In this document: one piece after another, positions 1 through 64,000 of the stretch
How the letters are laid out: each line of letters begins with the position of its first letter
Numbering within the stretch: position 1 is the first letter of the stretch
Assembly: GCF_021869535.1 (NCBI RefSeq)
Contig: NW_026262668.1
Span: forward strand, 16,244,001-16,308,000
Length of the DNA: 64,000 bases
Direction of reading: 5' to 3'
Source of the DNA: Mytilus californianus
Taxonomy: Eukaryota
Notes under the pieces: generated by a model
The model's input: the letters and a program-made list of their open reading frames with translations, nothing else
What the model was told of the DNA's origin: nothing
Databases searched by the model: none
Translations under genes and position numbers: made by a program

Positions 1-1909
1 ATCAACCAATAGAAATATATATGTGTCATATAGGGTATAAAAATGTCCAAATGTAAATACCAGTTTCTATGACTTCTTTGGATATTTCACATCACGTTTA
101 AAGGTTATATGATATGTGTGAAGTAAGTCAATTGTAATTGATTAACCTTTTTGCGGATCCCCTGGTTAAAGAATGTGTATACACCCTTTGGAAATCCAGT
201 TTGTCACATTTTATGAATGGCTGAATTCCGAGAACGTTCAGCAGGATTAGGAAGTTGACATCATGTGTCGGCTTGACTTATTACTGAGTGGAAGCCGCGA
301 GGTTAAAAGAGGATAACACAAGTGTCATATTTAAATCCTTTTGAAAAAAAATAGATAAAATCTTACTAAATTTAGACGATAGCAGGTAAAGTAGATTCCG
401 GTTTACACATTTAACATACAATACACACGACTTATATGTACCTTTGTTTCGATTTACAATATCCTTGAGTACACTTATGCTCCATTTTATAATATTTCCG
501 GATACAAAGTTATAACGACAAGGGAAATCTGATTTAAACTATATTACATTTTGAGCAAAAACAAGTGAAATTAAAACATTACATGTCAGGTAAGTTGTCA
601 TTTTTATTTTCATGCTTGAGTTAAAATCAACAGTTAAGTTATTTTTTCCAGCTAACAATAGTATTGTTTATGTAAAGTTTTCACAAAATACGTTTAAGGT
701 CAGTTATGGTTATAATGAACTGGTATAAGGCTGGTGCAAAATGGTCCATGGCTGTATATTTAAAGACTTTGATAGTTCCCCCTTTTTAATACTATATAGA
801 TATTTTAACGCGTTAGAGATGATATAAATTGTTGTCGAGTTTCTGTTTCATTTATATGTTCTTTTTCCTAGAAACTATTAAAGAATGTCATGTACACATA
901 CAGTAAAATATATAGAATACCTATTAAAGGAAATTAAAGACAAGTATTATAACGACTGTAGATATATGTTTGTTATAAAATTAAAACAAGGTCATTTTTG
1001 TTTCACAGACTTGAATATTTAAAAGAGATATTATAAATGCTAAATTATAAACATTTTTAAATAACACGTACATTGGAACGACATGATAAGTACCGTTTTG
1101 AGTAATAGTTTAGTGTACACTGTTATTACTTTTTATATGTATATAAATGTTACAAATTGAAATTCAGAAGGATCCAGAATCATCCTAGTCCAAATCGGAA
1201 TTCCAACATCTACTGGTAGAAATTGGGATATCTAGATTTGTAATGGGAGGATTCTGTACTATATTTCTAGTTGATTCCAGGATATTACTAAAATTAATAG
1301 TTAGTATGATTCTGGATTCTACTGGATGTTTATATTATTTTATTTTCCTGGTGCACTTGATAAGTGGAAAACAAGATAAATGATAATATGATACCACTTT
1401 CAATACTTTATAACAAACAAAATAAGGTCAAATACATAAACTCTCTTAAAATTCTTTTATTTGTAATCACATTCGACAATGTTTTGTTTACAGTATTTTT
1501 TATTAGCGAACAGTTTTGAATTTACATCATGAACAGAGTTCATGGAAACAGAGTTTGCATAAATTAACAAGATTGTCTCCTGAATATTAATTTTGAGACA
1601 TAATTAAAAATTTAACATTTTTGTTGTCTTAAATACATGAAAACTAAAGTGTTGTTAAAAGTATCTCATTTGAACTTATGTGAATTCCTGTTTAAGTCTG
1701 GTTGACTTTTAGTTAGAGAAAGGCTCTGATATGGTATACATAATTTATAGGAAATTGGTCCTACCTCTTTTTTTTTTATTTAGACAAGTTTGATTACATA
1801 ATATAAAAATAAGAAGATGTACTAGAAGGATTATGGATCCTACTGAATTCCAATGTGTACTGTAACATACACATACATACAGATTTAATGTTTACAATAT
1901 TAATAAAAT

Positions 1910-2750
1910 ATAAAAATAAGAAGATGTGGTATAATTAAGAAATAATTCATGGGGGCTAGCCCCCATGAATTATTTCGATTCTAATAGGACAAATACGGCA
2001 ATTGTTTTTGATCGAAGCGCTCTAGATGAAGGCACTATTAAATTGGCGTAAAAGACCGGAGCAAACTGAATAAATGACATGCTTAAACTATTTACAATAA
2101 CATATTTAGATAGGTTTGGATTAATCTAAATGAAAATTGTACTTATATGTCTTATATGGAAACAAAAAATGGCTTAAATAACACATTTTAGCATTGTTTG
2201 TTTACGTTTCCTTGTTGTGATGATTTTCGGTTTCACAAGCGTGTATTTTCCCGTAAAATGCTTATATTCTTACGTCATCGTTCTATGACGTCGGGTAGCT
2301 CATTCATAAAAAAGCATATAACGCGGGAGTACGATCGGAACAGCCCAAACAATATATTCATATTTTACCACGGTTGTGTACTCAAAGCGTTTGAAGAACG
2401 TCATGTTAGAATTGCCAATGAGACAACTCTCCAATAGAGACCAAATGACATAGAAGTTAACAACTATAGGTCATCGTACGGCCTTCAACAATGAGCAAAA
2501 CCCATACCGCATAGTCAGCTATAAAAGGCCCCGAAATGACAAATATTAAATAATTCAAACGAAAAAACTAACAGCCTGATTTATGTTAAAAAAAACCAAT
2601 AAACGAAATACAAATATGATATACAGAAACAAATGACTACCACCTGACGGGCAGGCACATACTGAATGTGGCGGGGTTAAACACGTTAGCCGGCGCCCAA
2701 CCATCCCCTAACCTGGGACAGTGGTATAACAGTACAACATATGAACAAAC
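1910..2750 (+). repeat. Common dispersed SINE-like repeat (aataagaagatgtggtat...gccaatgagacaactctcc), here split by a ~480-bp insertion
   Basis: Other copies at about 5790-5900, 34610-34870 (reverse) and 45608-45775; the uninterrupted junction is visible at 45615-45650. Confidence 0.65.
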
Positions 2751-2753
2751 TAT

Positions 2754-3029
2754 AACAAGAATGTGTCCATAGTACACGGATGCCCCACTCGCACTATCAT
2801 TTTTTATGTTCAATGGACCTTGAAATTGGGTTTAAAACTCTAATTAGGCATTAAAATTAGAAAGATCATATCATAGGGAACATGTGTACTAAGTTTCAAG
2901 TTGATTGGATTTCAACTTCATCAAAAACTACCTTGACCAAAAGCTTTAACCTGAAGCGGGACAGACAGACGGACGGACGAACGGACGCACAGACCGAAAA
3001 ACATAATGCCCCTAGGTGGGGCAAAAAAA
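2754..3029 (+). mobile_element. Helitron/Helentron-associated non-autonomous element (HINE/DINE-like)
   Basis: aacaagaatgtgtcc start, (ACAG/ACGG)n microsatellite, terminal hairpin gcccctaggtggggc followed by an A-run; fragments at 31065-31140 and 49180-49240. Confidence 0.6.
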
Positions 3030-4799
3030 TCAGTTAAAAGGGGCTTAACTCATCAGATTGATACAAAGCAGAAAAATAAGTAACAAAAACACTGACCGGA
3101 CGTGGCAGGGTATTTATACATCCGTACACTGCTTTCAAGATCAGTTTCGGTGGTGTTACAATATATATCAGAGATACATGTATCTGTTTGGTGCAATATG
3201 TTATGTTGTATTCGATCAAATTTGGTTGAACTGCTTCATGGCTAAGTACTTATAAGCTTTTCGTACTGCTGATATCTGTCTTGGTTTTATGTGTTATGCT
3301 GTATCAAAAAATCCCAATGGCGAAGGACCTAGCTGTTCTCGTTATAGAATATATGTCCCAGGCAGTAAACGCAAGGCTTGTAGCTTGTTTGTCCATGAAA
3401 TATAATAACATAACAACAATATTAGTCAAAATTGTGAGGTATACGTTACTGAGAAAATAACCAAACACAATAAAACGTATTTCAATCTTATTTAAGCCGT
3501 TTTATTTTATAATAATAAAATATTCATTCTTAACTTTTGTTAGAATATATATATTGGACATTTAAATATCCTTAGAATATGTGCGTTTACCTTAAAAAAG
3601 ATCTTTTGATTTTGAATACTGTGTACGTATTGTCCACTTTTGTAACCGAACCTAAATCTGAATAATTAACAACATAAACATGTTATTTACTGGGTAAACT
3701 ATGTCGAATATTAAAAAATCTTAATGAATGGATATTGAGATGACGTTATGACATCCTATTGCCGATTATCGTGGAGGCAGATGCAATAAGTAGGACGGAG
3801 ATCAAAACCGTTGTATTACAATGGCAATCGGAAACACAGGCAAAAATCTGCTGTACAACGGAGACACAGGTAAAAATCTGCTGAACATCGGATACCCTAT
3901 ATCCTTTCTTGTCTATTATAAGTACAAAATCCACTGTACGACAATGGCAATATGAAACAAATTCAAAAATCTGCTGGACATAATAAATCCATTGTACGAC
4001 GATTGGAAACAGGCAAAATCTACTGTACATAATTTCAAAACCCATTGTATGACGATGACGATCGGAAACGCAGACAATTATCTGACAAAGCAATCATGAA
4101 ACGAGATCCCACGTGTATCTGCCGTATCAATAGCCGATAATAGGGTATTGTTATTATACGCCGTGCAGTCGATAATTGATATTGTTTCAGACCTTGCACT
4201 GATTGACCCTGGACTAGGGTCAACATTAATTAATTTTCGCGATAAGGAAGTAATTTTTCAAATATATCGGGTTTTAAAAACTTGACTTAGAATGAAGAAA
4301 GAAAACACTTAAAATTTTGTATGTTTAATTAGTCTTGAATGTTTAATTGGTACAGTATTACATAATCTTGAGTATTATGCTATTAATTTAATGATTAAAA
4401 AGTCTTTGAGTATAAACACCTTTGAAATTACAGTCTCCTCACGTTGGTCTATAAATCACTCAACTTACTTACAAAAAATTCACACAGTTGTGTCATTGTG
4501 AAAATTTTAACAAATTGTGATTAGTATGAACGAATACAACACTATTAGAATGTGTGATGTAAATCCTCCTGTTATTTGAAAGTTCCGGCACCAAATCAGA
4601 TGATATATACATTGGTCCGTCGCTTATCATCTTATAGTGTTTTCAAGCTACTATTTAGCAAATTTGGTCAAGTGAACTCGGGCTTTATTAATTGACTTTA
4701 ACACATCTGCTTCCGAGTTAACATTAACAATCAATATATGCACAACGGTTAGAGAACAGAAGGGATTGTATTACAGGTTATCAGACTATTTATTTGTAA

Positions 4800-5033
4800 T
4801 AACATAAGCAACACGACGGGTGCCACATGTGGAGCAGGATCTGCTTACACTCCGGAGCACCTGAGATCACCCCTAGTTTTTGGTGGGGTTCGTGTTGCTT
4901 AGTCTTTAGTTTTCTATGTTGAGTCATCTGTATTATTATTTGTCTGTTTGTCTTTTTATTTTTGGCCATGGCGTTGTCAGTTTGTTTTCGATCTAAGAGT
5001 TTGACTGTCCCTCTGGTATCTTTCATCCCTCTT
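4800..5033. repeat. Dispersed repeat (ggagcaggatctgcttac..ccggagcacctg family)
   Basis: Related pieces at about 14240-14420, 17190-17290 and 50165-50470. Confidence 0.55.
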
Positions 5034-5522
5034 TTATCATAGAGCTTATACCTATAAAAAGAATTACTAGCTAAGTTATTGAACATATGTAGATACTATC
5101 TCCACATACGTACACTTATATCATGTTTCCTGTTAACATGTATCAAAACTGGGGCTTTTATATATATATGAGTTTTAGAGGAATAATAACATACATGTAT
5201 ATATAGAGGAAGAGAGAAATTTAATCAAGTTCGTTTCAAATGTCTTTCAAAGCCAAATTTCACCCCCTCCCCCTCCCCCTCCCCCCTCCAAACAAAAACA
5301 ACAAAAAAACAACAAAAACACGGTAACTGTCTAATTGGCAAATAGCCCGACATATATCCACAGTTAATTATTTTTCCGATATTTCAATACGAGTTGTTTT
5401 GGCTTTGGCACAAGCTCTTTGTAATTAACAGTCTCGGAATATGTATTTTAATTCTTTTTAAAAAATGACAATAGTTTATGAAGATATACATTCTTTTTTC
5501 AGGCACATTTTAATGTCAAAAG

Positions 5523-5538
5523 ATGTCAAAAACGGGAG
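5523..5538 (+). CDS. PH adaptor, putative first coding segment (exon 5503-5538, MSKTG)
   Basis: Polypyrimidine tract and AG at 5501-5502; ATG at 5523; GAG|GTAATA donor in phase 1, matching the next exon. Confidence 0.55.
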
Positions 5539-8500
5539 GTAATAAAATTTATCAATTTGTCATCATTTTGAAGAATGCAATCATTAGATATTTTCTTACC
5601 AACTCTAAATACCAAACAACAACATACTACATTCATGTTATTTTAATACGAGTTTATTCACTAATTTATTATCAAATATTAGAGTTGCATTGTTTATCTT
5701 GCTTACTTTCCGTAATGACTAGATCAGTTTATATTTATGAGTTGAAATATTACATTCAGTGGTTTTTGTGAATATATATATTTTTATGACAAGGATTCAA
5801 ACAACTATAGATCATCGTACAGCCTTCAACAATGAGCAAACTGCATACCGTGTGGTAAGCTATAAAAGGCCATGGGATAACAGAATGTGAAACAATTCAA
5901 AAGAGGTTCAATTTAAGTTGCTGACATGGAACGGAAAACATTTATTTCAGACAACATCCAATAACAACTACTTCTTGATCAGTATCAAAACCAGCTATGA
6001 AATTGTCTTTTTTTATTTCAAAAGTAGTATGTGAACTTAGTTATACGTATACATGCCTCTTTCAAACATCAATAATATTCTTATTTAGCTGATCTGCCAC
6101 TTGTAGTAGCTGCGTCACAATTGGGAAATGCTTCCATGAAAGGTTATCTGGAAAAGAAGAGACCAAGTACGTAGATTAATTGTTGTATTTGATTGAATAT
6201 TGATATTAACTTTCAACTAGTCACATGAAATAACATTAACGGTACCAATTTTTCTGCACCAAATGCGCATTTCGACAATAAATGTCTCTTCAGTGATGCT
6301 CGAGGATAAAATATTTGGAAATCAAAAGCTTATCAAAAATATACTACTATACATGTATCTTCCACTATTGTACGTGTATCTGCCCACTGTTAACTATTGT
6401 TCCTGTATCTTCCACTGTTAACTATTGTACGTGTATCTGCCCACTGTTAACTATTGTACATGTATCTTCCACTTTTAACTATTGTACATGTATCTTCCAC
6501 TGTTTTACTATTGTACGTGTATCTTCCACTTTTAACTATTGTACATTTATCTTCTACTGTTAACTATTTCTGGTATCTTCCACTGTTAACGATTGTACGT
6601 GTATCCTCCACTGTTAACTATTGTACATATATCTTCCACTTTTTTACTATTGTACGTGTATCTTCCACTTTTAACTATTGTACATTTATCTTCTACTGTT
6701 AACTATTTCTGGTATCTTCCACTGTTAACTATTGTACATATATCTTCCACTTTTTTACTATTGTACGTGTATCTTCCACTTTTAACTATTGTACATGTAT
6801 CTTCCACTGTTAACTATTTCTGGTATCTTCCACTGTTAACGATTGTACGTGTATCTTCCACTGTTAACTATTGCACGTGTATCTTCCAATGTTAACTATT
6901 GTACGTGTATCTTTCAATGTTAACTATTGTACGTGTATCTTCCATTGTTAACTATCATACGTGTATGTTCAACTGTTTACTATTGTACGTGTATCTTTCA
7001 CTATTAAATATTGTACGTGTATCTTCCACTGTTAACTATTGTACGTGTATCTTCCACTATTAACCATTGTACGTGTATCTTCCACTATTAACTATTGTAC
7101 GTGTATCTTCCACTGTTCACAATTCTACGTGTATCTTTCACTGTAACTATTGTACGTGTATCTTCCACTATTAACTATTGTACGTGTATCTTCCACTGTT
7201 CACAATTCTACGTGTATCTTCCACTGTTAGCACTGGTACGAGTATCTTCCACTGTTTTACTATTGTACGTGTTTCTTTCACTGTTTTACTATTGAACGTG
7301 TATCTTCCTCTGTTAACTACTGTACGTGTATCTCCCACTGTTGACTATTGTACGTGTATCTTCCACTGTTAACTTGTGTACTTGTTTTTTCCACTGTTAA
7401 CGATTGTACGTGTATCTTCCACTGCTAATTATTGTACAATTAATGTCTCTTAAGTGATGCTCGAGGCCAAAATATTTGGAAATCAAAAAGCTTATTGAAA
7501 ATATACTACTGTACATGTATCTTCCACTATTGTACGTGTATCTGCCCACTGTTAACTATTGTACCTGTTTCTTCCACCGTTAACTATTGTATGTGTATTT
7601 TCCACTACTAACGATTGTACGTGTATCTTCCACTGTTAACTATTTTACGCGTTTCTTCTACTGTTAACTCTTACACTATTAACTATTGTACGTGTTTCTT
7701 CCGCTGTTTTACTATAGAACATGTATCTACCACTGTTAACTACTGTAAGTATATCGCCCACTGTTAACAACTGTACGTGTATCTGCCGCTGTTGACTGTT
7801 GTACGTGTATCTTCTTCTGTTAACTATTGTTCATTTCTCTTTTTATCAAGTCTCACTGTTACACTAATATATGCATCACGTGCATACCATCAATGTGAGC
7901 TTTTGGACTTTGTCAAACTCGTTAAAGCATCAGTATGGGCTATAAGACTTTGTACAAATAGTTAAAACATCCATATGAGATATTGGATTGTTTCCAAATA
8001 GTCAAAACATCGATATGAGCTATAATTGTACTTTGTACAAATAGTCAAAACATCCATATGAAATATTAGACTTTGTACAAAAAGTCAAAAACTCAGTATC
8101 AGCTATTGTACTTTGTACAAAAAGTCAAAAACTCAGTATCAGCTATTGTACTTTGTACAAATGGTCAAAACATCAGTATCAGCTTTTTTACTTTGTACAA
8201 ATAGTCAAAACATTTAAGTGTATTGTTTTTTGGGGAGTTTGTTGTCTTATTGGAATACATCCTTAGTAATTTTCTTTTTTTTCTCTTCATAATACAGAAA
8301 AAATATTTTTAAAAAAAACGGAGAATACTTTTATGCTTTTTGTACATTTTTTCTTATCATAGGTAAAAAGTTACTGTCTATAATTTTGTATATCTTTTCT
8401 TATCATAGGTAAAAAGTTACTGTCTATAAAATATCAGCGAAGATGGTGTTTGGTTTACGGGAATTTATTTCTGTACTATGATTCTCCTGATGATAAAGCA

Positions 8501-11500
8501 CAGAAAGGTGGATTTTCCTTAGAAAGTAAGTATTCAAAATTTTGTTTTATATCTAACCGTCAAGTTGTTCAATGTTTCGTCTGGTATTGTGTACTTAATG
8601 ATAATGTATTAATATTGTTGTGGCTGCACTCCTCATTCACATCAATGTCGTATTTTATATGAATTTGGGCGTGGCTTACAAACTTTTATCTCACAAAATT
8701 AAAAGTTGTTACTTCGCAAATAAAATAAAAGCAATTATATACAAATTTCCTTTGGAAAATGAATGGCAGCAACAGGAGTTATTTATTTGTTGTTGTAATT
8801 AGACAATACAAAAAGAAAGCAATGACTTTAAATATAGGCAACAGTTATCTAACAGCTGGTGGCTTTTTTGTTTTGTCTCTTTAGCATCTATTTACCATCA
8901 AAGTTTTTTAAACAATGTTTAAAACTTATTTAATTGTGTGCAGTTTAATCATCTTATTATTATTTTTTTCACATTTTATTTAATTTTTGTTTTATTACAG
9001 GTTATAGGTTTTTACATAGTCCAGGGCACAGTCCATTCGGGTTTTCTTTAGTCAGTCAACATAAACGAAAATTCGAGGTATTATTCCTTATATTTGTAAT
9101 TATGATTTACCGTTTATTTTGGAAAGTACTGCGTGTGATGAAAGTTAAGAATATTAATTTTGATAGTTAATTAAATTTACTTGCACATGTACTTAACACA
9201 ATTGTAAATGTCATTGAAATGAAGATGACAATAAGTAATTACAATTGTTCCTATTAAGCATTTGAAAGTACAAGACAGTAAATAGACAAGACAGGACAAG
9301 AACAAAATCAAGATGCAAATTATCTAAGCTGAACAATAAAAAAGAGAGCATCAAGTCAGGTGGGGGCAGCAGCAGCAGAACGCACCAAATTGTAAATATG
9401 TGTTGTAACCATCATTTACAACTATACTTTATAGAAGGAATGTAATTTGGATATGTAGGTTTAAGCCATAGATTGTGATAATGTCAGTTTAAGCCAAGGG
9501 TTTGTGATTATGTGGGTTTAAAACAAGGGTTTGTGATTATGTGTGTTTAAGACAAGGGTTTGTGATTATGTGGATTTAAGCAAAGAGATTGTGATTTTGG
9601 GGGTTTAAACCAAGGGATTGTGATTATGCGGGTTTAAGCCAAGGGATTGTGATTATGTGGGTTTAAGCCAATATATATATATATATATATATATAAACAA
9701 ATCTAAATTGAAAACAACGTTCAAACCTATGATTGCGTTGGATAAAAACCGCAATTTTTATACGTGTGCATGCAAAACAAATTTCTTGGTAGAGGGGTCT
9801 AAATACAGCACAAACAACATTTTCCAAAAGACCAAAAAAGTGAAAAAGTATATTTTAACAAAAGGCATTTGACTAGCAGGTCGAACAACTGATGTTCTTA
9901 AACCCTGCTGACTGCCATTGGCGATTGCCAAATAAACGGATCACCAGATGTAACAAAATGGATCTTATTATTGATTTATTACCAAACAGAAAACAATAAA
10001 TTTGCGGAAAAGATGGTATACCGCAAACACGAGGTGCAAAAATTTGTACACCATATCCGGATTTCGACAATTAATGTCTCTTCAGTGATGTTAGGAATCG
10101 AAACGGTATTTGGAAGGCCATATAATTTACCTCAATTTAGGATAGACTCTTGAATTTTGGAAGAGTCGAAATGGGATGAACGGATCATATAAACCCGAAG
10201 GCAAATATAATACAAGCCCAAACGAAAAAATATAAACAAATCTAAATTGAAAACAACGTTCAAACCTATGATTGCGTTGGATAAAAACCGCAATTTTTAT
10301 ACGTGTGCATGCTAAACAAATTTCTTGGTAGAGGGGTCTAAATACAGCACAAACAACATTTTCCAAAAGACCAAAATATATATATATATATTAAATAATT
10401 TTCGATGTCTAGATTTTACCTTTTCATGTGAAGTGCATTAAAGTTTTATTTGTTTCAACAACAACAGAATGATATACACGTAAAACAAACTATTTTGTTG
10501 TTTATTTTAGTTCATGGCTCCTAGCCAAGATGAATACATAAATTGGGAGAAAGCAATTAAGAAAGGAATTTCACTTACTCGGAGATCAAAAGGTAATTAC
10601 ATTTATGGCACCTACATTTATGTATCAATAAAGCAATACAAAAACTGAAGATTAAAAACAAAAACGATGAACCATTTTTGTCTAAGCTTAACATTCCAAA
10701 TAAATGACCATACCTCGTGTCAAGAAGTGTTCTCAAGGTATAGATTACTTTGGCAAAACCTGTCGGAATTTTGGGTCCTCAATAAACTTCAACTTCATAC
10801 TTTATTTAGCCTTTTTAACTTTTTTGATTCGAGCTTCAACATCACTTTACCATAACCCTAACAACCCCTGCCTCATGGTCTTCATAACTTTATAACCATA
10901 AACATTTACCATAACCCTAACCACCCGTGCATAATGGTCTCCATAACCATAAACATTTACCATAACCCTAGTCGCCCCTGCCTAATGGTCTTCAAAACCA
11001 TAAACATTTACCAAAACCCTAACAGCCTCTGCCTTATGGTCACCATAACCATAAACATTTACCATAACCCTAACCGCCCGCGCCTAATGGTCTCCATAAC
11101 AATAAACATTTACCATAACCCTAACCGCCCCTGCCTAATGGTCTTCATAGCCATAAACATTTTCAATAACCCTAACAGCCCCTGTCTCATGGTCATCATA
11201 ACCATAAACATTTACCATAACCCTAATAGCCCTGCCTCATGGTCTTCATAACCATAAACATTTACCATAACCCTAATTGCTCCTGCCTCATGGTCTTCAT
11301 AACCATAAACATTTACCATAACCCTAACAGCCCCTGCCTCATGGTCACCATAAACATAAACATTTACCATAACCCTAATTGATCCCTGCCTGATGGTCTT
11401 CAGAACCATAAACATTTACCATAACACTAACAACCCCTGCTTCATGGTCTTCATAACCATAAACATTTACCATAACACTAACAGCCCCTGCTTAATGGTC

Positions 11501-13712
11501 TCCATAACTATAAATATTTACAATAACCCTAATCGCCCCCTGTCTAATGGTCTTCATAACCATAAACCTCACCGCCCCTGCATAAGACTATTTACCATAA
11601 TCCTAACCGCCCTTGCCTATTTACCATTACCCCTACCGCCCCTGCCAACGACTATTTAACATAATCCTGACCGCCCCGGTGTAAGACTATATACAATAAC
11701 CCTTACCGCACCTTCCCAAGACTATTTACCATAACCCTACCAGCCCTTTTTAAGACTATTAACCATAACTCTAAACGCCCCTATCTAAGACTATTTACCA
11801 TAACCCTAACCGCCCCTGCCTAAGACTATTTACCATAACCCTAACCGCCCCTGCCTAAGACTATTTATCATTACCCTACCCGCCCTGCTTAAGACAATTA
11901 ACCCTAACCCTAACCGCCCCTGTCTAAGATTATTTACCATGACCTTAACCGCCCCTACCTAAGACTTTTTACCATAACCATTACCGCCCCCGCCTAATGG
12001 TCTTCATATGCTTTATTGTTATCATGAAGAAATCATAACAATTGTTTATTTTGGTGCGTCCTTAATCACTGAAACCATTACTATTTCACATACAAAGTTG
12101 GCATTAACATGTCAATCTTGTGAAGCTTGTTTAGCTGTCGACCCTGTCAACGTTGCCAACATTTCAACCATATCTACACTGTGAACCTGTCGATCCATCA
12201 ATTTAAATACTACACCGTATCAAATCCATATTAAAGATCAAGAACTGTTTACCCCCTATACACTACTTGAACCGATTTCTTTTTTTTTTTTTGCTATTTT
12301 GTGTCGTTTGGTTGCTATTAGGTTGACGTATACATTTCCTTTTATTTGTATCCATTTATATACAATTATTTTGATAACAATACCAACGCAATTTAAAACG
12401 TTGAAAGAGAAATGTTTGCAAGAAATAATTTTCAGTGGTTCTCTTCATTTTTAAATTTCTGCTTGTAGAACCTTTAAAGGTAAAACCACTGCATACAAGC
12501 AAAGATGACCAGGATCTGAATAAAAAACATGCAAATTTAGAAAAGATGTCTACGATGCCAAATATGAAAATTCCTGAGCGGCCGAGAATTCCTCCCAGTA
12601 TATATAGCAGTAGTCCTTACAGCGTTGGGACCAAAACTTTCCCTGAATCAACGAAAACACAGACTAATAATGTTACCTATTCACCTAAAATACAAGAGAG
12701 AAAGGCGATGCAGGAGGCAGTCAAATATGATATATACAATAAGGGAAACAAAACATCAGGTAGTGAAAGTGATTCTGATAGTGATGGAGACGGTTACATA
12801 AAAACTGCAAAATTAAACCTTCCAAAGACTCCAATAAAACGCACAGAAAACACGCCAATAGACGACACAAAAGATTACACACAAGATGACTATATGATAG
12901 TGCTTCCAAACATACCTCCGGATAAAAGTGTTAAAGCGGAGAGTCCTTACGTTGAGTTCAAGTCAGATGAAACTGATAGTAAAATGGATGGAACAATTGA
13001 AAAATTATACTGCAGTGTAAAAAAACCTTCTATTGGAACAATACAGCAGATATCCGAATCGGACTATGCGCTTGTAGATCATTCTCTTCTGAAAGACGAA
13101 GACAATAACGAGGTAACTACAAGAAATCCAGCTATTGGATTCATTCAACAGCGGTCTGAATCAGATTATGCCTCTGTTGATCATTCTGTTTTGAAAAGCA
13201 AAGACGATGTTGTTAAAGGTTCTAGAAACCCTGGCATTGGTGCAATTAAACAAAGGTCGGAGTCTGATTATGCTTCAGTTGATTGTGTAACTGTTCTTCA
13301 TAGACAAACCCCTCCGTCTAGAAAAGCTGAACAAAAATCTAATTCAGGATATGTTACCGTTGATCACTATGGATTGGTCAACAATCAGGAGAATGACGAA
13401 GCAGATTCCGATGATGACTATGTTAACCCACATACTGTTGTTGATTATACTAGCTTGAACAATATGCATTTACCGCAAAAAAAAGTGCAACCCGTGTCAT
13501 CTTCGTCTACAGAATCAGAATCCGATGATTCTGACGATTACATGACGCCGGTATGTCCGCTTAAAACCACGACAAACAACAATAAGCAGGTCGACGAAAT
13601 GAGTTATTTAAGCAGTGAATCCTCAGATACAGATGACCAGCTGTCAGATCAAGCATCAGTACCCATTATTGTTGATAAAGTATACGATCCTATTTATGAA
13701 AATTTTGCGTAG
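5523..13712 (+). CDS. Spliced gene: N-terminal PH domain (SKAP1/SKAP2-like) followed by a long low-complexity tail rich in tyrosine phosphorylation motifs; docking/adaptor protein of about 540 aa
   Basis: Exons 5523-5538, 6089-6166, 8409-8525, 9001-9077, 10511-10592 and 12469-13712 join with GT-AG ends and matching phases (1,1,1,0,1). Product: MSKTGADLPLVVAASQLGNASMKGYLEKKRPSKKLLSIKYQRRWCLVYGNLFLYYDSPDDKAQKGGFSLESYRFLHSPGHSPFGFSLVSQHKRKFEFMAPSQDEYINWEKAIKKG...; the GYLEK..WC....F.YY...D...KG.F...F.A.S..E...W pattern is a PH domain resembling SKAP. The start exon is the least certain part. Confidence 0.85.
6089..6166 (+). CDS. PH adaptor exon (DLPLVVAASQLGNASMKGYLEKKRP)
   Basis: tttag| acceptor and |gtacgt donor; 78 nt; start of the PH domain. 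Confidence 0.85.
6256..6299 (-). ncRNA. Minimal type I hammerhead ribozyme motif (AUU site)
   Basis: Minus strand reads gcatca CUGAAGA gac-auuuauu-guc GAAA u-gcgc-a UU ugguge-type 3' arm (uggugc); helix I gcauca/uggugc, intact core. Confidence 0.8.
6345..7830. repeat. 28-bp minisatellite (tattgtacgtgtatcttccactgttaac) in two blocks
   Basis: Dozens of degenerate units; explains ORFs 6315-7965. Confidence 0.95.
7945..8215. repeat. ~40-bp minisatellite (ctttgtacaaatagtcaaaac...)
   Basis: 40-bp period visible between 8071 and 8111. Confidence 0.85.
8409..8525 (+). CDS. PH adaptor exon (KKLLSIKYQRRWCLVYGNLFLYYDSPDDKAQKGGFSLE)
   Basis: catag| acceptor and |gtaagt donor; 117 nt; PH core. Confidence 0.9.
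9001..9077 (+). CDS. PH adaptor exon (YRFLHSPGHSPFGFSLVSQHKRKFE)
   Basis: ttacag| acceptor and |gtatta donor; phase 1 to 0. Confidence 0.85.
9459..9670. repeat. 29-bp minisatellite (tttaagccaagggattgtgattatgtggg), about 7 units
   Basis: Period 9488, 9517, 9546. Confidence 0.85.
9695..10376 (-). mobile_element. Hammerhead-bearing repeat with 539-nt period (about 1.27 monomers) inserted in (TA)n
   Basis: 9695-9837 repeated directly at 10234-10376; (TA)n on both flanks; hammerhead at 10048-10091; truncated sibling at 35286-35420 also abuts (TA)n. Confidence 0.75.
10048..10091 (-). ncRNA. Minimal type I hammerhead ribozyme motif (AUA site, CCGG loop)
   Basis: Minus strand reads acauca CUGAAGA gac-auuaauu-guc GAAA u-ccgg-a UA uggugu; 6-bp helix I, intact core. 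Confidence 0.85.
10511..10592 (+). CDS. PH adaptor exon (FMAPSQDEYINWEKAIKKGISLTRRSK), C-terminal PH helix
   Basis: ttttag| acceptor and |gtaatt donor; contains the conserved PH tryptophan. Confidence 0.88.
10840..12005. repeat. Compound minisatellite: 51-bp units switching to 35-bp units, sharing the core atttaccataaccctaaccgcccctgcct
   Basis: Direct reading; the 51-bp (17-codon) period explains ORFs 10934-11659. Confidence 0.92.
12469..13712 (+). CDS. PH adaptor terminal exon, tyrosine-motif/acidic tail
   Basis: ttgtag| acceptor at 12467-12468 in phase 1 opens into the 425-aa ORF 12435-13712; stop TAG. Confidence 0.9.
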
Positions 13713-13814
13713 TGAAATAAGATAGTTTTTGAATACGGGCATGACATAATTACAAAACATGTGCATTGGAAAGTTGTACAAACATGTAAACCCTTAATCA
13801 GCTTATGCTTCTCA

Positions 13815-13935
13815 TATATGTACATGTATGAGTTAAATGTGTCATATGTACATGTATGAGTTTAATATGTACATGTACGAGTTAAATGTGTCATATGTAC
13901 ATGTTTGAGTTAAATGTGTCATATGTACATGTACG
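13815..13935. repeat. 28-bp tandem repeat (gagttaaatgtgtcatatgtacatgtat), about 4 units, probably in the 3' UTR
   Basis: Period 13830 to 13858. Confidence 0.75.
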
Positions 13936-14030
13936 TGTTTTATGTACTATATTTATTAAAGTTTAATGTTCATCATTCCAATGCATTTAATATACAAATC
14001 TCATCAAAGATACCAGGCTTTTATCTTGGT

Positions 14031-14074
14031 ACGCCAGACGCGTATTTCGTCTACATAAGACTCATCAGTGGCGC
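14031..14074 (-). ncRNA. Hammerhead motif, intact core, weakened helix III
   Basis: gcgcca CUGAUGA guc-uuaugua-gac GAAA u-acgc-g UC uggcgu. Confidence 0.7.
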
Positions 14075-15100
14075 TCGAATCAAAACAAAGCAAGGCCAAG
14101 TCAAATATTACAAAATTGAAGAGAATTAATAACCGAAAATTTTGAAAAATTGTGCTAAATACGTCTTGGCAATCTATATGTTGAGGTAGAAAATGAGTTT
14201 TGAATATTTTGAAAACAGTAAATTTACAGAAAATGAACAATTCACCCCCCGGTTTGGCAGGGTTCGTGTTGTTCCGTATTTAGTATTCTATATTGTGTTT
14301 TGTATACTTTTTTTTTTTTTTTCTTTTTGGTCGTTTTTCAATTATTTTTTTTGGCCATTTAGGTGTCAGTTTGTCTTCGACTTATGAGTTTGAATATCCC
14401 TTTGGTATCTTCCGCCTCTTCTTTTCCTGTCAGCACAATGGAGTATTGAAAATTAAACAGTCTTAAGCTTCCATTAGTGTCATTTTACACGGGTGACTAA
14501 GTTTTTAAAATATAGGAAGAAGGATGACAGAATGCCAAGGATTCAGTTCAGTGTGTCAAGTGTTACGGTGAGTAATTCCAATAGAGCAACTCTGAACAAT
14601 TATATATAATCAGAGACCTATCTACTGTTTGATTCCTGTATTTTATAGGATTTAAGCCTTTCAGAATTTGACCATAAATTAGCATCACAAATATAGACTG
14701 GCACCTATTCTTTTATCTATTTGACTAGGATGTCCGTATGATGTAAGGGAGAGAACCAACATGACCACAAATCCTGTTTTCAGAAAAAAACATGTTTTTG
14801 TAAAGTGCCAGATGCTGACCACTGTTTCTGTTAAAGTTTGTATTGAATTGAGGATATAGCCAGTTTTATTTTTTATTGTTTCAGTTTTGTTGCAGCGTTC
14901 ATAGTAAATTTTGCTCGATTTTGTCCTGTTCTGCAAAACTTAGGCACCATCTATTTCTAGTATGTTTTTTTGCAAAGGGGGGCTTGTGATTATAATTGAT
15001 AAAAAAAAAATTCTACCCTAATAAAAAGAATATTTTTTCAATAATTTTAAGTCATGTATACACAATAAACTCCTCATAGATACCAGAACTGAAATGTTAT

Positions 15101-15144
15101 ACGCCAGACGCGCGTTTCGTCTACAAAAGACTCACCAGTGACGC
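15101..15144 (-). ncRNA. Hammerhead motif with core mutation (CUGGUGA)
   Basis: Same family as 15461-15504, exactly 360 nt away; A6 to G change in the core. Confidence 0.7.
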
Positions 15145-15460
15145 TAGAATCAAAAACAATTTAAAAGGCCAAAGAAAGTACGAAGTTGAAGAGCATTGAG
15201 GACCCGAAATTCCTAAAAGTTGTGCCAAATACAGCTACGGTAAACTATTCCTGAGGTAGAAAAGCCTTAGTATTTGGAAAATTCTAAGTTTTGTAAAAAG
15301 TTAATTTATAATTATGACCATATCAATGATAATTCATGTTAACACAGAAGTGCTGACTTCTGGGCTGGTGATACCCTCGGGGAGAAAAACTCCGCCAGCA
15401 GTGGCATCGACCCAGTGGTTGTAAATAAACTTATCATAGATACCAGGATTGAAATTTTAT

Positions 15461-15504
15461 ACGCCAGACGCGCGTTTCGTCTAAAAAAGACTCATCAGTG
15501 ACGC
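15461..15504 (-). ncRNA. Minimal type I hammerhead ribozyme, canonical GUC site
   Basis: gcguca CUGAUGA guc-uuuuuua-gac GAAA c-gcgc-g UC uggcgu; predicted cleavage between 15467 and 15466. Confidence 0.88.
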
Positions 15505-16530
15505 TCGAATAAAAAAACGTCAAAAAGGCCAAATAAAGTACGAAATTGAAGAGCATTGAGGACCCAAATTTCCAAAAAGTTTTGCCAATACATTTTTCAT
15601 CGATGTTGTTTTTTTTTTTTTTTTTTCTACTTATTTTCAATGGAAATTTCTGTTTCACTAATTTATTTTAAAGATGAATGGCTGTTGCATTAGCCTTACA
15701 AATTTCGTAATTATGGATTTGTTGTTTTTAATACATTCTACATTTTTCTTATATACTGTTAAATATTAACCAAACCGTACAAGTTAAGTAATATTTCGTA
15801 GAAAACCGTCTCACTACTATACAAGTTGAAATGTTATTTAATCATCCTCTTCCTTGAGACTTTTTTTCGGAAACGTTTTTAATTCAGATTAAGATATTTG
15901 AACGACTATATTATATGCGTATTTCAGACCAGACAAAGTTAAAAGACTCCCTAAAATAAATGACACACAGCATATAAGAATTTTATTACAGTTTTTGAAA
16001 ATCTGTATTAAACGCAAGTGGTTTGAAGGCCTCAGGAAAAAAGACACTATTCAGTATGTGAATACAAAGATATGTCCGACTAATATCTTATTAATATATG
16101 ACAGATTTAAATTGATTTTTGTTTGATTTTTGATTCAAGGGGGCCAAAAAGGGGAAACGACTTTTTTTTACCTTCTTCTTTCTATTGCATTTGAAAATTG
16201 TACGTTTGTATTGATCACTTTTTTATAACATGTTTCTCTTCAGTATCCTTCTATTTTTATTTCAAGTCTTCTGTACCATGCCGTTATGTACTTGTGAAAT
16301 GACACCAGGAAGGTTAGATCTAAAGTGGTTAAAATAACTACCAAACCGGGAATTTGCCTTTTGCGGTTGTCAGTGTCATGTCCAGATGATGATGTTTTCT
16401 TTTTAGTTTATTACTTTTTTTTCGTAAAACGGGGTAACGTTACCATGATTTTTTATTTTCTATTTATTTTTAATACATATTGATAAATCATTGAATACAA
16501 AAAATGAAAACAACAATTTTTAAATTATAT

Positions 16531-16893
16531 GCGTCCGAAGCTCCTTTCTTTTACGTTCATCAGAAGCGCTCAAAGCCAAACATTTAAAAGAAAAAAAAGC
16601 CAAGGACGTATAAGAACAGAAAGCGTTGGAGAGCTATATGACCATAAAAGACTAAAACGAAATAGCCAAATCCATCTAAGGTCAACTTTGCCTAAGGAAT
16701 TGAAACCTTAGTTTCTCAATAATTTATTAATTTATAAACGGACAATTTTAGAAAAGTTTTTATAAATCATGTCAGTACTGACTACTGAGTTGATAGCAGT
16801 GGTATCGACCCAATGCTGTAAAAAATGAAAATAACATTTTATAAATTGCATGCATCCGAATCGCTTTTCTGGATTTACCTCCATCAGGAACGC
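16531..16893 (-). ncRNA. Two degenerate hammerhead motifs of a second family (16531-16569 and 16852-16893), 321 nt apart
   Basis: CUGAUGA...GAAA g-gagc-u UC ggacgc and CUGAUGG...GAAA a-gcga-u UC ggaugc within a decayed tandem dimer. Confidence 0.55.
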
Positions 16894-19273
16894 CCAAAGT
16901 TTTCTATTTGAAAGGCAAGGATTATAAGAATCGAGACAGTACTAAACTTGTAAATAAATAGAGACAGAAACCCATTCAGGTTTGCATTTTTGACAATTAA
17001 AAATTACCAGACAAAAAATATATGAAGTGGATGTATACAAGCGACATTAATCAAATGAAAAACTAGAAAATATCCATACTTCAAAAGGAAAAAAAACAAC
17101 AAGTGTAAATTGTGTTCTCTTTATCTTGGTAATTACAAACGTGTCTTTAAATGAGAGTGAATGAGCATAGTGGGTGATACATACATAGCAGGAGATCCTG
17201 ACTCTGTCGACGCATCTGCCTGGACTCGCTCCATTGAATGTGATTCCATCGGGTTTTGTTTTTTTTTATCTTGATTTGTTTATTCTATGAGATTATTATA
17301 TTGAAATTATAAAGAAACTTAGGTTTCAACTTCCTCAGGCAAAGTTGACCTTAGATTGATTTTGTTATTTTTTTCGGTTCTCTTTGGTCATATAGTTCTT
17401 CAACTGTTCCGGTTTTTATAAATCCTGGCTTTCAAATATTCGGCAATTTATAAAGAGTTGTTTTCATTTTTTTTTAACATAGGTAAACCTCTGTTACCTC
17501 TGATAATATCAATAAGTCAAAATTCTACAGGAAAATCAAATCCGGTTCAAACTCATATGTGGTATCGTAGTAATCAATCAATAAAATAAACATTTTATAA
17601 ACATAGATAAGAAATAATACAATCCTTTCAAATAAATTTAACCACAATAACTTTCACATCAGAATCAATATGAAAGTTGGTCATTCAGTAAAATTACAGG
17701 TGCAGCACTCGGGAAACTTTCTAGACACCCAAATTAATTGATATAATGCTGGAGTATTATTTTTTTTCCAATCCTCAACAATAATTGTGTGTGATCATTA
17801 ACATGAATGTCCCAGGTTCGATAGCATTAACTCGCCATCATATTTGCGAGAAACCCTAATGGGATTCAAGCAAAAAAAGAAATGAACACAGGAAATTATA
17901 ATTCAGAATGATTCGGGTCCATCTGAATTATATTTCAAACTCTAACACTGATCAGTATTTTGTCTGAGTCAAATATATCATTTTTTTAAATATGTCATTA
18001 AAATAATGACGACAAATGAAACCATTTGCAGATCTCGATTTGCTTCTTCTATGTAAAGTATGTAAAATATTCTATGGGCAATAACACCAAAAGAAATTGT
18101 ATAAACAACTATCACAACAGATATTTACTTTCCAAGCTTTTTTGCACGTATGTGCCAAATCAGGATCATTCATCTCAATAATCGTTTTGAAGTGTATTCA
18201 GAAGTGAAGATCAATTCTAAAACAAAAATGCAAAAATGGATTAAAAATCTTCAGCAATTTTGCCCGTCATATTTCCCAATATTATTTCACTTTTTCAAGG
18301 TATTTGACAATACCTTTAACACTAACTACTAGTAATAGTTATGATTGCAATGTTGATTATTAAATGGTGATATAACTCACTAACCACTGTTAACCTACAG
18401 TAAAGATCAGTCATGTCAGTGTTGTCGATTTAGGTCAATAACTTTTACAAGGCGTCAACTGAATGCTTCAATAATTTCATTATGTTTTTAAAATCTGGTA
18501 TTGCTGATCATTTTTGCAGTTACTAGTAATTGTTTCTGTCTATCAATTATTGGTTGCATGTGAACTGACAAAAAAACCATCAAATTGGTATGGAAATATC
18601 ATTTACGAACAATAAAGAGTCGTCTGATATTTTTTGTTGAAGTAAAATATAAGTAAATCTTGACATTCTTAATATTTTCAAACTTGCAAGATTTTCTGTA
18701 TCTTTTGGCGTGATTAGACACACATTTTACCCGTATGGTCTATTTTGGCTTGATGACCATATTGCTCAATGAACAGACAAATGATTAGAAATCTGTCATT
18801 GAAACAACCTATAGATAAATAATTTCATATGTGTTTGAAATGGTTCACTAAGTTAGGTGAAAAATCATTGAGGAAGTTTTAGGACGTAACGGAGGTTAAA
18901 TGATGCCAATAGCTTATACTCCATTTTGTGTCAGATGAGCTAAATCATCGAGAATTAAGAACTGTTACGGACTTGCTGCACGTGTAAGTGATGAACGATA
19001 CCAAATTAGTTCAAATAGTTATAAAAATGCCAGCTAACTTTCAATATTCTTTTGACAACAATTTTAAAATGAATGGCCTGAATGTCCACAAATATAAATC
19101 CATAGAAATATGTTAGTCGAAATATAACATATGTCATTTTAATGTTTCCAACGTTGTAGTTCAAACAAAAATTCTAGCTTTCACTATGGATGATATTCCA
19201 AGTTTATAAAGGTTCACAAGTTAATAAATCCAATATTGAAAAAAATTGAAAACAACACGTTTAATAATTTCAT

Positions 19274-19315
19274 GCGTCCGAAGCGCTTTTCTGGATTTAC
19301 CTTCATCAGGAACGC
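19274..19315 (-). ncRNA. Hammerhead-like motif (UUC site) with atypical helix II
   Basis: gcguuc CUGAUGA agguaaaucca GAAA a-gcgc-u UC ggacgc; helix I 6 bp; helix II only 2 bp and flanked by A/A. Confidence 0.65.
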
Positions 19316-19464
19316 TCAATGCCAAACATTTAAAATCCGAGGGATGTATAAGTGCCGAAACAGTTGAAGAGCTATATGACAAAAATACCTAAAACAAATA
19401 GCCAAATTCATCTAAGTTCAACTTTGCCTGAGGGAGTTGAAACCTTAGTTTGAAGTTATACAAA

Positions 19465-19720
19465 AATCATCAAAGATACCAGGCTTATAACTGGGTACGC
19501 CAAATACGCGTTTCGTCTACAAAGACTCACAAGTGGCGCACGAATCAAACAGTTGGAAGGCCAAATCAAATTCGAAGTTTAAGAGCATTAAAACCGAAAA
19601 TTTAGAAAAGTATCAATTCTAGCCATTCAATCATCTGGGTGTTGAAACACCTTAGTGTTTCGAAAATTTCAACACTTTATAACCAATGAATTTACAGAAC
19701 ATATATAAATTTCCACAATT
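19465..19720 (-). mobile_element. Decayed retrozyme-like repeat with dead hammerhead (19497-19540), fused to the family-2 copy at 19250-19450
   Basis: Homologous to 15060-15590; core reads CUUGUGA and the cleavage triplet is altered. Confidence 0.6.
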
Positions 19721-22700
19721 GCTTTAAATCTAAATTCTGAATAATAAATATCCTTTGATCAACTTTATCAACCTTTTAAGATGAAATTTACTAAATCGTT
19801 TTGGCCTCCTTGTAAAACATATTTTATCAAGAATGTTGTGGGTTTTTTTTTATTACCTTATTCACAATAATATATTTTTCTACAGGATATTCTCATTTGT
19901 CAACTTCACTATGGTTGATACAGCTAGATGAACAGTTCCAGATATTCAAACCTTAGGTACAATTACGTCACTGTGTACATGACTTTTGTAACGTAACACA
20001 GAGGTATCCTACCGTTAACCCCCGAGGGTATCACCAACCCAGTAGCCAGTACTACGGTACTGGCATCAAAATAGGGATATTGTGCTGTTACAAACATTTT
20101 TGAAATAGTTTTAAATCAAGGAATATATCTCCCTTATGCAAAGTTCTGATTCCTTGCACGGCTTTTGGCTGTACTTTTTGTTATTTTCTTGTTTTATAAG
20201 CTCTTCATTTTTTAAATATGATTTAGATTTTCAAATATGATAAAGTTGAGGATTAGATACACTTTGTGACTAAATATGCTCACTATATGTTGATAACAGA
20301 ACTGATTGTTATAAAATATTCTTATTCTATTCTTATTCTGTTGGTGTCGAGGATTTATTGTCAAACTGCACATCTGGTGCAGAAAAATTAGTACCGTTGA
20401 TGTTGTTACTACTACCACAACACAACTATGTCCAAGATCTAGGACAACTAACAAAACACATTATTATTCATTTCTAAAAAAACATATTAAACTATTATTA
20501 TATACAAACGATTTCTCATAACAGAACTAACTTCAAGACAGTTGTTTTCCATTCGTTTGATGTGTTTGAGTTTTTGATTTTGCCAATTGATCAGGGTTTT
20601 CCGTTTTGAATTTTTGTCGGTGTTTTTGTTATTTTATTTTTTCCTACAAGATTTCTCCGAAACTCTTTGGATCCATATCAGAAATTTCATAATTTCAAGA
20701 TTATTTTATGTTGGATGGTACCAAAACCTGACATTCTACTTCAATGAAAATCCACGAAATATATGGCACTGGACGTTTATGGAAAAAAATCTATATTCTA
20801 AATTACCCAGAAATGTTCTTTCTAAGCTTTGCAGCTGAGAAACTTTTGATTTTGAATCTGCATTTAATCACTGTTTGGTAAAGATTAAAAATACATGGTT
20901 ATTAATTCTTCCACATGATAAAGGGCATGTCCCAAATCATGTTGTCATGCAACAAACGACCACTGAATTACAGGCTCCTGACTTGTTTGGATGCTATATC
21001 ATAGCCATTTTAAGAAACAATGAGCAAATACTACATTGGACTAAATATGCCTACTTGTCATTTACAGGTTAACACTCAGGTTTTTGACATGATGCACCTA
21101 TGCCCCAACCATTAAAAGCCTATGTTGAAAATTTAAAATCATATCTTCGACACGAAAATCTCGTTAAATACAATTGAGATGATAGTCAAGTTCATTATCA
21201 TCAAGGTTATTGATGTGTTGTGGTGAGATCATGCACCACATGTCAAATATCAGAAGCAAATGTCAAAGGAAAACAAAAGTTATGGCTGTAACGATAAATG
21301 TACCAAACCAATTATTCCACCTTGAAGTCAAAGATTAAATTCAATGGTCATTTTCAATGGGTCGAAACACATCGTTTCAAGATGAAGCATCCGCATGCCA
21401 AATATCAATATCATATCAGTCTCCTCAGAAGGGTAAACACAAAGAATTATTTTTGATGACAAATACACATGTCGTTTCTTCAATTCTATTAATACCCTGT
21501 GTTAATCAATTAATATCGGACTTCAATTGTATATCATATGATATCATGTGATTGATATCAAGTTAACCTTTACGACATCCTTTGATGCCCAATGAAATGC
21601 GACATATTGTCTTGATGTGATCCAACCGTAACAGTAATCTCAGATAATATGTAATTAGAACATCTAATATTAAAACTTACAATGTTGAAATAGACAGAAA
21701 ATGTTAATTTACTAAATACATAAAAACACAAATATAATCATGAACTTTATAATCCGGCGTCCACAGCTCTATGGACGCCAGATTATATTATTTATATCAC
21801 TGATGTCAGATTATATTTGTTTTTAAATTAAGTAGAACCTACTTGCAGCATCTAAAAATCTGGAGTGCTCACACAGACCCAGCATGACTGGATCAAAAAC
21901 AGAGTATTTTACAGTAAAAGACCTTAAACCAAAACTTCAACCCGATACGGGATGTATGAACCATTGGATGAACATAAGAACAACCGAATGCACAGACCGG
22001 AAAACAGAACTACAGAAGATGGAGCATAACATCCAGTGAAAAAACCTATAGTTTGTATGCAGTAATTAACCATTACAATGAGGTCAAGGACAACAGACAT
22101 ATGCTAGACTTATGACCATGAGACATTTGCACACAAGATAAATATTATTTCTGTAAGTATCTAACATGATTAACATTTCTGCATTCTGACCTAAGAAGTT
22201 TTATACATGAAGCTATTGCCAATGCTGCCAGAGGACAGACAATAAACCTAGCTATAAGTCTTTTGGCTTAATGTGAAAAGAAATACAATATAATACAGAG
22301 AACATTTATATGATAATATTTTGATTTTAACAAATGTATATTAAATCTCTGTACAACAAAAAAAGGTATTGAGGCCATTCATTTTTATTATTTTGATTTT
22401 AACAGATATAGATCAAATCTCCATACAACAATATCAAGACTGGTCAAACAAATTCTAACTGAATATAAAACATGGAACATAAATTTACTTTTACATTGAT
22501 ACAAGAAATATTTACAATTGCAGGATATAATTTACTATAGATATTGAAATCTGAAATCAAACAAACACACTAAATATTGTTTATATTAAGTTCATAACAA
22601 ACCAGTATTTTTATTTTTAAAAGAATGGAAGTTATTCATAAAGTAGTAGTACATTATAATAATAATTTTAAGGTTTTATACAGTTCATTTTTGTATTCTT

Positions 22701-25619
22701 TAAAATTGCTAAATTAGAATAAGAGAGAAAGTCAACAGGCATAATAAAATATTCTTTTAAACCATCTTTTCCATTTTTAAATTTACAGAAAATGCAAACA
22801 GATTTACTTAAAATTTTGGTTAATATTTTATTTTCTATAAACCAGTAGACATTTACATCTACACTATATACATATATCCTGTATCAGATATTTGTAGCTG
22901 AATTGACCAAATGCACTTATTTTTAACCAAATGATATAACTTTATTTGTAGTATATAACTTTTTATAAATATAACATGCCACCAACAGTCATTGTAATAA
23001 TGGACTGTAAATCTCAAAGGGTATCATCCTACAAACAGCCATTTTAATGATATTGTTTTGTAATGACATTGTTTTTGATTTATTTCATACATTTTTAGTA
23101 TTTTTTTTCCAACAACTTTTGATCATTGTAAAGTGAGCTTTTGGATGTATCCTGCTGATATTCAAAATATTAATATTTTCCTAAATTTCATATTTCAAAA
23201 TAGATTATGTGTAAAACAACTAGATTACAAAAAAATGAATATAGGTCTGTAGCTTTCTTTTAGATTCCTGCACCCAAAAAATGTTTTCAGGATTTGCACA
23301 TGAAATGTATGGGAAGAAAGAAATGTATAGAAAAAACATGAGAAAATGCCCAGGGGAGTTACACTATGTTAAAGAAAATTTGAAGACTAATCACACATTC
23401 TTTAATGGGATTGGCTATTCCTTTTTGTTATATTGCTCCCCTTGAATTAATCTATTATGGATTGTCACAACTATTGGCTGTGTGCATTCTGTATGAAAAT
23501 TAATCTAGAAAAAGGCAATAAATCCAGCACAAACTACATTTTAACTTTCATTCAGACCTAATCTTTGTTAAAACTTTAAACAATAGTTACACCATCAAAC
23601 ATGACATTTCTTACAATGAAAAAATACACAGGATGTTAACCAAGAAAAAAATTATACTAACGATGTCTCCCTCCCCCTTTCCTCCAAAATCAAAAAATAT
23701 TGTTTAGATATCACATCTTCATTATAACCATTAAAACAGCAAAACATTGATAACATAAAAACAATAATGTAAAATTAAATTGTATGACATGTCTACAAGT
23801 CTACTCAAATTGCAATGTCTAGCAATTTCATATCACAGCTACTTCAATCTCAGGTTGGTCATTTTTAAAAACAACACTTTGCAAAGTGGTCAAATTTCAA
23901 CTGTAACAATACAATACCAATCATTTCATAAAATTTTAAATAAACTGACTAGCTGCCAAAAAAACACCACTTCAAAGTCAGATACGAAAGGAACTAGTGT
24001 GTGGTTTTTTTTTTATAAATAACCACATATAGAGTGTAAAACATCTTACTTTCACTACTGTACAAACAATTAATAACAAAACTCTCAATATTTTATGGAA
24101 AACAAATAGTAACATATCATTATAATATTTAATATGACATTGAGGCTTCATGAGAAGCAAAAATGAATGTCAAGAAAACTGCTGAAATAAGAAAAGATTG
24201 ATTGATTGATGTTTTATGCCACTTTCAGCACTATTGATTACATGATGACATTCAGTTTTTATTGGTTATTGAAGCTGGAGTGCCTGGAGAGATCCACTGA
24301 ACTTCATCAGGAAAACTGACAATCCTAGTCAATTGAGATTAGAGTCAAATTGTTATACATTTCATGTCTGTCTACTTCTACACTGTCATGTCAGCTTTTG
24401 TCAACAAAAGTATCCCAGTCCTTAACTTGACACCTTATATCAGGTTATTGTCTCCGTTTAGGGTTTAGAAGGGGCTGTTAAATCTATGGCTATTTAAATT
24501 ATCTTTTCAATTTTTGGCCTTTGAAGGGGACAGATTAATCTTTGGCTGTATTGGGTTATTTTTTTTCTGTTAGGTCTTAAAAGGGGGCAGTAAAATCTTT
24601 GGCTGTATTTGGCTATTTTTTCCGTTTTGGCCTTAGGAAGAGACAATCAAATTTTTGGCTAATATCAGAGTTTTTTTTTTATAATTTAAGCCTTAGAGGG
24701 TGTTATTAATTCTTTGGCAAGTTCATTGTTTGTATGTTACTTCCTTATGCATTTGTATTTAAATGCTTAATGAAATATTTATGAAGTGTAAATTCAACAG
24801 TAAATATTCTACTCTGAACAGAGCGAATTACACATTCACAAAAATTCCTGATTTAGGATTTTATCGTCAATTTGTACATTGTCATAATATATTTTTAGAT
24901 CATGGATAGGATCTGATACTTAAAAATATTAGGCAATGACGTCAAATAAGAGTGCATCAACTTCATATGCTCATGTCCATCCAACACCTTAAGGTAAAAA
25001 TAAATTATTTAAATGCCCAAAAAGGCGCAAGCCAGGGCCAACCGTGCAAGACCCTCATGAATAGTCAAGGTCGTTAAAAACCACCCTCGTCGTCGTCATG
25101 TCCATCGGTGTCAATCTATCAATGAAATGCATGCCAATTCATATATACATCAGAACATCATTATAATAGTTCACCAACTTAATATTCTGATCAAGTCAGT
25201 ATCAAAAACAAAAATGTATGGGTCAAATATTTCTCCTGTTTTATTATCATGGTCTCATAATCAATACTGAACCTTACCAAGCCATCAATCAATCGATTAA
25301 CCATAATTAGCTTTCCTAATTTTTCATGTATTTTAAATATCCGATATGGTCAGTTTAGAAATAGGAGATACTAGCTTTCTATATTTTTAACATACAATAT
25401 ACTTCAATCTTTTTTATTTAAAATAGTTTGAAAGTTTTTTTTAAATATGGAAATTAAGCCTATTTTCAGGATATTTCATGAAAATTTTTAAGTCACATTT
25501 AATATATTTAAAGGTATCACTTTTATAAAGCTCTTTCATTTTATGAATTGACAGTTTCATAACCTGCAGCACTGAACAAGAGGTAAATTGAATGTTAGAA
25601 CAAGCTTAGCCAGTATTAG

Positions 25620-26374
25620 AAAAGTCTTGTTTTTGGCCCCTATTTGGCCTCTTGTTTCTTAACGATTAAAGCCACAACCCACAAAATCGACCCCCAACCA
25701 TCAGTGTGTGGTAGGAACCTTGTGGTACAATTTCATAGAGATCCATTGACTAATACTTAAGTATTTGTCTGGAAACCTGAAAAACCTTGTTCCTCCTTCC
25801 CCCCCACCCCACCCCACCCCCCCCCCCCCCCTTTTTGCCCCTTATTCCTGAACGGTTTGAGCCGTAACCCCCGAAGTCAAACCAAACCTTCCCTTTGTGT
25901 TATGGAACCTTGTGTTTCAATTTCATAGAGATCCATAGACTAATAGTTAAGAAATTGTCCATTAACCAGAAAAACCTTGTTTTCCCCCCTTTTTTTGCCC
26001 CTAATTCCTGAACGGTTTGGATCATAACCCCAAAGTCAATCCCAACCTTCCCTTTGTGGTATGGAACCTTGTGGTACAATTTCATAGAGATCCATACACT
26101 TATACACAAGTTATTGTCCGGAAACTAGAAAAATGCCTTTTTTGGCCCCTTTTTGACCCCTAATTCCTAAACAGTTGGGACCATAACCCCCAAAATCAAT
26201 CCTAACCTTTCTTTTGTGCTATTGAATCTTGTGATTAAAATAGAGATCCATTCACTTATACTAAAGTTATTGTCTGGAAACCAGATGTCTTCGGCCATGA
26301 CGACGACAACGGCGGCGACATGATCATGATGATAGCAATATACGAACGCAAATTTTTTGCGGTCGTATAAAAAA
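25620..26374 (+). mobile_element. HINE-like element with ~157-bp tandem core, (ACG)n/(GGC)n tract and 3' hairpin
   Basis: About 4 units; ends tatacgaacgca-aatttt-ttgcggtcgtata plus A-run. Confidence 0.7.
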
Positions 26375-27437
26375 GATAATGAATTATCTACTGTAATGAT
26401 GTTTACAGCATATGACATATTTATAGGGTAAATACAACGAAATTAAAACATTTAGTTCAAAAAAATATTTAGTCATATCTTTACCCTTTCATCAATATTC
26501 ATGTGACTGAAATACATTCATGCCATAAATGCTCAAAAATTTTCATTTATTCAGCACAGTGAAAAAAATATGACAGAAAATATCCAACAGATATATTATT
26601 CCAGGAAAAATATCAATGGATATATTGTTCCAGCAAAAAAATGTTGATGGACAATTACATTTTGAGCTTGAAGATTTTTCAATATAATATACAAAAATAA
26701 TTTCAAAACATATAAATACTTCTTGTACTTTTTTGACAAAGGAAAGTTAAAAGTATTCTAAAAACATCTGATTGCAAAATAATAATAAAGTCATTGTAAT
26801 TTTTTTTTAACATGAAGAATAAATAAACACTAGCGATGAAAAAACTTTAATTTCAGCTACAAATTTTTAAATTGATAAAGTTAATACTTTGAATTCACTT
26901 TTTATCTATTTTCTAAGTTTGTTGACAAGTATTCTAAAAAAATTGAATGGAATTTTTCTAATTAATTGCATTGTTAACATATAAATTTCAAATATCATGT
27001 AAAATCAATATTGATTATAAAACAAGGCCTAATCTTTGGGCGGCTGACTGCATAAAGTGTAATTGTTTACAAATCAATTAAAAAAATTTCAAAGAAAAAT
27101 TGAAATTGAATACAATACACCCATCACCAATCTTAAAAATCTATTAAATAATTATAAAAAAGCTTACTAAAATGACTAATACATTGAAAAAAATACTGGA
27201 TTATTTTGTAAAATCACAGACTGTTGTAGTCAAGTATTTAACTATTTGAAATTATTTAATACCACATAAAAAAAAATCTTTCTTTGTACTTAAATTTAAA
27301 CCATGACTTTTCTGAAACTTTGACAGAAAATGATTTGTATACCAAAAATATATCAAGTATATAAACTTTTGATTATAATAATAATTACTGACAATAGCTA
27401 ACAAAGTACAATAAAGCCTTGTATATTCTGTTACTGT

Positions 27438-27584
27438 TCAGTTACTCTTTCCAAAACAAGCCAGGAGGATCAAGAAGAGATAGACTATATCAATATATAG
27501 CTGTAAGGCTCCATACACGTACTCCTCTGGAGAAAGCTCATGTTTCTTGCCACCTACCACCATCTGGGTGTCATACACAAGGAA
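27438..27584 (-). CDS. Lifeguard terminal coding exon (FLVYDTQMVVGGKKHELSPEEYVYGALQLYIDIVYLFLILLACFGKSN*)
   Basis: ttttcag| acceptor; matches the C-terminal 48 aa of ORF 27438-27689. Confidence 0.95.
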   Translation of the reverse strand, partial: FLVYDTQMVVGGKKHELSPEEYVYGALQLYIDIVYLFLILLACFGKSN

Positions 27585-30500
27585 CTGAAAATATGACAAA
27601 TTAATTAATAAGCAAAGAGCATGGTACATAGCACTAGGGGAAAAGATGGCTTTTGTTTCCCTGGCAATGATGTCAGATTTTTTTCCCAAAATTAATCAAA
27701 CTACACATCTATTCCTCTTTACAGAATAAAGATATTCCATATATTTATGATGGCTCAATCAAAATATGATTCTTTCAAAATAGTTCCTTACCAGTCTGCA
27801 TCTCTTTATAATATAGGTAACCTTGTGCAAGTAACAGTGGTATGTTGATAGTATTAATTTTAAATGTCTCCAGGGGGGCCATAGAAAAATTACAACATCC
27901 TCTTCTAAATTCTTATACACAAATTTTAGGTAAGCTTTAGCTCAAGATCAACTTCTTACACCTAATACTTTACCATATTTCAATAGATACTGGATAACTC
28001 AAATTAAAACAATGTAATATGCATAAAACTTTTCAAAGAGACATGTATAAACCAGTGAAATCACTTCAAACTAAATATTTTTATGACTTTTGTTTTTGTG
28101 ACTCTTGACACAAGCAGGAAGTTATCTAAGTGACTGTGTTTCCAGATTGGACTTATAGTGATTAGGTGTAGATGTCAAACTCTAAATTGTCCCGAGTCTG
28201 TAAAGAAATGAATAACTCAAGAAGAAACAATCAAAGAATTGACTTCAAGACCAAATTTTCCATATAATAAAAATAATAAAATAAGATATGACACAAGACA
28301 ACCACAGATTAGATTCCTGACTGGACCTTTCTCATATGTTGTGAGAGGAGTTCAAGGACATGCCCCATGGTTTGCATGAAAATTCCTACACCAATGACCA
28401 TTAGTCAATGAAAAAATAAGGAGATGTGATACGATTTTCAATTAGACAACTATCATGCTTATTATTTTTTTCTGGGACATTAAGTTGCGAAAATCTATTT
28501 GCCCTTTTGTACACCATTGATTCCTACATTTTGTGTTGCAGAATACCCATTATCCTTCTGTCTTGTGCCAAATCCTCTGGATTTGAAACCCACACAGTTA
28601 ACAGAAGAGTAAATGAGTTTCCAATAACTTGTAATATATTTTTGTTTTAATAAGAAAGAAAGAAGTGGATTTTCAAAGGTCCTGTAAATGCCACTGACCC
28701 AAAGATGAAAGAAATTTTTAGGTAGTTGCCTGTCTAGTATTTTCATAAGTCAACAGTTTTCTCATAATGAGTAATATATAACAAATTTAAGTGGCCCACG
28801 TGATAATAAAGGGGCTATGAGCAGCTGGGCCCCTGTTATTTACATCCCTGTGACCACATCTGGTCATTAGAATAAATATCTTACCAGACTGAAAACTAGT
28901 GCAGCAAGTCCACCATAGACACAGTCCATTATCTGAAATTAATAAACACTTAAAAATATTATCCCTGTCGTCTATTTTTTTCATTCGAACAATACAAAAT
29001 GAGATGCTTTTATAAAGAACCCTACATATATTATTCCTGACAAATTTTGTGCAAATTGCCCTGGTTCCAAGAAGATATTGAAAATATCTACTAAAACAAT
29101 AAAAAAACAACAGATAAACAGATTCAAAGTGATAAATATTGCTATTATGGCCCTTTGAGAGAGGAGAGCTCAAAAGGCTCAGCATTGACCAATTTGGAAT
29201 TAATCAAACAAGAAGAATAATAAAAAGCCTTACCCTCCATGCAAAAACATCGGCTGGGAAAACAAAATAAAATATCAGGCAGGACCATCCAAATAAGATC
29301 AGTACCATCAACAAGGCAAACAACAGACCACTGCACATAGTGAAGTCAACCTAAAAATAAAATAAAATTAGTTACATATAACAGAACAACCTTAAGAAGT
29401 GTATTCCTAATATGTCCAAATGTATGCTTCATTGTTACAAGATTTTTGCTTGAAGTATCATCTAAAACACCTTTAATCACCAATTTTGGTTTATTTTTAG
29501 CATATGTAACCTTAAACCTCTACACAATAATAAACTTAGTGACATTTAGCAAAGATGATAGATTGCAGAAGTTATACAATCATCACACAGCCATTTGAAC
29601 TATAGGCTTTTAGAAGCCTGAATTGCTCACCAAATAAAACATGTCATATTGATATTTATTTCCAACTTTAACATGATTATAATTAAGACATAAATTTTGA
29701 ATTTTCACCTATACAGCTTTTTAGGCCATACATGTAAAAATGTATATTAATCATTTTTTCCCTCAGAGCCAGAACCACAATCTAATAAAAAGTCTCCCCC
29801 CTCCCAACAAAAATCAAATTCCCTCCACATAGCAGTCATCACAATATTTGTAGACCTTATTTTGCTTGTTTATCAATTTTCCTGTTTACAGTATCATTCT
29901 ATACATTATTGTAATGAAGGTAAGGTAAAAAAAATTTCATGAAATCATGATTAAAGGGCAGTAACTCCAAAAAGAAATCATCTGACAAATTAGATAGGGA
30001 GAACATTTCAGTAGATCTTGACTTTCTAATTTTTCGCCCTGTCAGAATCTCCATGTCTACTACAGTTTTCAAAATATAAGACAATCATTTGCAGTTTACT
30101 CCTATCTTTTTTTTTAATAATGGCAGCCAAGATAAATGACAGAACAAAATACAATTTAGAGTAAGGGTCAGTCATATTGACTCAAGATTGGTTTAAATTG
30201 GATTTATAGTTTCTGGGGTCGAGATCACAAAACAAAAATGCTAATAATGGGTGAAATAGTCAATTGAGGGTTAATACCACCAAAACGTTCCAAATGGTTT
30301 TATATGAAAACGGGTCGAAAAAACTATTCCCTTGAATTTGACAGTTGTAGGAAATTAACCCAGCAAAATTATTGTAGAACAAAAAATCTGAGTCATAAAC
30401 ATATTTATATTAGGTGATTCAAGGCAGTACTCTTTTTTTATTTGGTTTGTCTATAAAATATTTTGGAAACTTGAGGTTACATGGTTACTAAAGCTTGTAA

Positions 30501-33500
30501 ACAGGAAAAACGGGTTAAAAATTTTGTTTGGTTAATTTCCAGTGATGGTTTTTATCTTATATGCAATGAAATGTTATTTGAAATTTTGACTGTTGTACTG
30601 GACAGGATAAAACTTTACTCATGATAATATTTTTTTTTATTTGAAACAAAGATAAATTCTGCATAATTTTTTGAAAAATGACAATTTAACAAAGACTAAT
30701 AGGCAACTAGGGGAAAAACAATGGTGTTATTACTCCTAGACATGGTATTACTCCTAGACAATTTCTGTTTTTAACTTATTTGTATAGCATGCCTTAAGGT
30801 AGCAAAAGTGCCAAAACAGTAAATTGAGAAAAATTGTTTCAGAACAGATTTTTTGAAAGGTTTATGATGACAATGAATACCAAGTGATGACAATAGTTCA
30901 TATGATCCAAATGGTCTAGTGAAGCTTAAAAGAAGTTCCATAACTGTGCCATCTACATTTTTTAACATGGATTGAGGAGAAAAAGATCTGTTTTGGATAG
31001 CTAAAGAGTATGTTTATTAATTCATGTTAATATTACACGAATGAAATTACATGTATATAAAAATAAGAATGTGTCCATAGAAAACAGATGCCCCACTGGC
31101 ACTATCATTTTCTATGTTCAGTGGACCATGAAATTGTAAGTGGGGCATAAAAATAAAAACAAGATATGTGAACTGCAAATTTACTATAGATTTGACTTTG
31201 TACTTCTGTTTTACCAAACTAGCCATATCTTACCTTGGTCTGGATGGCAAACAGAGATAAGGCCAGACAAACAAGGCATGTTACTCCTGCTGCCACAAAT
31301 ACAATGGTTGTGTCATAAAAACTACAATAAATAATAAAAGATAAGTCTGTTTAGCAGTACATATCTAATGTATGATACACAGTATCTTCCCGATTGTCCC
31401 ACTTTTTAAAATAACAGGTAAAAAAGTGATGAAATTTTGTGGGACAATCTGGAACATGTTTGTGGGACAATTGGGAAGTTTAAATATGGGACAATCGGGA
31501 ATTGTTTTGATAGTGATTAATTTAATTGTTTTTACTGTGCGAAGCAGGTAATTGCAGGTAAATAATCAATATAGCTTATAAAAATTTTTTAAAGATTAAG
31601 ATGTGTTAAGAGAAATACAAAGATAGAGTAATTTTACATGTTACAAAATTTCAATATGATACACAGCCTCAACATGACTGACTAGCAAATATTTTCCACA
31701 CTTTTAAATATCTACACCTCCTTCATTTTAAGAAACATTTGACTTTGTTGTTATAAATGATATTCATCCTTCTTTGGCTTTCCAAAGCTGTCTGTGCTGA
31801 TTAACCCCAAAAAATACAAGTTGCAACAAATTTGATATTTGTGATAAGTTCTTGCAAAAGAAATGCATAAATCATTGTTCTGATGGGGATGTGTATATAT
31901 TTAACTCATTACTTTACATAAAAAGATTAAAGGTACATGTATTTCTTAGATTTTAAAAAACTCCTAAACTTCAAGCATGTGTTCAGGCATTGTATCAGGT
32001 TTTTAGGTTGAAATTATTCATCTTAACATTGAGCAGCTGAGAAAAATAATCAAACACTACAAGGAATGTAAGACCTCAAATAATCAGACACACATGTTTG
32101 GTGTGATATCTGAACTTTGACATGTTTTGTCAGAGACTTTAATAACAGGGTAAAAAAATATTAAATAGTATTGTGATAATAAGATACTGAACCTGCTGAT
32201 TGTTCCAACCATGTAAGAAAATGCCAAGGTCTGCAAAAAAAACAAGAATGTCATTCTTTAGTACTAATACCGTGGATTCATTATTTTTCGTGAGATACCA
32301 ATTTCCATGGATTTTTGTGGGTAAAGGCAAACCAAAAACTTAAATGTTCAACAAAATACACATTTTCAATAGGCTTTGATAGATTGACAAAACTAAGAAA
32401 ACTAATATCCTGAAAAATTTAATTTTTCCTCAATCCACGAAAATTAGTATACACAAAAATAAATGATTCCACAGTATATAGAAGTCTAATATTATCAAAA
32501 TTGATGATACATGTTATAATACATCAGAAAAACTTTCTTTATAATATAAACTGGTCTAGGGACTAAGGGTTAGTGATACCTACCTTTTGTTAAGGAGTGA
32601 CTAATTCAATGTCTAAGCATGAGAAACAGACTGTAAATTCAGAAAATTTTGTTGGCATTTACTCATGCGATTGTTAAACAATGAACAAAAATGTGAGATT
32701 TATTATTTCAATTTCAGAAAAGTTACATAAAAATAATGCTATTTTTTGGGGATCTTGCAAAACCTATACAATTTTCACTATAATAAAAACATTGAAAAAT
32801 TTCTAAATGTAGTTACATTTGTAATTAAAATAATTCTTATAATAACTTGACAATTTAAAGAATATGAGTAATTATTCATACAGGATCTGAAAAAGTTTTC
32901 TTGCATTTCATTTAGTAGTTAACTTGAAGTGTGCACATGACAACTTCAACTAGTAAAACAGACAAGAAAAACTTTGCGAATGTTTTAATGTAAATAATTT
33001 CAAATGTTTTATCCACAGCAAATTATACTTACAAAAACTGCCAAGCATATAAAGTTTCCTGGAAACTTCCGTCTCACCGAAGGGATGCACACTAGCACTA
33101 TGTAAGTCACAAGGAAAGTACCACTGTAATAAAATCATAAACCATTTTTTTTAACTGCTTAAAAAAACAAGAGTGCACACGCTGAAATGTCTCGCCTTCT
33201 TTACTAATCATTGATATTATGTTGATAGTCCTAAATATAAAGCTTTATTACAACTGTCACATAAACTTAACATTAACCAAGTAAACTAAACATTGACCAA
33301 TGAACCATGAAAATGAGGTCAAGGTCAGATGAACCATGCTAGGCAGGCATGTACAGCTAACAATTCTTCCATACAACAAATATAGTTGACCTATTGCTTA
33401 TAGTTTAAGAAAAACAGACGAAAACACAAAAACTTAACACTGAGCAATGAACCTTGAAAATGAGGTCAAGGTCAAATAAAACCTGCGTAACTGACATATA

Positions 33501-36500
33501 GATCATAAAATATAAAATATACACCAAATATAGTTGAACTATTGCATATAGTATTAGAAAAAAAGACCAAAACTCAAAAACTTAACTTTGACCACTGAAC
33601 CATGAAAATGAGGTCAAGGTAAGATGACACCTGCCAGCTAGACATGTACACCTTACAATCATTCCATACACCAAATATAGCTGACCTATTGCATGCAGTA
33701 TTAGAAAGAAAGACCAAAACTCAAAAACTTAACTTTGACCACTGAACCATGAAAATGAGGTCAAGGTCAGATGACACCTGCCAGCTAGACATGTACACCT
33801 TACAATCATTCCATACACCAAATATAGTAGACCTATTGCATACAGTATAAGAAAAACAGACCAAAACACAAAAACTTAACTATAACCACTGAACCATGGA
33901 AATGAGGTCAAGGTCAGATGGCACCTGCCAGTTGGACATGTACACCTTACAGTCCTTCCATACACCGAATATACTAGACCTATTGCTTAGAGTATCTGAG
34001 ATATGGACTTGACCACGAAAACTTAACCTTGTTCACTGATCCATGAAATGAGGTCGAGGTCAAGTGAAAACTGTCTGACGGGCATGAGGACCTTGCAAGG
34101 TACGCACATACCAAATATAGTTATCCTATTACTTATAATAAGAGAGAATTTAACATTACAAAAAATCTTAACTTTTTTTTCAAGTAGTCACTGAACCATG
34201 AAAATGAGGTCAAGGACATTGGACATGTGACTGACGGAAACTTCGTAACATGAGGCATCCATATACAAAGTATGAAGCATCCAGGTCTTCCACCTTCTAA
34301 AATATAAAGCTTTTAAGAAGTTAGCTAACGCCGCCGCCGCCGCCGGATCACTATCCCTATGTCGAGCTTTCTGCGACAAAAGTCGCAGGCTCGACAATAT
34401 CAAAACTATGTTCTAATTTCACTTTTCATTGTTCTATTTTTATAACACTAACCATGCTAACTAATTCCACTTTTATTATTTTATCTATCTTTCTAAGGTT
34501 TATATGCATGTTCTATGAGATATCATTTTTAAACCACTAAATTTATACTTTATCATATCTATTCATACAATTTCTGGATACAGACACATATCTAAGAGGC
34601 AAACCATGAAGACCCAGTCTGACCCTGTAATTCAGTGGTTGTAGTTTGTTGCTGTATATTATATTTGTTTTCCATTAATTGTTTTGAACATAAATCAAGC
34701 CATTAGTTTTCCTCCTTTGAACTGTTTCACATTTGTCATTTCAGGGCCATTAATAGCTTAGTATGTGGTATGGGTTTTTCTCATTGTTGAAGGCTGTATG
34801 GTGATCTTAAGTTGCCAACCTTCTACGTTATTTGGTGTCTGATTGAGAGTTGTCTCATAGGCGATCATGTCAAATCCTTTTATTCTTATATTTCAACTTG
34901 GGTTGCTGTCTTTACCTTTCTAATTATTTTCAGTTGAATAAAAATTCATGAAAACACTTCAATATATGCAAAACACTGAAAGCACAATAACTTTCCATAT
35001 ATATATATATATATATTTATATATATTGTATCAGATATCCTTGTTTAATTCCTACGAGAAGGTAACACCTCCCGAAACGAAAGCTGATTTTTATCAGCTA
35101 TAGTTAGAGGAGGGGATAAGGTGTCTGCGCATTGCTAGGTGGTGTTGTCGTAGAAGTTAGAAATAAAAAGTACAGGTTCCAGCCCCGCTCGCGGAAGAAG
35201 TAAAGAAACAGATCTACTCTAACATCATTACGTTGATTTTCTAGGCACTTTATGTATATATATATATATATAATATATATATATATACAAGTCTAAATTG
35301 AAAACAACGTTCAAACCTATGATTGCGTTGGATAAAAACCACAATTTTTATATGTGTGCATGCAAAACAAATTTCTCGGTGGAGGGGTCTTAATACAGCA
35401 CAAACAAGTATATTTTAACAAATATGTATATGTGACTCAGTGTATTGTATTCTTTAACTTGTATTTGCATCAGTGCATTCATTTTCTTGCAATTTTCTTT
35501 GTTTTATTTGTACAGAAAATTAAGGGCATTTGTTGCAATATCTTTTAACATTAAAATACACTTTCTATAATGAAGTTTTTGGTAGGTAAATTTTTTCAGG
35601 CTTGTAGGTTGTTCATTGAGAAAACAGATACTTTATTTTAACTTTCCCAAATTTTTAAATTTTTCACCTATTTTTTTTAATTAATATACAAATGTAAATT
35701 CTAATTTTCCTTATAAACATGTATCATAAATGTCTACATTTGAGAAATAGATAATTTCTTACTTAGTAGTAAATACAAGCAAGTTTCATGTGTCATAAAT
35801 TCAATGGCAATCGTTCTGTATCAGGGATCCATAAGGATATTGATATCAGGTCACAATGTACAGGCTATATCAAACCTCAAAATCTGTCAAAACATCTGTT
35901 TGAAGTACATAATAATGTTTAAATGATAGGGCTTGCTCAATATCGCACAAGGCATCACCCCTCAACCTTTATAATATCTCCAACAGAGCTCGAGGGGACT
36001 ATATTGATGTCTAGGGTTGATACGGTTATGATATTGAAAAAGCCATACGGTATTCTCCAGGAAGTAAGGAAGCAAGTAAATTTTATCTAAAGTAAACAAT
36101 AACAATGAAACATGAGCTCTGATGAGCTCTTCAACTGACTAACTAATGGACGCCAACTATAATCCTCTGATTAATGATGTTGGAGTCACAGGTTGATACA
36201 GGTGTGATATTGAGAGAGCCCTATACTATTATCTATATATACAGGTGTGATATTGAGAGAGCCCTATTCTATTATCTATATATACAGGTGTGATATTGAG
36301 AAAGCCCTATACTATTATCTATATATACAGGTGTGATATTGAGAGAGCCCTATAATCTTATTTATCCCCGGCTCAGTATATTTCTCCGATTTTGATTGGC
36401 TAACATACCTACGGTAGTTAAAAAACCCATAGCCCCGGGTGTTGCTAACCCATATACCCAGACATTGCTATCCATTACCACGGGGAACTGCACACGCCTT

Positions 36501-39500
36501 TTCATAAGTTCCTTGGTTGTTCCTAGTGAATAATTGAATTCTGTAGATTATCCATGATTTGATTTGATTTTTGTGTTTTTGATGCCACTTTAAGCACCGC
36601 TTTTGGGCTATTTCGTGGCGGCCAGTTTTTATTGGTGGAGGAAGCTGGAGTGCCCGGAGAAAACCACAGGCCTTCGATAGGAAAACTGACAATCCTAGTC
36701 AATTAAGATTGGAGTCAAGTGCACCTGCACGAGCAGGGTTCGAACTTACAACCTCAGTGTTGACTGGCTAGTGATTACAGTAGTAACTACTTAGACCAAT
36801 CAGCCACAGAGGCCCCGATTATCCAAGATATCTGTAATTAAATATGTAATCCACTAACGATTTTATCCTATCATGCCAATCATTTGCATTCATTTAGTAA
36901 ATGCATCACTTGGCTACTACATCGTCAATGAATGGGACTGGTCTAGCTATGCAAATGACCTACGTAAACGTCACACTGTCTATGAGGTAACGCTTGCAAC
37001 ATTGAGCACCAAATTTGATTTATTCCAGTTTCTCTTTCTCTGGATGAAAAATGTCTTATATTTAACAACCTGTATGGTTCTACCCTACACCCCGTAAAAA
37101 AGATCTCAAATTTCCAAATTTCAATAAAACTTCTTTAAATAATCGTAAACGTTGCTTCACGTTACACTTTGTGGTCGAATTTCCCTAAAAAAAATGCCAG
37201 ATTCGGACTAAGACTGGGGATATATTTGTTATCTACGTTCATATTCATAGATATGGTTATTTTAACACCCTTCAGTACCCTGTACCCCCATTCGGCTTTG
37301 CCTCAGGGCGTACTTGGATACTTCAGGGTGTTAAAATACCCATATCTACAGATATGAACGTAGATAACTTATAATATATTATACTTACTACGATACCCAA
37401 TAAAACCAAGATCCTGTTGTCTGTATAAATTGTTTGATCGGTGCACTAAAAGAAAAAACAAAAATTTATTGATCATTTAAGTTAAGAAAAATGTAAAAAT
37501 TCTGGACAGGAAATGATCCACTTGTATTTCACTTCAATCTCTATCAAAATTTGAAAACATTTTTCTATAAAAAAAAATTTCAATTAGCTCAAAGATTTAT
37601 TTACAAAATCACATATCTGAGATGAAGAGATCTTCTTATTTCAGCTATTGGAGTAATATAAATGATAACTTTCATTTTACATCTTGCAAGTCAATATCTC
37701 ATTCTACAAGCATTTGCACCAAATTCATCATAAGTAAAGTTAAGAAGATTTTGCTTCTGTATAATACTTAGGAGAAATGGTATGTTTATATAAGATTACT
37801 TTAAGATATAGACACATGATGTGGAAATCTTGCACTATATAATACTTGTTTATTCATGGGTAAGCAGATCCAGTTAGGCATAGGGCACCCGTCATCTCAA
37901 AACCTATAGTTTATGATCTGCTGAAGAAATCTTGACAATAAGATAACTATAATATATAATTAACACAATACTTTTTGTATATAATTGATAGTTAGAAGAT
38001 ATTCATTGTCTCTGTTCCGTACACTGTACTGGAAACATATTCATAAGAGTTTTTTTACAATATTAGTACACTATAAAAGTTGAAAATTTTACAATGCTTT
38101 GATTTCTTAGCAAAATCGTCCTGAATGACATTGTATAAAATTACTTACACAAGAGAAAACAAACAAACAACGCCAAAGGTCACCAGTAACTGAATCATCA
38201 GTATAAGGTAAACCTAAAATTAAAAATCACAATCATGCTTTTATTCAAAATTATCACAATCATGCTTTTATTCAAAATTTATGTTCATCATAAAAAAGTT
38301 TCAATACAAATGATTTTTAACTGAATTGCATTAAATACCACACTAACACATTATATATGAGAATTTTAATTTTAATTCCAGTTAAATCAAAAGTGTAAAT
38401 TGCTTTTCCTGTGCATAAATCTACAAACAGTCATTATAGGTAGAAAGAAAAACATCTAACTACATACCTTTCTGATAAACGCATGTCAAGCATCTAACTA
38501 CTTACCTTTCTGATAAACGCATGTCAAGCATCTAACTACATACCTTTCTGATGAACACATGTCAAGCATCTAACTACATACCTTTCTGATAAATGCATGT
38601 CAAGCATCTAACTACATACCTTTCTGATGAACGCATGTCAAGCATCTAACTACATACCTTTCTGATAAACGCATGTCAAGCATCTAACTACATACCTTTC
38701 TGATGAACATATGTCAAGCATCTAACTACATACCTTTCTGATGAACACGTCAAGCATCTAACTACATACCTTTTTGATGAACACATGTCAAGCATTTTAC
38801 TACATACCTTTCTGATAAACGCATGTCAAGCATCTAACTACATACCTTTCTGATGAACACATGTCAAGCATCTAACTACATACCTTTCTGATAAATGCAT
38901 GTCAAGCATCTAACTACATACCTTTCTGATAAAGGCATGTCAAGCATCTAACTACATACCTTTCTGATAAACGCATGTCAAGCATCTAACTACATACCTT
39001 TCTGATGAACACATGTCAAGCATCTAACTACATACCTTTCTGATGAACGCATGTGAAGCATCTAACTACATACCTTTCTGATGAATGCATGTCAAGCATC
39101 TAACTACATACCTTTCTAATGAACACATGTCAAGCATCTAACTACATACCTTTCTGATAAACGCATGTCAAGCATCTAACTACATACCTTTCTGATGAAC
39201 GCATGTCAAGCATCTAACTACATACCTTTCTGATGAATGCATGTCAAGCATCTAACTACATACCTTTCTGAGGAACGCATGTCAAGCATCTAACTACATA
39301 CCTTTCTGATGAACGCATGTCAAGCATCTAACTACATACCTTTCTGATGAACGCATGTCTCACAGCCTTGTCACTGAAAGAATTACCAAACGGACTATCT
39401 GCAAATCCTGTCTCATAGTTACTGTCAGCTATTCTATCTGTTAAATAAGTAAGATTAAATGTGTTACATGCATTTCTGGTAATCATACACAATTTGACAA

Positions 39501-41766
39501 ATTTGCTAAAGATGCATGACTATTTATCTATCAAGTGTTTGTGGGCACTGAAAGGGAAAAGATGGCTTTCATTTTGTAATTTTGTGAATTTTTAAATAAA
39601 ACATTGAATTGTATTTTGCAAGGCAAGTTAAAAATTTGAGTTATTTTCCTTTGTTCATGATTTTTCATTTGTAGTTAAACCTAGATTTATAACAGATTCA
39701 TACACCATGCATTACTTATGTAACTTTTGATAAAAAATGTTTTCTTGACAAGTATGGTAATTCAAATACACATCATATTGTAACTTAAATATCAAAATAT
39801 AACATATCATCAATAAATTGCACGACATTGACTGGATAGGACCTAAATAATGATCACTTCACTGCACTGTATTGTTTGAACTATCAAAGGAAGAAGAGAT
39901 CAACCCTGGAAGATACAGATATCAAGTCAGTACCATAGGGTTTTCATTGCATTTCATGCAATCTTTACCCAAAAATTAAGGTTTTCTCAAATTCATTTGA
40001 CAATTTTTCCAAACAAAATAAATTGCACATCGACATATTATACACAACAACTTACAATTTCATTTATGTTGTACCCATAGTTTTGAAGTTTATCTGTTTC
40101 GAAAAAGTATTTCTCACATTTGTAATTTTCTAAAAAAATACTTTTTCGAAACAGATAAACTTCAAATCTATGTTCATTTAAGATTTGTGAAGATTTTCCA
40201 ATTCGTTCAGAAAAAAACTATAGATGGTGACGTTCCCTTGTCACCATCTTATGGTGTTTATATATCTCAACTTGTACAATTTGCTCTTGTATGTAACCAC
40301 GTATTAGATTTTAGCGAGAGAAATTTATATATTACTGAAAAATTATTACACCAGGGTTTTCGATATCATTAACTAGTCAAAACATTTACTAAATTTTATC
40401 ATCAGTATAAGGCATCATTCGTAAATATAACTCCATATGCAGACATCTTATATGTTCGGGTATTTCACATCCAATCTTTTATGGTAATATTCTTTACAAA
40501 GCACAAAAATGTCAGTATTCACCTCAAAAGCTAACAAAACCTTTAAACAGACTTATTAAGAAGGGATATAGTTACCATACTGTTGTCAGGTCATTAAAGA
40601 TTGTATATTTTGGCTTTAATATTGATTCGCTTATAGGGTCTTTGCATCGGAATTAAACATATTTATTCTAAAACCAGTTGTTGGCATGACACGGGTTATG
40701 TTCTTCTCATATATTTTATGACGGTATAATACTAAACCCCTAACAGGAGGGATTGTGCCTGATATTCATATGATGAAGACATAATCTTTCAATCAGTTTA
40801 ATTGAGGTCTGGAGCTGGCATGTCAGTAACTGCTAGTAGTCTGTTGTTATTTATGTATTATTGTCATTTTGTTTATTTTCTTTTGTTTCCTATTCTGACA
40901 TCGGACTCGGACTTCTCTTAAACTGAGTTTTACTGTGCGTACTGTTGTATGTTTGTTTTTTCTACATTGGCTAGAGGTATAGGGGGAGGGTTGAGATCTC
41001 AAAAAACATGTTTAACCCGCCGCATTTTTGCGCCTGTCCAAAGTCAGGAGCCTCTGGCCTTTGTTAGTCTTGTATCATTTTTAATCTTAGTTTCTTGTGT
41101 ATAATTTGGAGTTTAGTATGACGTCCATTATCACTGAACTAGTATACATATTTGTTTAGGGGCCAGCTGAAGGACGCCTCCGGGTGCGGGAGTTTCTCGC
41201 TGCATTGAAGACCCATTGGTGGCCTTCAGCTGTTGTCTGCTCTATGGTCGGGTTGTTGTCTCTTTGACACATTCCCCATTTCCATTCTCAATTTTATAAT
41301 TTACTTTTATTAAACATACCATTCTAGAATGATAGTACTGTTGATTCATTACTAATCTTTGAATACCATTTTCTCTGGATTGTGTTGGTATACATATGGT
41401 ATAGGGAAACCATGAATTTAAATGTTCAACAGAACACACATTTTCTAAAAGCTTGTATACAAACTTGGGCAAATCCATGAAATAAAATATCCACGAAAAT
41501 ATAAGTTTTCCTCAATCCAAGAAAATTGGTATCACTGAAGATAAATGAATCCACAGTACTGAATGTTTCTGTGTGTTGTATAAATAAGACTTACTTTTAG
41601 GTATGTTGGTTGGTGGAGGATCTACACCTGAACTATATGACTTCTGTGGAGGAGGATCTACTGCTGATGCGTATGTTGGAGGCAGTGCTGTTGGTGTACT
41701 GTACTGTGTATTGTAATTGGACCCCAATATGTGTGGTGCTTGATTTGGTTCCTGGTTATATGCCAT
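27438..41766 (-). CDS. LFG: Protein lifeguard (TMBIM / Bax inhibitor-1 family, LFG1/FAIM2/GRINA-like), 306 aa, 10 coding exons
   Basis: Exons 41766-41595, 39437-39340, 38213-38149, 37445-37389, 33123-33033, 32230-32193, 31321-31234, 29350-29234, 28932-28885 and 27584-27438 join in frame with GT-AG ends. Product has a Pro-rich N-terminus, SFSDKAVRHAFIRKVYLILMIQLLVT, RRKFPGNF, LFAIQTKVDFT and YDTQ...ELSPEEY...ALQLYIDIV, all Lifeguard family signatures. The exact vertebrate ortholog cannot be assigned. Confidence 0.95.
28885..28932 (-). CDS. Lifeguard coding exon 9 (IMDCVYGGLAALVFSL)
   Basis: tttcag| acceptor, |gtaaga donor; 48 nt. Confidence 0.9.
29234..29350 (-). CDS. Lifeguard coding exon 8 (VDFTMCSGLLFALLMVLILFGWSCLIFYFVFPADVFAWR)
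   Basis: ttttag| acceptor, |gtaagg donor; 117 nt. Confidence 0.92.
31234..31321 (-). CDS. Lifeguard coding exon 7 (FYDTTIVFVAAGVTCLVCLALSLFAIQTK)
   Basis: ttgtag| acceptor, |gtaaga donor. Confidence 0.92.
32193..32230 (-). CDS. Lifeguard coding exon 6 (TLAFSYMVGTIS)
   Basis: ttttgcag| acceptor; weak CAG|GTTCAG donor required by frame and family motif. Confidence 0.85.
32268..32476. mobile_element. MITE with tac(t/c)gtggattcatt...aatgattccacagta terminal inverted repeats
   Basis: Imperfect 15-bp TIRs, TA ends; partial sibling at 41420-41557. Confidence 0.7.
33033..33123 (-). CDS. Lifeguard coding exon 5 (GTFLVTYIVLVCIPSVRRKFPGNFICLAVF)
   Basis: ttacag| acceptor, |gtaagt donor. Confidence 0.92.
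33166..34397 (+). mobile_element. HINE/Helentron-associated element carrying a ~147-bp satellite core (about 7 units)
   Basis: gaggtc anchors at 33315, 33462, 33610, 33757, 33904, 34050 and 34206; (GCC)n tract; 3' hairpin gtcgagc..tgcgac-aaaa-gtcgca..gctcgac; sits in A/T tracts. Confidence 0.8.
36197..36353. repeat. 43-bp tandem repeat, about 3.7 units
   Basis: caggtgtg at 36199, 36242, 36285 and 36328. Confidence 0.85.
36556..36816 (-). mobile_element. tRNA-derived SINE with a Meta/V-type central domain and (AAATC)n tail
   Basis: Minus strand: A box gtggctgattggt, B box gttcgaacc, core ggttttctccgggcactccagcttcctcc; partial copy at 24196-24350. Confidence 0.8.
37228..37368. mobile_element. 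Palindromic MITE
   Basis: 17-bp perfect TIR gttatctacgttcatat/atatgaacgtagataac with imperfect pairing continuing inward. Confidence 0.75.
37389..37445 (-). CDS. Lifeguard coding exon 4 (APIKQFIQTTGSWFYWVS)
   Basis: cttttag| acceptor, |gtaagt donor; phase 2 to 2. Confidence 0.9.
38149..38213 (-). CDS. Lifeguard coding exon 3 (VYLILMIQLLVTFGVVCLFSL)
   Basis: ttttag| acceptor, |gtaagt donor; first transmembrane helix. Confidence 0.92.
38452..39359 (-). repeat. 38-bp minisatellite (24 units) made of the last 20 nt of Lifeguard coding exon 2 plus the first 18 nt of the intron
   Basis: Minus-strand unit gacatgcgttcatcagaaag|gtatgtagttagatgctt; donor hexamers counted from 38462 to 39334. Confidence 0.97.
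39340..39437 (-). CDS. Lifeguard coding exon 2 (RIADSNYETGFADSPFGNSFSDKAVRHAFIRK)
   Basis: aacag| acceptor; AAG|GTATGT donor, which is the first unit of the 38-bp array. Confidence 0.92.
40205..41296 (+). mobile_element. 5'-truncated Penelope-like retroelement: decayed RT thumb region plus long 3' tail
   Basis: DGDVPLSPSYGVYISQLVQFALVCNHVLDFSERNLYITEKLLHQGFRYH*LVKTF matches the YGVYISQL..F...C motif of PLE RTs; in-frame stop; tail 40985-41296 recurs inverted at 49363-49720. Confidence 0.7.
41595..41766 (-). CDS. Lifeguard coding exon 1 (MAYNQ...NIPK)
   Basis: ATG at 41766; |gtaagt donor in phase 1; upstream AG near 41786 implies a 5' UTR intron. Confidence 0.85.
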
Positions 41767-43982
41767 TATAAAATGTATCTTCTATCTACCAATAAAAGTA
41801 GTATACTGTTTACATATAAAAGACACCAGAAAGAGTTTGCTTTAATCACGTTAATTCTCTTAATTTTCTCAAAACATTTACTTGTATAAGTAATTTTTTT
41901 TTTAAATCCCTAAATTTAAAGTTCTCAAGTTTTGGGATATAAAAACATGCCTTAAACAATTTTTTCTCTGGTAAGCTCATAATTTTTTATTAGAGTTCAA
42001 GGTTTCATCTCATTAATTCAACAAAGAAACTAATTGCGCAAAGATCTTAAGAAATTGCGCAAGTCCTTCAGAAATTGCCCCTTGGAGGTTTGTAAATGAG
42101 CAGTGTTTTGAAGATAACAGCCAAATGAGATTTTCATTGTCCATGAAATTACACTTAAATGATAAGTAAAGACATTTGCAAAGGACAGACAAACTAAAAA
42201 TTCTATTAGAGCAAAGAAGTCCTGAGAAATTCAAGAAAATAAGATAGCATGACTTTTTTACTTGTATAAGTAAAAAAAATCTGAATGTCAAAGGGACATA
42301 ACTAAGCCATTAAAAATAATTTACCTATACAAGTAAATAAAATACACTTGTATAAGTATCTTACAAATCTACTTATATAAGTATATTAATATTTACTTCT
42401 TCAAGTAAATAAAAATAACTTGTACAAGTAGTACCCCTGACTGCATGTACACAAATGTATCCTTTAATTTTAAGATTTTCCCTAGTATATTTTTGCAACT
42501 TTATAACTATTTGTTTGTTCAGTCAACTTATTGAAAATATTTATCAGGACATATAACTTCAATTGTTTTTTTTTCTAATCTGACTTTCAAGGGAGAAGTG
42601 ACTTCTCTTTTTGAATCTGACAGGAGAAGTGTTGACATTAAAGATAAACATGATAGAGAGAGGGGCTTGTTCACTTGTGATGCTACAAAGTTTTCTGGCC
42701 ACAGTATTGCTATTTGCCATTTGTCATGTTTGTATATATCCCTATTTGTTTCATACAGATATGCTAACTATAAATTCAACATTTTCCATTGTATGTCAAT
42801 ATATTAGCACATGCATGTATAATGTAACTTGTTGTTTTTGTCAATTGTCAATCATCTGCCATGTCAATATAATCATTTATTTTTTTTTATTTATTTTTTT
42901 TGGGGGGGGTAGATAACAGTGAGCAGTGGCATTCATGAGTCATGTTTAACGGCAAATAGGTAGTATCCAATCAACAGTTGTAACTACTGAACTACATGTA
43001 CCTTTACTAGTTTTCTGTAGTAGAAAGCACATTTTGACCCAAGGCCTGCTTTCCATATTGTGTGCCATTCTTTTACATGTATTTCCTTAAAATTTCATCA
43101 GAAAGAATTAAATATTATGGCTGTTTACAGCACAAAAATTTACTCTTGAGTATAGGTAAGATTTCAGGCATGGCAAGAACTACATATATAATTTAAATGA
43201 ATATTGTTTCAGAAAATTTAAAAGTTTTCCTGGATTTTGAGGTTTCTTTTTTTTTGTCCCACAGAAGTTGCCAAAGTTGCCAAGTTGCCAAGCTAGGTTT
43301 GGAAAAAATTTTATGAGACATACCAGTACCCTCATGTAATTATTGTATTGAGTTGAATAGATTGACATGAACAATAGAGGGATAATAAATATCTGCCTAA
43401 CAATAAGTGATTTAAATTGTGTAAACAACGTAAAATTTGAAATAAGAAGTTTATGCATAAATCCCAGGGACATATATATGGATATATATTTATTTTTTTA
43501 ATCATTTTCAAAAAGTTGGTCATCAGGTGTAAAAAGCTTCATTTTTTACGATTTTTTGTCCTTTTTCTTGACCAGGAAGGCCGAGGGATGCTGATAGAAG
43601 TATCTTAATGTAGTATGCATGTAGAGTGGGCCCCTGTGAACACATAAATCACAACAAAGCTTAGGTCAGAGTCGTACTGATCTTGGTACAGCAGTCTAAA
43701 GAAGGTCATTTGCACCAAAAATCCAGAATTTCTCGATTTTTTCCTGATTTTTGGCTTCAACTGGACCTGCAACTGGAAGTAGTCATTCACTTAGTGGATT
43801 TCAATAACAAACACAATCAGTAGTTATATTCCCGCGTGTTTACACTACTTTTGAAGGTTCTAGGCCTCTGAACTGCCTGTGTCAGACAGGTTGAGGGAAC
43901 ATACATCAATTTTGAAATAGACATTAATAAATATTAAACATGAATGGTAAAAATATACAGCTTATATTATGTAATTGTGACA

Positions 43983-44250
43983 TTACTTACAATATAAAAC
44001 TTCTCTGCGTCTTTTCAGAATAAAATAACAGGTTTTGGCACATAATCTAATAATATCTAGATTCGAAAATATAAAAATACCATTTTATGGCAGTCTGTGA
44101 AACTATCAAAATGTTCATCAATTTTAAAAGATTCAGTAAAAAGAATTTGTCTAAGATCATTATAAACAGGACAATGTAAAATAACATGACATTCATCTTC
44201 AACAGTATTAAAATCAAAGTACTGAAGTACTGAACATCGGATGACCACAA
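43983..44250 (-). pseudogene. 3' fragment of a LINE ORF2 (CR1/L2-group-like Cys/His C-terminus), frameshifted
   Basis: VEDECHVILHCPVYNDLRQILF...; after a frameshift FSNLDIIRLCAKTCYFILKRRREVLYCK*. Confidence 0.7.
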
Positions 44251-44307
44251 GTTCTTGAGGATGGTCAAAAGCACTTGTCTCAGAAAAAAAACAACATATC
44301 TCTTTAC

Positions 44308-44400
44308 CTGAAACTGAGGTTAATGTACAGAGATATATTTTTTTCTAGACAAGTGCGTGCGAGTATGATGAATAAATGACAGGAAATTCAACTTCACCGT
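44308..44400 (-). promoter_or_regulatory. Candidate non-coding first exon of Lifeguard
   Basis: Strong CAG|GTAAAG donor at 44307 upstream of the acceptor at 41786; no transcript evidence; 5' boundary is a guess. Confidence 0.3.
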
Positions 44401-46647
44401 AATAACTATTATATTGTAGTGATACAAATCAGTATACACTGATTTGTTGTTATATATTATATTAAAATAACAGTTACATATATATATGATTTGCATCCGT
44501 TTGTATATCATTCTATTCTACTGTCAGTCTAATAATAGTGCAATGCAAGTGCATGGTGGACACTTTTCTGTAAAAATTCGATTTTTCTAAGATTGGATAC
44601 GAGTAGGCATTCATATTTTCCCGCAAAAACAATTACAGAGTTAACGGTCCTGTCGCAAAACGTTCTTTGAGATATTCTTCCGCATGCTTTAACACAATTT
44701 TTCGGTACGTGTGCATATATTATCAATGATTTTTTACTTATATATATATATCTAACTACAAAACATTTTCACATTATTAATTTATGTTGTAAACAAAAAT
44801 ATTTTTATCAGTATTCATTGAAGAGATTTTTTTATATCAAATGACAAGGAATGTTATTTTGCACTCGTTTATGTGCGCATATTTATCATGTTTATAGATC
44901 GGTTACAAACCAAAAACTAATTTACATAATGGAAATCTAGGCGATAGCAATACATCTGAGTGACCTCAAGGTCATCGCGATGTAAAAATTAAAACAACAT
45001 CTCTCCTCCAGTGACAAATTTTCATACCTCCCAGTTTTCAAAAAGTATCTTAGTGTATATAGTTATCATGGTTATGACGTCTGGTAGATCATTTCTAATG
45101 TTTTTATGTCAAAGAATTTTGAAGGCATCAAAGCAAAAAAATAAAAAATATATAACCTTACAAAAAGTTATTTGAAGACCTTATTGAACTTTTTTTTACC
45201 CTCTTGCTGCCTCTTATTCAATGTGGTTAAATTGCAGAGGCCAGGTCATGGCCAATGGCAATTAAGTGTCCGTGACGTCTCATGTCCAACTTTGATGTCA
45301 TTCAATATATATGATACCCCCCCCTGATGACATTCCATTTGAGACCCATTAAAAGAAAGATTACACTATATATTCTTTGCTGTTTTATTTGAAAGAGATT
45401 TAGTTATGAACAAGTGCTTGCATAAATTAAACATATGGACTCATGTGTCCCTCCGGCATAGATATGGCACAAAATGTGCACCAGAATAAAGTTATCTTGT
45501 TTTGTAATCTCCATAGATGCAATGGTTACATTGTCCACCTGTATTAGTTTGCTCCGGCAGACAGTGCGAACACACTTGTCCCTCTGCCTCTGGCAGCAAG
45601 AGGATTATGTAAAAATAAGGAGATGTGGTATGATTGCCAATGAGACAAATATCCACCAAAGTTCAAATGAAGTGGATGTAAGTAATTATAGGCAACCGTA
45701 CGGCGTTCAATAATGAGAAAAATCCATTTCTTAAATTCGGCTATGAAAGGCCCAGACATGAAAATATGTAACAATTTGTAAAATGTACAAAAAAATATTG
45801 ATGATCTTTTGACAATTTACTATACAGGTAGTTTTATTTTTACATAAATAAGTATTTGAATATTTGTTTTGTACGGACTTCGTCCTCTTTCACAGGTAAC
45901 ACCTGCTTTAGTCCAAATAATTATGACGTCTTGAAAGGCTATTTTAGTTTTTTTTCTGGGATGCCTTCCAAATAGCCTTTCAACAGTACCTCGAATGACC
46001 AAATAACACTTGTAATGACCGAATAACACTTGAAATTTTAATATTAGCACATATTGGTGACATTTAAACATTGATTATTAAATAATATTATATTATAAGT
46101 GTATTTTATAACTTAAAAATGATTTACAGAAAGTAGGTAAGTTCATAATTTGAAAAGATCATTATAAATATAGTGTGTACATCCAACATGGCGACCAAGG
46201 AAAACACAATGGGAAGAATAAAAGAATGATTGCATATGCATTCAAAGGGAAATGCTATGAAAATAAAGTATTAAATAATGTACTGTATATACAGAGTATT
46301 GTCCAATAATTGTTTTTCAGTAAGGTTTTGAAAAGTTAACAAGTACATCAAAGCCATGCAATTACTCCAATCACCTATTAGTTTTCTTAACGATTTACTC
46401 AATATTGAATGAAACGTAATTAAGAATTTTCACATATTTAATTTAAATTTAATCAAAAAATTGATTATACTTGATTGTTTTATAATAAAAACAAAGCAGC
46501 TAAATGGATGTTTCGTATGTGTGTTGTAATAACATTTTCTCAAAAAGAAATAAAAGATTTTCATTGGCAAATATAAATGTTTTTACAAGTAACTAAAATT
46601 TGGTATAAAAACCTGTGAAGACATATGTGCTGTCTTCCATTTTTAAA

Positions 46648-46852
46648 ATGGCTTTATAACTTGTGTTCAATGTGATGAAGAATGTGTTGATTGCACAATT
46701 CAGTGCAGTAGTTGTGATGGTTGGGTTTACAGTGCTTGTGTCCCAAAGAATGATTCAATGTTATCGGCCTGGTCAGATGTGTCTCTAAAGTTCCTATGTA
46801 AGGACTGCTGCTTTGCAGACATCAAGTACGACATGGCCAAGGCCCTAGAAAG
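46648..46852 (+). pseudogene. Decayed PHD-finger exon inside element A
   Basis: MA(frameshift)ITCVQCDEECVDCTIQCSSCDGWVYSACVPKNDSMLSAWSDVSLKFLCKDC...LER|gtaagt = C-x2-C-x10-C-x2-C-x4-Y-x2-C-x19-C-x2-C; the His ligand is replaced by Tyr; 1-nt frameshift after the ATG; not in the ORF track. Confidence 0.8.
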
Positions 46853-47864
46853 GTAAGTAATTTTATAAAGTATATTTTTAACATAATATTTATTAGAAGG
46901 TATATGAAATTTATAAAGAACAAATGTGAAATTGTACATATTTAATTTTAATGAAGACATTAATATCACTAATTCGATTATATTTAACTTATTTCTTATT
47001 TCATTTTCCTTGGCAATATATATTCAATTTATTTAATTTACTCAAAATTCAGAAATAAAAGTAAAGGAAAAAAAATTAATATTCTTAGATGCTTAGTATT
47101 GACGTTTAATTTTTTTTTTATTGCTATGTTCATCCATTTTAATACTTTAAATAAGTTTAATAATGAAATATTTTGTGAAAAGAAAAATAAACGAGAGAAC
47201 AACCACCTTCAAAAAGAAGAAGAACTGATTGTGTATTTAATACTATACATGCATTACAGTATTATTACAGCAGTGGGTAAATTGTGACTTGTTTTAAAAA
47301 AGTAAATTGTGTTATTTAATTGTATATTATTTTTACTGCACTTACTTTTTTTGTTCACTTCTTCTGTTTTATTGGTAAGTATATTGTATTGCTGATACTG
47401 TTTATTTGAATTGTGTTGAACTTTTTAACCATTGTATGTTTATAACTTACTTTTATTTGCTTTCTTCTTCTCTTTCATTGGTAAGTATATTGTATAATGA
47501 TTATGTATTGTTCATGCTGTTTATTTGTAGTGTGTATACTTTTTCAAATTGTTCATGCTTTTTGTTTGTATTGTGTATACTTTTCTATATTGTTCATGCT
47601 GTTTATTTTTATTGTGTATATTTTTTTGTTTTGTTTTACTGGTAAGTACATGTATACGTTCTAACCAATGTATGTTTATAATCTATTTTAATTGCTTTCT
47701 TCTAATGTTTAAGTAAGTATATTGTATTGTTTATGCAGTTTATTTGTATTGTGTTTAATGCATTTTTCTTTTACTGTTTCCCATTGCTGTTTTATAGACT
47801 GGATACATAATGCATGTATAGTATTGTTGTGCATGTTTTCAGGTACAACTGGAAGAAAATATTT

Positions 47865-48170
47865 TTTTAAGTTCTAAATAAATTGTTTTCGCGGACTATG
47901 ACAGATAAGCCCTTGCCTTGTGCAGGATATCTTAGTAGTTTTAATTTTTTACAATAAATTCTAAATAAAGTGTTATCGTGGACTACATGTATGATAGATA
48001 AGCCTGTGCCTTGTGCAGGACATCTTAGTAGTTTTAATTTTTTACAATAAATTCTAAATAAATTGTTTTTCGCGGACTATGACAGATAAGCCTGTGCCTT
48101 GTGCAGGATATCTTAGTAGTTTTAATATTTTGTTAAATAAATCCCAAATAAATTGTTTTCGCGGACTATT
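47865..48170. repeat. ~90-bp tandem repeat, about 3.3 units, inside element A
   Basis: cg(c/t)ggacta anchors near 47890, 47977, 48071 and 48160. Confidence 0.8.
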
Positions 48171-48310
48171 ATTGCCTTGACGTTGCGTGAGGGCTTCACT
48201 TTGATGGTCTAAAATGAACATGTTGAGGGATTGTATGCAATCATTCTTTTATGATTCCCATTGTGATATCCTTGGTCACCATGTTGGATGTACACAATAA
48301 TATTTATTAT

Positions 48311-51300
48311 GGGGGGGGGGGGGGGGGGGGTCGGACCTTTATCGGGACTCCGGGATTGTCCATTTTTAAGTTTGGGATTTCGGGAACGAGCAATATAATC
48401 ATCTGGATTTCAGGATTTAGTTTAATCGAGACACAGGATTTCATCCGGGAATTTGGGATTTTTATTTATCGGGACTCTTGTTTGAAGACCAAGAAAACAG
48501 TTAAAAATGATGAACAATGACAACAATGTGTATCAGTAATGACAGTGATGTCATTAATTTGGTTATGGTTAAGTGATCAATAATCCGTAATTAGTTCAAT
48601 AAAGATATCGATTTTGTTTTTTTAATTATTGATTGTCTTCTGGTAGCAGACGAAAAATGAATGATAATGATGATGGTGCAAAAAATGAAATCAAAATTAA
48701 GGGCATCATTGCCTATTACAATGAAACCACAACAATGCCATTCAGCAAGGAAAAAGTTAACATTTTTATAAAACCAGAAAACGCTACCAAATTTGAAAAC
48801 TTGACAGCATTCAAACAATTTATAGAAAGCTATTGTGGTATTAAAGAATCCGCCGTAGAGAAGGGATGAGGCAGTTTCACATTGAAATTGGCCAGACGGA
48901 CTAAAAACGCTGGTGTCTCTACCGAAACCTTCAGTATAAACACACAGCAACAGTGGCAGAATGAGCGCACAATGCTGCAACATTATGATACATCTTCTTT
49001 ATTAGGTAACAGCCTAAATAAAAGCTCTTACCATTATCAAACATTTAATAAGCAAGAGGGGGTACTGGGACTGGGAATTTTCAAATCAATTTTATGTCCA
49101 TGTATGTCCCTACACATAAAAAATATAATTTAATTCTGAATATATTCAAGAAAAAAAATCTGCTAGAATTAATCAAAATCATGGGAAACTAAATGGAGAA
49201 TGTGTCTATGGGCCACAGATGCCCCCGCTTGTAAAAACACTTGAGTAACCTTCCACATACAGATGCAGAATTCACATTATTTAGACTGTATTGTAATTAT
49301 AAGCATATGTTTCATAACATTTGGTGATCTTTGGTTGAGGCAAACTAAAGTTGGAGAACGGAAATAAAATTGAGAATGGAAATGGGGAATATGTCAAAGA
49401 GACAACAACCCGACCAAAGAGCAGATAACCAGCACAAGGTCACCAATTGGTCTTCAAGACAGCGAGAAAATCCCCGGCAACCGGAGTCGGGCTTCAGCTG
49501 GCCCCTAAATAAAAATGTGTACTAGTTCAGTGAAAATGGATGTCAAGCTAAACTCCAAAACAGATGAAAACATATAAATGAACTTAAATTGAAAAACGTA
49601 CAAGACTAAAAAAAGGCCAGAGGCTCCTGACTTAGGACAGGCGCAAAAATGCGGCAGGGTTAAACATGTTTTGTGACTTTGTGAGATCTCAACCCTCCCC
49701 TATATCTCTAGCCAACGTAGAATAAATGTGTGAGACAGAGGACGGTGCGAAAAGAAACCACTATGCCATTGAATTTGTATTCGGATAAGAACTATGAAGG
49801 GGAGCACTCTTGTGTCCAATTGGCAGCAAAAGGAGGAGAACGTTTCAAATGACCAGAGAGTGGATGAAGAATATGATACAGATGATGAAACGGAGGATGG
49901 AGATGATGAGGAGGATAATGGTTTTGTCGATAATCATGACAACACAGAAGTTGCAAAGGAACTCCGATTTATTGTAAATCGTGGGGTGTCGAGATCTGGA
50001 CAGAACTTAAAATTATCATGTCGTTTAACAAACTTTTCATCGCTATGAAAATTAAACTACCCCGGTACTCACTACTGTAAGAGAATCAGTGTTGAAATGA
50101 TATCGGACTTGTTTTCATAATATCTCATACTGGTTTGATACCACTTTCGGATTGACTTTGTTAAACATCACGACGAGTGCCATTAAAGGAGCAGGGACTG
50201 CTTACAAAAATCTAGAGAATCATCATGTATTCCTTGTTATATAAGATAGGAGTTTTGTGTTCTTCAGGGTATATGGTTTGCTGTATTCTTTGATTTGTTC
50301 ATATTTGTTTGTCCATGTTCCCGGGTTTTCATGTGGAGCAGAAACTGCTTACCCTTCCGGAGCACCTGGGTTTACTTCTATTTTGTTTAGGAGTTTGAGT
50401 GGTCCATGTTTCTTAATGTTCGGTGTTCTGTGTTGTGATTGTTCCTGTTGTACCTGCGTTAAATTTTTTCGCAGCGCTTTTTGATTAAAAAATAGTAAAC
50501 CCGAGGACACGATTACACAGAAACAAAACAGGATTAAACAAGGCGCGTCAGCACTGCAGCATAAGATTAGTATTCAAACTAGCCGATTTATTTTAATCAT
50601 TGTGACAGTGTCTTCTAAGTTTTTGAATGTCACCTGGGACTATTATACTAAGGGGACTGGAAACTGATCGATCTGTTGAGATTTCATTGCCCCGATAGCG
50701 GATTACTGATTTTTTGTTTTGATTGACAGCTTATTGTGTAAACTAGCATTCCGTACATGAATGTAAACAATAGATTTCGGCAAACAAGTCAGCATATATA
50801 TAATACTGTTAAAATTGGTGGATTTGAATAAAAAAATAATTATCAAATTAATTAGTGTAAATTCAAAATATATATATTGTTTACGAAAAATTATTAATAA
50901 GTAGTCAATATATTAGTGTTGAAAATAAACCAGATATAGTCGGTATGCCAGCGCTTTACTTGACTGCTAAGAAAACAATGTGTCAAAGGTTAACAGATCA
51001 TGATTAATCCTAAAAACAATAAGTGTGCAATAAAATCAATGTTTACAATTTCAGTTCATAATTTATTCATATACATTTTTTGTAACAAAAGTTACCGGGG
51101 TCTCATAAAGATATAGCATCATTGTTTTGAACTTTTGTGAACTTCGTGTTTACACCAAAATTTCAACATGGCTGTGAACGGGCCTACTTTTGTAGTTCTA
51201 ATTATGGAACCTAGTGTACATATTTTCACAAAGTCATATTCTAATGCCACCAGAAGACCATTACTAAGCAAAATTAACCCTGATTATAATCAAAATATTG

Positions 51301-52144
51301 CACACATAAAAAGAAGTAGGTAATTTTATAGGAACAGTATAATTTATTTGAGCCGTGCATGTGGGTTCCGGTTGTAATGAGAAAGAGATTTATATTCCAC
51401 TTTTTATTTTAAAAAGTGACAATAAAAATAGGCAAATCCAAACTATAACCTTTAAATATGATTTTACAACAAACCGAACTTGCGTATCTCTTTTCAATCA
51501 ACAGTTATAAGAAATTTTATGAATCATATACTTTTTTCCACATCGTCCCCACGCTAATTTCATCCTGAAAATTTCAATCTTCATGTGTCATTTTTTACAC
51601 TTACACTTAAGACAGGATTTGGTGATTAATAACAACTGTCAAAGATCTTTTATCATTATAGTAATCATGTTTATATTAAGGATTATCATTTCGAATAACT
51701 ATAAAATAACAAAACAAATTACCGAAATTTTAAGATCAAGGCACGCTGTCACTGTCAAAACAATATGGCGTATCGATAAACAGCGCAGGTAAAGTCTCGT
51801 TCTAACGACCGTGATGTTGATATTATTACACTGATTGGTGTAACAGTTTCCAGTCCCGTTAGTATAATAGTCCCAGATGTCACAGTCTCCACATATATCA
51901 TTTGTTTTAAACTAGACTCACTAGATTATATTAATAAGATACAGGAAATCTGCACAACAAACTGACTGATTGCTTTGAACAGTATACAATCATTCATTAA
52001 TGTATTTTGTCAAAAAAGCATGTTATTTTATCGGGATTTCAGGATATTGTCAAATAAGACCCAGGAAATCGGGATTAAGCAAAAATAAACTCAGGATTTC
52101 AGGATTGGACCCCCTCCGACCCCCCCCCCCCCCCCCCCCCCCCC
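48311..52144. mobile_element. Element B: 3.8-kb TIR element with G-tract/C-tract termini and a degenerate 9-bp TSD (Mutator-like)
   Basis: G20-TCGGA start and TCCGA-C-tract end; subterminal (c/g)ggattt repeats; flanks ATTTATTAT (48302-48310) and TTCTATTAT (52145-52153); the empty site ATTTATAAT-gatc is preserved in the left arm of element A. Confidence 0.75.
48657..49005 (+). pseudogene. Interrupted reading frame of unknown family inside element B
   Basis: ORFs 48633-48869 and 48882-49133 are in the same frame, separated by one TGA (48867-48869); candidate donor at 49006; acidic remnant at 49794-50048. Confidence 0.5.
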
Positions 52145-52203
52145 TTCTATTATGATCTTTATGAACTTACCTGCTTTCTGTAAATCATTTTCAAGTTATA
52201 AAA

Positions 52204-52375
52204 TACACCTTATCGCTAATCCCGCTTGACCCGTGAATCAGTCCCGCTCGAACTTTTGACGTCATACAACGATCACTTTTCCATTGTGGCGTCAGATATT
52301 TTCTATTATGACGTCAAAATTTTACGGGAACTTGTGTGATGTCAAGTAATGGCGGACAAATAGCGATAAGGTGTA
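52204..52375. mobile_element. MITE with 15-bp perfect TIRs (tacaccttatcgcta) inserted in the right arm of element A
   Basis: Absent from the left arm; consistent with a 2-bp duplication. Confidence 0.85.
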
Positions 52376-54945
52376 TACACTTATAATATAATATTATTTA
52401 ATAATCAATGTTTAAATGTCACCAATATGTGCTAATATTAAAATTTCAAGTGTTATTCGGTCATTACAAGTGTTATTTGGTCATTCGTGTTACAATGTAC
52501 CCGCCTTTCAAGACGTCATAATTATTTGGACTACACCTTCCTCATATTTAAAATTATTTGGACTAGCTCCTTAAGACGTCATGATTAAATTGACTGCAGA
52601 ATGTCAGAACTCATTCCCTCGATCTACGTAAAATTTAAAATCTTACGCTTAGTAATTTTAAATTGTTTCACCTGTGAATGTATGTTGTTTTGCTCCCAAA
52701 AACCCGGAAATCTAATGTAGATTATATAATTAGGAAATCACATGAAAGGGGAGCGGAATTACGGTAGACTCTACGTATCACTAGCCTAGGGTAGTATGAA
52801 TATTTATGAGTTTTATGAAGCAACGCGGGATACGAGATCACGTCATTGGCGCGATTATCTAATTTCACAGAACTATCAGCAAGCGGAAAACAAAAATATG
52901 TTCAGAAGTTCTTAGATATTTCCCAAGATGTAGGGCATATATCACTGGAACAGAGACGATACCAAAATAAGATTTTTGAATACTGAATCAGCTTTAGATA
53001 TTGTGCACAAACACGGCATCTAGGCACTCAAAAGACGATTATTAAAAGGGGGGAGTTACACGCAACGAATGCATACGAGGGCTACCCTATGTGTTACATA
53101 TGAAAACATACAGAAGAGCTATATTAAACCAGCGACAGTAACAGATCCAAATTTTCATAAGGAAAGGGGGGGGGGGAGTGGGGCTGCTCCAGTCAATGGC
53201 ATAGGGACTTCAGTCTTGACTACGGGTCAAATATATGTAATACATTATAGCGTGTCAATCGTCTACATGCATTTAAAAAAACGTATGCCCCTACTGTAGA
53301 CGATTTATTGGCTATATATCTGATCTGTAGTCCAGTCCCTATATATGCTCCAGTCATGCCTGGGTGATTCCCTATATATCCACCAATTTTCCCTACAAGA
53401 GGGGGGTCCAATGCACCCTGCTCACCTCCTAAATCAGTGTTTGAGAGACACATATTCACTTGTATATATGTCTCAGAATAAACCAATGTAAAACCAAACC
53501 TTAGCCTAACTCAATTACTGATTAGACCAATAATTATGATGTCTTGAAAGGCTATTTTATTTTTTTTGGTCATAATTATCTGGACTACTGCTATGATCCC
53601 ATCATTAACATATGGTCGAAGAAGGTGGGGCTAGGGTGTTTGTTTCATCTTGCACACAGTTACAGGGTTTGGTACAGACATCTGGCTGTTGTTGTAAACC
53701 AGACACCCAATTCATATACATTTATTGTACATGTATTTTTGTTTGCAAGAATCTGTACATATATACCCGTTGTTCATATAAATTTCAGAAGAAAATCATT
53801 ACCCATTGATCCATAAATATATATTTTCCAAGCTATCATAAATATAAACTATGACATCTTTAGATGTAACTAAAAACCTGGGTTCTTTCATATTATTGAA
53901 CAAAAACATCAGTACACAATTTTACAGACATCTAAGATTATCATAACATTTAAACATGCTATCTGGTTATTAACTTTAACTGATTTTATAAATTTTTTGT
54001 AGTAATCCTTGCATTCTGTTTATTTTTAAAGGAATGCATTGACCATACAAAGGAATATATGTTTGTTTGCCCTTACCCTACCTACATGTACTCAAAACAT
54101 AGCTGCCTACCCAAATTCTTTTATTGTTCTGATGTGAAAAAGTTTTCTTTTAATCTGATAGGCATGAAGACTAAAACACATCTGACACTTCAATTTCCCT
54201 TTGCTGTGAGAAAAAAGAAGATGCCTACCAACCTACCCACTGTCTCTAAAATGTACTTTTGGGTAGGGTAAGGGCTAACTGAAATATTTATAAGTGTAGC
54301 CTTACAAATGTGACATCAAAATTTATCAGTGTAAAAATTATTTCAGGTTTAAATAGTCTTCTTGAAAACTTGGACATAATGACGTAAAAATCTGCTAAGA
54401 GGTGTGCAAATTGAGCAGGGGATGCCCCACAAACCTTTTCTGTTAGTTAACATTTACAGTGTCCAGTTATGTACCCCTTTAAGTTTATTCTGTCCTTTTA
54501 AATTTGTGAATAAAGGAAGTATCTTTATTAATAATTTATATATATATATGCTCTTATTATGTTCAAAACAACCTGATTACTTTTTGTTTAGTTCTAAGTA
54601 AAAACTAGGAGTAAGGGAATTTTCTGCTAAGGGAATTTAGACATTTTTTTAAAAATTTCAACCTAAGATCAAATATATAAATTTCACTTGTCCACTTAAT
54701 CATGTTAATATGAAAAACTAAAGTGCAAGGAGTATTTATTTATCTACATTTCTTGTTTCAGCAATTGCTGTACCTTTCCAGTTACTTATTATGTGTTGTG
54801 TATTAATTTGACTATAACACTTTTGAGTGACTGGATAGGTTGATAATATTCATCAATTGAAAAAGAAACTGGAGAGATTGGTAATAGTTTTAGACAGCGG
54901 CAATTGAAGGTACACAAATTTAGGTTGTCATATCAGCCTACAAAG

Positions 54946-56160
54946 TCATATCAATAGCCCAGGCTAGTGGTCAATAAGCATGAGTCATCAGACATCAGTC
55001 ATATCAATGGCCTAGGGTAGTGGTCAGTTATCAGGAGTGATCAGTCAACAGTCCTATCAATAGCCTAGGGTAGTGGTCAGTTATCTGGAATGACCAGTTT
55101 ACAAAGTTTACAAACTCATATCACTAGCCTAGGGTAGTGGTCATTTATCTTGAATAACCAAGTAACAAATTCATATCACTAGCCTAGGGTAGTGGTCAAT
55201 TATCTTGAATGACCAGTTAACAAAGCCATATTACTAGCCTAGGGTAGTGTTCAATTATCAGGAGTGATCAGTTTACAAAGTCATATCACTAGCCTAGGGT
55301 AGTGGTCAATTATCTGGAATGACCAGTTAACAAAGTCATATCACTAGCCTAGGGTAGTGGTCAGATATCTGGAATGACCAGTTAACAAAGTCATACCACT
55401 AGCCTAGCATAATAGTCAATTATCTGGAATGACCAGCTAACAAAGTCATATCACTAGCCTAGGGTAGTGGTCAATTATCTGGAATGACCAGTTAACAAAG
55501 TCATATCACTAGCCTAGGGTAATGGTCAATTATCTGGAATGACCAGTTAACAAAGTCATATCACTAGCCTAGGGTAGTGGTCAATTATCTGGAATGACCA
55601 GTTAACAAAGTCATATCACTATCCTAGGGTAGTGGTCAATTATCTGGGATCACCAGTTAACAAAGTCATATCACGAGCCTAGGGTAGTGGTCAATTATCT
55701 TGAATGACCAGTTAACAAAGTCATATCACTAGCCTAGGGTAGTGGTCAATTATCTTGAATGACCAGTTAACGAAGCCATGTCACTAGCCTAGGGTAGTGG
55801 TCAATTATCTGGAATCACCAGTTAACAAAGTCATATCACGAGTCTAGGGTAGTGGTCAATTATCTGGAATCACCAGTTAACAAAGTCATATCACGAGCCT
55901 AGGGTAGTGGTCAATTATCCGGAATGACCAGTTAACAAAGTCATATCACTAGCCTAGGGTAGTGGTCAATTATCTTGAATGACCAGTTAACGAAGGCATG
56001 TCACTAGCCTAGGGTAGTGGTCAATTATCAGGAGTGATCAGTTTACAAAGTCATATCACTAGCCTAGGGTAGTGGTCAATTATCTGGAATGACCAGTTAA
56101 CAAAGTCATATCACTAGCCTAGGGTAGTGGTCAGATATCTGGAATGACCAGTTAACAAAG
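54946..56160 (+). repeat. 55-bp satellite (about 22 units), left foldback arm
   Basis: Unit gtcatatcactagcctagggtagtggtcaattatctggaatgaccagttaacaaa; period 55445 to 55500. Confidence 0.95.
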
Positions 56161-57225
56161 AGAGTTAATGAGACATTACTGACAACCACCCTAGGCTAGT
56201 GATATCACCCATATATGACAACCACCTTAAGTTAGTGATACGAGACATTAATGACAACTACACTAGGCTAGTGATATGAGACATTAACGACAACTACCAT
56301 AGGCTAGTGATATGAGACATTAATGACAACTACCTTAGGAGATGAAATGATACGTTACTGACAACTACAAAAAGCTAGTGATATGACACATAACTGACAA
56401 CTACCCTAGGATGGTGATATCACATAATTATAATTGACAACTACTCAAGGGTAGTGATATGACACATAACTGAAAAGTACTCTAGGCTAGTCAGTGATAT
56501 GAAATAAGTGACAAATTCACTAGGCTAGTGATATAACACACTACTGACAACTACCGTAAGCTAGTGATGACAAAATACTGATAACTACCCTACTGTCCCT
56601 AGGCTAGTGATATAACTTTGTTGTTTTATAATGACAAGTAACGGACAACTACCAGGATAATGATTATATGACACACTACTGACAACTACTCGAGTAGTGA
56701 TATGACAAATTACTGACAACTCCCCTAGGCTAGTTATATGACACATTACTGACAACTACCTTAGGCTAGTGATATATCTGTTGTTTTATAATGACTCATA
56801 ACTAAAAACTACCCTGAGCTAGTGACATTACACATAACTGACAACTACCCTAGGCTAGTGATATAACTTTGTTGTTTTATGACACATAGCTGACAACTAT
56901 CGTAGGTTAGTGATATGACACATAACTGACAACTACCATATGCTAGTGATATAAAACATAACTGAAAACTATTCAAGGCTAGTGATATGACACATAACTG
57001 ACAACTACCATAGGCTAGTGATATGACACATAACTGACAACTATTCAAGGCTAGTGATATGACACATAAATGACAACTACCATAGGCTAGTGATATGACA
57101 CATAACTGATAACTATTCAAGGCTAGTGATATGACACATAAATGACAACTACCCTAGGCTAGTGATCTTACACATAATTGGTAACTACCATAGGCTATTG
57201 TTATGACATTGTTGAATGATCCGAT
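56161..57225 (-). repeat. 36-bp satellite forming the unpaired centre of the foldback
   Basis: Unit gacacataactgacaactaccataggctagtgatat; shares the core with the 55-mer in right-arm orientation; gives the 12-aa repeat ORF 56845-57120. Confidence 0.9.
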
Positions 57226-58515
57226 ACTACCCTATACTAGTGATATGGCTTTGTAAACTGGTCATTCCAGATAATTGACTACTACCCTAGGCTAGTGATA
57301 TGATTTTGTTAACTGGTTATTCCAGATAATTGACCACTACCCTAGGCTAGTGATATGACTTTGTTAACTGGTCATTCAAGATAATTGACCACTACCCTAG
57401 GCTAGTGATATGGCTTTGTTAACTGGTCATTCCAGATAATTGACTATTACCCTAGGCTAGTGATATGGCTTTGTTAACTGGACATTCCAGATAGTTGACC
57501 ACTACCCTAGGCTAGTGATATGACTTTGTTAACTGGTCATTCCAGATAATTGACTATTACCCTAGGCTGGTGATATGTCTCTGTTAACTGATCACTCCTA
57601 AAAAAATTGACCACTACCCTAGGCTAGTGATATGACTTTGTTAACTGGTCATTCCAGATAATTGACCACTACCCTAGGCTAGTGATATGACTTTGTAAAC
57701 TGATCAGTCCTGATAATTGACCACTACCCTAGGCTAGTGATATGAATTTGTTAACTGGTCATTTAAATAATTGACCACTACCCTAGGCTAGTGATATGGC
57801 TTTGTTAACTGGTCATTCCAGATATAATTGACTATTACCCTAGGCTGGTGATATGTCTCCGTTAACTGATCACTCCTAAAAATTGATCACTACCCTAGGC
57901 TAGTGATATGTCTCTGTTAACTGATCACTCCTAATAATTGACCACTACCCTAGGCTAGTGATATGTCTCTGTTAACTGATCACTCCTGATAATTAACCAC
58001 TACTCTAGGTTAGTGATATGGATTTGTTAACTTAACTGATCTGATAAATGACCACTACCCTATACTAGTGGTATGGCTTTGTTAACTGGTCATTCAAGAT
58101 AATTGACTACTACCCTAGGCTAGTGATGTGACTTTGTTAACTGATCACTCCTGATAATTAACCACTACTCTAGGCTAGTGATATAGATTTGTTAACCTAA
58201 CTGATCTGATAAATGACCACTACCCTATACTAGTGGTATGGCTTTGTTAACTGGTCATTCAAGATAATTGACTACTACCCTAGGCTAGTGATATGACTTT
58301 GTTAACTGGTCATTCCAGATAATTGACTACTACCCTAGGCTAGTGATTTGGCTTTGTTAACTGGTCATTCCAGATAACTGACCACTACCCTAGGCTATTG
58401 ATAGGACTGTTGACTGATCACTCCTGATAATTGACCACTACCCTAGGCCATTGATATGACTGATGTCTGATGACTCATACTTATTGACAACTAGCCTGGG
58501 CTATTGATATGACTT
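57226..58515 (-). repeat. 55-bp satellite (about 23 units), right foldback arm
   Basis: Reverse complement of the left-arm unit. Confidence 0.95.
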
Positions 58516-61500
58516 TGTAGGCTGATATGACAACCTAAATTTGTGTACCTTCAATTGCAGCTGTCTAAAACTATGACCAATCTCTCCAGTTTCTTTTTCG
58601 ATTGATGAATATTATCAACCTATCCAGTCACTCAAAAGTGTTATAGTCAAATTAATACACAACACATAATAAGTAACTGGAAAGGTACAGCAATTGCTGA
58701 AACAAGAAATGTAGATAAATAAATACTCCTTGCACTTTAGTTTTTCATATTAACATGATTAAGTGGACAAGTGAAATTTATATATTTGATCTTAGGTTGA
58801 AATTTTAAAAAAAATGTCTAAATTCCCTTACTCCTAGTTTTTACTTAGAACTAAACAAAAAGTAATCAGGTTGTTTTGAACATAATAAGAGCATATATAT
58901 ATATAAATTATTAATAAAGATACTTCCTTTATTCACAAATTTAAAAAGGACAGAATAAACTTAAAGGGGTACATAACTGGACACTGTAAATGTTAACTAA
59001 CAGAAAGGGTTTGTGGGGCATCACCTGCTCAATTTGCACACCTCTTTGCAGATTTTTACGTCATTATGTCCAAGTTTTCAAGAAGACTTATTAAACCTGA
59101 AATAATTTTTACACTGATAAATTTTGATGTCACATTTGTAAGGCTACACTTATATTTTAGTTAGCCCTTACCCTACCCAAAAGTACATTTTAGAGACAGT
59201 GTGTAGGTTGTAAGGCTTTTTCTTTTTTCTCACAGCAAAGGGAAATTGAAGTGTCAGATGTTTTTCAGTCTTCATGCCTATCAGATTAAAAGAAAACTGT
59301 TTCACATCAGAACAATAAAAGAATTTGGGTAGGCAGCTATGTTTTGAGTACATGTAGGTAGGGTTAGGGCAAACAAACATATATTCTTTTGTATGGTCAA
59401 TGCATTCCTTTAAAAATAAACAGAATGCAAGGATTACTACAAAAAATTTATAAAATCAGTTAAAGTTAATAACCAGATAGCATGTTTAAATGTTATGATA
59501 ATCTTAGATGTCTGTAAAATTGTGTACTGATGTTTTTGTTCAATAATATGAAAGAACCCAGGTTTTTAGTTACATCTAAAGATGTCATAGTTTATATTTA
59601 TGATAGCTTGGAAAATATATATTTATGGATCAATGGGTAATGATTTTCTTCTGAAATTTATATGAACAACGGGTATATATATGTACAGATTCTTGCAAAC
59701 AAAAATACATGTACAATAAATGTATATGATTGGGGTGTCTGGTTTACAACAACAGCCAGATGTCTGTACCAAACCCTGTAACTGTGTGCAAGATGAAACA
59801 AACACCCTAGCCCCACCCCCTTCGACCATATGTTAATGATGGGATCATAGGTAGCAGTAGTCCAGATAATTATGACAAAAAAAAAAAAAAAATAGCATTT
59901 CAAGACATCATAATTATTGGTCTAATCAGTAATTGAGTTAGGCTAAGGTTTGGTTTTACATTGGTTTATTCTGAGACATATATACAAGTGAATATGTGTC
60001 TCTCAAACACTGATTTAGGGGGTGGGCAGGGTGCATTGGACCCCCCTCTTGTAGGGAAAATTGGTGGATATATAGGGCATCACCCAGGCATGACTGGAGC
60101 ATATATAGGGACTGGACTACAGATCAGATATATAGCCAATAAATCGTCTACAGTAGGGGCATACGTTTTTTTAAATGCATGTAGACGATTGACACGCTAT
60201 AATGTATTACATATATTTGACCCGTAGTCAAGACTGAAGTCCCTATGCCATTGACTGGAGCAGCCCCACTCCCCCCCCTTCCTTATGAAAATTTGGATCT
60301 GTTACTGTCGCTGGTTTAATATAGCTCTTCTGTATGTTTTCATATGTAACACATAGGGTAGCCCTCGTATGCATTCGTTGCGTGTAACTCCCCCCTTTTA
60401 ATAATCGTCTTTTGAGTGCCTAGATGCCGTGTTTGTGCACAATATCTAAAGCTGATTCAGTATTCAAAAAACTTATTTTGGTATCGTCTCTGTTCCAGTG
60501 ATATATGCCCTACATCTTGGGAAATATCTAAGAACTTCTGAACATATTTTTGTTTTCCGCTTGCTGATAGTTCTGTGAAATTAGATAATCGCGCCAATGA
60601 CGTGATCCCGTATCCCGCGTTGCTTCATAAAACTCATGAATATTCATACTACCCTAGGCTAGTGATACGTAGAGTCTACCCGGAATTACGCAGTGTCGTC
60701 TAATTTTGGAAATATCTACGTTCAGGGCTGCCTAAATTAAAGAAGTCATTTTTCTGATCGTAATACATGATACTTCCCAATGACCTTTATTTGTAGGGAT
60801 TCGGTCTACAGGGGGATCTGATGAGGCACATTTGTACTTGGATTTATAATGCATTGGTGCAGGAACATATATATGACTGGAGCGGGCCCCCTCTTAAGCA
60901 GTCAGACTGAGAGGGCCCCCTCTTATGAAAATTTCTGGGTCCGACACTGGCAAAAGGTAGTTAAAGCATTTTGTAGTCTGGGGAAAAAAAGTATTTAAAA
61001 GAAAAGGTAGTTAACACATTTATTAGTAACCAACACTTTCAACTTTAGCTTCAAAGAATTAATTAATTTCATCAGAGACATATATACACGTGTATATATG
61101 TCTCTGATTTCATTATTTGAATAAATTATGATTTTTTAAAATGAATATAATATCAAAAGTTGTAACACAGATATTCCAAATCTTTTTACAAAAATCCGCA
61201 TGTGTTTATCTTTTGAAAGAAAAAAGTTAAATATGTATATCCAAAGATAGAAATGTCCAAGAAACCAAAATTTTAGGTAGACCGTATATGTCTAAAATTT
61301 CGACCCCATTTATCTCTAAATTTAGCACACGAAAGGTATATTTTTTATTACACATTTGAATTGACCAAGTGAAAAATAGCTTGTATGCAAATTTTTCGTA
61401 AAAAAATCACAGTGGGATCAAAACTGTTTCGTATGCCCTTAATGTCAATTAAGTGTACTTTTCGGTGCTTTGATTCTATGAATTTGTAGTGTAACTCAAA

Positions 61501-61593
61501 ATTTAGTGTTTTTTTTTTAAAGAATAATTACTACAATTTTAATATATTTATATTTCAATTGATATTATTTACTTGTGTGTATTATTTAAGGAT

Positions 61594-61735
61594 TGACTGT
61601 AATATTTTTTCTGTCTATGAAGAAATAACATAAAAAATGTGGTGCACACTGAATAACCCGCGTAGCGGGTTGTTTTAAAATGTGCACCACATTTTTTTAT
61701 GTTATTTCGAATAGACAGAAAAAATATTACAGTCA
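61594..61735. mobile_element. Long palindromic MITE-like hairpin
   Basis: tgactgtaatattttt..ctgtcta / tagacag..aaatattacagtca, inner gaaataacataaaaaatgtggtgcaca pair, apical aacccgc-gta-gcgggtt. Confidence 0.75.
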
Positions 61736-62239
61736 TTTCTTATAATTTAATTCTAAATTCCATTTTAAACATGAGTAAACCAAGAAAAAACGTTGCTGAT
61801 GTCACGGTCACATGACAAAATTATGTCTATGAGCTGATAAACAAAACAACGTCAGCCAATTAGAAGACGTGTTACATCCAAAATTAAATTATTAATGTTT
61901 TCACCAAAATAATTTCAATTGCTTGTGAATAACATTGTGCCTATAAATTCATATTGTGATTTGAATATTATTTACACAAAATGTGCTATGAAATTAATAA
62001 ATAAAATATTGTTGTATAAACAATTTTCTTTATTTTCTACAAGATTTACCTGGATTTACCTTGGTTCATTAGTTTAGTGTTGTTACAACATAATCCTACA
62101 TAATCCCATATTGTTTACATAAAAATTCTGGGAACTCCAACATAAAATTTTACTGTTTTACCTATAAAATTCAAAATGTAGGAATAGCCAGAATAAACCG
62201 TGTAATATGAAGGTTTTACTATAATTTTCAAATAAAATT

Positions 62240-63487
62240 AACATTATCAATGTAAATGAGGTCAAGGTCAGATTAATCCTGACAGACAGATATGTATACC
62301 TTACAATCATACCATATACAAAGTATAGTTAACCTGTTGCTTATGGTATCTGAGAAACAGACATAATTACGAAAATTGAACATTCAGATGAATGAACAAT
62401 GAAAATAGGGTCAAGGTCAGATAAGCCATGCCTGGCAACATGTATACCATGCAATGATTCCACACACCAAAATATCTGACCTATTGCTAACAGTATCTAT
62501 ATAAATCAAACATAACCATGAAAACTTGACATTAACTAAAGAACCATGAAAATGAGGTCAAGGTCAAACCAGCCCTGCCAGACAGAAATGTACAATATAC
62601 AATCATTTCATACACCCAATATAGTTGAGGTGTTGCTTATAGTATTGGATAAACAGACAAAACCATGAAAAATTAACATTGACCAATGAATCATGAAAAT
62701 GAGGTCAAGGTCAGATGAATCCTGTCAGATGGACATGTACATGTTACCACCATTCTATACAGCTAATATAACTGACCTATTGTTTATAGTATCTGAGAAA
62801 TTGAACAAATCAGAAAAAATAACATTGACCAATGGATAATGAAAATGAGGTCAAAGGTCAGATGAAACCTGCTAGTCAGACATGTACAACTACAATCAAA
62901 TTCCATACATCAAATATAGTTGACCTATTGCTTATAGTCAGGGGTGGATTCAGGCCTAAAATTTGCAAAGCATGGGTTGTCTTCAGCTTATTAAGAATAT
63001 TTCGATAATTTTACCTCCAAAAAAAATTTAACTTTGCACCCCCCTAACCTAAAATCCTGGATCCGCCCCTGATAGTATCTGGGATACGGCCTTGACCACA
63101 TAAATTTAACCTTGATCACTGATCCATGAAATGAGGACATGGTCAAGTGAACCCTGTCTGACAGACATGTATACCTTGCAAGGAACCCATATACAAAATA
63201 TAGTTATCCTATTACTCATAATAAGAGTGACATTAGCATTACAATGAGAAATTCTTATGACAATTTTTTTTTTTTCAAGCAGTTGCTGAACCATGAAAAT
63301 TAGGTCAAAGACAATCGAAATTTGGCAGACAGAAAATTCGTAAAATAAGGCATTTGCATACAAGGGATGAAGCATCGCAGTCTTCTACCTTCTGAAATAT
63401 GAGGCTTTAAATAAATAGTTTACACCATCGCCAGATTGTAACCCCTATGTCTGGCATTGTGCGACTTTCATCGCAGGTGAGACAAAA
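62240..63487 (+). mobile_element. Older HINE-like element with the same ~147-bp satellite core; further fragment at 63600-63870
   Basis: gaggtcaaggtcag units homologous to 33166-34397; degenerate 3' hairpin near 63445-63483. Confidence 0.7.
62939..63071. mobile_element. 133-bp MITE (caggggtggattcagg...cctggatccgcccctg) inserted in a satellite unit
   Basis: 16-bp imperfect TIRs; ATAGT duplicated on both sides (62934-62938, 63072-63076). Confidence 0.8.
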
Positions 63488-64000
63488 ATTATAGAATATT
63501 TTTAATACTTTGTTAAAATGTAGGGTAAATTGTGATATTTTCAAAAATTTTATAAAAGTGCTCGGTCAGAGAGCTTTTTTTCAAGCTAAAGATGGTGAAA
63601 AAATGCCACACTTTGTCCAAAGAACCCTGAAAATGAGGTCAAGGTCAGATGACATCTGCCAGTTTGACATGTACACCATACAATCATTAAATACACCAAA
63701 TGTAGTAGACCTATTGCTTTTAGTATCAGATATATGGACTTGACCATGAAAACTCAACCTTGTTCACTGATCCATGAAATGAGGTCGAGGTCAAGTGAAA
63801 GCTATCCGACAGTCATGAGGACCTTGCAAGGTACTCACAAACCAAATATATCTATCCTATTATACAAATAAAATGCTTCGCTGAGCGCAGCCTGATACAA
63901 CCGCAGAGGTTGAATCCTGAACAGTTGGGGCAAGTTTGGACACAATATTTAAGTTTGATACTGTCTAAATTTGGATTGTGATCAAATTTTTGACATAATA

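What the first reader, a model, noticed from the sequence alone, without database searches (positions are those of the whole stretch)
6256..19540. Cluster of nine minimal type I hammerhead motifs whose helix III is always an 8-nt palindrome
Seen: hammerhead cores (CUGANGA..GAAA..UH with 5-6 bp helix I) at 6256, 10048, 14031, 15101, 15461, 16531, 16852, 19274 and 19497, in at least three repeat families. Helix III is only 2 bp plus a tetraloop. In the best copies it reads ACGCGCGU, AUGCGCAU, AAGCGCUU and AUCCGGAU: four different sequences, each a perfect palindrome. Helix I and II also show compensatory changes (guc/gac versus gac/guc). Established: minimal type I hammerheads with palindromic helix III occur in Penelope-like elements and non-LTR retrozymes, work as dimers, and mussel retrozymes yield circular RNAs. 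Inference: several dimer-dependent self-cleaving retroelement families coexist here, and different palindromes could keep families from cross-dimerising.
Basis: partly seen in the sequence, partly recalled or inferred. Interest (0 to 1): 0.8.

Follow-up and report, generated by a model that had tools for sequence, protein, structure and literature searches.

The report
Decayed mussel hammerhead retrozyme copies
This stretch of a Mytilus-type mussel genome holds about eight mostly decayed insertions of small non-coding jumping elements (retrozymes) that carry hammerhead self-cutting RNA motifs; one family is already published and the palindromic stem is a known hallmark, so it is a tidy but ordinary example.

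Summary
All nine motifs exist at the stated positions, all on the minus strand. Five have an intact hammerhead core, and five have a palindromic helix III. Only four have both: 6256, 10048, 15461 and 19274. "Always a palindrome" is therefore overstated.

They belong to tandem-repeat retrozyme families, not to autonomous Penelope-like elements.
- Family B (355-nt unit, ACGCGCGU) is the published Mytilus galloprovincialis retrozyme Mg353, which forms circular RNAs.
- Family C (353 nt, AAGCGCUU) and A1 (about 350 nt, AUGCGCAU) share B's body.
- Family A2 (540 nt, AUCCGGAU) has a different body.

Exact-core copies in the genome number 16,236 for A, 7,636 for B and 4,569 for C. Each family's majority helix III is a palindrome, and compensatory changes support all three helices.

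Copies have fixed 3' ends, variable 5' ends and often more than one unit. This fits Penelope-type reverse transcription from an internal start site.

No locus in the window keeps two intact ribozymes, so none can release a unit by itself.

The dimerisation-code idea is untested. Only A2's CCGG centre is orthogonal, because B, A1 and C all share GCGC. A published single-ribozyme Mg353 transcript self-cleaves.

This scan had already flagged the 540-nt family several times elsewhere in this genome.

The parts
6229..6342 (-). Fragment of family A1 (about 114 nt, roughly 86% identical to other copies). It carries an intact hammerhead at 6256-6299: core CUGAAGA, helix II GAC/GUC, helix III AUGCGCAU, cleavage after U.
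7436..7504 (-). Partial duplicate of the A1 fragment inside the 28-nt minisatellite, 1,161 nt from the first copy. The core is mutated to CUUAAGA and the motif is cut off within helix II.
   Evidence: (repeat families D13, D5)
9691..10375 (-). Family A2 copy of 1.27 units of the 540-nt repeat, 94-96% identical to the reference unit. It has one intact hammerhead at 10048-10091 (helix III AUCCGGAU). Its 3' end is at unit position 364 and abuts (TA)n; its 5' end is also in (TA)n.
   Evidence: (D11)
14005..14177 (-). Old family B fragment (0.49 unit, 73% identical). The hammerhead at 14031-14074 has an intact core but a broken helix III palindrome (AUACGCGU).
15075..15588 (-). Family B copy of 1.45 units (about 80% identical) with two hammerheads 360 nt apart. 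The one at 15461-15504 is intact (Rfam 32.5 bits). The one at 15101-15144 has core CUGGUGA, a change at position 6 of the conserved core.
   Evidence: (D8)
16499..16940 (-). Old family C copy of 1.26 units (75% identical) with two decayed hammerheads. 16531-16569 has lost helix II and its helix III is not palindromic. 16852-16893 has core CUGAUGG and helix III AAGCGAUU.
17298..17445 (+). Family C fragment without a ribozyme, in the opposite orientation to the other copies.
19237..19451 (-). Young family C copy (0.61 unit, 97.7% identical to the reference unit and 96-99% to other genomic copies). The hammerhead at 19274-19315 has an intact core, helix III AAGCGCUU, and a helix II of only two G-C pairs flanked by an A/A mismatch.
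19454..19703 (-). Old family B fragment lying directly 5' of the young C copy. Its hammerhead at 19497-19539 is decayed: core CUUGUGA, helix III ACGCGUAU.
35281..35407 (-). Family A2 3'-terminal fragment (unit positions 238-364) ending in (TA)n.

Best explanation
The nine motifs are the ribozyme modules of about eight separate insertions of non-autonomous, non-coding retroelements of the animal non-LTR retrozyme class. They fall into four lineages:
- B: 355-nt unit.
- C: 353-nt unit.
- A1: about 350-nt unit.
- A2: 540-nt unit.

B is the mussel retrozyme already published from Mytilus galloprovincialis.

Inferred life cycle, taken from the published class:
1. Tandem copies are transcribed.
2. 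The type I hammerheads cut out unit-length RNA.
3. A host tRNA ligase circularises it.
4. A Penelope-like reverse transcriptase copies the circular or multimeric RNA from a fixed internal start site. This gives insertions with a constant 3' end, a variable 5' end and often more than one unit.

The short palindromic helix III is the known metazoan type I architecture. As a hairpin it is unstable. Two ribozymes can share it as an 8-bp helix, the double hammerhead, which would favour cutting in multimers over cutting in finished circles.

Each lineage carries the palindrome of its master copy, kept by compensatory change.

In this window the copies are mostly relics. Only four ribozymes look intact, and no locus has two intact ones, so none can release a unit by itself.
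For: Shown here:
- The motifs are far beyond chance: 5 strict hits against 0.01 in shuffles.
- Covariation supports all helices. 91.7% of cells are paired, against 18-44% when partners are slid. Five pairs change on both sides, including pair 32-35, which cannot form in a hairpin.
- Family B matches the published Mg353 retrozyme sequence.
- Tandem periods are 355, 353 and 540 nt.
- Whole-genome exact-core counts are 16,236, 7,636 and 4,569, with zero matches for the reversed control patterns.
- The majority helix III is a palindrome in every family: about 75, 58 and 66 of the first 100 listed copies, hand-counted, plus 971 exact A1 copies.
- There are no RT or endonuclease ORFs in the region or in 90 related loci.
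- 3' ends are fixed: A2 at unit position 364 in 12 of 24 copies; C at 39-46 in 27 of 41; B at 30-48. 5' ends are scattered, and copies span 0.3-7 units.
- The predicted lowest-energy homodimer is the double hammerhead for A2 and B. The monomer helix III hairpin costs +2.4 to +4.8 kcal/mol.

From papers:
- Mussel retrozyme circular RNAs and in vitro cleavage (PMC7229834).
- Palindromic helix III and dimer model (PMC4209133).
- Internal start of reverse transcription in Penelope-like elements (PMC11167929).
Against: - No RNA data were available, so transcription, cleavage and circles are not shown for this species or for families A1, A2 and C.
- None of the window's motifs reaches the Rfam gathering score.
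- Family C's helix II is far from canonical, so its ribozyme may be weak or inactive.
- The link to a Penelope-like enzyme rests only on insertion anatomy. Many GIY-YIG reading frames exist in the genome, but their DNA could not be fetched, so no autonomous partner with a matching end was identified.
- The folded units are not clearly more structured than shuffled sequence (z = -0.8 to -1.4).
Confidence: 0.85

Rival explanations
1. The different helix III palindromes are selected 'dimerisation codes' that keep coexisting families from forming mixed double hammerheads. Each family would then process only its own transcripts.
For: - Four different palindromes occur in four lineages.
- Modelled homodimers gain -7.7 to -14.7 kcal/mol and form the double hammerhead. 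Mixed pairs gain less (-1.7 to -6.9) and do not form it.
- A2's CCGG centre is orthogonal to the others, at about -1 kcal/mol.
- No paper in the searched library discusses heterodimers of retrozyme hammerheads.
Against: - B, A1 and C share the GCGC centre, and their heteroduplexes keep about 75% of the homoduplex energy. Discrimination is therefore weak for three of the four.
- Adjacent ribozymes in one tandem transcript pair in cis, so interference in trans should be minor.
- A mixed dimer would still cut, so the cost is unclear.
- Any drift under a self-pairing constraint yields different palindromes in different lineages without selection for avoidance.
- Only one change (A1 to A2) is specific to the dimer-only positions.
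Confidence: 0.12
2. The ribozymes act as monomers. The palindrome is then not needed for catalysis as a dimer. It might be a relic, a hairpin preference, or serve another step such as ligation or recognition by the reverse transcriptase.
For: - The published Mg353 construct has one ribozyme with the same helix III. It cleaves co-transcriptionally at about 0.1 per minute.
- Invertebrate retrozyme hammerheads are described as efficient without dimers (PMC7229834).
- For a lizard Penelope-like element, ribozyme mutants insert normally in vitro (PMC11167929).
Against: - The two-pair hairpin is predicted to be unstable, at +2.4 to +4.8 kcal/mol.
- The compensated G-C to C-G change between A1 and A2 affects a pair that cannot form in a hairpin with a 2-nt loop.
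- Single-ribozyme transcripts can still dimerise in trans in a test tube, so the published assay does not exclude dimers.
Confidence: 0.2
3. The motifs are the pseudo-LTR ribozymes of autonomous Penelope-like elements inserted here.
For: - Minimal type I hammerheads occur in the flanking repeats of Penelope-like elements (PMC4209133).
- The spacing between 6256 and 10048 (3.8 kb) is close to the size of such an element.
- The genome holds many GIY-YIG reading frames, some in 3,927-nt tandems.
Against: - There is no RT or GIY-YIG reading frame between or beside the motifs. Only five ORFs of at least 90 aa lie in 4-22 kb, and none has an RT or endonuclease hit.
- The interval 6.3-10 kb is filled with minisatellites.
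- 6256 and 10048 belong to different subfamilies.
- All families are short non-coding tandem units.
Confidence: 0.03

Closest known systems
Mytilus galloprovincialis non-LTR retrozyme Mg353 (Cervera and de la Pena 2020, PMC7229834)
   Same: - Family B has the same ribozyme and the same flanks as in the paper's supplement.
- The tandem unit is 355 nt, against 350-390 nt in the paper.
- It has the same two loop-2 variants, UUUUGUA and UUAUGUA.
- GC content is low, at 40%.
- Families C and A1 share its body: a 91-nt block at 85% identity, and unit positions 36-274.
   Different: - The paper reports about 5,000 copies in two near-identical ribozyme families.
- This genome adds three further ribozyme variants, A1, A2 and C. 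Their core strings are absent from that paper's supplement.
- A2's 540-nt unit lies above the reported range of 170-400 nt.
- Expression and circles are shown only for the published family, in another species.
Minimal and canonical type I hammerheads of Penelope-like elements and metazoan repeats (Cervera and de la Pena 2014, PMC4209133; Rfam RF00163)
   Same: - Helix I is open, with 6 bp.
- The core is CUGANGA...GAAA...UH.
- Helix III has 1-2 pairs capped by a small palindromic loop.
- The double-hammerhead (dimer) model applies.
- Families within one genome are full of compensatory changes.
- The Rfam consensus itself reads ACGcgCGU in helix III.
   Different: - The elements here are not autonomous.
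- Helix II is 3 bp in A and B, or two G-C pairs with an A/A mismatch in C, rather than the long helix II of the minimal Penelope-type motifs.
- The window copies fall just below the Rfam cut-off.
Penelope-like element insertion mechanism: internal start of reverse transcription, 'tail', (TA)n targets (Frangieh et al. 2024, PMC11167929; Craig et al. 2021, PMC8557442)
   Same: - 3' ends are fixed and lie downstream of the ribozyme cut site rather than at it.
- Copies are partial tandems longer than one unit.
- A2 is inserted into (TA)n on both sides.
   Different: - No enzyme was linked to these families here.
- The Naiad elements that prefer (TA)n are reported to lack hammerheads.

Membership tests
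Hammerhead ribozyme type I (Rfam RF00163) | Conserved core CUGANGA ... GAAA ... UH | tested here: met
   Intact in 5 of 9 motifs (6256, 10048, 14031, 15461, 19274). Mutated in 15101, 16852 and 19497. In 16531 the core letters remain but helix II is gone.
Hammerhead ribozyme type I (Rfam RF00163) | Three helices around the core, with helix I open, supported by covariation | tested here: met
   91.7% of cells are paired, against 18-44% in slid controls. Five pairs change on both sides across helices I, II and III.
Hammerhead ribozyme type I (Rfam RF00163) | Score at or above the curated gathering threshold (34 bits) | tested here: not met
   Window copies score 32.5, 27.4 and 25.2 bits. Fourteen family B copies elsewhere in the genome do pass, at up to 44.8 bits. 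Families A and C are not detected by the model at E up to 10.
Hammerhead ribozyme type I (Rfam RF00163) | Self-cleavage | not testable with these tools
   Published only for the M. galloprovincialis homologue of family B (PMC7229834).
Animal non-LTR retrozymes | Type I hammerhead inside short tandem repeats (about 150-450 bp) of low GC content | tested here: met
   B 355 nt, C 353 nt and A1 about 350 nt are within range. A2 at 540 nt is above it. GC is 34-40%.
Animal non-LTR retrozymes | Non-coding and non-autonomous | tested here: met
   No RT or endonuclease reading frame occurs in the region or in 90 related 3-kb loci. LTR, primer-binding-site and polypurine-tract motifs were not searched for separately.
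Animal non-LTR retrozymes | Expressed as unit-length linear and circular RNA | not testable with these tools
   No transcript data were on hand. Shown in the literature for the B-type element in another Mytilus species.
Autonomous Penelope-like elements | RT plus GIY-YIG reading frame between pseudo-LTRs that carry the ribozyme | tested here: not met
   no such frame was found, and the 6.3-10 kb interval is minisatellite DNA.

The most novel reading that the evidence does not exclude
Helix III palindromes work as lineage-specific pairing codes. The change from a GCGC to a CCGG centre made the 540-nt family A2 orthogonal to the older 350-nt families. Its transcripts could then be processed independently, which helped it become the most abundant hammerhead family in this genome.
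Probability: 0.1. Interest if true: 0.55.

Novelty: new member of a known kind. Interest (0 to 1): 0.3.

Why it matters
The window shows four related retrozyme lineages side by side. Their ribozymes diverged by compensated changes in all three helices, which is clean comparative support for the hammerhead fold. One change also supports pairing of two ribozymes through helix III.

The insertion anatomy shows that the copied RNA was not the cut linear monomer: 3' ends are fixed away from the cut site, and copies are longer than one unit. This fits a circular or multimeric template and a Penelope-type enzyme.

None of this changes the current picture. It extends the mussel retrozyme catalogue from one ribozyme type to four and gives concrete constructs for testing dimer dependence.

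Tried and rejected
- Rfam at gathering score gave nothing in the window. Only the permissive scan found three family B copies.
- The Rfam model run on the whole genome scored only 74 of about 217,000 rough candidates. It returned only the ACGCGCGU type, so it could not be used for an unbiased palindrome table.
- Exact pattern counts were used instead. They list only the first 100 places, so the within-family percentages are hand counts on those lists.
- A search for the autonomous partner found many GIY-YIG reading frames. I did not try another tool for it.
- Long open frames in the 90 fetched loci gave no RT.
- Folding whole units gave no clear excess of structure (z = -0.8 to -1.4). 'Highly self-paired' could therefore not be confirmed from thermodynamics alone.
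- Chance as an explanation for the motifs is rejected.
- As for the cluster itself, five exact-core motifs in one 64-kb window would be expected in roughly 140 windows of this genome if copies fell at random. The cluster is a mild local enrichment, not a special structure.
- A test for compensated double mutants within family B was uninformative: one AUGCGCAU copy among 100.
Full report
**Observation**

The nine motifs are real and all lie on the minus strand. A strict hammerhead descriptor was run over the whole 64-kb window. It required 6-nt helix I strands with at least 5 pairs, CUGANGA, a helix II, GAAA, six bases, U and H. It finds five motifs: 6256-6299, 10048-10091, 14031-14074, 15461-15504 and 19274-19315. 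Two hundred dinucleotide-preserving shuffles gave a mean of 0.01.

The other four are decayed homologues:
- 15101 has core CUGGUGA.
- 16852 has core CUGAUGG.
- 19497 has core CUUGUGA.
- 16531 has lost helix II.

The helix III octamer is a perfect palindrome in five of nine (6256, 10048, 15101, 15461, 19274). It is broken in 14031, 16531, 16852 and 19497. Only four motifs combine an intact core with a palindrome, so the title's "always" is overstated.

Rfam's type I model gives nothing at its gathering score. It gives 32.5, 27.4 and 25.2 bits for 15461, 14031 and 15101 in a permissive scan. Families A and C are not seen by that model at all.

**What the elements are**

The window is part of a 1.65-Gb assembly. 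Earlier notes of this scan call it the California mussel; I did not verify the species. The sequence match below does place it in or near Mytilus.

*Family B* (14031, 15101, 15461, 19497)
- It has the same ribozyme and flanks as the cloned M. galloprovincialis retrozyme Mg353, and as the circular-RNA consensus in the supplement of PMC7229834.
- Elsewhere in the genome it forms tandem arrays with a 355-nt period.
- Its core-plus-helix II pattern occurs 7,636 times, with zero matches for the reversed control.

*Family C* (16531, 16852, 19274)
- It has a 353-nt period and 4,569 pattern matches.
- The copy at 19237-19451 is 96-99% identical to other copies, so the family is young.
- Its ribozyme is very uniform. 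Helix II is unusual: two G-C pairs flanked by an A/A mismatch.

*Family A* (6256, 10048)
- It has 16,236 pattern matches.
- Subfamily A2 (AUCCGGAU) has a 540-nt unit, with arrays of at least 24 units.
- Subfamily A1 (AUGCGCAU) has 971 exact matches, spaced about 350 nt apart.

*Relationships*
- B and C share a 91-nt block at 85% identity.
- A1 copies have a body homologous to unit positions 36-274 of B and C, joined to the A-type ribozyme.
- So A1, B and C are one superfamily of about 350-nt elements with three diverged ribozymes.
- A2 combines the A-type ribozyme with a different body.

No RT or endonuclease reading frame lies in the region or in the 90 related loci. The interval between 6256 and 10048 is minisatellite DNA. 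These are therefore non-autonomous retrozyme-type repeats, not pseudo-LTRs of autonomous Penelope-like elements.

**Local anatomy**

| Coordinates | Strand | Family | Size | Identity to reference unit |
|---|---|---|---|---|
| 6229-6342 | - | A1 | fragment | about 86% (to other A1 copies) |
| 7436-7504 | - | A1 | truncated duplicate inside the minisatellite | not computed |
| 9691-10375 | - | A2 | 1.27 units | 94-96% |
| 14005-14177 | - | B | 0.49 unit | 73% |
| 15075-15588 | - | B | 1.45 units, two ribozymes 360 nt apart, one dead | about 80% |
| 16499-16940 | - | C | 1.26 units, both ribozymes dead | 75% |
| 17298-17445 | + | C | fragment, no ribozyme | 83% |
| 19237-19451 | - | C | 0.61 unit | 97.7% |
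| 19454-19703 | - | B | fragment | 76% |
| 35281-35407 | - | A2 | 3'-terminal fragment, no ribozyme | 94% |

No locus keeps two intact ribozymes, so none can release a unit-length RNA by itself.

**Support for the fold and the palindrome**

I aligned 24 ribozymes from the window and the genome. For the hammerhead pairing scheme, 91.7% of cells are paired, against 18-44% when partners are slid. Five pairs change on both sides:
- two pairs in helix I;
- the middle pair of helix II (A-U to U-A);
- pair 15.2-16.2 of helix III (C-G, U-A, A-U);
- the next pair inward (G-C in A1, B and C; C-G in A2).

That last pair cannot form in a hairpin, because it would leave a 2-nt loop. It is the one piece of comparative evidence here that is specific to two ribozymes pairing.

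Genome-wide, the majority octamer of each family is a palindrome. My hand counts on the first 100 listed copies give about 75 for A2, 58 for B and 66 for C.

Most variants in B are CpG-to-TpG or CpA changes. This is what decaying relics look like, so the palindrome is inherited from master copies rather than maintained in every genomic copy.

Thermodynamic modelling gives:
- the two-pair hairpin costs +2.4 to +4.8 kcal/mol;
- the 8-bp homoduplex gains -10 to -13 kcal/mol;
- the predicted lowest-energy homodimer of the A2 and B ribozymes is exactly the double hammerhead.

**Mechanism**

The class is known. Metazoan type I hammerheads with a short helix III capped by a palindromic loop, and the dimer model, are described in PMC4209133. 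Mussel retrozymes producing abundant circular RNAs, probably ligated by a tRNA ligase, are described in PMC7229834.

New here is the end anatomy across 110 arrays or single copies.
- 3' ends are fixed: A2 at unit position 364, abutting (TA)n, in 12 of 24; C at 39-46 nt past the cut site in 27 of 41; B at 30-48 nt.
- 5' ends are scattered.
- Copy lengths range from 0.3 to 7 units.
- Ends almost never coincide with the ribozyme cut site.

So the template was not the cut linear monomer. It was a circle or an uncut multimer, copied from a fixed internal start. That is the behaviour reported for a Penelope-like enzyme (PMC11167929). (TA)n targeting is known for Naiad and Neptune elements (PMC8557442).

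A2 and C share the 14-nt string GTTGTTTTCAATTT just before their 3' ends. This may be a common recognition site; that is inference. The genome has many GIY-YIG reading frames of 755-911 aa, some in 3,927-nt tandems.

Coexistence of several families is supported.

Dimer dependence is not established. The published Mg353 construct carries one ribozyme and cleaves at about 0.1 per minute. The authors contrast efficient invertebrate ribozymes with dimer-dependent amphibian ones. Trans dimers in the tube are not excluded.

The cross-dimerisation idea is weak, for four reasons:
- B, A1 and C share the GCGC centre and keep -7.8 to -8.9 kcal/mol as heteroduplexes. Only A2 is orthogonal.
- Neighbours in a tandem transcript pair in cis.
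- A mixed dimer would still cut.
- Lineage-specific palindromes follow from drift under a self-pairing constraint.

I give the idea about 10%. No paper in the searched library discusses it.

**The cluster**

Exact-core motifs occur about once per 58 kb. Five in one 64-kb window has a Poisson probability of 0.005, which means about 140 such windows genome-wide by chance.

Counting independent insertions makes the 13-kb cluster more unusual. All seven ribozyme-bearing insertions also point the same way (two-sided p about 0.016, my arithmetic). The young C copy starts about 15 nt past the 3' end of an old B copy. This is compatible with insertion near earlier copies or into repeat-rich DNA, but I did not test it.

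**Verdict**

This is a genuine, mostly decayed set of retrozyme copies. One family is already published. The 540-nt family has been flagged several times elsewhere in this genome by this scan. C and A1 are further members of the same known class.

Noticed in passing
window 6364-7830: A 28-nt minisatellite of about 46 copies, with higher-order periods of 56 and 139 nt. It sits directly 5' (on the minus strand) of the A1 fragment. It contains a second, truncated copy of that fragment 1,161 nt away (6275-6441 resembles 7436-7603 at about 92%).
   Followed up: partly
window 10888-11997: Two adjoining minisatellites with periods of 51 and 35 nt. Their units contain AACCCTAACC, which resembles the complement of a TTAGGG-type telomeric repeat.
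   Followed up: no
window 9452-9695: A 29-nt minisatellite (7.6 copies) followed by (AT)12. The A2 element is inserted in that (AT)n, with (TA)n on both sides.
   Followed up: partly
unit positions 24-37 of family C and 337-350 of family A2 (e.g. L063:991-1004, L040:1869-1882; window about 9705-9720 and 19243-19256): Families C and A2 are otherwise unrelated, but both carry the 14-nt string GTTGTTTTCAATTT just before their fixed 3' insertion ends. It may be a shared start or recognition site for the same reverse transcriptase.
   Followed up: partly
L002:1507-1861 (unit positions 40-130) and L063:968-1319 (38-128); window 15184-15428: A 91-nt block is conserved at 85% between families B and C and is also present in A1. 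It folds into the only stem-loops that recur in both predicted structures.
   Followed up: partly
window 6256-19540: All seven independent ribozyme-bearing insertions are on the minus strand. The only plus-strand retrozyme pieces (17298-17445, 20020-20072) lack the ribozyme. This could reflect insertion next to earlier copies, or selection against sense ribozymes in a plus-strand transcript.
   Followed up: no
G000:C110:55838761-55854720 and other places listed: GIY-YIG matches lie inside open frames of 755-911 aa. Some are in head-to-tail arrays spaced 3,927 nt apart and some are inverted pairs, as expected for Penelope-like elements. The DNA could not be fetched.
   Followed up: no
window 12435-13712 (+): A 425-aa open reading frame lies between the A2 and B insertions. 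It has no Pfam match at E up to 0.01.
   Followed up: partly
L086:1301-1912: A family C copy and a family B copy meet tail to tail, 3' end against 3' end. Other 3-kb loci also hold two different retrozyme families (L043, L050, L060, L079, L083, L001).
   Followed up: no

Follow-up and report, generated by a model that had tools for sequence, protein, structure and literature searches.

A tandem array of 24 splice donors at the exon 2/intron 2 junction of a Mytilus californianus lifeguard 2-like gene, probably removed as ordinary intron

The window analyzed here, a 64-kb stretch of Mytilus californianus DNA, carries a gene of the lifeguard (TMBIM, Bax1-I) family on its minus strand. Homologue searches together with tblastn against the window identified the product as P0269, annotated as "protein lifeguard 2-like [Mytilus californianus]" (306 amino acids), which maps to the window as ten coding exons from 41766 to 27441. 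The genomic locus of P0269 (GCA_021869535.1, JAKFGE010000002.1) is identical to the window base for base. The full-length protein carries PF01027, and homologues across phyla bear the lifeguard 2-like name; judging by the family name, the mussel protein may have an anti-apoptotic, calcium-leak activity. The 3′ UTR probably extends to about 26550. Two candidate guide proteins were dropped, namely P0002 from the representative search, which is mispredicted, and P0018, which is tunicate-like; the useful guides came from the second homologue search.

The window contains a single lifeguard 2-like copy within 22–27 kb on either side. M. edulis possesses tandem paralogues of 304 and 308 amino acids that lie about 13 kb apart (L004 and L002; OY782957.1, about 4.155–4.218 Mb), and M. 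galloprovincialis also has both paralogues, as judged by protein accession.

Coding exon 2 ends on the minus strand in ...GACAAGGCTGTGAGACATGCGTTCATCAGAAAG/GTATGT (here and below, the slash marks a splice junction), and P0269 reads ...AFIRK/VYLILMIQ... across the junction of exons 2 and 3. The same FIRK/VYLIL motif is found in Lifeguard proteins of tunicates, echinoderms, and other molluscs. Because the annotated protein and its homologues share this junction motif, the splice from the first donor to the acceptor at 38213 is the productive one. The features of the locus are compiled in Table 1.

Table 1. Features of the lifeguard 2-like gene and of the repeated exon 2 donor (positions in the window)
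Feature	Position	Strand	Remarks
Coding exon 1 (MAYNQEPN..., Pro-rich N terminus)	41592–41766	−	RNA depth about 21–22x, one strand only
Coding exon 2, 98 nt, ...SFSDKAVRHAFIRK	39340–39437	−	final 20 nt form the exonic part of unit 1
Authentic, most upstream donor GTATGT, preceded by AAG	39334–39339	−	annotated protein P0269 reads FIRK/VYLIL
In-frame TAG for any transcript running past donor 1	39328–39330	−	predicted product 93 amino acids
Minisatellite, 24 units	38450–39359	−	
Unit 23 pseudo-donor GTAAGT	38500–38505	−	AAG + GTAAGT fits 9/9 positions of MAG/GURAGU
Intron 2, unique remainder	38214–38449	−	acceptor AG at 38215–38214
Coding exon 3 (VYLILMIQLLVTFGVVCLFSLV), start of the Bax1-I membrane domain	38148–38213	−	
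Last coding exon, stop codon directly after	27441–27584	−	Bax1-I Pfam match 37.8 bits (cut-off 34.1)

At the end of exon 2 lies a minisatellite of 24 tandem units, 23 of 38 nt and one of 36 nt. Tandem Repeats Finder reports it as 38453–39359 with a period of 38, 23.9 copies, 94% matches, and a score of 1597. A pattern search of the 64-kb window recovered 23 full 38-nt units, all of them inside the array and none elsewhere in the window (0 expected from shuffled sequence); the 24th unit has been shortened to 36 nt by a 2-bp deletion. Repeat finding and unit alignment bear out the composition proposed in the initial annotation, according to which each unit joins the final 20 nt of coding exon 2 to the initial 18 nt of intron 2. 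The units run head to tail and are of minisatellite size, the first monomer straddles the end of exon 2, and the donor is reiterated in the intron. Unit 1 is continuous with unique exon 2 sequence, and the last unit continues into unique intron.

The 24 AAG/GT donors described earlier are indeed present in 24/24 units, spaced at 38 nt save for one interval of 36 nt. The donor hexamer is GTATGT in 23 units and GTAAGT in unit 23, where the match to the consensus is as perfect as had been claimed; this pseudo-donor sits 834 nt further downstream than the authentic one. Each of the 23 donors that follow the first is intact and strong. We also found, in line with the earlier reading, that only the exon-proximal donor keeps the conserved frame. 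Readthrough of donor 1 gives AAG GTA TGT AGT TAG, which adds three residues to Lys-90 and ends the predicted product at 93 amino acids, ahead of the first hydrophobic segment, which is encoded by exon 3. The same stop awaits transcripts spliced at any of the other donors.

When the units are compared with one another, 8 of the 20 columns in the exonic half are variable versus 4 of the 18 in the intronic half. This column variability gives no sign of donor-specific conservation across the units and no hint of selection on the donor. Two sites, a CpG (GCG to GTG or GCA) and a C/T position spread by block duplication, account for most of the variant cells. The CpG is the only one in the unit, and the concentration of inter-unit differences there would fit decay of a methylated CpG within a gene body. 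Structure prediction for the RNA of the junction plus four units revealed nothing notable that could mask the pseudo-donors (z = 0.39).

Minisatellites are very dense in the window. Twenty-one separate tandem arrays (39 Tandem Repeats Finder rows) cover about 10.5 kb, or about 16% of its length, and the families include units of 147, 55, and 28 bp. With roughly one array per 3 kb and nine donors in this 14-kb gene, the chance that a 38-bp seed straddles a donor comes, by our rough estimate, to about 2%. At about 2% per gene, junction arrays should be frequent in the M. californianus genome wherever they are tolerated, and arrays on the donor side would be tolerated because of a first-donor rule. 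A further duplication, a perfect 27-bp × 2 tandem repeat with an AATAAA in each copy, lies in intron 2 at 38226–38279 (minus strand). It falls in the branch-point/polypyrimidine region and stops 10 nt short of the acceptor AG of exon 3. The corresponding site of M. coruscus holds one copy, which makes the duplication a recent event confined to M. californianus. Intron 1 harbors a very high-copy repeat or transposon (39508–41517), for which the summed DNA word depth reaches millions compared with about 60 in single-copy flank; RNA run X21 shows transcripts from both of its strands, at a depth of up to about 500.

The orthologous junctions of other mussels indicate where the array came from. In an independent assembly of M. 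coruscus, the same junction carries 13.0 copies of the 38-bp unit (L003, 5931–6426). The junction is single-copy in M. trossulus and in M. edulis, for which both tandem paralogues and two assemblies were compared; intron 2 of these orthologues contains no further AAGGT, and the loci of both species are collinear with that of M. californianus through the introns. The single-copy junction of M. edulis reads ...AGAAAG/GTAAGTGGTTAGATGCTTTTCTC..., and the last M. californianus unit runs into ...TTTCTTTCTACC..., the sequence found behind the lone junction copy of the other species. From the single copy and this shared continuation it follows that the junction itself was amplified in place, as the initial annotation had held. 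A dispersed satellite was ruled out as the source, since the unit occurs nowhere else in the window and the M. edulis junction is single-copy, which points to local amplification.

The single-copy junction is likely to be the ancestral state, and a gain of the array in the ancestor shared by M. californianus and M. coruscus is the most economical history; with two clades compared, the array may alternatively have been lost in the edulis group. Copy number was compared between the two species and differs (24 versus 13). The unit variants are species-specific, with a C-to-T change in 9 M. californianus units and GTATTATAG in 2 M. coruscus units, and units 10–15 and 18–23 of M. californianus show an identical order of variants. 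Such a pattern in the alignment is what minisatellites usually show when they turn over by unequal exchange. Among the 13 M. coruscus units, 3 are without AAGGT and 3 more have weakened donors, in an assembly that is error-prone at this spot. That two species retain the array can be reconciled with neutrality and with function alike.

The M. coruscus assembly (GCA_011752425.2) is scrambled at exon 2 where the array starts (L003, 5833–5990) and lacks about 43 nt of exon 2 that mRNA contigs of M. coruscus itself contain. The deposited M. coruscus protein (227 amino acids) does not contain exon 2 because of this assembly and annotation error, which was caused by the array.

Donor choice was assessed from binned RNA and DNA read depth over positions 37900–41900. 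The stranded raw-read RNA run X21 has reads on one strand only, in keeping with a minus-strand gene, with bin means of about 22x in exon 1, about 11x in exon 2, and about 17x in exon 3. The depth of the bins between 38302 and 39239 (unique intron and units 4–24) is zero throughout. This zero is not a mapping blind spot, because DNA runs do place array sequence in bins 38436–38703. Since an array-including transcript would give tens of reads per unit of share, we estimate that transcripts including most of the array make up less than about 4–5% at steady state. In run X8, whose contigs look like RNA, exons 2 and 3 are likewise covered and the array is not. Units 1–3 share a depth bin with the end of exon 2, and the bins do not separate donors 2 and 3; nor does zero steady-state coverage measure the choice of downstream donors, because nonsense-mediated decay (NMD) would remove those isoforms. 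A query of the protein collection with exon 1 retrieved neither the truncated 93-amino acid product nor N-terminal fragments, which is a weak negative.

Transcripts of M. coruscus are informative on the same point. Full-length mRNA contigs from four runs (L008–L011) match the genomic exons of L003 at 99–100%; in them, a single-copy exon 2 is followed immediately by exon 3 despite the 13-copy array. At the orthologous M. coruscus array, the mature mRNA uses the authentic, most upstream donor. For M. californianus, use of the first donor fits the annotated protein, the RNA depth along the gene, and the mRNAs of M. coruscus; donors 2–3 may be used at a low level, and some isoforms may be cleared by NMD.

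We therefore favor, with a probability of roughly 0.8, the reading that the array is a near-neutral junction minisatellite of the kind represented by mirages and by intron 7 (IVS7) of human F7, which probably predates the split between M. californianus and M. coruscus and is spliced out with the intron from the first donor. In the common ancestor of the two species, slippage or unequal exchange would have multiplied a 38-bp segment across the exon 2 donor. Subsequent turnover may then have led to 24 and 13 copies, to species-specific unit variants, and to a partial higher-order block of 8 units. The spliceosome would pick the most upstream donor and splice out the other 23 copies as ordinary intron, which would yield the normal 306-amino acid protein. 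By analogy, the first-donor rule of human F7 would extend to a mollusc. Rather than serving a function, the array is most likely a tolerated, near-neutral feature.

This reading presupposes that the array exists. Tandem repeats are a classic source of assembly errors, the M. coruscus assembly is damaged right beside its own array, and the initial annotation had itself asked whether long reads would expose an assembly expansion. However, the M. californianus assembly was built from 45x PacBio HiFi data with a mean read length of 13.4 kb (PMC9710001), and a 0.9-kb array fits well inside single reads of ∼13 kb and is spanned many times, which makes an expansion unlikely. In DNA runs X11 (another study) and X3, from two other individuals, the unique-intron contigs end at 38479, where the repeat begins, and array-derived contigs in other individuals' runs have 2.5–3x the flank depth. 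Together with the array in the independently assembled sister species, these data agree that the array is genuine and not an assembly expansion or artefact, and we give the artefact hardly any weight. U1 suppresses intronic polyadenylation, and a beneficial role of the array as a U1-binding platform was considered, either as an intronic enhancer that defines the 98-nt exon 2 or for telescripting, by suppressing early cleavage at the AATAAA motifs ahead of exon 3. The array has been kept in two species, the M. californianus donors are intact in every unit, and two AATAAA motifs lie within the 27-bp duplication. Yet the orthologues of M. edulis and M. trossulus manage without an array, donors are missing or weakened in 6 of the 13 M. 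coruscus units (albeit in an error-prone assembly), the duplication with the AATAAA motifs postdates the array and is confined to M. californianus, and the RNA is without notable structure. We consider such a platform very unlikely.

The initial annotation had gone further and proposed that copy number acts as a heritable dial, with downstream donors competing with the authentic one or titrating U1 from it, so that array length would set Lifeguard output through length-dependent premature stops and NMD. The 23 intact, near-identical downstream donors, one of them a perfect GTAAGT, the in-frame TAG just past the first donor, and the difference in copy number between the species would all suit this model. 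It also has a parallel in CBS, where, according to the summary in PMC1557585, a 31-bp VNTR has been linked to reduced enzyme activity and where, as in IFI6, the two nearest pseudo-sites are used. Against it stand the zero RNA depth over units 4–24 next to about 11–17x in exons 2–3, the normal mRNAs of M. coruscus, the finding that identical downstream sites gave no competition in the F7 experiments (PMC1557585), the more variable exonic and less variable intronic columns without donor-specific conservation, and, as a weak negative, the search for truncated products described above. The claim of a dial is thus unsupported by the array depth, by splicing in M. coruscus, and by the F7 precedent; the evidence leans against it, and donor competition or U1 titration at this locus appears unlikely to us. 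The idea is not new either, as it was raised earlier by studies of the CBS and F7 VNTRs, going by the references in PMC1557585. In one form of the idea, array length would be a cis-acting quantitative modifier of Lifeguard expression, and long alleles or alleles with the perfect GTAAGT would divert a share of transcripts to downstream donors and NMD or alter splicing kinetics. This is quite unlikely; if true, the many junction minisatellites in Mytilus would form a class of heritable expression dials.

Under the favored reading of a near-neutral array that is spliced out via its first donor, the single locus matters little, being one more example of an architecture described since the 1990s. 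Its modest value is that it offers a natural experiment on how a mollusc chooses among 5′ splice sites, since 24 near-identical strong donors are present and the mRNA still appears normal; the survival of the array in two species adds to this value. Junction arrays of Mytilus could serve to ask whether the F7 rule that the most upstream donor wins holds outside mammals.

The architecture of a minisatellite at an exon–intron junction is already known from human F7, IFI6, CBS, LMNB2, and PDGFA, and from the mirages of amphioxus. The closest counterpart is intron 7 of F7, where a 37-bp VNTR of 5–9 copies begins with a monomer that straddles the exon boundary (Borensztajn et al. 2006, PMC1557585). 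As in the mussel array, the authentic donor is followed by identical pseudo-donors, and the units are of nearly the same size (37 versus 38 bp). The F7 unit comprises 4 exonic and 33 intronic nt, whereas the mussel unit comprises 20 and 18 nt and is present in 24 copies. Fifty minigene constructs demonstrated that the identical pseudo-donors of F7 are functional but silent and that the most upstream functional donor is always chosen (PMC1557585). The most upstream donor is thus the only one found in normal F7 mRNA; the mussel evidence fits likewise, whereas the experimental dissection of donor choice belongs to F7. The F7 donor is weak (TGG/GTGGGT), in contrast to the strong donor of the mussel (AAG/GTATGT), which is accompanied by one perfect copy and operates in a mollusc. 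In the F7 minigenes, sites up to a consensus value of 91 gave no competition and only perfect-consensus sites competed, tested at the first or second pseudo-site (PMC1557585). The perfect-consensus site was 1–2 units away in F7, whereas it is 22 units away in the mussel.

The remaining human examples differ in how strictly the first donor is used. Intron 2 of IFI6 (6-16) has an authentic donor followed by about 25 pseudo-sites, compared with 23 in the mussel, and the two nearest are used constitutively (Turri et al. 1995, as cited in PMC1557585); in the mussel, such use would be out of frame and lead to an immediate stop. For CBS, the overview in PMC1557585 gives a 31-bp VNTR of 15–20 copies at an exon/intron border with two pseudo-sites used and an association with reduced enzyme activity, and for the 100-bp repeat of LMNB2 and the 81-bp repeat of PDGFA it states that only the authentic donor is used. 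In all three genes, as in the mussel, an exon/intron junction is reiterated through much of the intron, although the units are of other sizes and the genes are different. The precedent for tying copy number to gene output is CBS, whereas the mussel locus is known from sequence and RNA depth. Among invertebrates, the mirages in Adh3 and globin genes of amphioxus are, in the account of PMC3087553, minisatellite-like tandem duplications of exon–intron boundaries that leave regular splicing undisturbed, vary in length between haplotypes, and undergo concerted evolution. Like the mussel array, they are junction duplications in an invertebrate; they affect both 5′ and 3′ exon boundaries, with units of 150–160 bp in the globin genes, whereas the Mytilus array lies on the donor side, has a 38-bp unit, and is found in two species.

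What the first reader, a model, noticed from the sequence alone, without database searches (positions are those of the whole stretch)
52776..58515. The foldback's subterminal 20-mer is the seed of its internal satellites
Seen: TATCACTAGCCTAGGGTAGT lies once, 14 bp inside each terminus (52776-52795 and its mirror). It then reappears more than 2 kb inward as the core of the 55-bp arrays (about 22 + 23 units) and, in variant form, of the central 36-bp array, with orientation flipping at 56160. The 55-mer also contains an inverted hexamer pair TGGTCA-N11-TGACCA. Inference: the motif is the transposase binding site, multimerised roughly 70-fold deep inside the element. It could act as a transposase sponge or enhancer of mobilisation, and shows a satellite being born from a transposon end.
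Basis: partly seen in the sequence, partly recalled or inferred. Interest (0 to 1): 0.7.

Follow-up and report, generated by a model that had tools for sequence, protein, structure and literature searches.

The report
Mussel foldback transposon with end-motif arrays
This is a 7.9-kb non-coding "foldback" jumping gene of the California mussel; a 20-letter motif next to each tip is repeated dozens to hundreds of times deeper inside, a layout already known from fly, mosquito and beetle transposons, so it is a tidy new example, not a new kind of thing.

Summary
The element spans window 52763-60680 and has a perfect 9-bp target-site duplication. The 20-mer TATCACTAGCCTAGGGTAGT lies 13 bp (not 14) inside each tip. 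It is also the core of the 55-bp arrays (about 22 and 23.5 units) and of a central 36-bp array. There are 68 copies with up to 3 mismatches, against 0 expected.

The genome holds about 25-30 copies or fragments and 43-47 termini, 38 of them with the exact 20-mer. Ten of 13 elements examined have perfect 9-bp duplications. None encodes a protein. Motif copies per element range from 2 to 342. Three copies whose arms are 99.8-99.9% identical carry 171, 206 and 266.

The core is the best conserved part of the unit, but rare variants are not depleted in it. Every array locus I could check adjoins arm sequence, so I found no free-standing satellite. No cognate transposase was found.

The "binding site multiplied inward" reading is plausible and has direct precedents in Muta1, Galileo, Tetris and Rehavkus. 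It is untested here. Nothing supports the "sponge" idea. The TGGTCA-N11-TGACCA pair is unremarkable.

The scan has already reported another satellite-armed foldback family, with a 178-bp repeat, elsewhere in this genome. Verdict: new member of a known kind.

The parts
52754..52762 (.). left copy of the 9-bp target-site duplication CGGAATTAC
   Evidence: identical to 60681-60689
52763..52775 (+). terminal 13-bp motif, an imperfect palindrome (GTAGA-C-TCTAC, 10 of 11 self-complementary)
   Evidence: present at 39 termini genome-wide
52776..52795 (+). subterminal 20-mer, left end
   Evidence: 0 mismatches
52796..54939 (+). left non-repetitive arm; non-coding, and includes pieces of other high-copy repeats (about 53330-53412, 53496-53578, 54077-54242)
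54940..56160 (+). left 55-bp array, about 22 units; the outermost 3 are degenerate 53-bp units; shows a 165-bp higher-order period
56161..56167 (.). point where motif orientation flips
56168..57208 (-). central 36-bp arrays (72- and 88-bp higher-order units), motif in minus orientation; the 36-mer matches the first 36 nt of the 55-mer at 32 of 36 positions
57226..58518 (-). right 55-bp array, 23.5 units
58519..60647 (-). right arm, 98-99% complementary to the left arm
60648..60667 (-). subterminal 20-mer, right end
60668..60680 (-). terminal 13-bp motif, right end
60681..60689 (.). right copy of the 9-bp target-site duplication

Best explanation
Window 52763-60680 is one copy of a young, non-autonomous foldback-type cut-and-paste DNA transposon family of the mussel.

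Layout of each end:
- a 13-bp near-palindromic terminal motif;
- one copy of the 20-mer directly behind it;
- about 2.2 kb of non-coding arm;
- arrays of 55-bp and 36-bp units whose shared core is the same 20-mer.

Proposed mechanism (inferred): a transposase supplied in trans, probably of the Mutator/MULE-Foldback type because the duplication is 9 bp, recognises the terminal motif plus the 20-mer. The internal arrays are extra copies of that recognition site, made by unequal exchange or replication slippage. They are tolerated, or mildly favoured, because they recruit more transposase.

What is shown: the element's structure, its mobility signatures, the family-wide conservation of the motif, and the very fast turnover of array length.

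What is inferred: that a transposase binds the 20-mer, that the arrays help mobilisation, and the superfamily.
For: Mobility and family:
- Perfect 9-bp duplications flank 10 of 13 elements examined.
- There are 41 termini matching the 33-mer with up to 3 mismatches, and 39 by the 15-mer.
- Copies E6, E7 and E8 have arms 99.8-99.9% identical. Left and right arms within one copy differ by about 1.5%, so a master copy was propagated by transposition.
- There are no ORFs of note. Longer copies are longer only because their arrays are longer.

The motif:
- 38 termini carry the exact 20-mer, and the exact 20-mer in terminus context occurs nowhere else in 1.65 Gb.
- In 1568 units chosen without bias toward any position, core variability is 4.0% against 10.8% outside it (Mann-Whitney P=0.001). 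The 20-nt windows starting at unit positions 13-15 are the best conserved of all 55; the motif starts at position 15.
- The 36-mer and the 55-mer share the core.

Array turnover: motif copies per element run from 2 to 342.

Independent data: arms are present in short-read contigs of three coded organisms.

Precedents:
- In Muta1, a terminal palindromic motif plus one subterminal repeat at each end suffices for transposition, and more repeats raise transposase binding and excision (PMC5499845).
- The Galileo THAP domain binds a subterminal site and its copies in the tandem repeats of the TIR (PMC3688188).
- The Tetris end domain and its internal 220-bp repeats share a 37-bp stretch (PMC4079207).
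Against: - No autonomous copy and no linked transposase were found. All termini belong to non-coding elements. At least 150 MULE-domain hits exist, but none lies beside a terminus.
- Rare variants (under 2% frequency) are as frequent in the core as outside it: 23.0 against 23.3 per position, P=0.55. Per-unit purifying selection is therefore not detectable. The core's lower variability comes from eight high-frequency subtype variants that all lie outside it.
- A 3,054-bp copy with no arrays and a 530-bp copy with one truncated 20-mer still carry perfect duplications. This could mean the arrays are dispensable, or it could reflect deletion after insertion.
- In this family the extra copies sit more than 2 kb from the tip. 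In Muta1 the repeats directly abut the terminal motif.
Confidence: 0.6

Rival explanations
1. Neutral hitch-hiker. The arrays descend from a chance internal duplication of the end region, or the end motif is a relic outer unit of an array-built inverted repeat. They expand and contract as ordinary selfish tandem DNA. The motif inside the arrays has no role in transposition, and only the tip-proximal copy matters.
For: - Rare variants are not depleted in the core.
- Array length varies 5-fold among near-identical copies, as expected for unconstrained tandem DNA.
- Array-less and mini derivatives keep perfect duplications.
- In 36-bp units the second half of the motif is already quite variable, at 12-39%.
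Against: - None of the 8 high-frequency unit variants falls within the 20 core positions, while 8 of 35 outer positions carry one.
- Both repeat types retain the core consensus exactly.
- Array-bearing copies make up nearly the whole family, whereas each array-less form is a single copy.
- In Muta1, extra repeats measurably raise excision.
Confidence: 0.3
2. Transposase sponge. The internal arrays titrate transposase away from productive ends and so damp mobilisation of this or competing elements.
For: Only the sheer number of candidate sites, up to 342 per element and about 3,000 per genome if half of all units are exact. The Tetris authors speculate that very large arrays may disrupt transposition.
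Against: The youngest and most successful lineage (E5-E9, arms above 99% identical) carries long arrays of 96-272 motifs and perfect duplications. Long arrays have therefore not stopped recent transposition. No direct evidence exists.
Confidence: 0.07
3. Assembly artefact: a palindromic chimaera of long reads, not a real element.
For: Large palindromes and tandem arrays are prone to misassembly, and exact unit counts may be wrong.
Against: - More than 20 copies lie at different loci, each with its own perfect 9-bp duplication.
- Arms and the arm-to-array junction appear in independent short-read contigs of three organisms.
Confidence: 0.02

Closest known systems
Muta1 (Aedes aegypti MULE, a 'type 2 foldback'; PMC5499845)
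   Same: It has 8-9-bp duplications. The extreme tip is a short imperfect palindrome, directly followed by a repeated subterminal motif. Experiments showed that the tip plus one repeat per end suffices, and that more repeats increase transposase binding and excision.
   Different: Muta1 has 9 copies of a 12-bp repeat packed into a 145-bp TIR and encodes its own transposase. Here, one copy sits at the tip and the other 60-340 lie more than 2 kb inward, inside 55- and 36-bp units. No transposase is known.
Tetris (Drosophila virilis foldback element; PMC4079207)
   Same: It is non-autonomous and no partner transposase has been found. Duplications are 8-10 bp. The terminal domain and the internal tandem repeats share a short stretch, read by the authors as the repeats arising from the end and adding binding sites. 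Repeat number varies.
   Different: In Tetris the shared stretch is 37 bp at about 80% identity, the units are 220 bp, and kb-size free satellite arrays exist outside the element. Here the match is 20 of 20, the units are 55 and 36 bp, and no free-standing array was found.
Galileo (Drosophila, P superfamily; PMC3688188)
   Same: It has long, internally repetitive TIRs. A subterminal site bound by the transposase recurs in the TIR tandem repeats and is bound there too.
   Different: Galileo uses a THAP/P-type transposase and has only 2-3 sites. By my recollection (not checked here) its duplication is 7 bp, which would differ from the 9 bp seen here.
Rehavkus elements of Tribolium (bioRxiv 10.1101/2024.12.02.626372; PMC6446971)
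   Same: They have 9-bp duplications and long inverted termini with a variable number (2 to about 50) of subterminal satellite repeats that evolve in concert. In one case the repeats escaped to form an 80-kb array.
   Different: Rehavkus is defined by a PHD-finger transposase and is reported from arthropods and annelids only. No transposase is available here to test membership.
Tm1 (Meloidogyne Mutator/Foldback family; PMC3169594)
   Same: It has 9-bp duplications and TIRs built of variable numbers of a short tandem motif. Most copies are non-coding.
   Different: Tm1 has 14-bp units directly at the ends and asymmetric 7-bp tips, and one copy encodes a Phantom-type transposase.
The 178-bp satellite-armed foldback family of the same mussel genome (scan notes s1-337777, s1-287930)
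   Same: It is in the same genome and has the same general architecture of hairpin arms carrying tandem arrays.
   Different: It has a different repeat (178 bp) and is presumably a different family. I did not compare sequences.

Membership tests
Foldback-like elements (structural class) | Long inverted arms make up most or all of the element | tested here: met
   Arms plus arrays account for the whole 7,918 bp, and the arms are 98-99% complementary
Foldback-like elements (structural class) | Inverted arms are internally repetitive, with tandem-repeat number varying between copies | tested here: met
   55- and 36-bp arrays; 2 to 342 motif copies per element
Foldback-like elements (structural class) | Target-site duplication shows transposition | tested here: met
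   Perfect 9-bp duplications in 10 of 13 elements examined
Mutator/MULE (including Foldback/Phantom) superfamily | 8-10-bp (typically 9-bp) target-site duplication | tested here: met
   Always 9 bp; criterion as used in PMC4079207 and PMC3169594
Mutator/MULE (including Foldback/Phantom) superfamily | A MULE DDE transposase is encoded by, or demonstrably linked to, the family | tested here: inconclusive
   No coding copy. At least 150 PF10551 hits in the genome, none adjacent to any terminus.
Mutator/MULE (including Foldback/Phantom) superfamily | Terminal palindromic motif followed by a subterminal repeat, as in Muta1 | tested here: met
   GTAGA-C-TCTAC is 10 of 11 self-complementary and is directly followed by the 20-mer. 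This is a structural resemblance only, not sequence homology.
   The duplication is 9 bp in every case. The motif does not fit the TxxGGG THAP core, by my own reading of the sequence.
Rehavkus | 9-bp duplication plus subterminal minisatellites | tested here: met
   family features from PMC6446971
Rehavkus | PHD-finger transposase | not testable with these tools
   No autonomous copy was identified
Satellite DNA in the strict sense (free-standing arrays) | Arrays exist outside the transposon | tested here: not met
   Every array locus lacking a nearby terminus (C99:47.13 Mb, C99:52.67 Mb, C99:23.03 Mb, C88:21.90 Mb) has inner-arm sequence directly beside it. Only 1447 exact motif copies exist genome-wide, 821 of them in the 12 joined elements. 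Only 38 of 67 candidate regions were scored, so this is not exhaustive.

The most novel reading that the evidence does not exclude
The arrays may be a functional, fast-evolving 'dose dial' for transposase recruitment. Palindromic non-coding elements of 20 kb or more, made 70-80% of binding-site arrays, would then remain mobile. Their array length would change by kilobases on the timescale of about 0.1% point divergence and would set each copy's mobilisation rate up or down. If so, this would be a natural system in which the birth of a satellite from a transposase-binding site can be followed copy by copy.
Probability: 0.15. Interest if true: 0.55.

Novelty: new member of a known kind. Interest (0 to 1): 0.3.

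Why it matters
It adds a mollusc example to the foldback/MULE-type elements whose end motif is multiplied inside the arms. The match between the end motif and the array core is unusually clean at 20 of 20. The copy-number range is also unusually large, from 2 to 342 per element.

Several copies are 99.8-99.9% identical in their arms yet differ by thousands of base pairs of array. The family could therefore serve to measure how fast transposon-borne tandem repeats turn over, and to test whether repeat dose affects mobilisation. That effect has been measured only for Muta1.

It changes no principle. The idea that such repeats are extra transposase-binding sites is already published and partly proven.

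Tried and rejected
- **Coding capacity.** ORFs of the arm, of the extra 979-bp and 2,389-bp inserts in copy E5, and of the middle of the 3-kb copy show nothing protein-like. I therefore ran no protein searches.
- **Autonomous partner.** I searched the terminal 410 bp, the 33-mer with up to 3 mismatches, the variant 30-mer, the terminus-context 22-mer and the 15-mer tip. All hits are non-coding family members or lone ends. The MULE domain search gave at least 150 hits, none near a terminus.
- **Co-variation test.** The variant end motif (…CACGGGCC…) occurs only at two lone termini and has no arrays of its own, so the test was uninformative.
- **Free-standing satellite.** Not found.
- **Inverted hexamer pair as a structural element.** Rejected.
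- **Literature.** No paper holds a 16-nt core of the motif, CACTAGCCTAGGGTAG, and none describes a Mytilus foldback family.
- **Expression.** One RNA run gave almost no reads on the arm outside the embedded high-copy repeats. Only about 6% of that run was read, so this is weak.
- **Limits.** I could not read the 38-kb copy at C154:19.00-19.04 Mb, the variant termini, or the intact MULE ORFs.
Full report
**1. What is in the sequence**

The 20-mer TATCACTAGCCTAGGGTAGT occurs exactly at 52776-52795 (+) and 60648-60667 (-). With up to 3 mismatches it occurs 68 times in the window, all between 52776 and 60667. None is expected in 100 dinucleotide-preserving shuffles.

Tandem Repeats Finder reports three blocks:
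- a 55-bp array at 55105-56160 (19.2 copies, 91% matches). Three degenerate outer units extend it to 54940, and it shows a 165-bp higher-order period.
- 36-bp arrays at 56168-57208.
- a second 55-bp array at 57226-58518 (23.5 copies).

Plus-strand motif hits stop at 56128 and minus-strand hits start at 56185.

The outer arms, 52763 to about 54940 and 58519 to 60680, are 98-99% complementary. The element is bounded by a perfect 9-bp direct repeat, CGGAATTAC, at 52754-52762 and 60681-60689. That fixes the tip at 52763, so the motif starts 13 bp inside the tip, not 14.

The 13 terminal bases are themselves a near-palindrome: GTAGA-C-TCTAC is 10 of 11 self-complementary. The inner 16 nt of the 20-mer are 14 of 16 self-complementary around CCTAGG.

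**2. The family**

The window is G000:C88:16244001-16308000 of a 1.65-Gb, 175-contig assembly. I did not verify the species.

The 33-nt end (tip plus motif) occurs 41 times with up to 3 mismatches. The 15-nt tip occurs 39 times, against 4 for the backwards-read control. Together these give about 43-47 termini and roughly 25-30 elements and fragments.

I joined eleven copies from fetched loci, added the 3-kb copy, and found a 530-bp mini-copy. Ten of these 13 elements, this one included, have perfect and different 9-bp duplications.

All share the same plan: tip, 20-mer, about 2.2-kb arm, 55-bp units, 36-bp units, then the mirror image.

Elements range from 530 bp through 3.05, 5.6, 7.6, 7.9, 8.2, 8.4, 11.7, 11.9, 14.2, 15.3 and 19.4 kb to 22.9 and 24 kb. 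One pair of termini lies 38 kb apart, but I could not read it. Longer copies contain nothing new except more array, one nested insertion in copy E5, and a roughly 172-bp insert near the centre.

No ORF of substance exists in the arm or the inserts. All copies seen are therefore non-autonomous.

**3. Age and array dynamics**

The left arms of E6, E7 and E8 are 99.8-99.9% identical to each other, and so are their right arms. Left and right arms of one element differ by about 1.5%. A master copy with two slightly different arms was therefore copied faithfully to new sites very recently.

Yet these three copies carry 266, 171 and 206 motif copies. Across the family the count runs from 2 to 342, and arrays make up 0-80% of an element. 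Array length thus changes by kilobases while the arms gain about 0.1% substitutions.

One caveat applies: unit counts in arrays of 10-20 kb depend on assembly quality.

**4. Is the 20-mer special within the unit?**

I collected 1568 units of 55 bp using a whole-unit Hamming criterion, which favours no position. Non-consensus frequency averages 4.0% over the 20 core positions and 10.8% over the other 35 (Mann-Whitney P=0.001). Among 519 distinct units the figures are 5.3% and 13.2%.

Of all 55 circular 20-nt windows, those starting at positions 13, 14 and 15 are the best conserved. The motif starts at position 15. The exact 20-mer is present in 50% of units.

The 36-bp consensus equals the first 36 nt of the 55-mer, in a phase beginning GTCA before the motif, at 32 of 36 positions. 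The 36-mer therefore matches the 55-mer with 19 nt left out, and both keep the core consensus exactly.

Against strong constraint, variants rarer than 2% are equally common inside and outside the core (23.0 against 23.3 per position, P=0.55). The difference comes from eight old, high-frequency subtype variants that all lie outside the core. This pattern fits weak, redundant selection on many sites. It is also compatible with history alone.

**5.

*Shorter relatives.*
- The 3,054-bp copy has no arrays and keeps the 20-mer at both ends. Its duplication is TTGAAATCG.
- The 530-bp copy keeps the 20-mer at one end and only its first 8 nt at the other. Its duplication is ATGTTTTAC.
- Each form is a single copy, so deletion after insertion is as likely as transposition in that form.

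*Conservation at termini.* 38 termini carry the exact 20-mer. In terminus-like context (G before, A after) the exact motif occurs 41 times in the genome, all inside this family: 38 at termini and 3 within its arrays.

*Free-standing arrays.* Array hits that lie far from any terminus are at C99:47.13 Mb, C99:52.67 Mb, C99:23.03 Mb and C88:21.90 Mb. Each has inner-arm sequence 1-2 kb to one side, so they are truncated elements. The whole genome holds 1447 exact motif copies, and 821 of them are in the 12 joined elements. So I saw no escaped satellite, although only 38 of 67 candidate regions were scored.

*Autonomous relative.* None was found. At least 150 MULE-domain hits exist, some in open frames of 1,000-1,700 codons, but none lies near a terminus. 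A variant end motif (…CACGGGCC…) occurs only at two lone termini, with no matching arrays.

**6. Independent data**

Contigs of public runs from three coded organisms hold the arm at about 96-99% identity. The unique left flank is present only in organism A. The family is therefore real and shared by related taxa. The organism names were coded and I did not identify them.

One contig of run X1 matches the left flank up to 52763 and then runs on for 223 letters unlike the element. This is what an empty site would look like, because the base after the duplication is G in both states. I could not read those letters, so it remains a lead.

An RNA run gave almost no reads on the arm apart from embedded high-copy repeats.

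**7. Mechanism**

*Shown:* a mobile, non-coding, palindromic element family with a conserved tip and a subterminal motif whose copies fill the inner arms.

*Inferred:* the tip plus the 20-mer is what the transposase recognises, and the arrays add recognition sites.

The inference rests on three published systems:
- **Muta1, a mosquito MULE with 8-9-bp duplications.** Its 10-bp palindromic tip plus one 12-bp subterminal repeat per end is sufficient for excision, and more repeats raise transposase binding and excision frequency.
- **Galileo.** Its THAP domain footprints a site 63-80 bp from the end and also binds copies of that site in the first two tandem repeats of the TIR.
- **Tetris.** Its end domain and 220-bp internal repeats share 37 bp. 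The authors read this as the repeats originating from the end and as added binding sites. They also suggest that very large arrays may finally block transposition.

Rehavkus elements of flour beetles likewise carry 2 to about 50 satellite units in their inverted termini. In one case these expanded to an 80-kb free array.

The 9-bp duplication points to the Mutator/Foldback group and not to the P group. Without a transposase, superfamily membership stays open.

**8. What differs here**

- The extra copies start more than 2 kb from the tip instead of abutting it.
- They are embedded in two related unit types.
- They reach about 170 per arm.
- The end-to-array match is a perfect 20 of 20.

A sponge role has no support. 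The youngest lineage has long arrays and intact duplications. The direction of descent, end motif to arrays or the reverse, cannot be read from these data.

**9. Verdict**

I rate it a new member of a known kind, of moderate to low interest.

The same stretch was also noted by the scan as a foldback element (s1-342877). Another satellite-armed foldback family in this genome was already followed up (s1-337777).

Noticed in passing
L019:2946-3118 (G000:C132, about 21792232-21792404); also once to three times near the centre of copies E2-E9: An insert of about 172 bp interrupts one 20-mer (TATCA | insert | AGGGTAGT) and has been amplified along with the array units. Its translation ends in a '...RTRWRNIVSGLCS...' tail that, from memory, resembles the C-terminus of non-LTR retrotransposon ORF2. 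It is absent from the window's copy.
   Followed up: partly
G000:C88:89063866-89064395 (in L007): A 530-bp mini-derivative of the family with a perfect 9-bp duplication, ATGTTTTAC. One end keeps only the tip plus the first 8 nt of the 20-mer, and G-runs sit at the deletion junction.
   Followed up: yes
L019:2050 (arm position equal to window 53299); run X8 joint 53299->52776: A 'short-arm' structural variant in which the 55-bp array starts directly after arm position 53299, about 540 bp from the tip. It is seen in one mussel copy and, at roughly half the arm depth, in contigs of coded organism B. It is therefore a shared subfamily, not a one-off deletion.
   Followed up: partly
window 52503-52582, 53330-53412, 53496-53578, 54077-54242: Short segments with read depth 20-100 times that of the rest of the arm. 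These are pieces of other very high-copy repeats. Joints link 53566 back to 52503, as for the two ends of an abundant MITE.
   Followed up: no
window 52561-52763 (run X1, record 1): A 460-nt contig at single-copy depth matches the left flank up to exactly 52763 and then continues for 223 letters unlike the element. It may be the empty (uninserted) allele in another individual.
   Followed up: no
G000:C24:20825783, C110:85150539, C110:95284299, C1:67633091, C1:140665286: MULE-domain hits with the same score and envelope lie in open frames of 1,019-1,715 codons. This looks like a multi-copy, possibly active MULE family. No exact 20-mer lies near the C1:67.6 Mb copy.
   Followed up: partly
G000:C165:81964813-81993428: Two plus-strand termini, one minus-strand terminus and an extra inverted inner arm lie together. 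The left flank of copy E8 is arm sequence of a neighbouring copy, and E8 has no matching duplication. This points to a nested or rearranged pair of elements.
   Followed up: no

What the first reader, a model, noticed from the sequence alone, without database searches (positions are those of the whole stretch)
52754..60689. Young 7.9-kb foldback transposon with 3.4-kb inverted arms and a perfect 9-bp TSD
Seen: the arms are near-identical over about 3.4 kb, differing by scattered SNPs and small indels such as a 15-bp duplication near 54620 present only on the left. They flank a 1.07-kb loop, start with GG, and are bounded by an exact CGGAATTAC duplication. No transposase is present. Established: 9-bp TSDs with long modular TIRs characterise Foldback/Mutator elements; Merlin elements also have GG termini and 8-9 bp TSDs. 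Inference: a recent non-autonomous insertion able to extrude a cruciform or, if transcribed, give kilobases of dsRNA; probably presence/absence polymorphic.
Basis: partly seen in the sequence, partly recalled or inferred. Interest (0 to 1): 0.8.

Follow-up and report, generated by a model that had tools for sequence, protein, structure and literature searches.

The report
Foldback transposon copy in mussel genome
This is a real 7.9-kb jumping gene of the long-known "foldback" kind with no enzyme of its own, one of about two dozen copies in what looks like the California mussel genome. It is a tidy example and the first I could find for a bivalve, but not a new kind of element.

Summary
Window 52763-60680 is an inverted-repeat element flanked by an exact 9-bp duplication, CGGAATTAC. 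Two details need correcting.

- **Arm identity:** only the outer 2.2 kb of each arm is near-identical (98.5%). The inner 1.1-1.3 kb are 55-bp tandem arrays that match at about 84-90%.
- **The "1.07-kb loop":** it is not a loop. It is a 36-bp array belonging to the right arm, and its left-arm counterpart has been lost.

The genome holds 47-48 such ends, forming 17 pairs 0.5-38 kb apart. Nine of ten testable pairs have perfect 9-bp duplications with unrelated sequences. That rules out an assembly artefact or a plain inverted duplication.

A 20-bp block next to each end recurs in every 55-bp and 36-bp unit and is probably the transposase-binding site.

No copy I could read encodes a protein. No partner transposase could be tied to the ends, so Mutator/Foldback membership rests on the 9-bp duplication and the architecture.

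In the youngest subfamily, two arm types 1.7% apart are each copied at 99.7-99.95% identity. Arm similarity is therefore no age clock.

Contigs from two individuals stop exactly where an empty allele would, which suggests but does not prove polymorphism. One RNA run shows no transcription.

The scan had noted this same stretch before, and similar satellite-armed Mutator elements elsewhere in this genome.

The parts
52754..52762 (.). left target-site duplication CGGAATTAC
52763..52798 (+). left terminus. It starts GGTAGACTCTACG, which holds the small palindrome GTAGA-C-TCTAC. The 20-bp block TATCACTAGCCTAGGGTAGT follows and recurs in all subrepeats.
   Evidence: There are 47 such termini genome-wide. 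The 20-mer occurs 1447 times in the genome and 0 times in the control.
52763..54939 (+). left arm, outer non-repetitive domain (about 2.2 kb), non-coding
   Evidence: 98.47% identical to the right outer domain. No Pfam match.
54940..56160 (+). left arm, 55-bp tandem array (about 19-22 units, with a 165-bp higher-order period), core motif in forward orientation
56168..57208 (-). 36-bp tandem array (interrupted; a shortened derivative of the 55-bp unit) in right-arm orientation only.
57226..58518 (-). right arm, 55-bp tandem array (23.5 units), core motif in reverse orientation
58519..60680 (-). right arm, outer non-repetitive domain, ending in the terminus (60645-60680)
60681..60689 (.). right target-site duplication CGGAATTAC

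Best explanation
Window 52763-60680 is one insertion of a low-copy family of non-autonomous foldback-type cut-and-paste DNA transposons. The family has about 24 copies and 47-48 ends. The genome matches the published Mytilus californianus assembly in size and in its largest scaffold.

Shown:
- Family members have identical ends and 9-bp target duplications.
- The canonical layout is outer arm (2.2 kb), 55-bp array, 36-bp array, then the mirror image, with almost no loop.
- Array lengths vary hugely, so copies range from 0.5 to 38 kb.
- The window copy has lost the left 36-bp array.
- The family has moved very recently. Copies on different chromosomes differ by 0.05-0.3% and have different target duplications.

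Inferred:
- A DDE transposase supplied in trans binds the 20-bp near-palindromic block, which sits 13 bp from each end and once in every subrepeat. It cuts at the GG ends and inserts with a 9-bp staggered cut.
- The arrays are amplified binding sites. They grow and shrink by unequal exchange or replication slippage.
- The 9-bp duplication and the modular arms point to the Mutator superfamily (Foldback/Phantom-like) at about 60-65%. Merlin is the main alternative.
- The element has no evident host function.
For: - **Ends and duplication:**
- **Arm anatomy:**
- **Family size:** 40 arm matches, 38 ends with the 32-mer, 47 with the 20-mer against 2 in the control, and 48 candidates with 90 bp.
- **Target duplications:** 9 of 10 testable pairs have perfect 9-bp duplications, all with different sequences.
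- **Motif:** it occurs only inside the element in this window, genome-wide 1447 times against 0 in the control, and is shared by the terminus and by the 55-bp and 36-bp units.
- **Recent movement:** arm types A and B are 99.7-99.95% identical between copies on contigs C1, C110, C165 and C24.
- **No coding capacity:**
- **Possible trans sources:** Mutator-type transposases are abundant and often intact in this genome (at least 465 PF10551 candidates; at least 1503 PF20700 candidates).
- **Published parallels:** Tm1 (PMC3169594) and Tetris (PMC4079207) have the same layout, 8-10-bp duplications, and a terminal sequence reused in the subrepeats. For Tetris, too, no autonomous copy has been found.
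- **Species:** total size and largest scaffold (C1, 142,435,203 bases) match PMC9710001.
Against: - No transposase gene shares these ends. None of the listed PF10551, PF20700 or PF12762 hits lies inside or beside any of the 17 paired copies. Only 150 of 465 and 114 of 1503 candidates were scored.
- A 9-bp duplication with GG ends also fits Merlin, and IS1595-type DDE remnants exist here (65 candidates).
- Binding of a transposase to the 20-mer is inference only.
- The foldback arrangement at this particular locus was not checked with spanning long reads. The public contigs laid were only a few hundred bases long.
Confidence: 0.85

Rival explanations
1. A non-autonomous element of the Merlin superfamily (IS1595-like DDE transposase) that has grown foldback arms.
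For: 65 candidate PF12762 DDE matches exist in this genome, some with open frames up to 515 aa.
Against: - Merlin elements are short (mean 1.6 kb) and rare in bivalves (PMC10294476).
- No PF12762 hit lies in or next to a copy.
- All 9 scorable duplications are exactly 9 bp.
- Published foldback families with 9-bp duplications belong to Mutator (PMC3169594, PMC4079207).
- About a quarter of the ends start GA, not GG.
Confidence: 0.1
2. An assembly artefact: a false palindrome made by the assembler or by chimeric long reads.
For: Long palindromes are a known failure mode. No spanning read was examined here, and the contigs laid were short.
Against: - The same architecture stands at 17 loci on 10 contigs, each with its own flanks and its own 9-bp duplication.
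- The two arms differ by 33 substitutions and 7 indels, and their arrays differ in length.
- The assembly is HiFi-based (PMC9710001).
- The arms are present in independent runs of other individuals.
Confidence: 0.02
3. A one-off inverted segmental duplication, or a satellite carried by a Helitron or Helentron (the common satellite carrier in bivalves), and not a TIR transposon.
For: Bivalve satellites are often carried by Helentrons (PMC7492417, listed). The interior is mostly tandem repeats.
Against: - The terminal inverted repeats are perfect and the 9-bp duplications are exact at many loci.
- Helitrons and Helentrons have neither feature.
- A one-off duplication would not recur 17 times with new flanks.
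Confidence: 0.01
4. A Galileo-like foldback of the P superfamily.
For: Galileo has long, internally repetitive arms with extra transposase-binding sites (cited in PMC4079207).
Against: P-superfamily elements are known to make 7-8-bp duplications (7 bp for Galileo). Here the duplications are 9 bp in 9 of 9 scorable pairs.
Confidence: 0.02

Closest known systems
Tetris (foldback transposon of Drosophila virilis; PMC4079207)
   Same: - Each arm has an outer flanking domain followed by tandem repeats.
- A short stretch of the flanking domain is reused in the repeat unit.
- Duplications are 8-10 bp and copies have no ORFs.
- No autonomous copy has been found.
- Repeat arrays also occur away from recognisable ends. 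Here that is seen at C99:47.13, 52.67 and 114.49 Mb and at C88:21.90 Mb.
   Different: - The units are 55 and 36 bp, not 220 bp.
- The outer domain is 2.2 kb, against 0.87 kb or less.
- There is no sequence similarity, and the host is a bivalve.
- More structurally complete copies exist (17 against 3).
Drosophila FB and the nematode Tm1 Mutator/Foldback family (PMC3169594)
   Same: - Composite arms of variable length are built of short tandem repeats.
- Target duplications are 9 bp with no target consensus.
- Most copies are non-coding.
- The arms of one copy are not identical (Tm1 mean 93%).
   Different: - Tm1 has coding members with a Phantom-type Mutator transposase, and none is known here.
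- Tm1 elements are 1-2.6 kb with 14-bp repeats.
- The mussel copies reach 38 kb.
Giant satellite-armed Mutator transposon of the same genome (earlier scan note s1-282001; unchecked)
   Same: Same genome. Reported as foldback-like with satellite arms, clean ends and recent activity.
   Different: - It is reported as 49 kb with a 20-exon OTU-fused transposase.
- No pair of the present ends lies 49 kb apart.
- No further ends turned up at 90-bp blastn sensitivity.
- So it does not share these termini, and whether it supplies the transposase is untested.

Membership tests
Foldback-type elements (structural class) | Long terminal inverted repeats that make up most or all of the element | tested here: met
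   The arms are 3.4 kb (left) and 4.5 kb (right) of 7.9 kb, with no unique loop.
Foldback-type elements (structural class) | Arms are modular, with tandem subrepeats whose number varies between arms and between copies | tested here: met
   There are 55-bp and 36-bp arrays. Each arm holds 18 to about 137 55-bp units, and copies range from 0.53 to 38 kb.
Foldback-type elements (structural class) | Most copies lack coding capacity | tested here: met
   No ORF over 132 aa was found in the 8 copies read in full. There were no transposase domains; the only hit was a stray half PHD exon in foreign DNA nested in the 38-kb copy.
Mutator superfamily (Foldback / Phantom-like MULEs) | 9-bp (8-10) target-site duplication | tested here: met
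   9 of 10 testable pairs have perfect 9-bp duplications. The tenth pairing is ambiguous because a third terminus lies nearby.
Mutator superfamily (Foldback / Phantom-like MULEs) | Mobilised by a MULE DDE transposase (PF10551 / PF20700) carried by an autonomous element with the same ends | tested here: inconclusive
   Such transposases are abundant (at least 465 and at least 1503 candidates). None of those listed lies within or beside a copy. Only part of the candidates were scored, and 9 paired copies were not read.
Merlin superfamily | 8-9-bp duplication and GG termini | tested here: met
   The duplication is 9 bp. About three quarters of the ends start GG and most of the rest GA. These features do not separate Merlin from Mutator.
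Merlin superfamily | IS1595/IS1016-like DDE transposase partner | tested here: inconclusive
   There are 65 PF12762 candidates in the genome, none in or beside a copy.
P superfamily foldbacks (Galileo) | 7-bp target-site duplication | tested here: not met
   The duplications are 9 bp throughout.
Helitron/Helentron satellite carriers of bivalves | No terminal inverted repeats and no target duplication | tested here: not met
   The terminal inverted repeats are perfect over 32 bp or more, and the duplications are 9 bp.

The most novel reading that the evidence does not exclude
The family may be active now and shared almost unchanged between mussel species.

- Contigs of a second species ('organism C') match the arms at about 98.4%, while its contigs on the neighbouring flank differ by 8-10%.
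- Within this genome, copies differ by as little as 0.05%.
- No autonomous partner shares the ends.

Together this would fit a recent horizontal transfer or introgression of a purely non-coding foldback. Such an element would be driven in trans by a transposase that recognises only the 20-bp near-palindromic block, for instance one of the satellite-armed giant Mutator elements of this genome.
Probability: 0.15. Interest if true: 0.55.

Novelty: new member of a known kind. Interest (0 to 1): 0.3.

Why it matters
Foldback elements are classic drivers of inversions, deletions and new satellite DNA. I found no paper describing one in Mytilus or any other bivalve: the five papers that hold both 'foldback' and 'Mytilus' only mention foldback in passing or in their reference lists.

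This family offers several things.
- It is a clean, low-copy and very recently mobile example in a genome known for high heterozygosity.
- Its two distinguishable arm types show directly that arm divergence is inherited from the source element and cannot be used to date insertions.
- Its 55-bp and 36-bp arrays, which change several-fold between copies that are otherwise 99.9% identical, show a satellite being born inside a transposon.

It does not change what is known about how such elements work.

Tried and rejected
**Coding capacity**
- I looked for a coding copy among the long family members. Seven long copies (11.7-38 kb) were fetched and compared with the window copy. Their extra length is almost all array.
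- The 20 kb of foreign DNA in the 38-kb copy gave only a half PHD-finger exon among 97 open frames of 55 aa or more.

**Partner transposase**
- Lists of PF10551, PF20700 and PF12762 hits were cross-checked by coordinate against all 17 paired copies and the solo ends. None coincided.
- Ten MULE loci that were cut out carry no copy of the core motif.
- Looser searches for more distant ends (20-mer with 2 mismatches; 90-bp blastn at E up to 1) found nothing beyond the same 47-48 ends.

**Limits reached**

**Empty allele**
- I looked for an empty-site haplotig inside the assembly. The left flank is single copy, and the right flank is single copy over its first 190 bases or so.

**Transcription**
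- Reads of one RNA run gave essentially zero depth over arms and arrays, except in bins that overlap high-copy repeats.

**Readings rejected**
- Arm identity as an age estimate was rejected.
- The artefact, segmental-duplication, Helitron and P/Galileo readings were rejected (see the rival explanations).
Full report
**1. The observation**

Both ends of the element read GGTAGACTCTACGTATCACTAGCCTAGGGTAG. They abut an exact CGGAATTAC at 52754-52762 and at 60681-60689. The element proper is therefore 52763-60680, or 7918 bp.

A whole-arm alignment runs 52763-56159 against 60680-57305 at 93.9% over 3415 columns. That figure hides two regimes.
- **Outer domain.** The outer, non-repetitive 2.2 kb has 33 mismatches in 2159 columns (98.47%) and 7 small indels. 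One of these is a left-only 16-bp insertion at 54612-54627, an 11-bp tandem duplication plus 5 filler bases.
- **Inner domain.** This is a 55-bp tandem array. The left array has about 19-22 units (54940/55105-56160) and the right has 23.5 units (57226-58518). The two arrays match at only about 84-90%, in any of many registers.

Its unit is a shortened 55-bp unit, and all its units point the same way as the right arm.

The element has no ORF above 91 aa, and its ORFs match no Pfam family. The window contains no N.

**2. It is a family, not an accident**

The first 400 bp of the arm finds 40 places in the window's own genome at 92-100% identity.
- The terminal 32-mer with up to 2 mismatches finds 38 places.
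- The terminal 20-mer finds 47 places (24 forward, 23 reverse) against 2 for the control.
- A 90-bp blastn at E up to 1 finds no more than 48 candidates.

The ends form 17 convergent pairs, 0.53 to 38.2 kb apart, on contigs C1, C24, C88, C99, C110, C132, C143, C154 and C165, plus about 11 solo ends.

Both flanks were in hand for ten pairs. Nine of them have a perfect 9-bp duplication, each with a different sequence and with no consensus: CGGAATTAC, GTCATTTAC, GTAAAACAT, CGACTTGGC, CCTGCAGGT, GCGCCGGTC, GTTAAAGTT, TTCTGTTAC and GAAAAAGCA. The tenth, on C165 near 81.98 Mb, has a third terminus close by, so its pairing is ambiguous.

This disposes of an assembly artefact and of a one-off inverted duplication.

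**3. Architecture**

I mapped the core motif and its spacing in eight copies read in full. The canonical layout is: outer arm, forward 55-bp array, forward 36-bp array, reverse 36-bp array, reverse 55-bp array, outer arm. That is a nearly complete palindrome with little or no loop.
- The number of 55-bp units per arm runs from 18 to about 137, and this accounts for almost all size differences.
- The window copy lacks the forward 36-bp array, so its arms are 3.4 and 4.5 kb.
- The 38-kb copy has the same 9-bp duplication on both sides but carries about 25 kb of foreign repeats.

A 20-bp block, TATCACTAGCCTAGGGTAGT, lies 13 bp from each end and once in every 55-bp and 36-bp unit.
- Its 16-bp core is a near-palindrome.
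- It occurs 1447 times in the genome against 0 for the control.
- In this window it occurs only inside the element.
- The outermost 13 bp hold a small palindrome, GTAGA-C-TCTAC, read directly from the sequence.

**4. Age and activity**

I aligned and treed about 1.85 kb of arm from 28 ends.
- In one subfamily (copies on C1, C110, C165 and C24) there are two arm types. Within a copy they are about 98.3% alike.
- Each type is 99.7-99.95% identical between copies that sit on different chromosomes and have different target duplications.
- So the difference between arms was already present in the source element and was copied with it. Arm identity is not a clock, and the family moved very recently.
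- The two arms of the window copy are each other's nearest relatives (98.37%). The next copy is at 98.31%, so this copy has no close sibling.
- Its age is bounded only loosely. Its arm divergence of about 1.5% is below the 2.73% heterozygosity reported for the species (PMC9710001).

**5. Polymorphism and transcription**

I laid one stretch (50263-56262) against three DNA runs, kept as short contigs, and one RNA run.

In two DNA runs from different studies of 'organism A', the only contig covering 52561-52763 behaves as an empty allele would.
- It carries three substitutions (52634, 52639, 52658).
- It stops exactly at 52763 and then runs on for 223 and 20 letters that do not fit the arm.
- 52763 is the duplication plus one G. 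An empty allele would align exactly that far, because the right flank also begins with G.
- The left flank is single copy in the assembly, and so are the first 190 bases or so of the right flank, so these contigs are allelic.

The tails' letters were not shown, so this is suggestive and not proof. No empty-site haplotig exists in the assembly.

The RNA run had about 6% of its reads read. It gave zero depth over nearly all of the arms and arrays, so there is no support for long dsRNA in that sample.

**6. Transposase partner**

No copy that I could read codes for anything. Earlier scan notes say that Mutator transposase genes in this genome can have 20 exons. I therefore also scanned 97 open frames of 55 aa or more from the foreign DNA of the 38-kb copy. 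Only a half PHD-finger exon turned up.

The genome holds many candidate transposases.
- There are at least 465 PF10551 candidates and at least 1503 PF20700 (Mutator) candidates. Many of the PF20700 matches have intact open frames of about 700 aa.
- There are 65 PF12762 (Merlin-type) candidates.
- None of the listed hits falls inside or next to a family member.
- Only part of the candidates were scored.

**7. Comparison with known elements**

The layout, the 9-bp duplication, the reuse of a terminal block in the subrepeats and the missing autonomous copy all match published foldback families.
- **Tetris of Drosophila virilis** (PMC4079207).
- **Tm1 of root-knot nematodes** (PMC3169594). Its coding members place it in the Phantom branch of Mutator.
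- **Galileo-type foldbacks** of the P superfamily are excluded by the length of the duplication.
- **Merlin** is not excluded by any test here. It is less likely because Merlin elements are short and rare in bivalves (PMC10294476).

I rate Mutator/Foldback membership at about 60-65% and the structural class 'foldback element' as met.

I found no paper describing a foldback element in Mytilus or other bivalves.

**8. Host genome**

The genome has 1.65 Gb in 175 contigs, and contig C1 has 142,435,203 bases. This matches the published Mytilus californianus assembly: 1.65 Gb, 176 scaffolds, largest 142.4 Mb, built from HiFi plus Omni-C (PMC9710001). It also agrees with earlier scan notes.

**9. 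Verdict**

This is a real, well-formed, non-autonomous foldback transposon. It is a new member of a known kind.

- the corrected anatomy, with no loop and arrays that are not near-identical;
- the family census with its target duplications;
- the demonstration that arm divergence is inherited;
- the hint of an empty allele;
- the hint that a second mussel species carries nearly the same arms.

Noticed in passing
G000:C2:27387332-27459949 and G000:C99:49332600-49387117 (outside the window): Intact PF20700 Mutator-type transposase frames (702 and 680 aa open) stand head to tail in long arrays. One has at least 19 units with a period of 4050 bp (some 3581 bp). The other has at least 13 units with a period of about 4450 bp. 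A transposase gene amplified as a tandem repeat is unusual.
   Followed up: no
window 52794-55031 against 51083-51519, in run X10 ('organism C'): Contigs of a second species match the foldback arms at about 98.4% (26 differences in 1615 bases) at depth 1500-2200. Its contigs on the nearby flank differ by 8-10% at depth about 65-70. This could mean a shared young family or a horizontal transfer, but the flank piece may itself be a repeat.
   Followed up: partly
window 50652-51857: A 1.2-kb element with 14-bp inverted ends (GGGACTGGAAACTG) sits inside another small palindromic repeat. Contigs of all three DNA runs skip it, so it is probably another insertion polymorphism or a repeat-family effect.
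   Followed up: partly
L045-L048 (G000:C154:19002688-19040934); PHD piece at L047:5170-5406:+: This 38-kb family member has matching 9-bp duplications but carries about 25 kb of foreign repeats. These include other satellites, an inner inverted pair and half a PHD-finger exon. The exon may be like the PHD exon that another reader noted at window 46648-46854.
   Followed up: partly
window 52063-52662 and 50263-50462: Very high-copy repeats lie just left of the insertion, with contig depth 100-1000 times that of their neighbours, and RNA reads lie on them. Part of 52159-52493 recurs at 45986-46148.
   Followed up: no
G000:C99:47129299-47130553, C99:52670573-52671286, C99:114486295-114489313, C99:23026991-23027650, C88:21902283-21903325: The 55-bp satellite also occurs at loci where no family terminus was found. 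These may be free arrays, as reported for Tetris, or elements with other ends.
   Followed up: no
L006 (G000:C88:89063866-89064395): A 530-bp miniature family member has both ends and a perfect 9-bp duplication (GTAAAACAT). This shows that the arrays are dispensable for insertion.
   Followed up: partly
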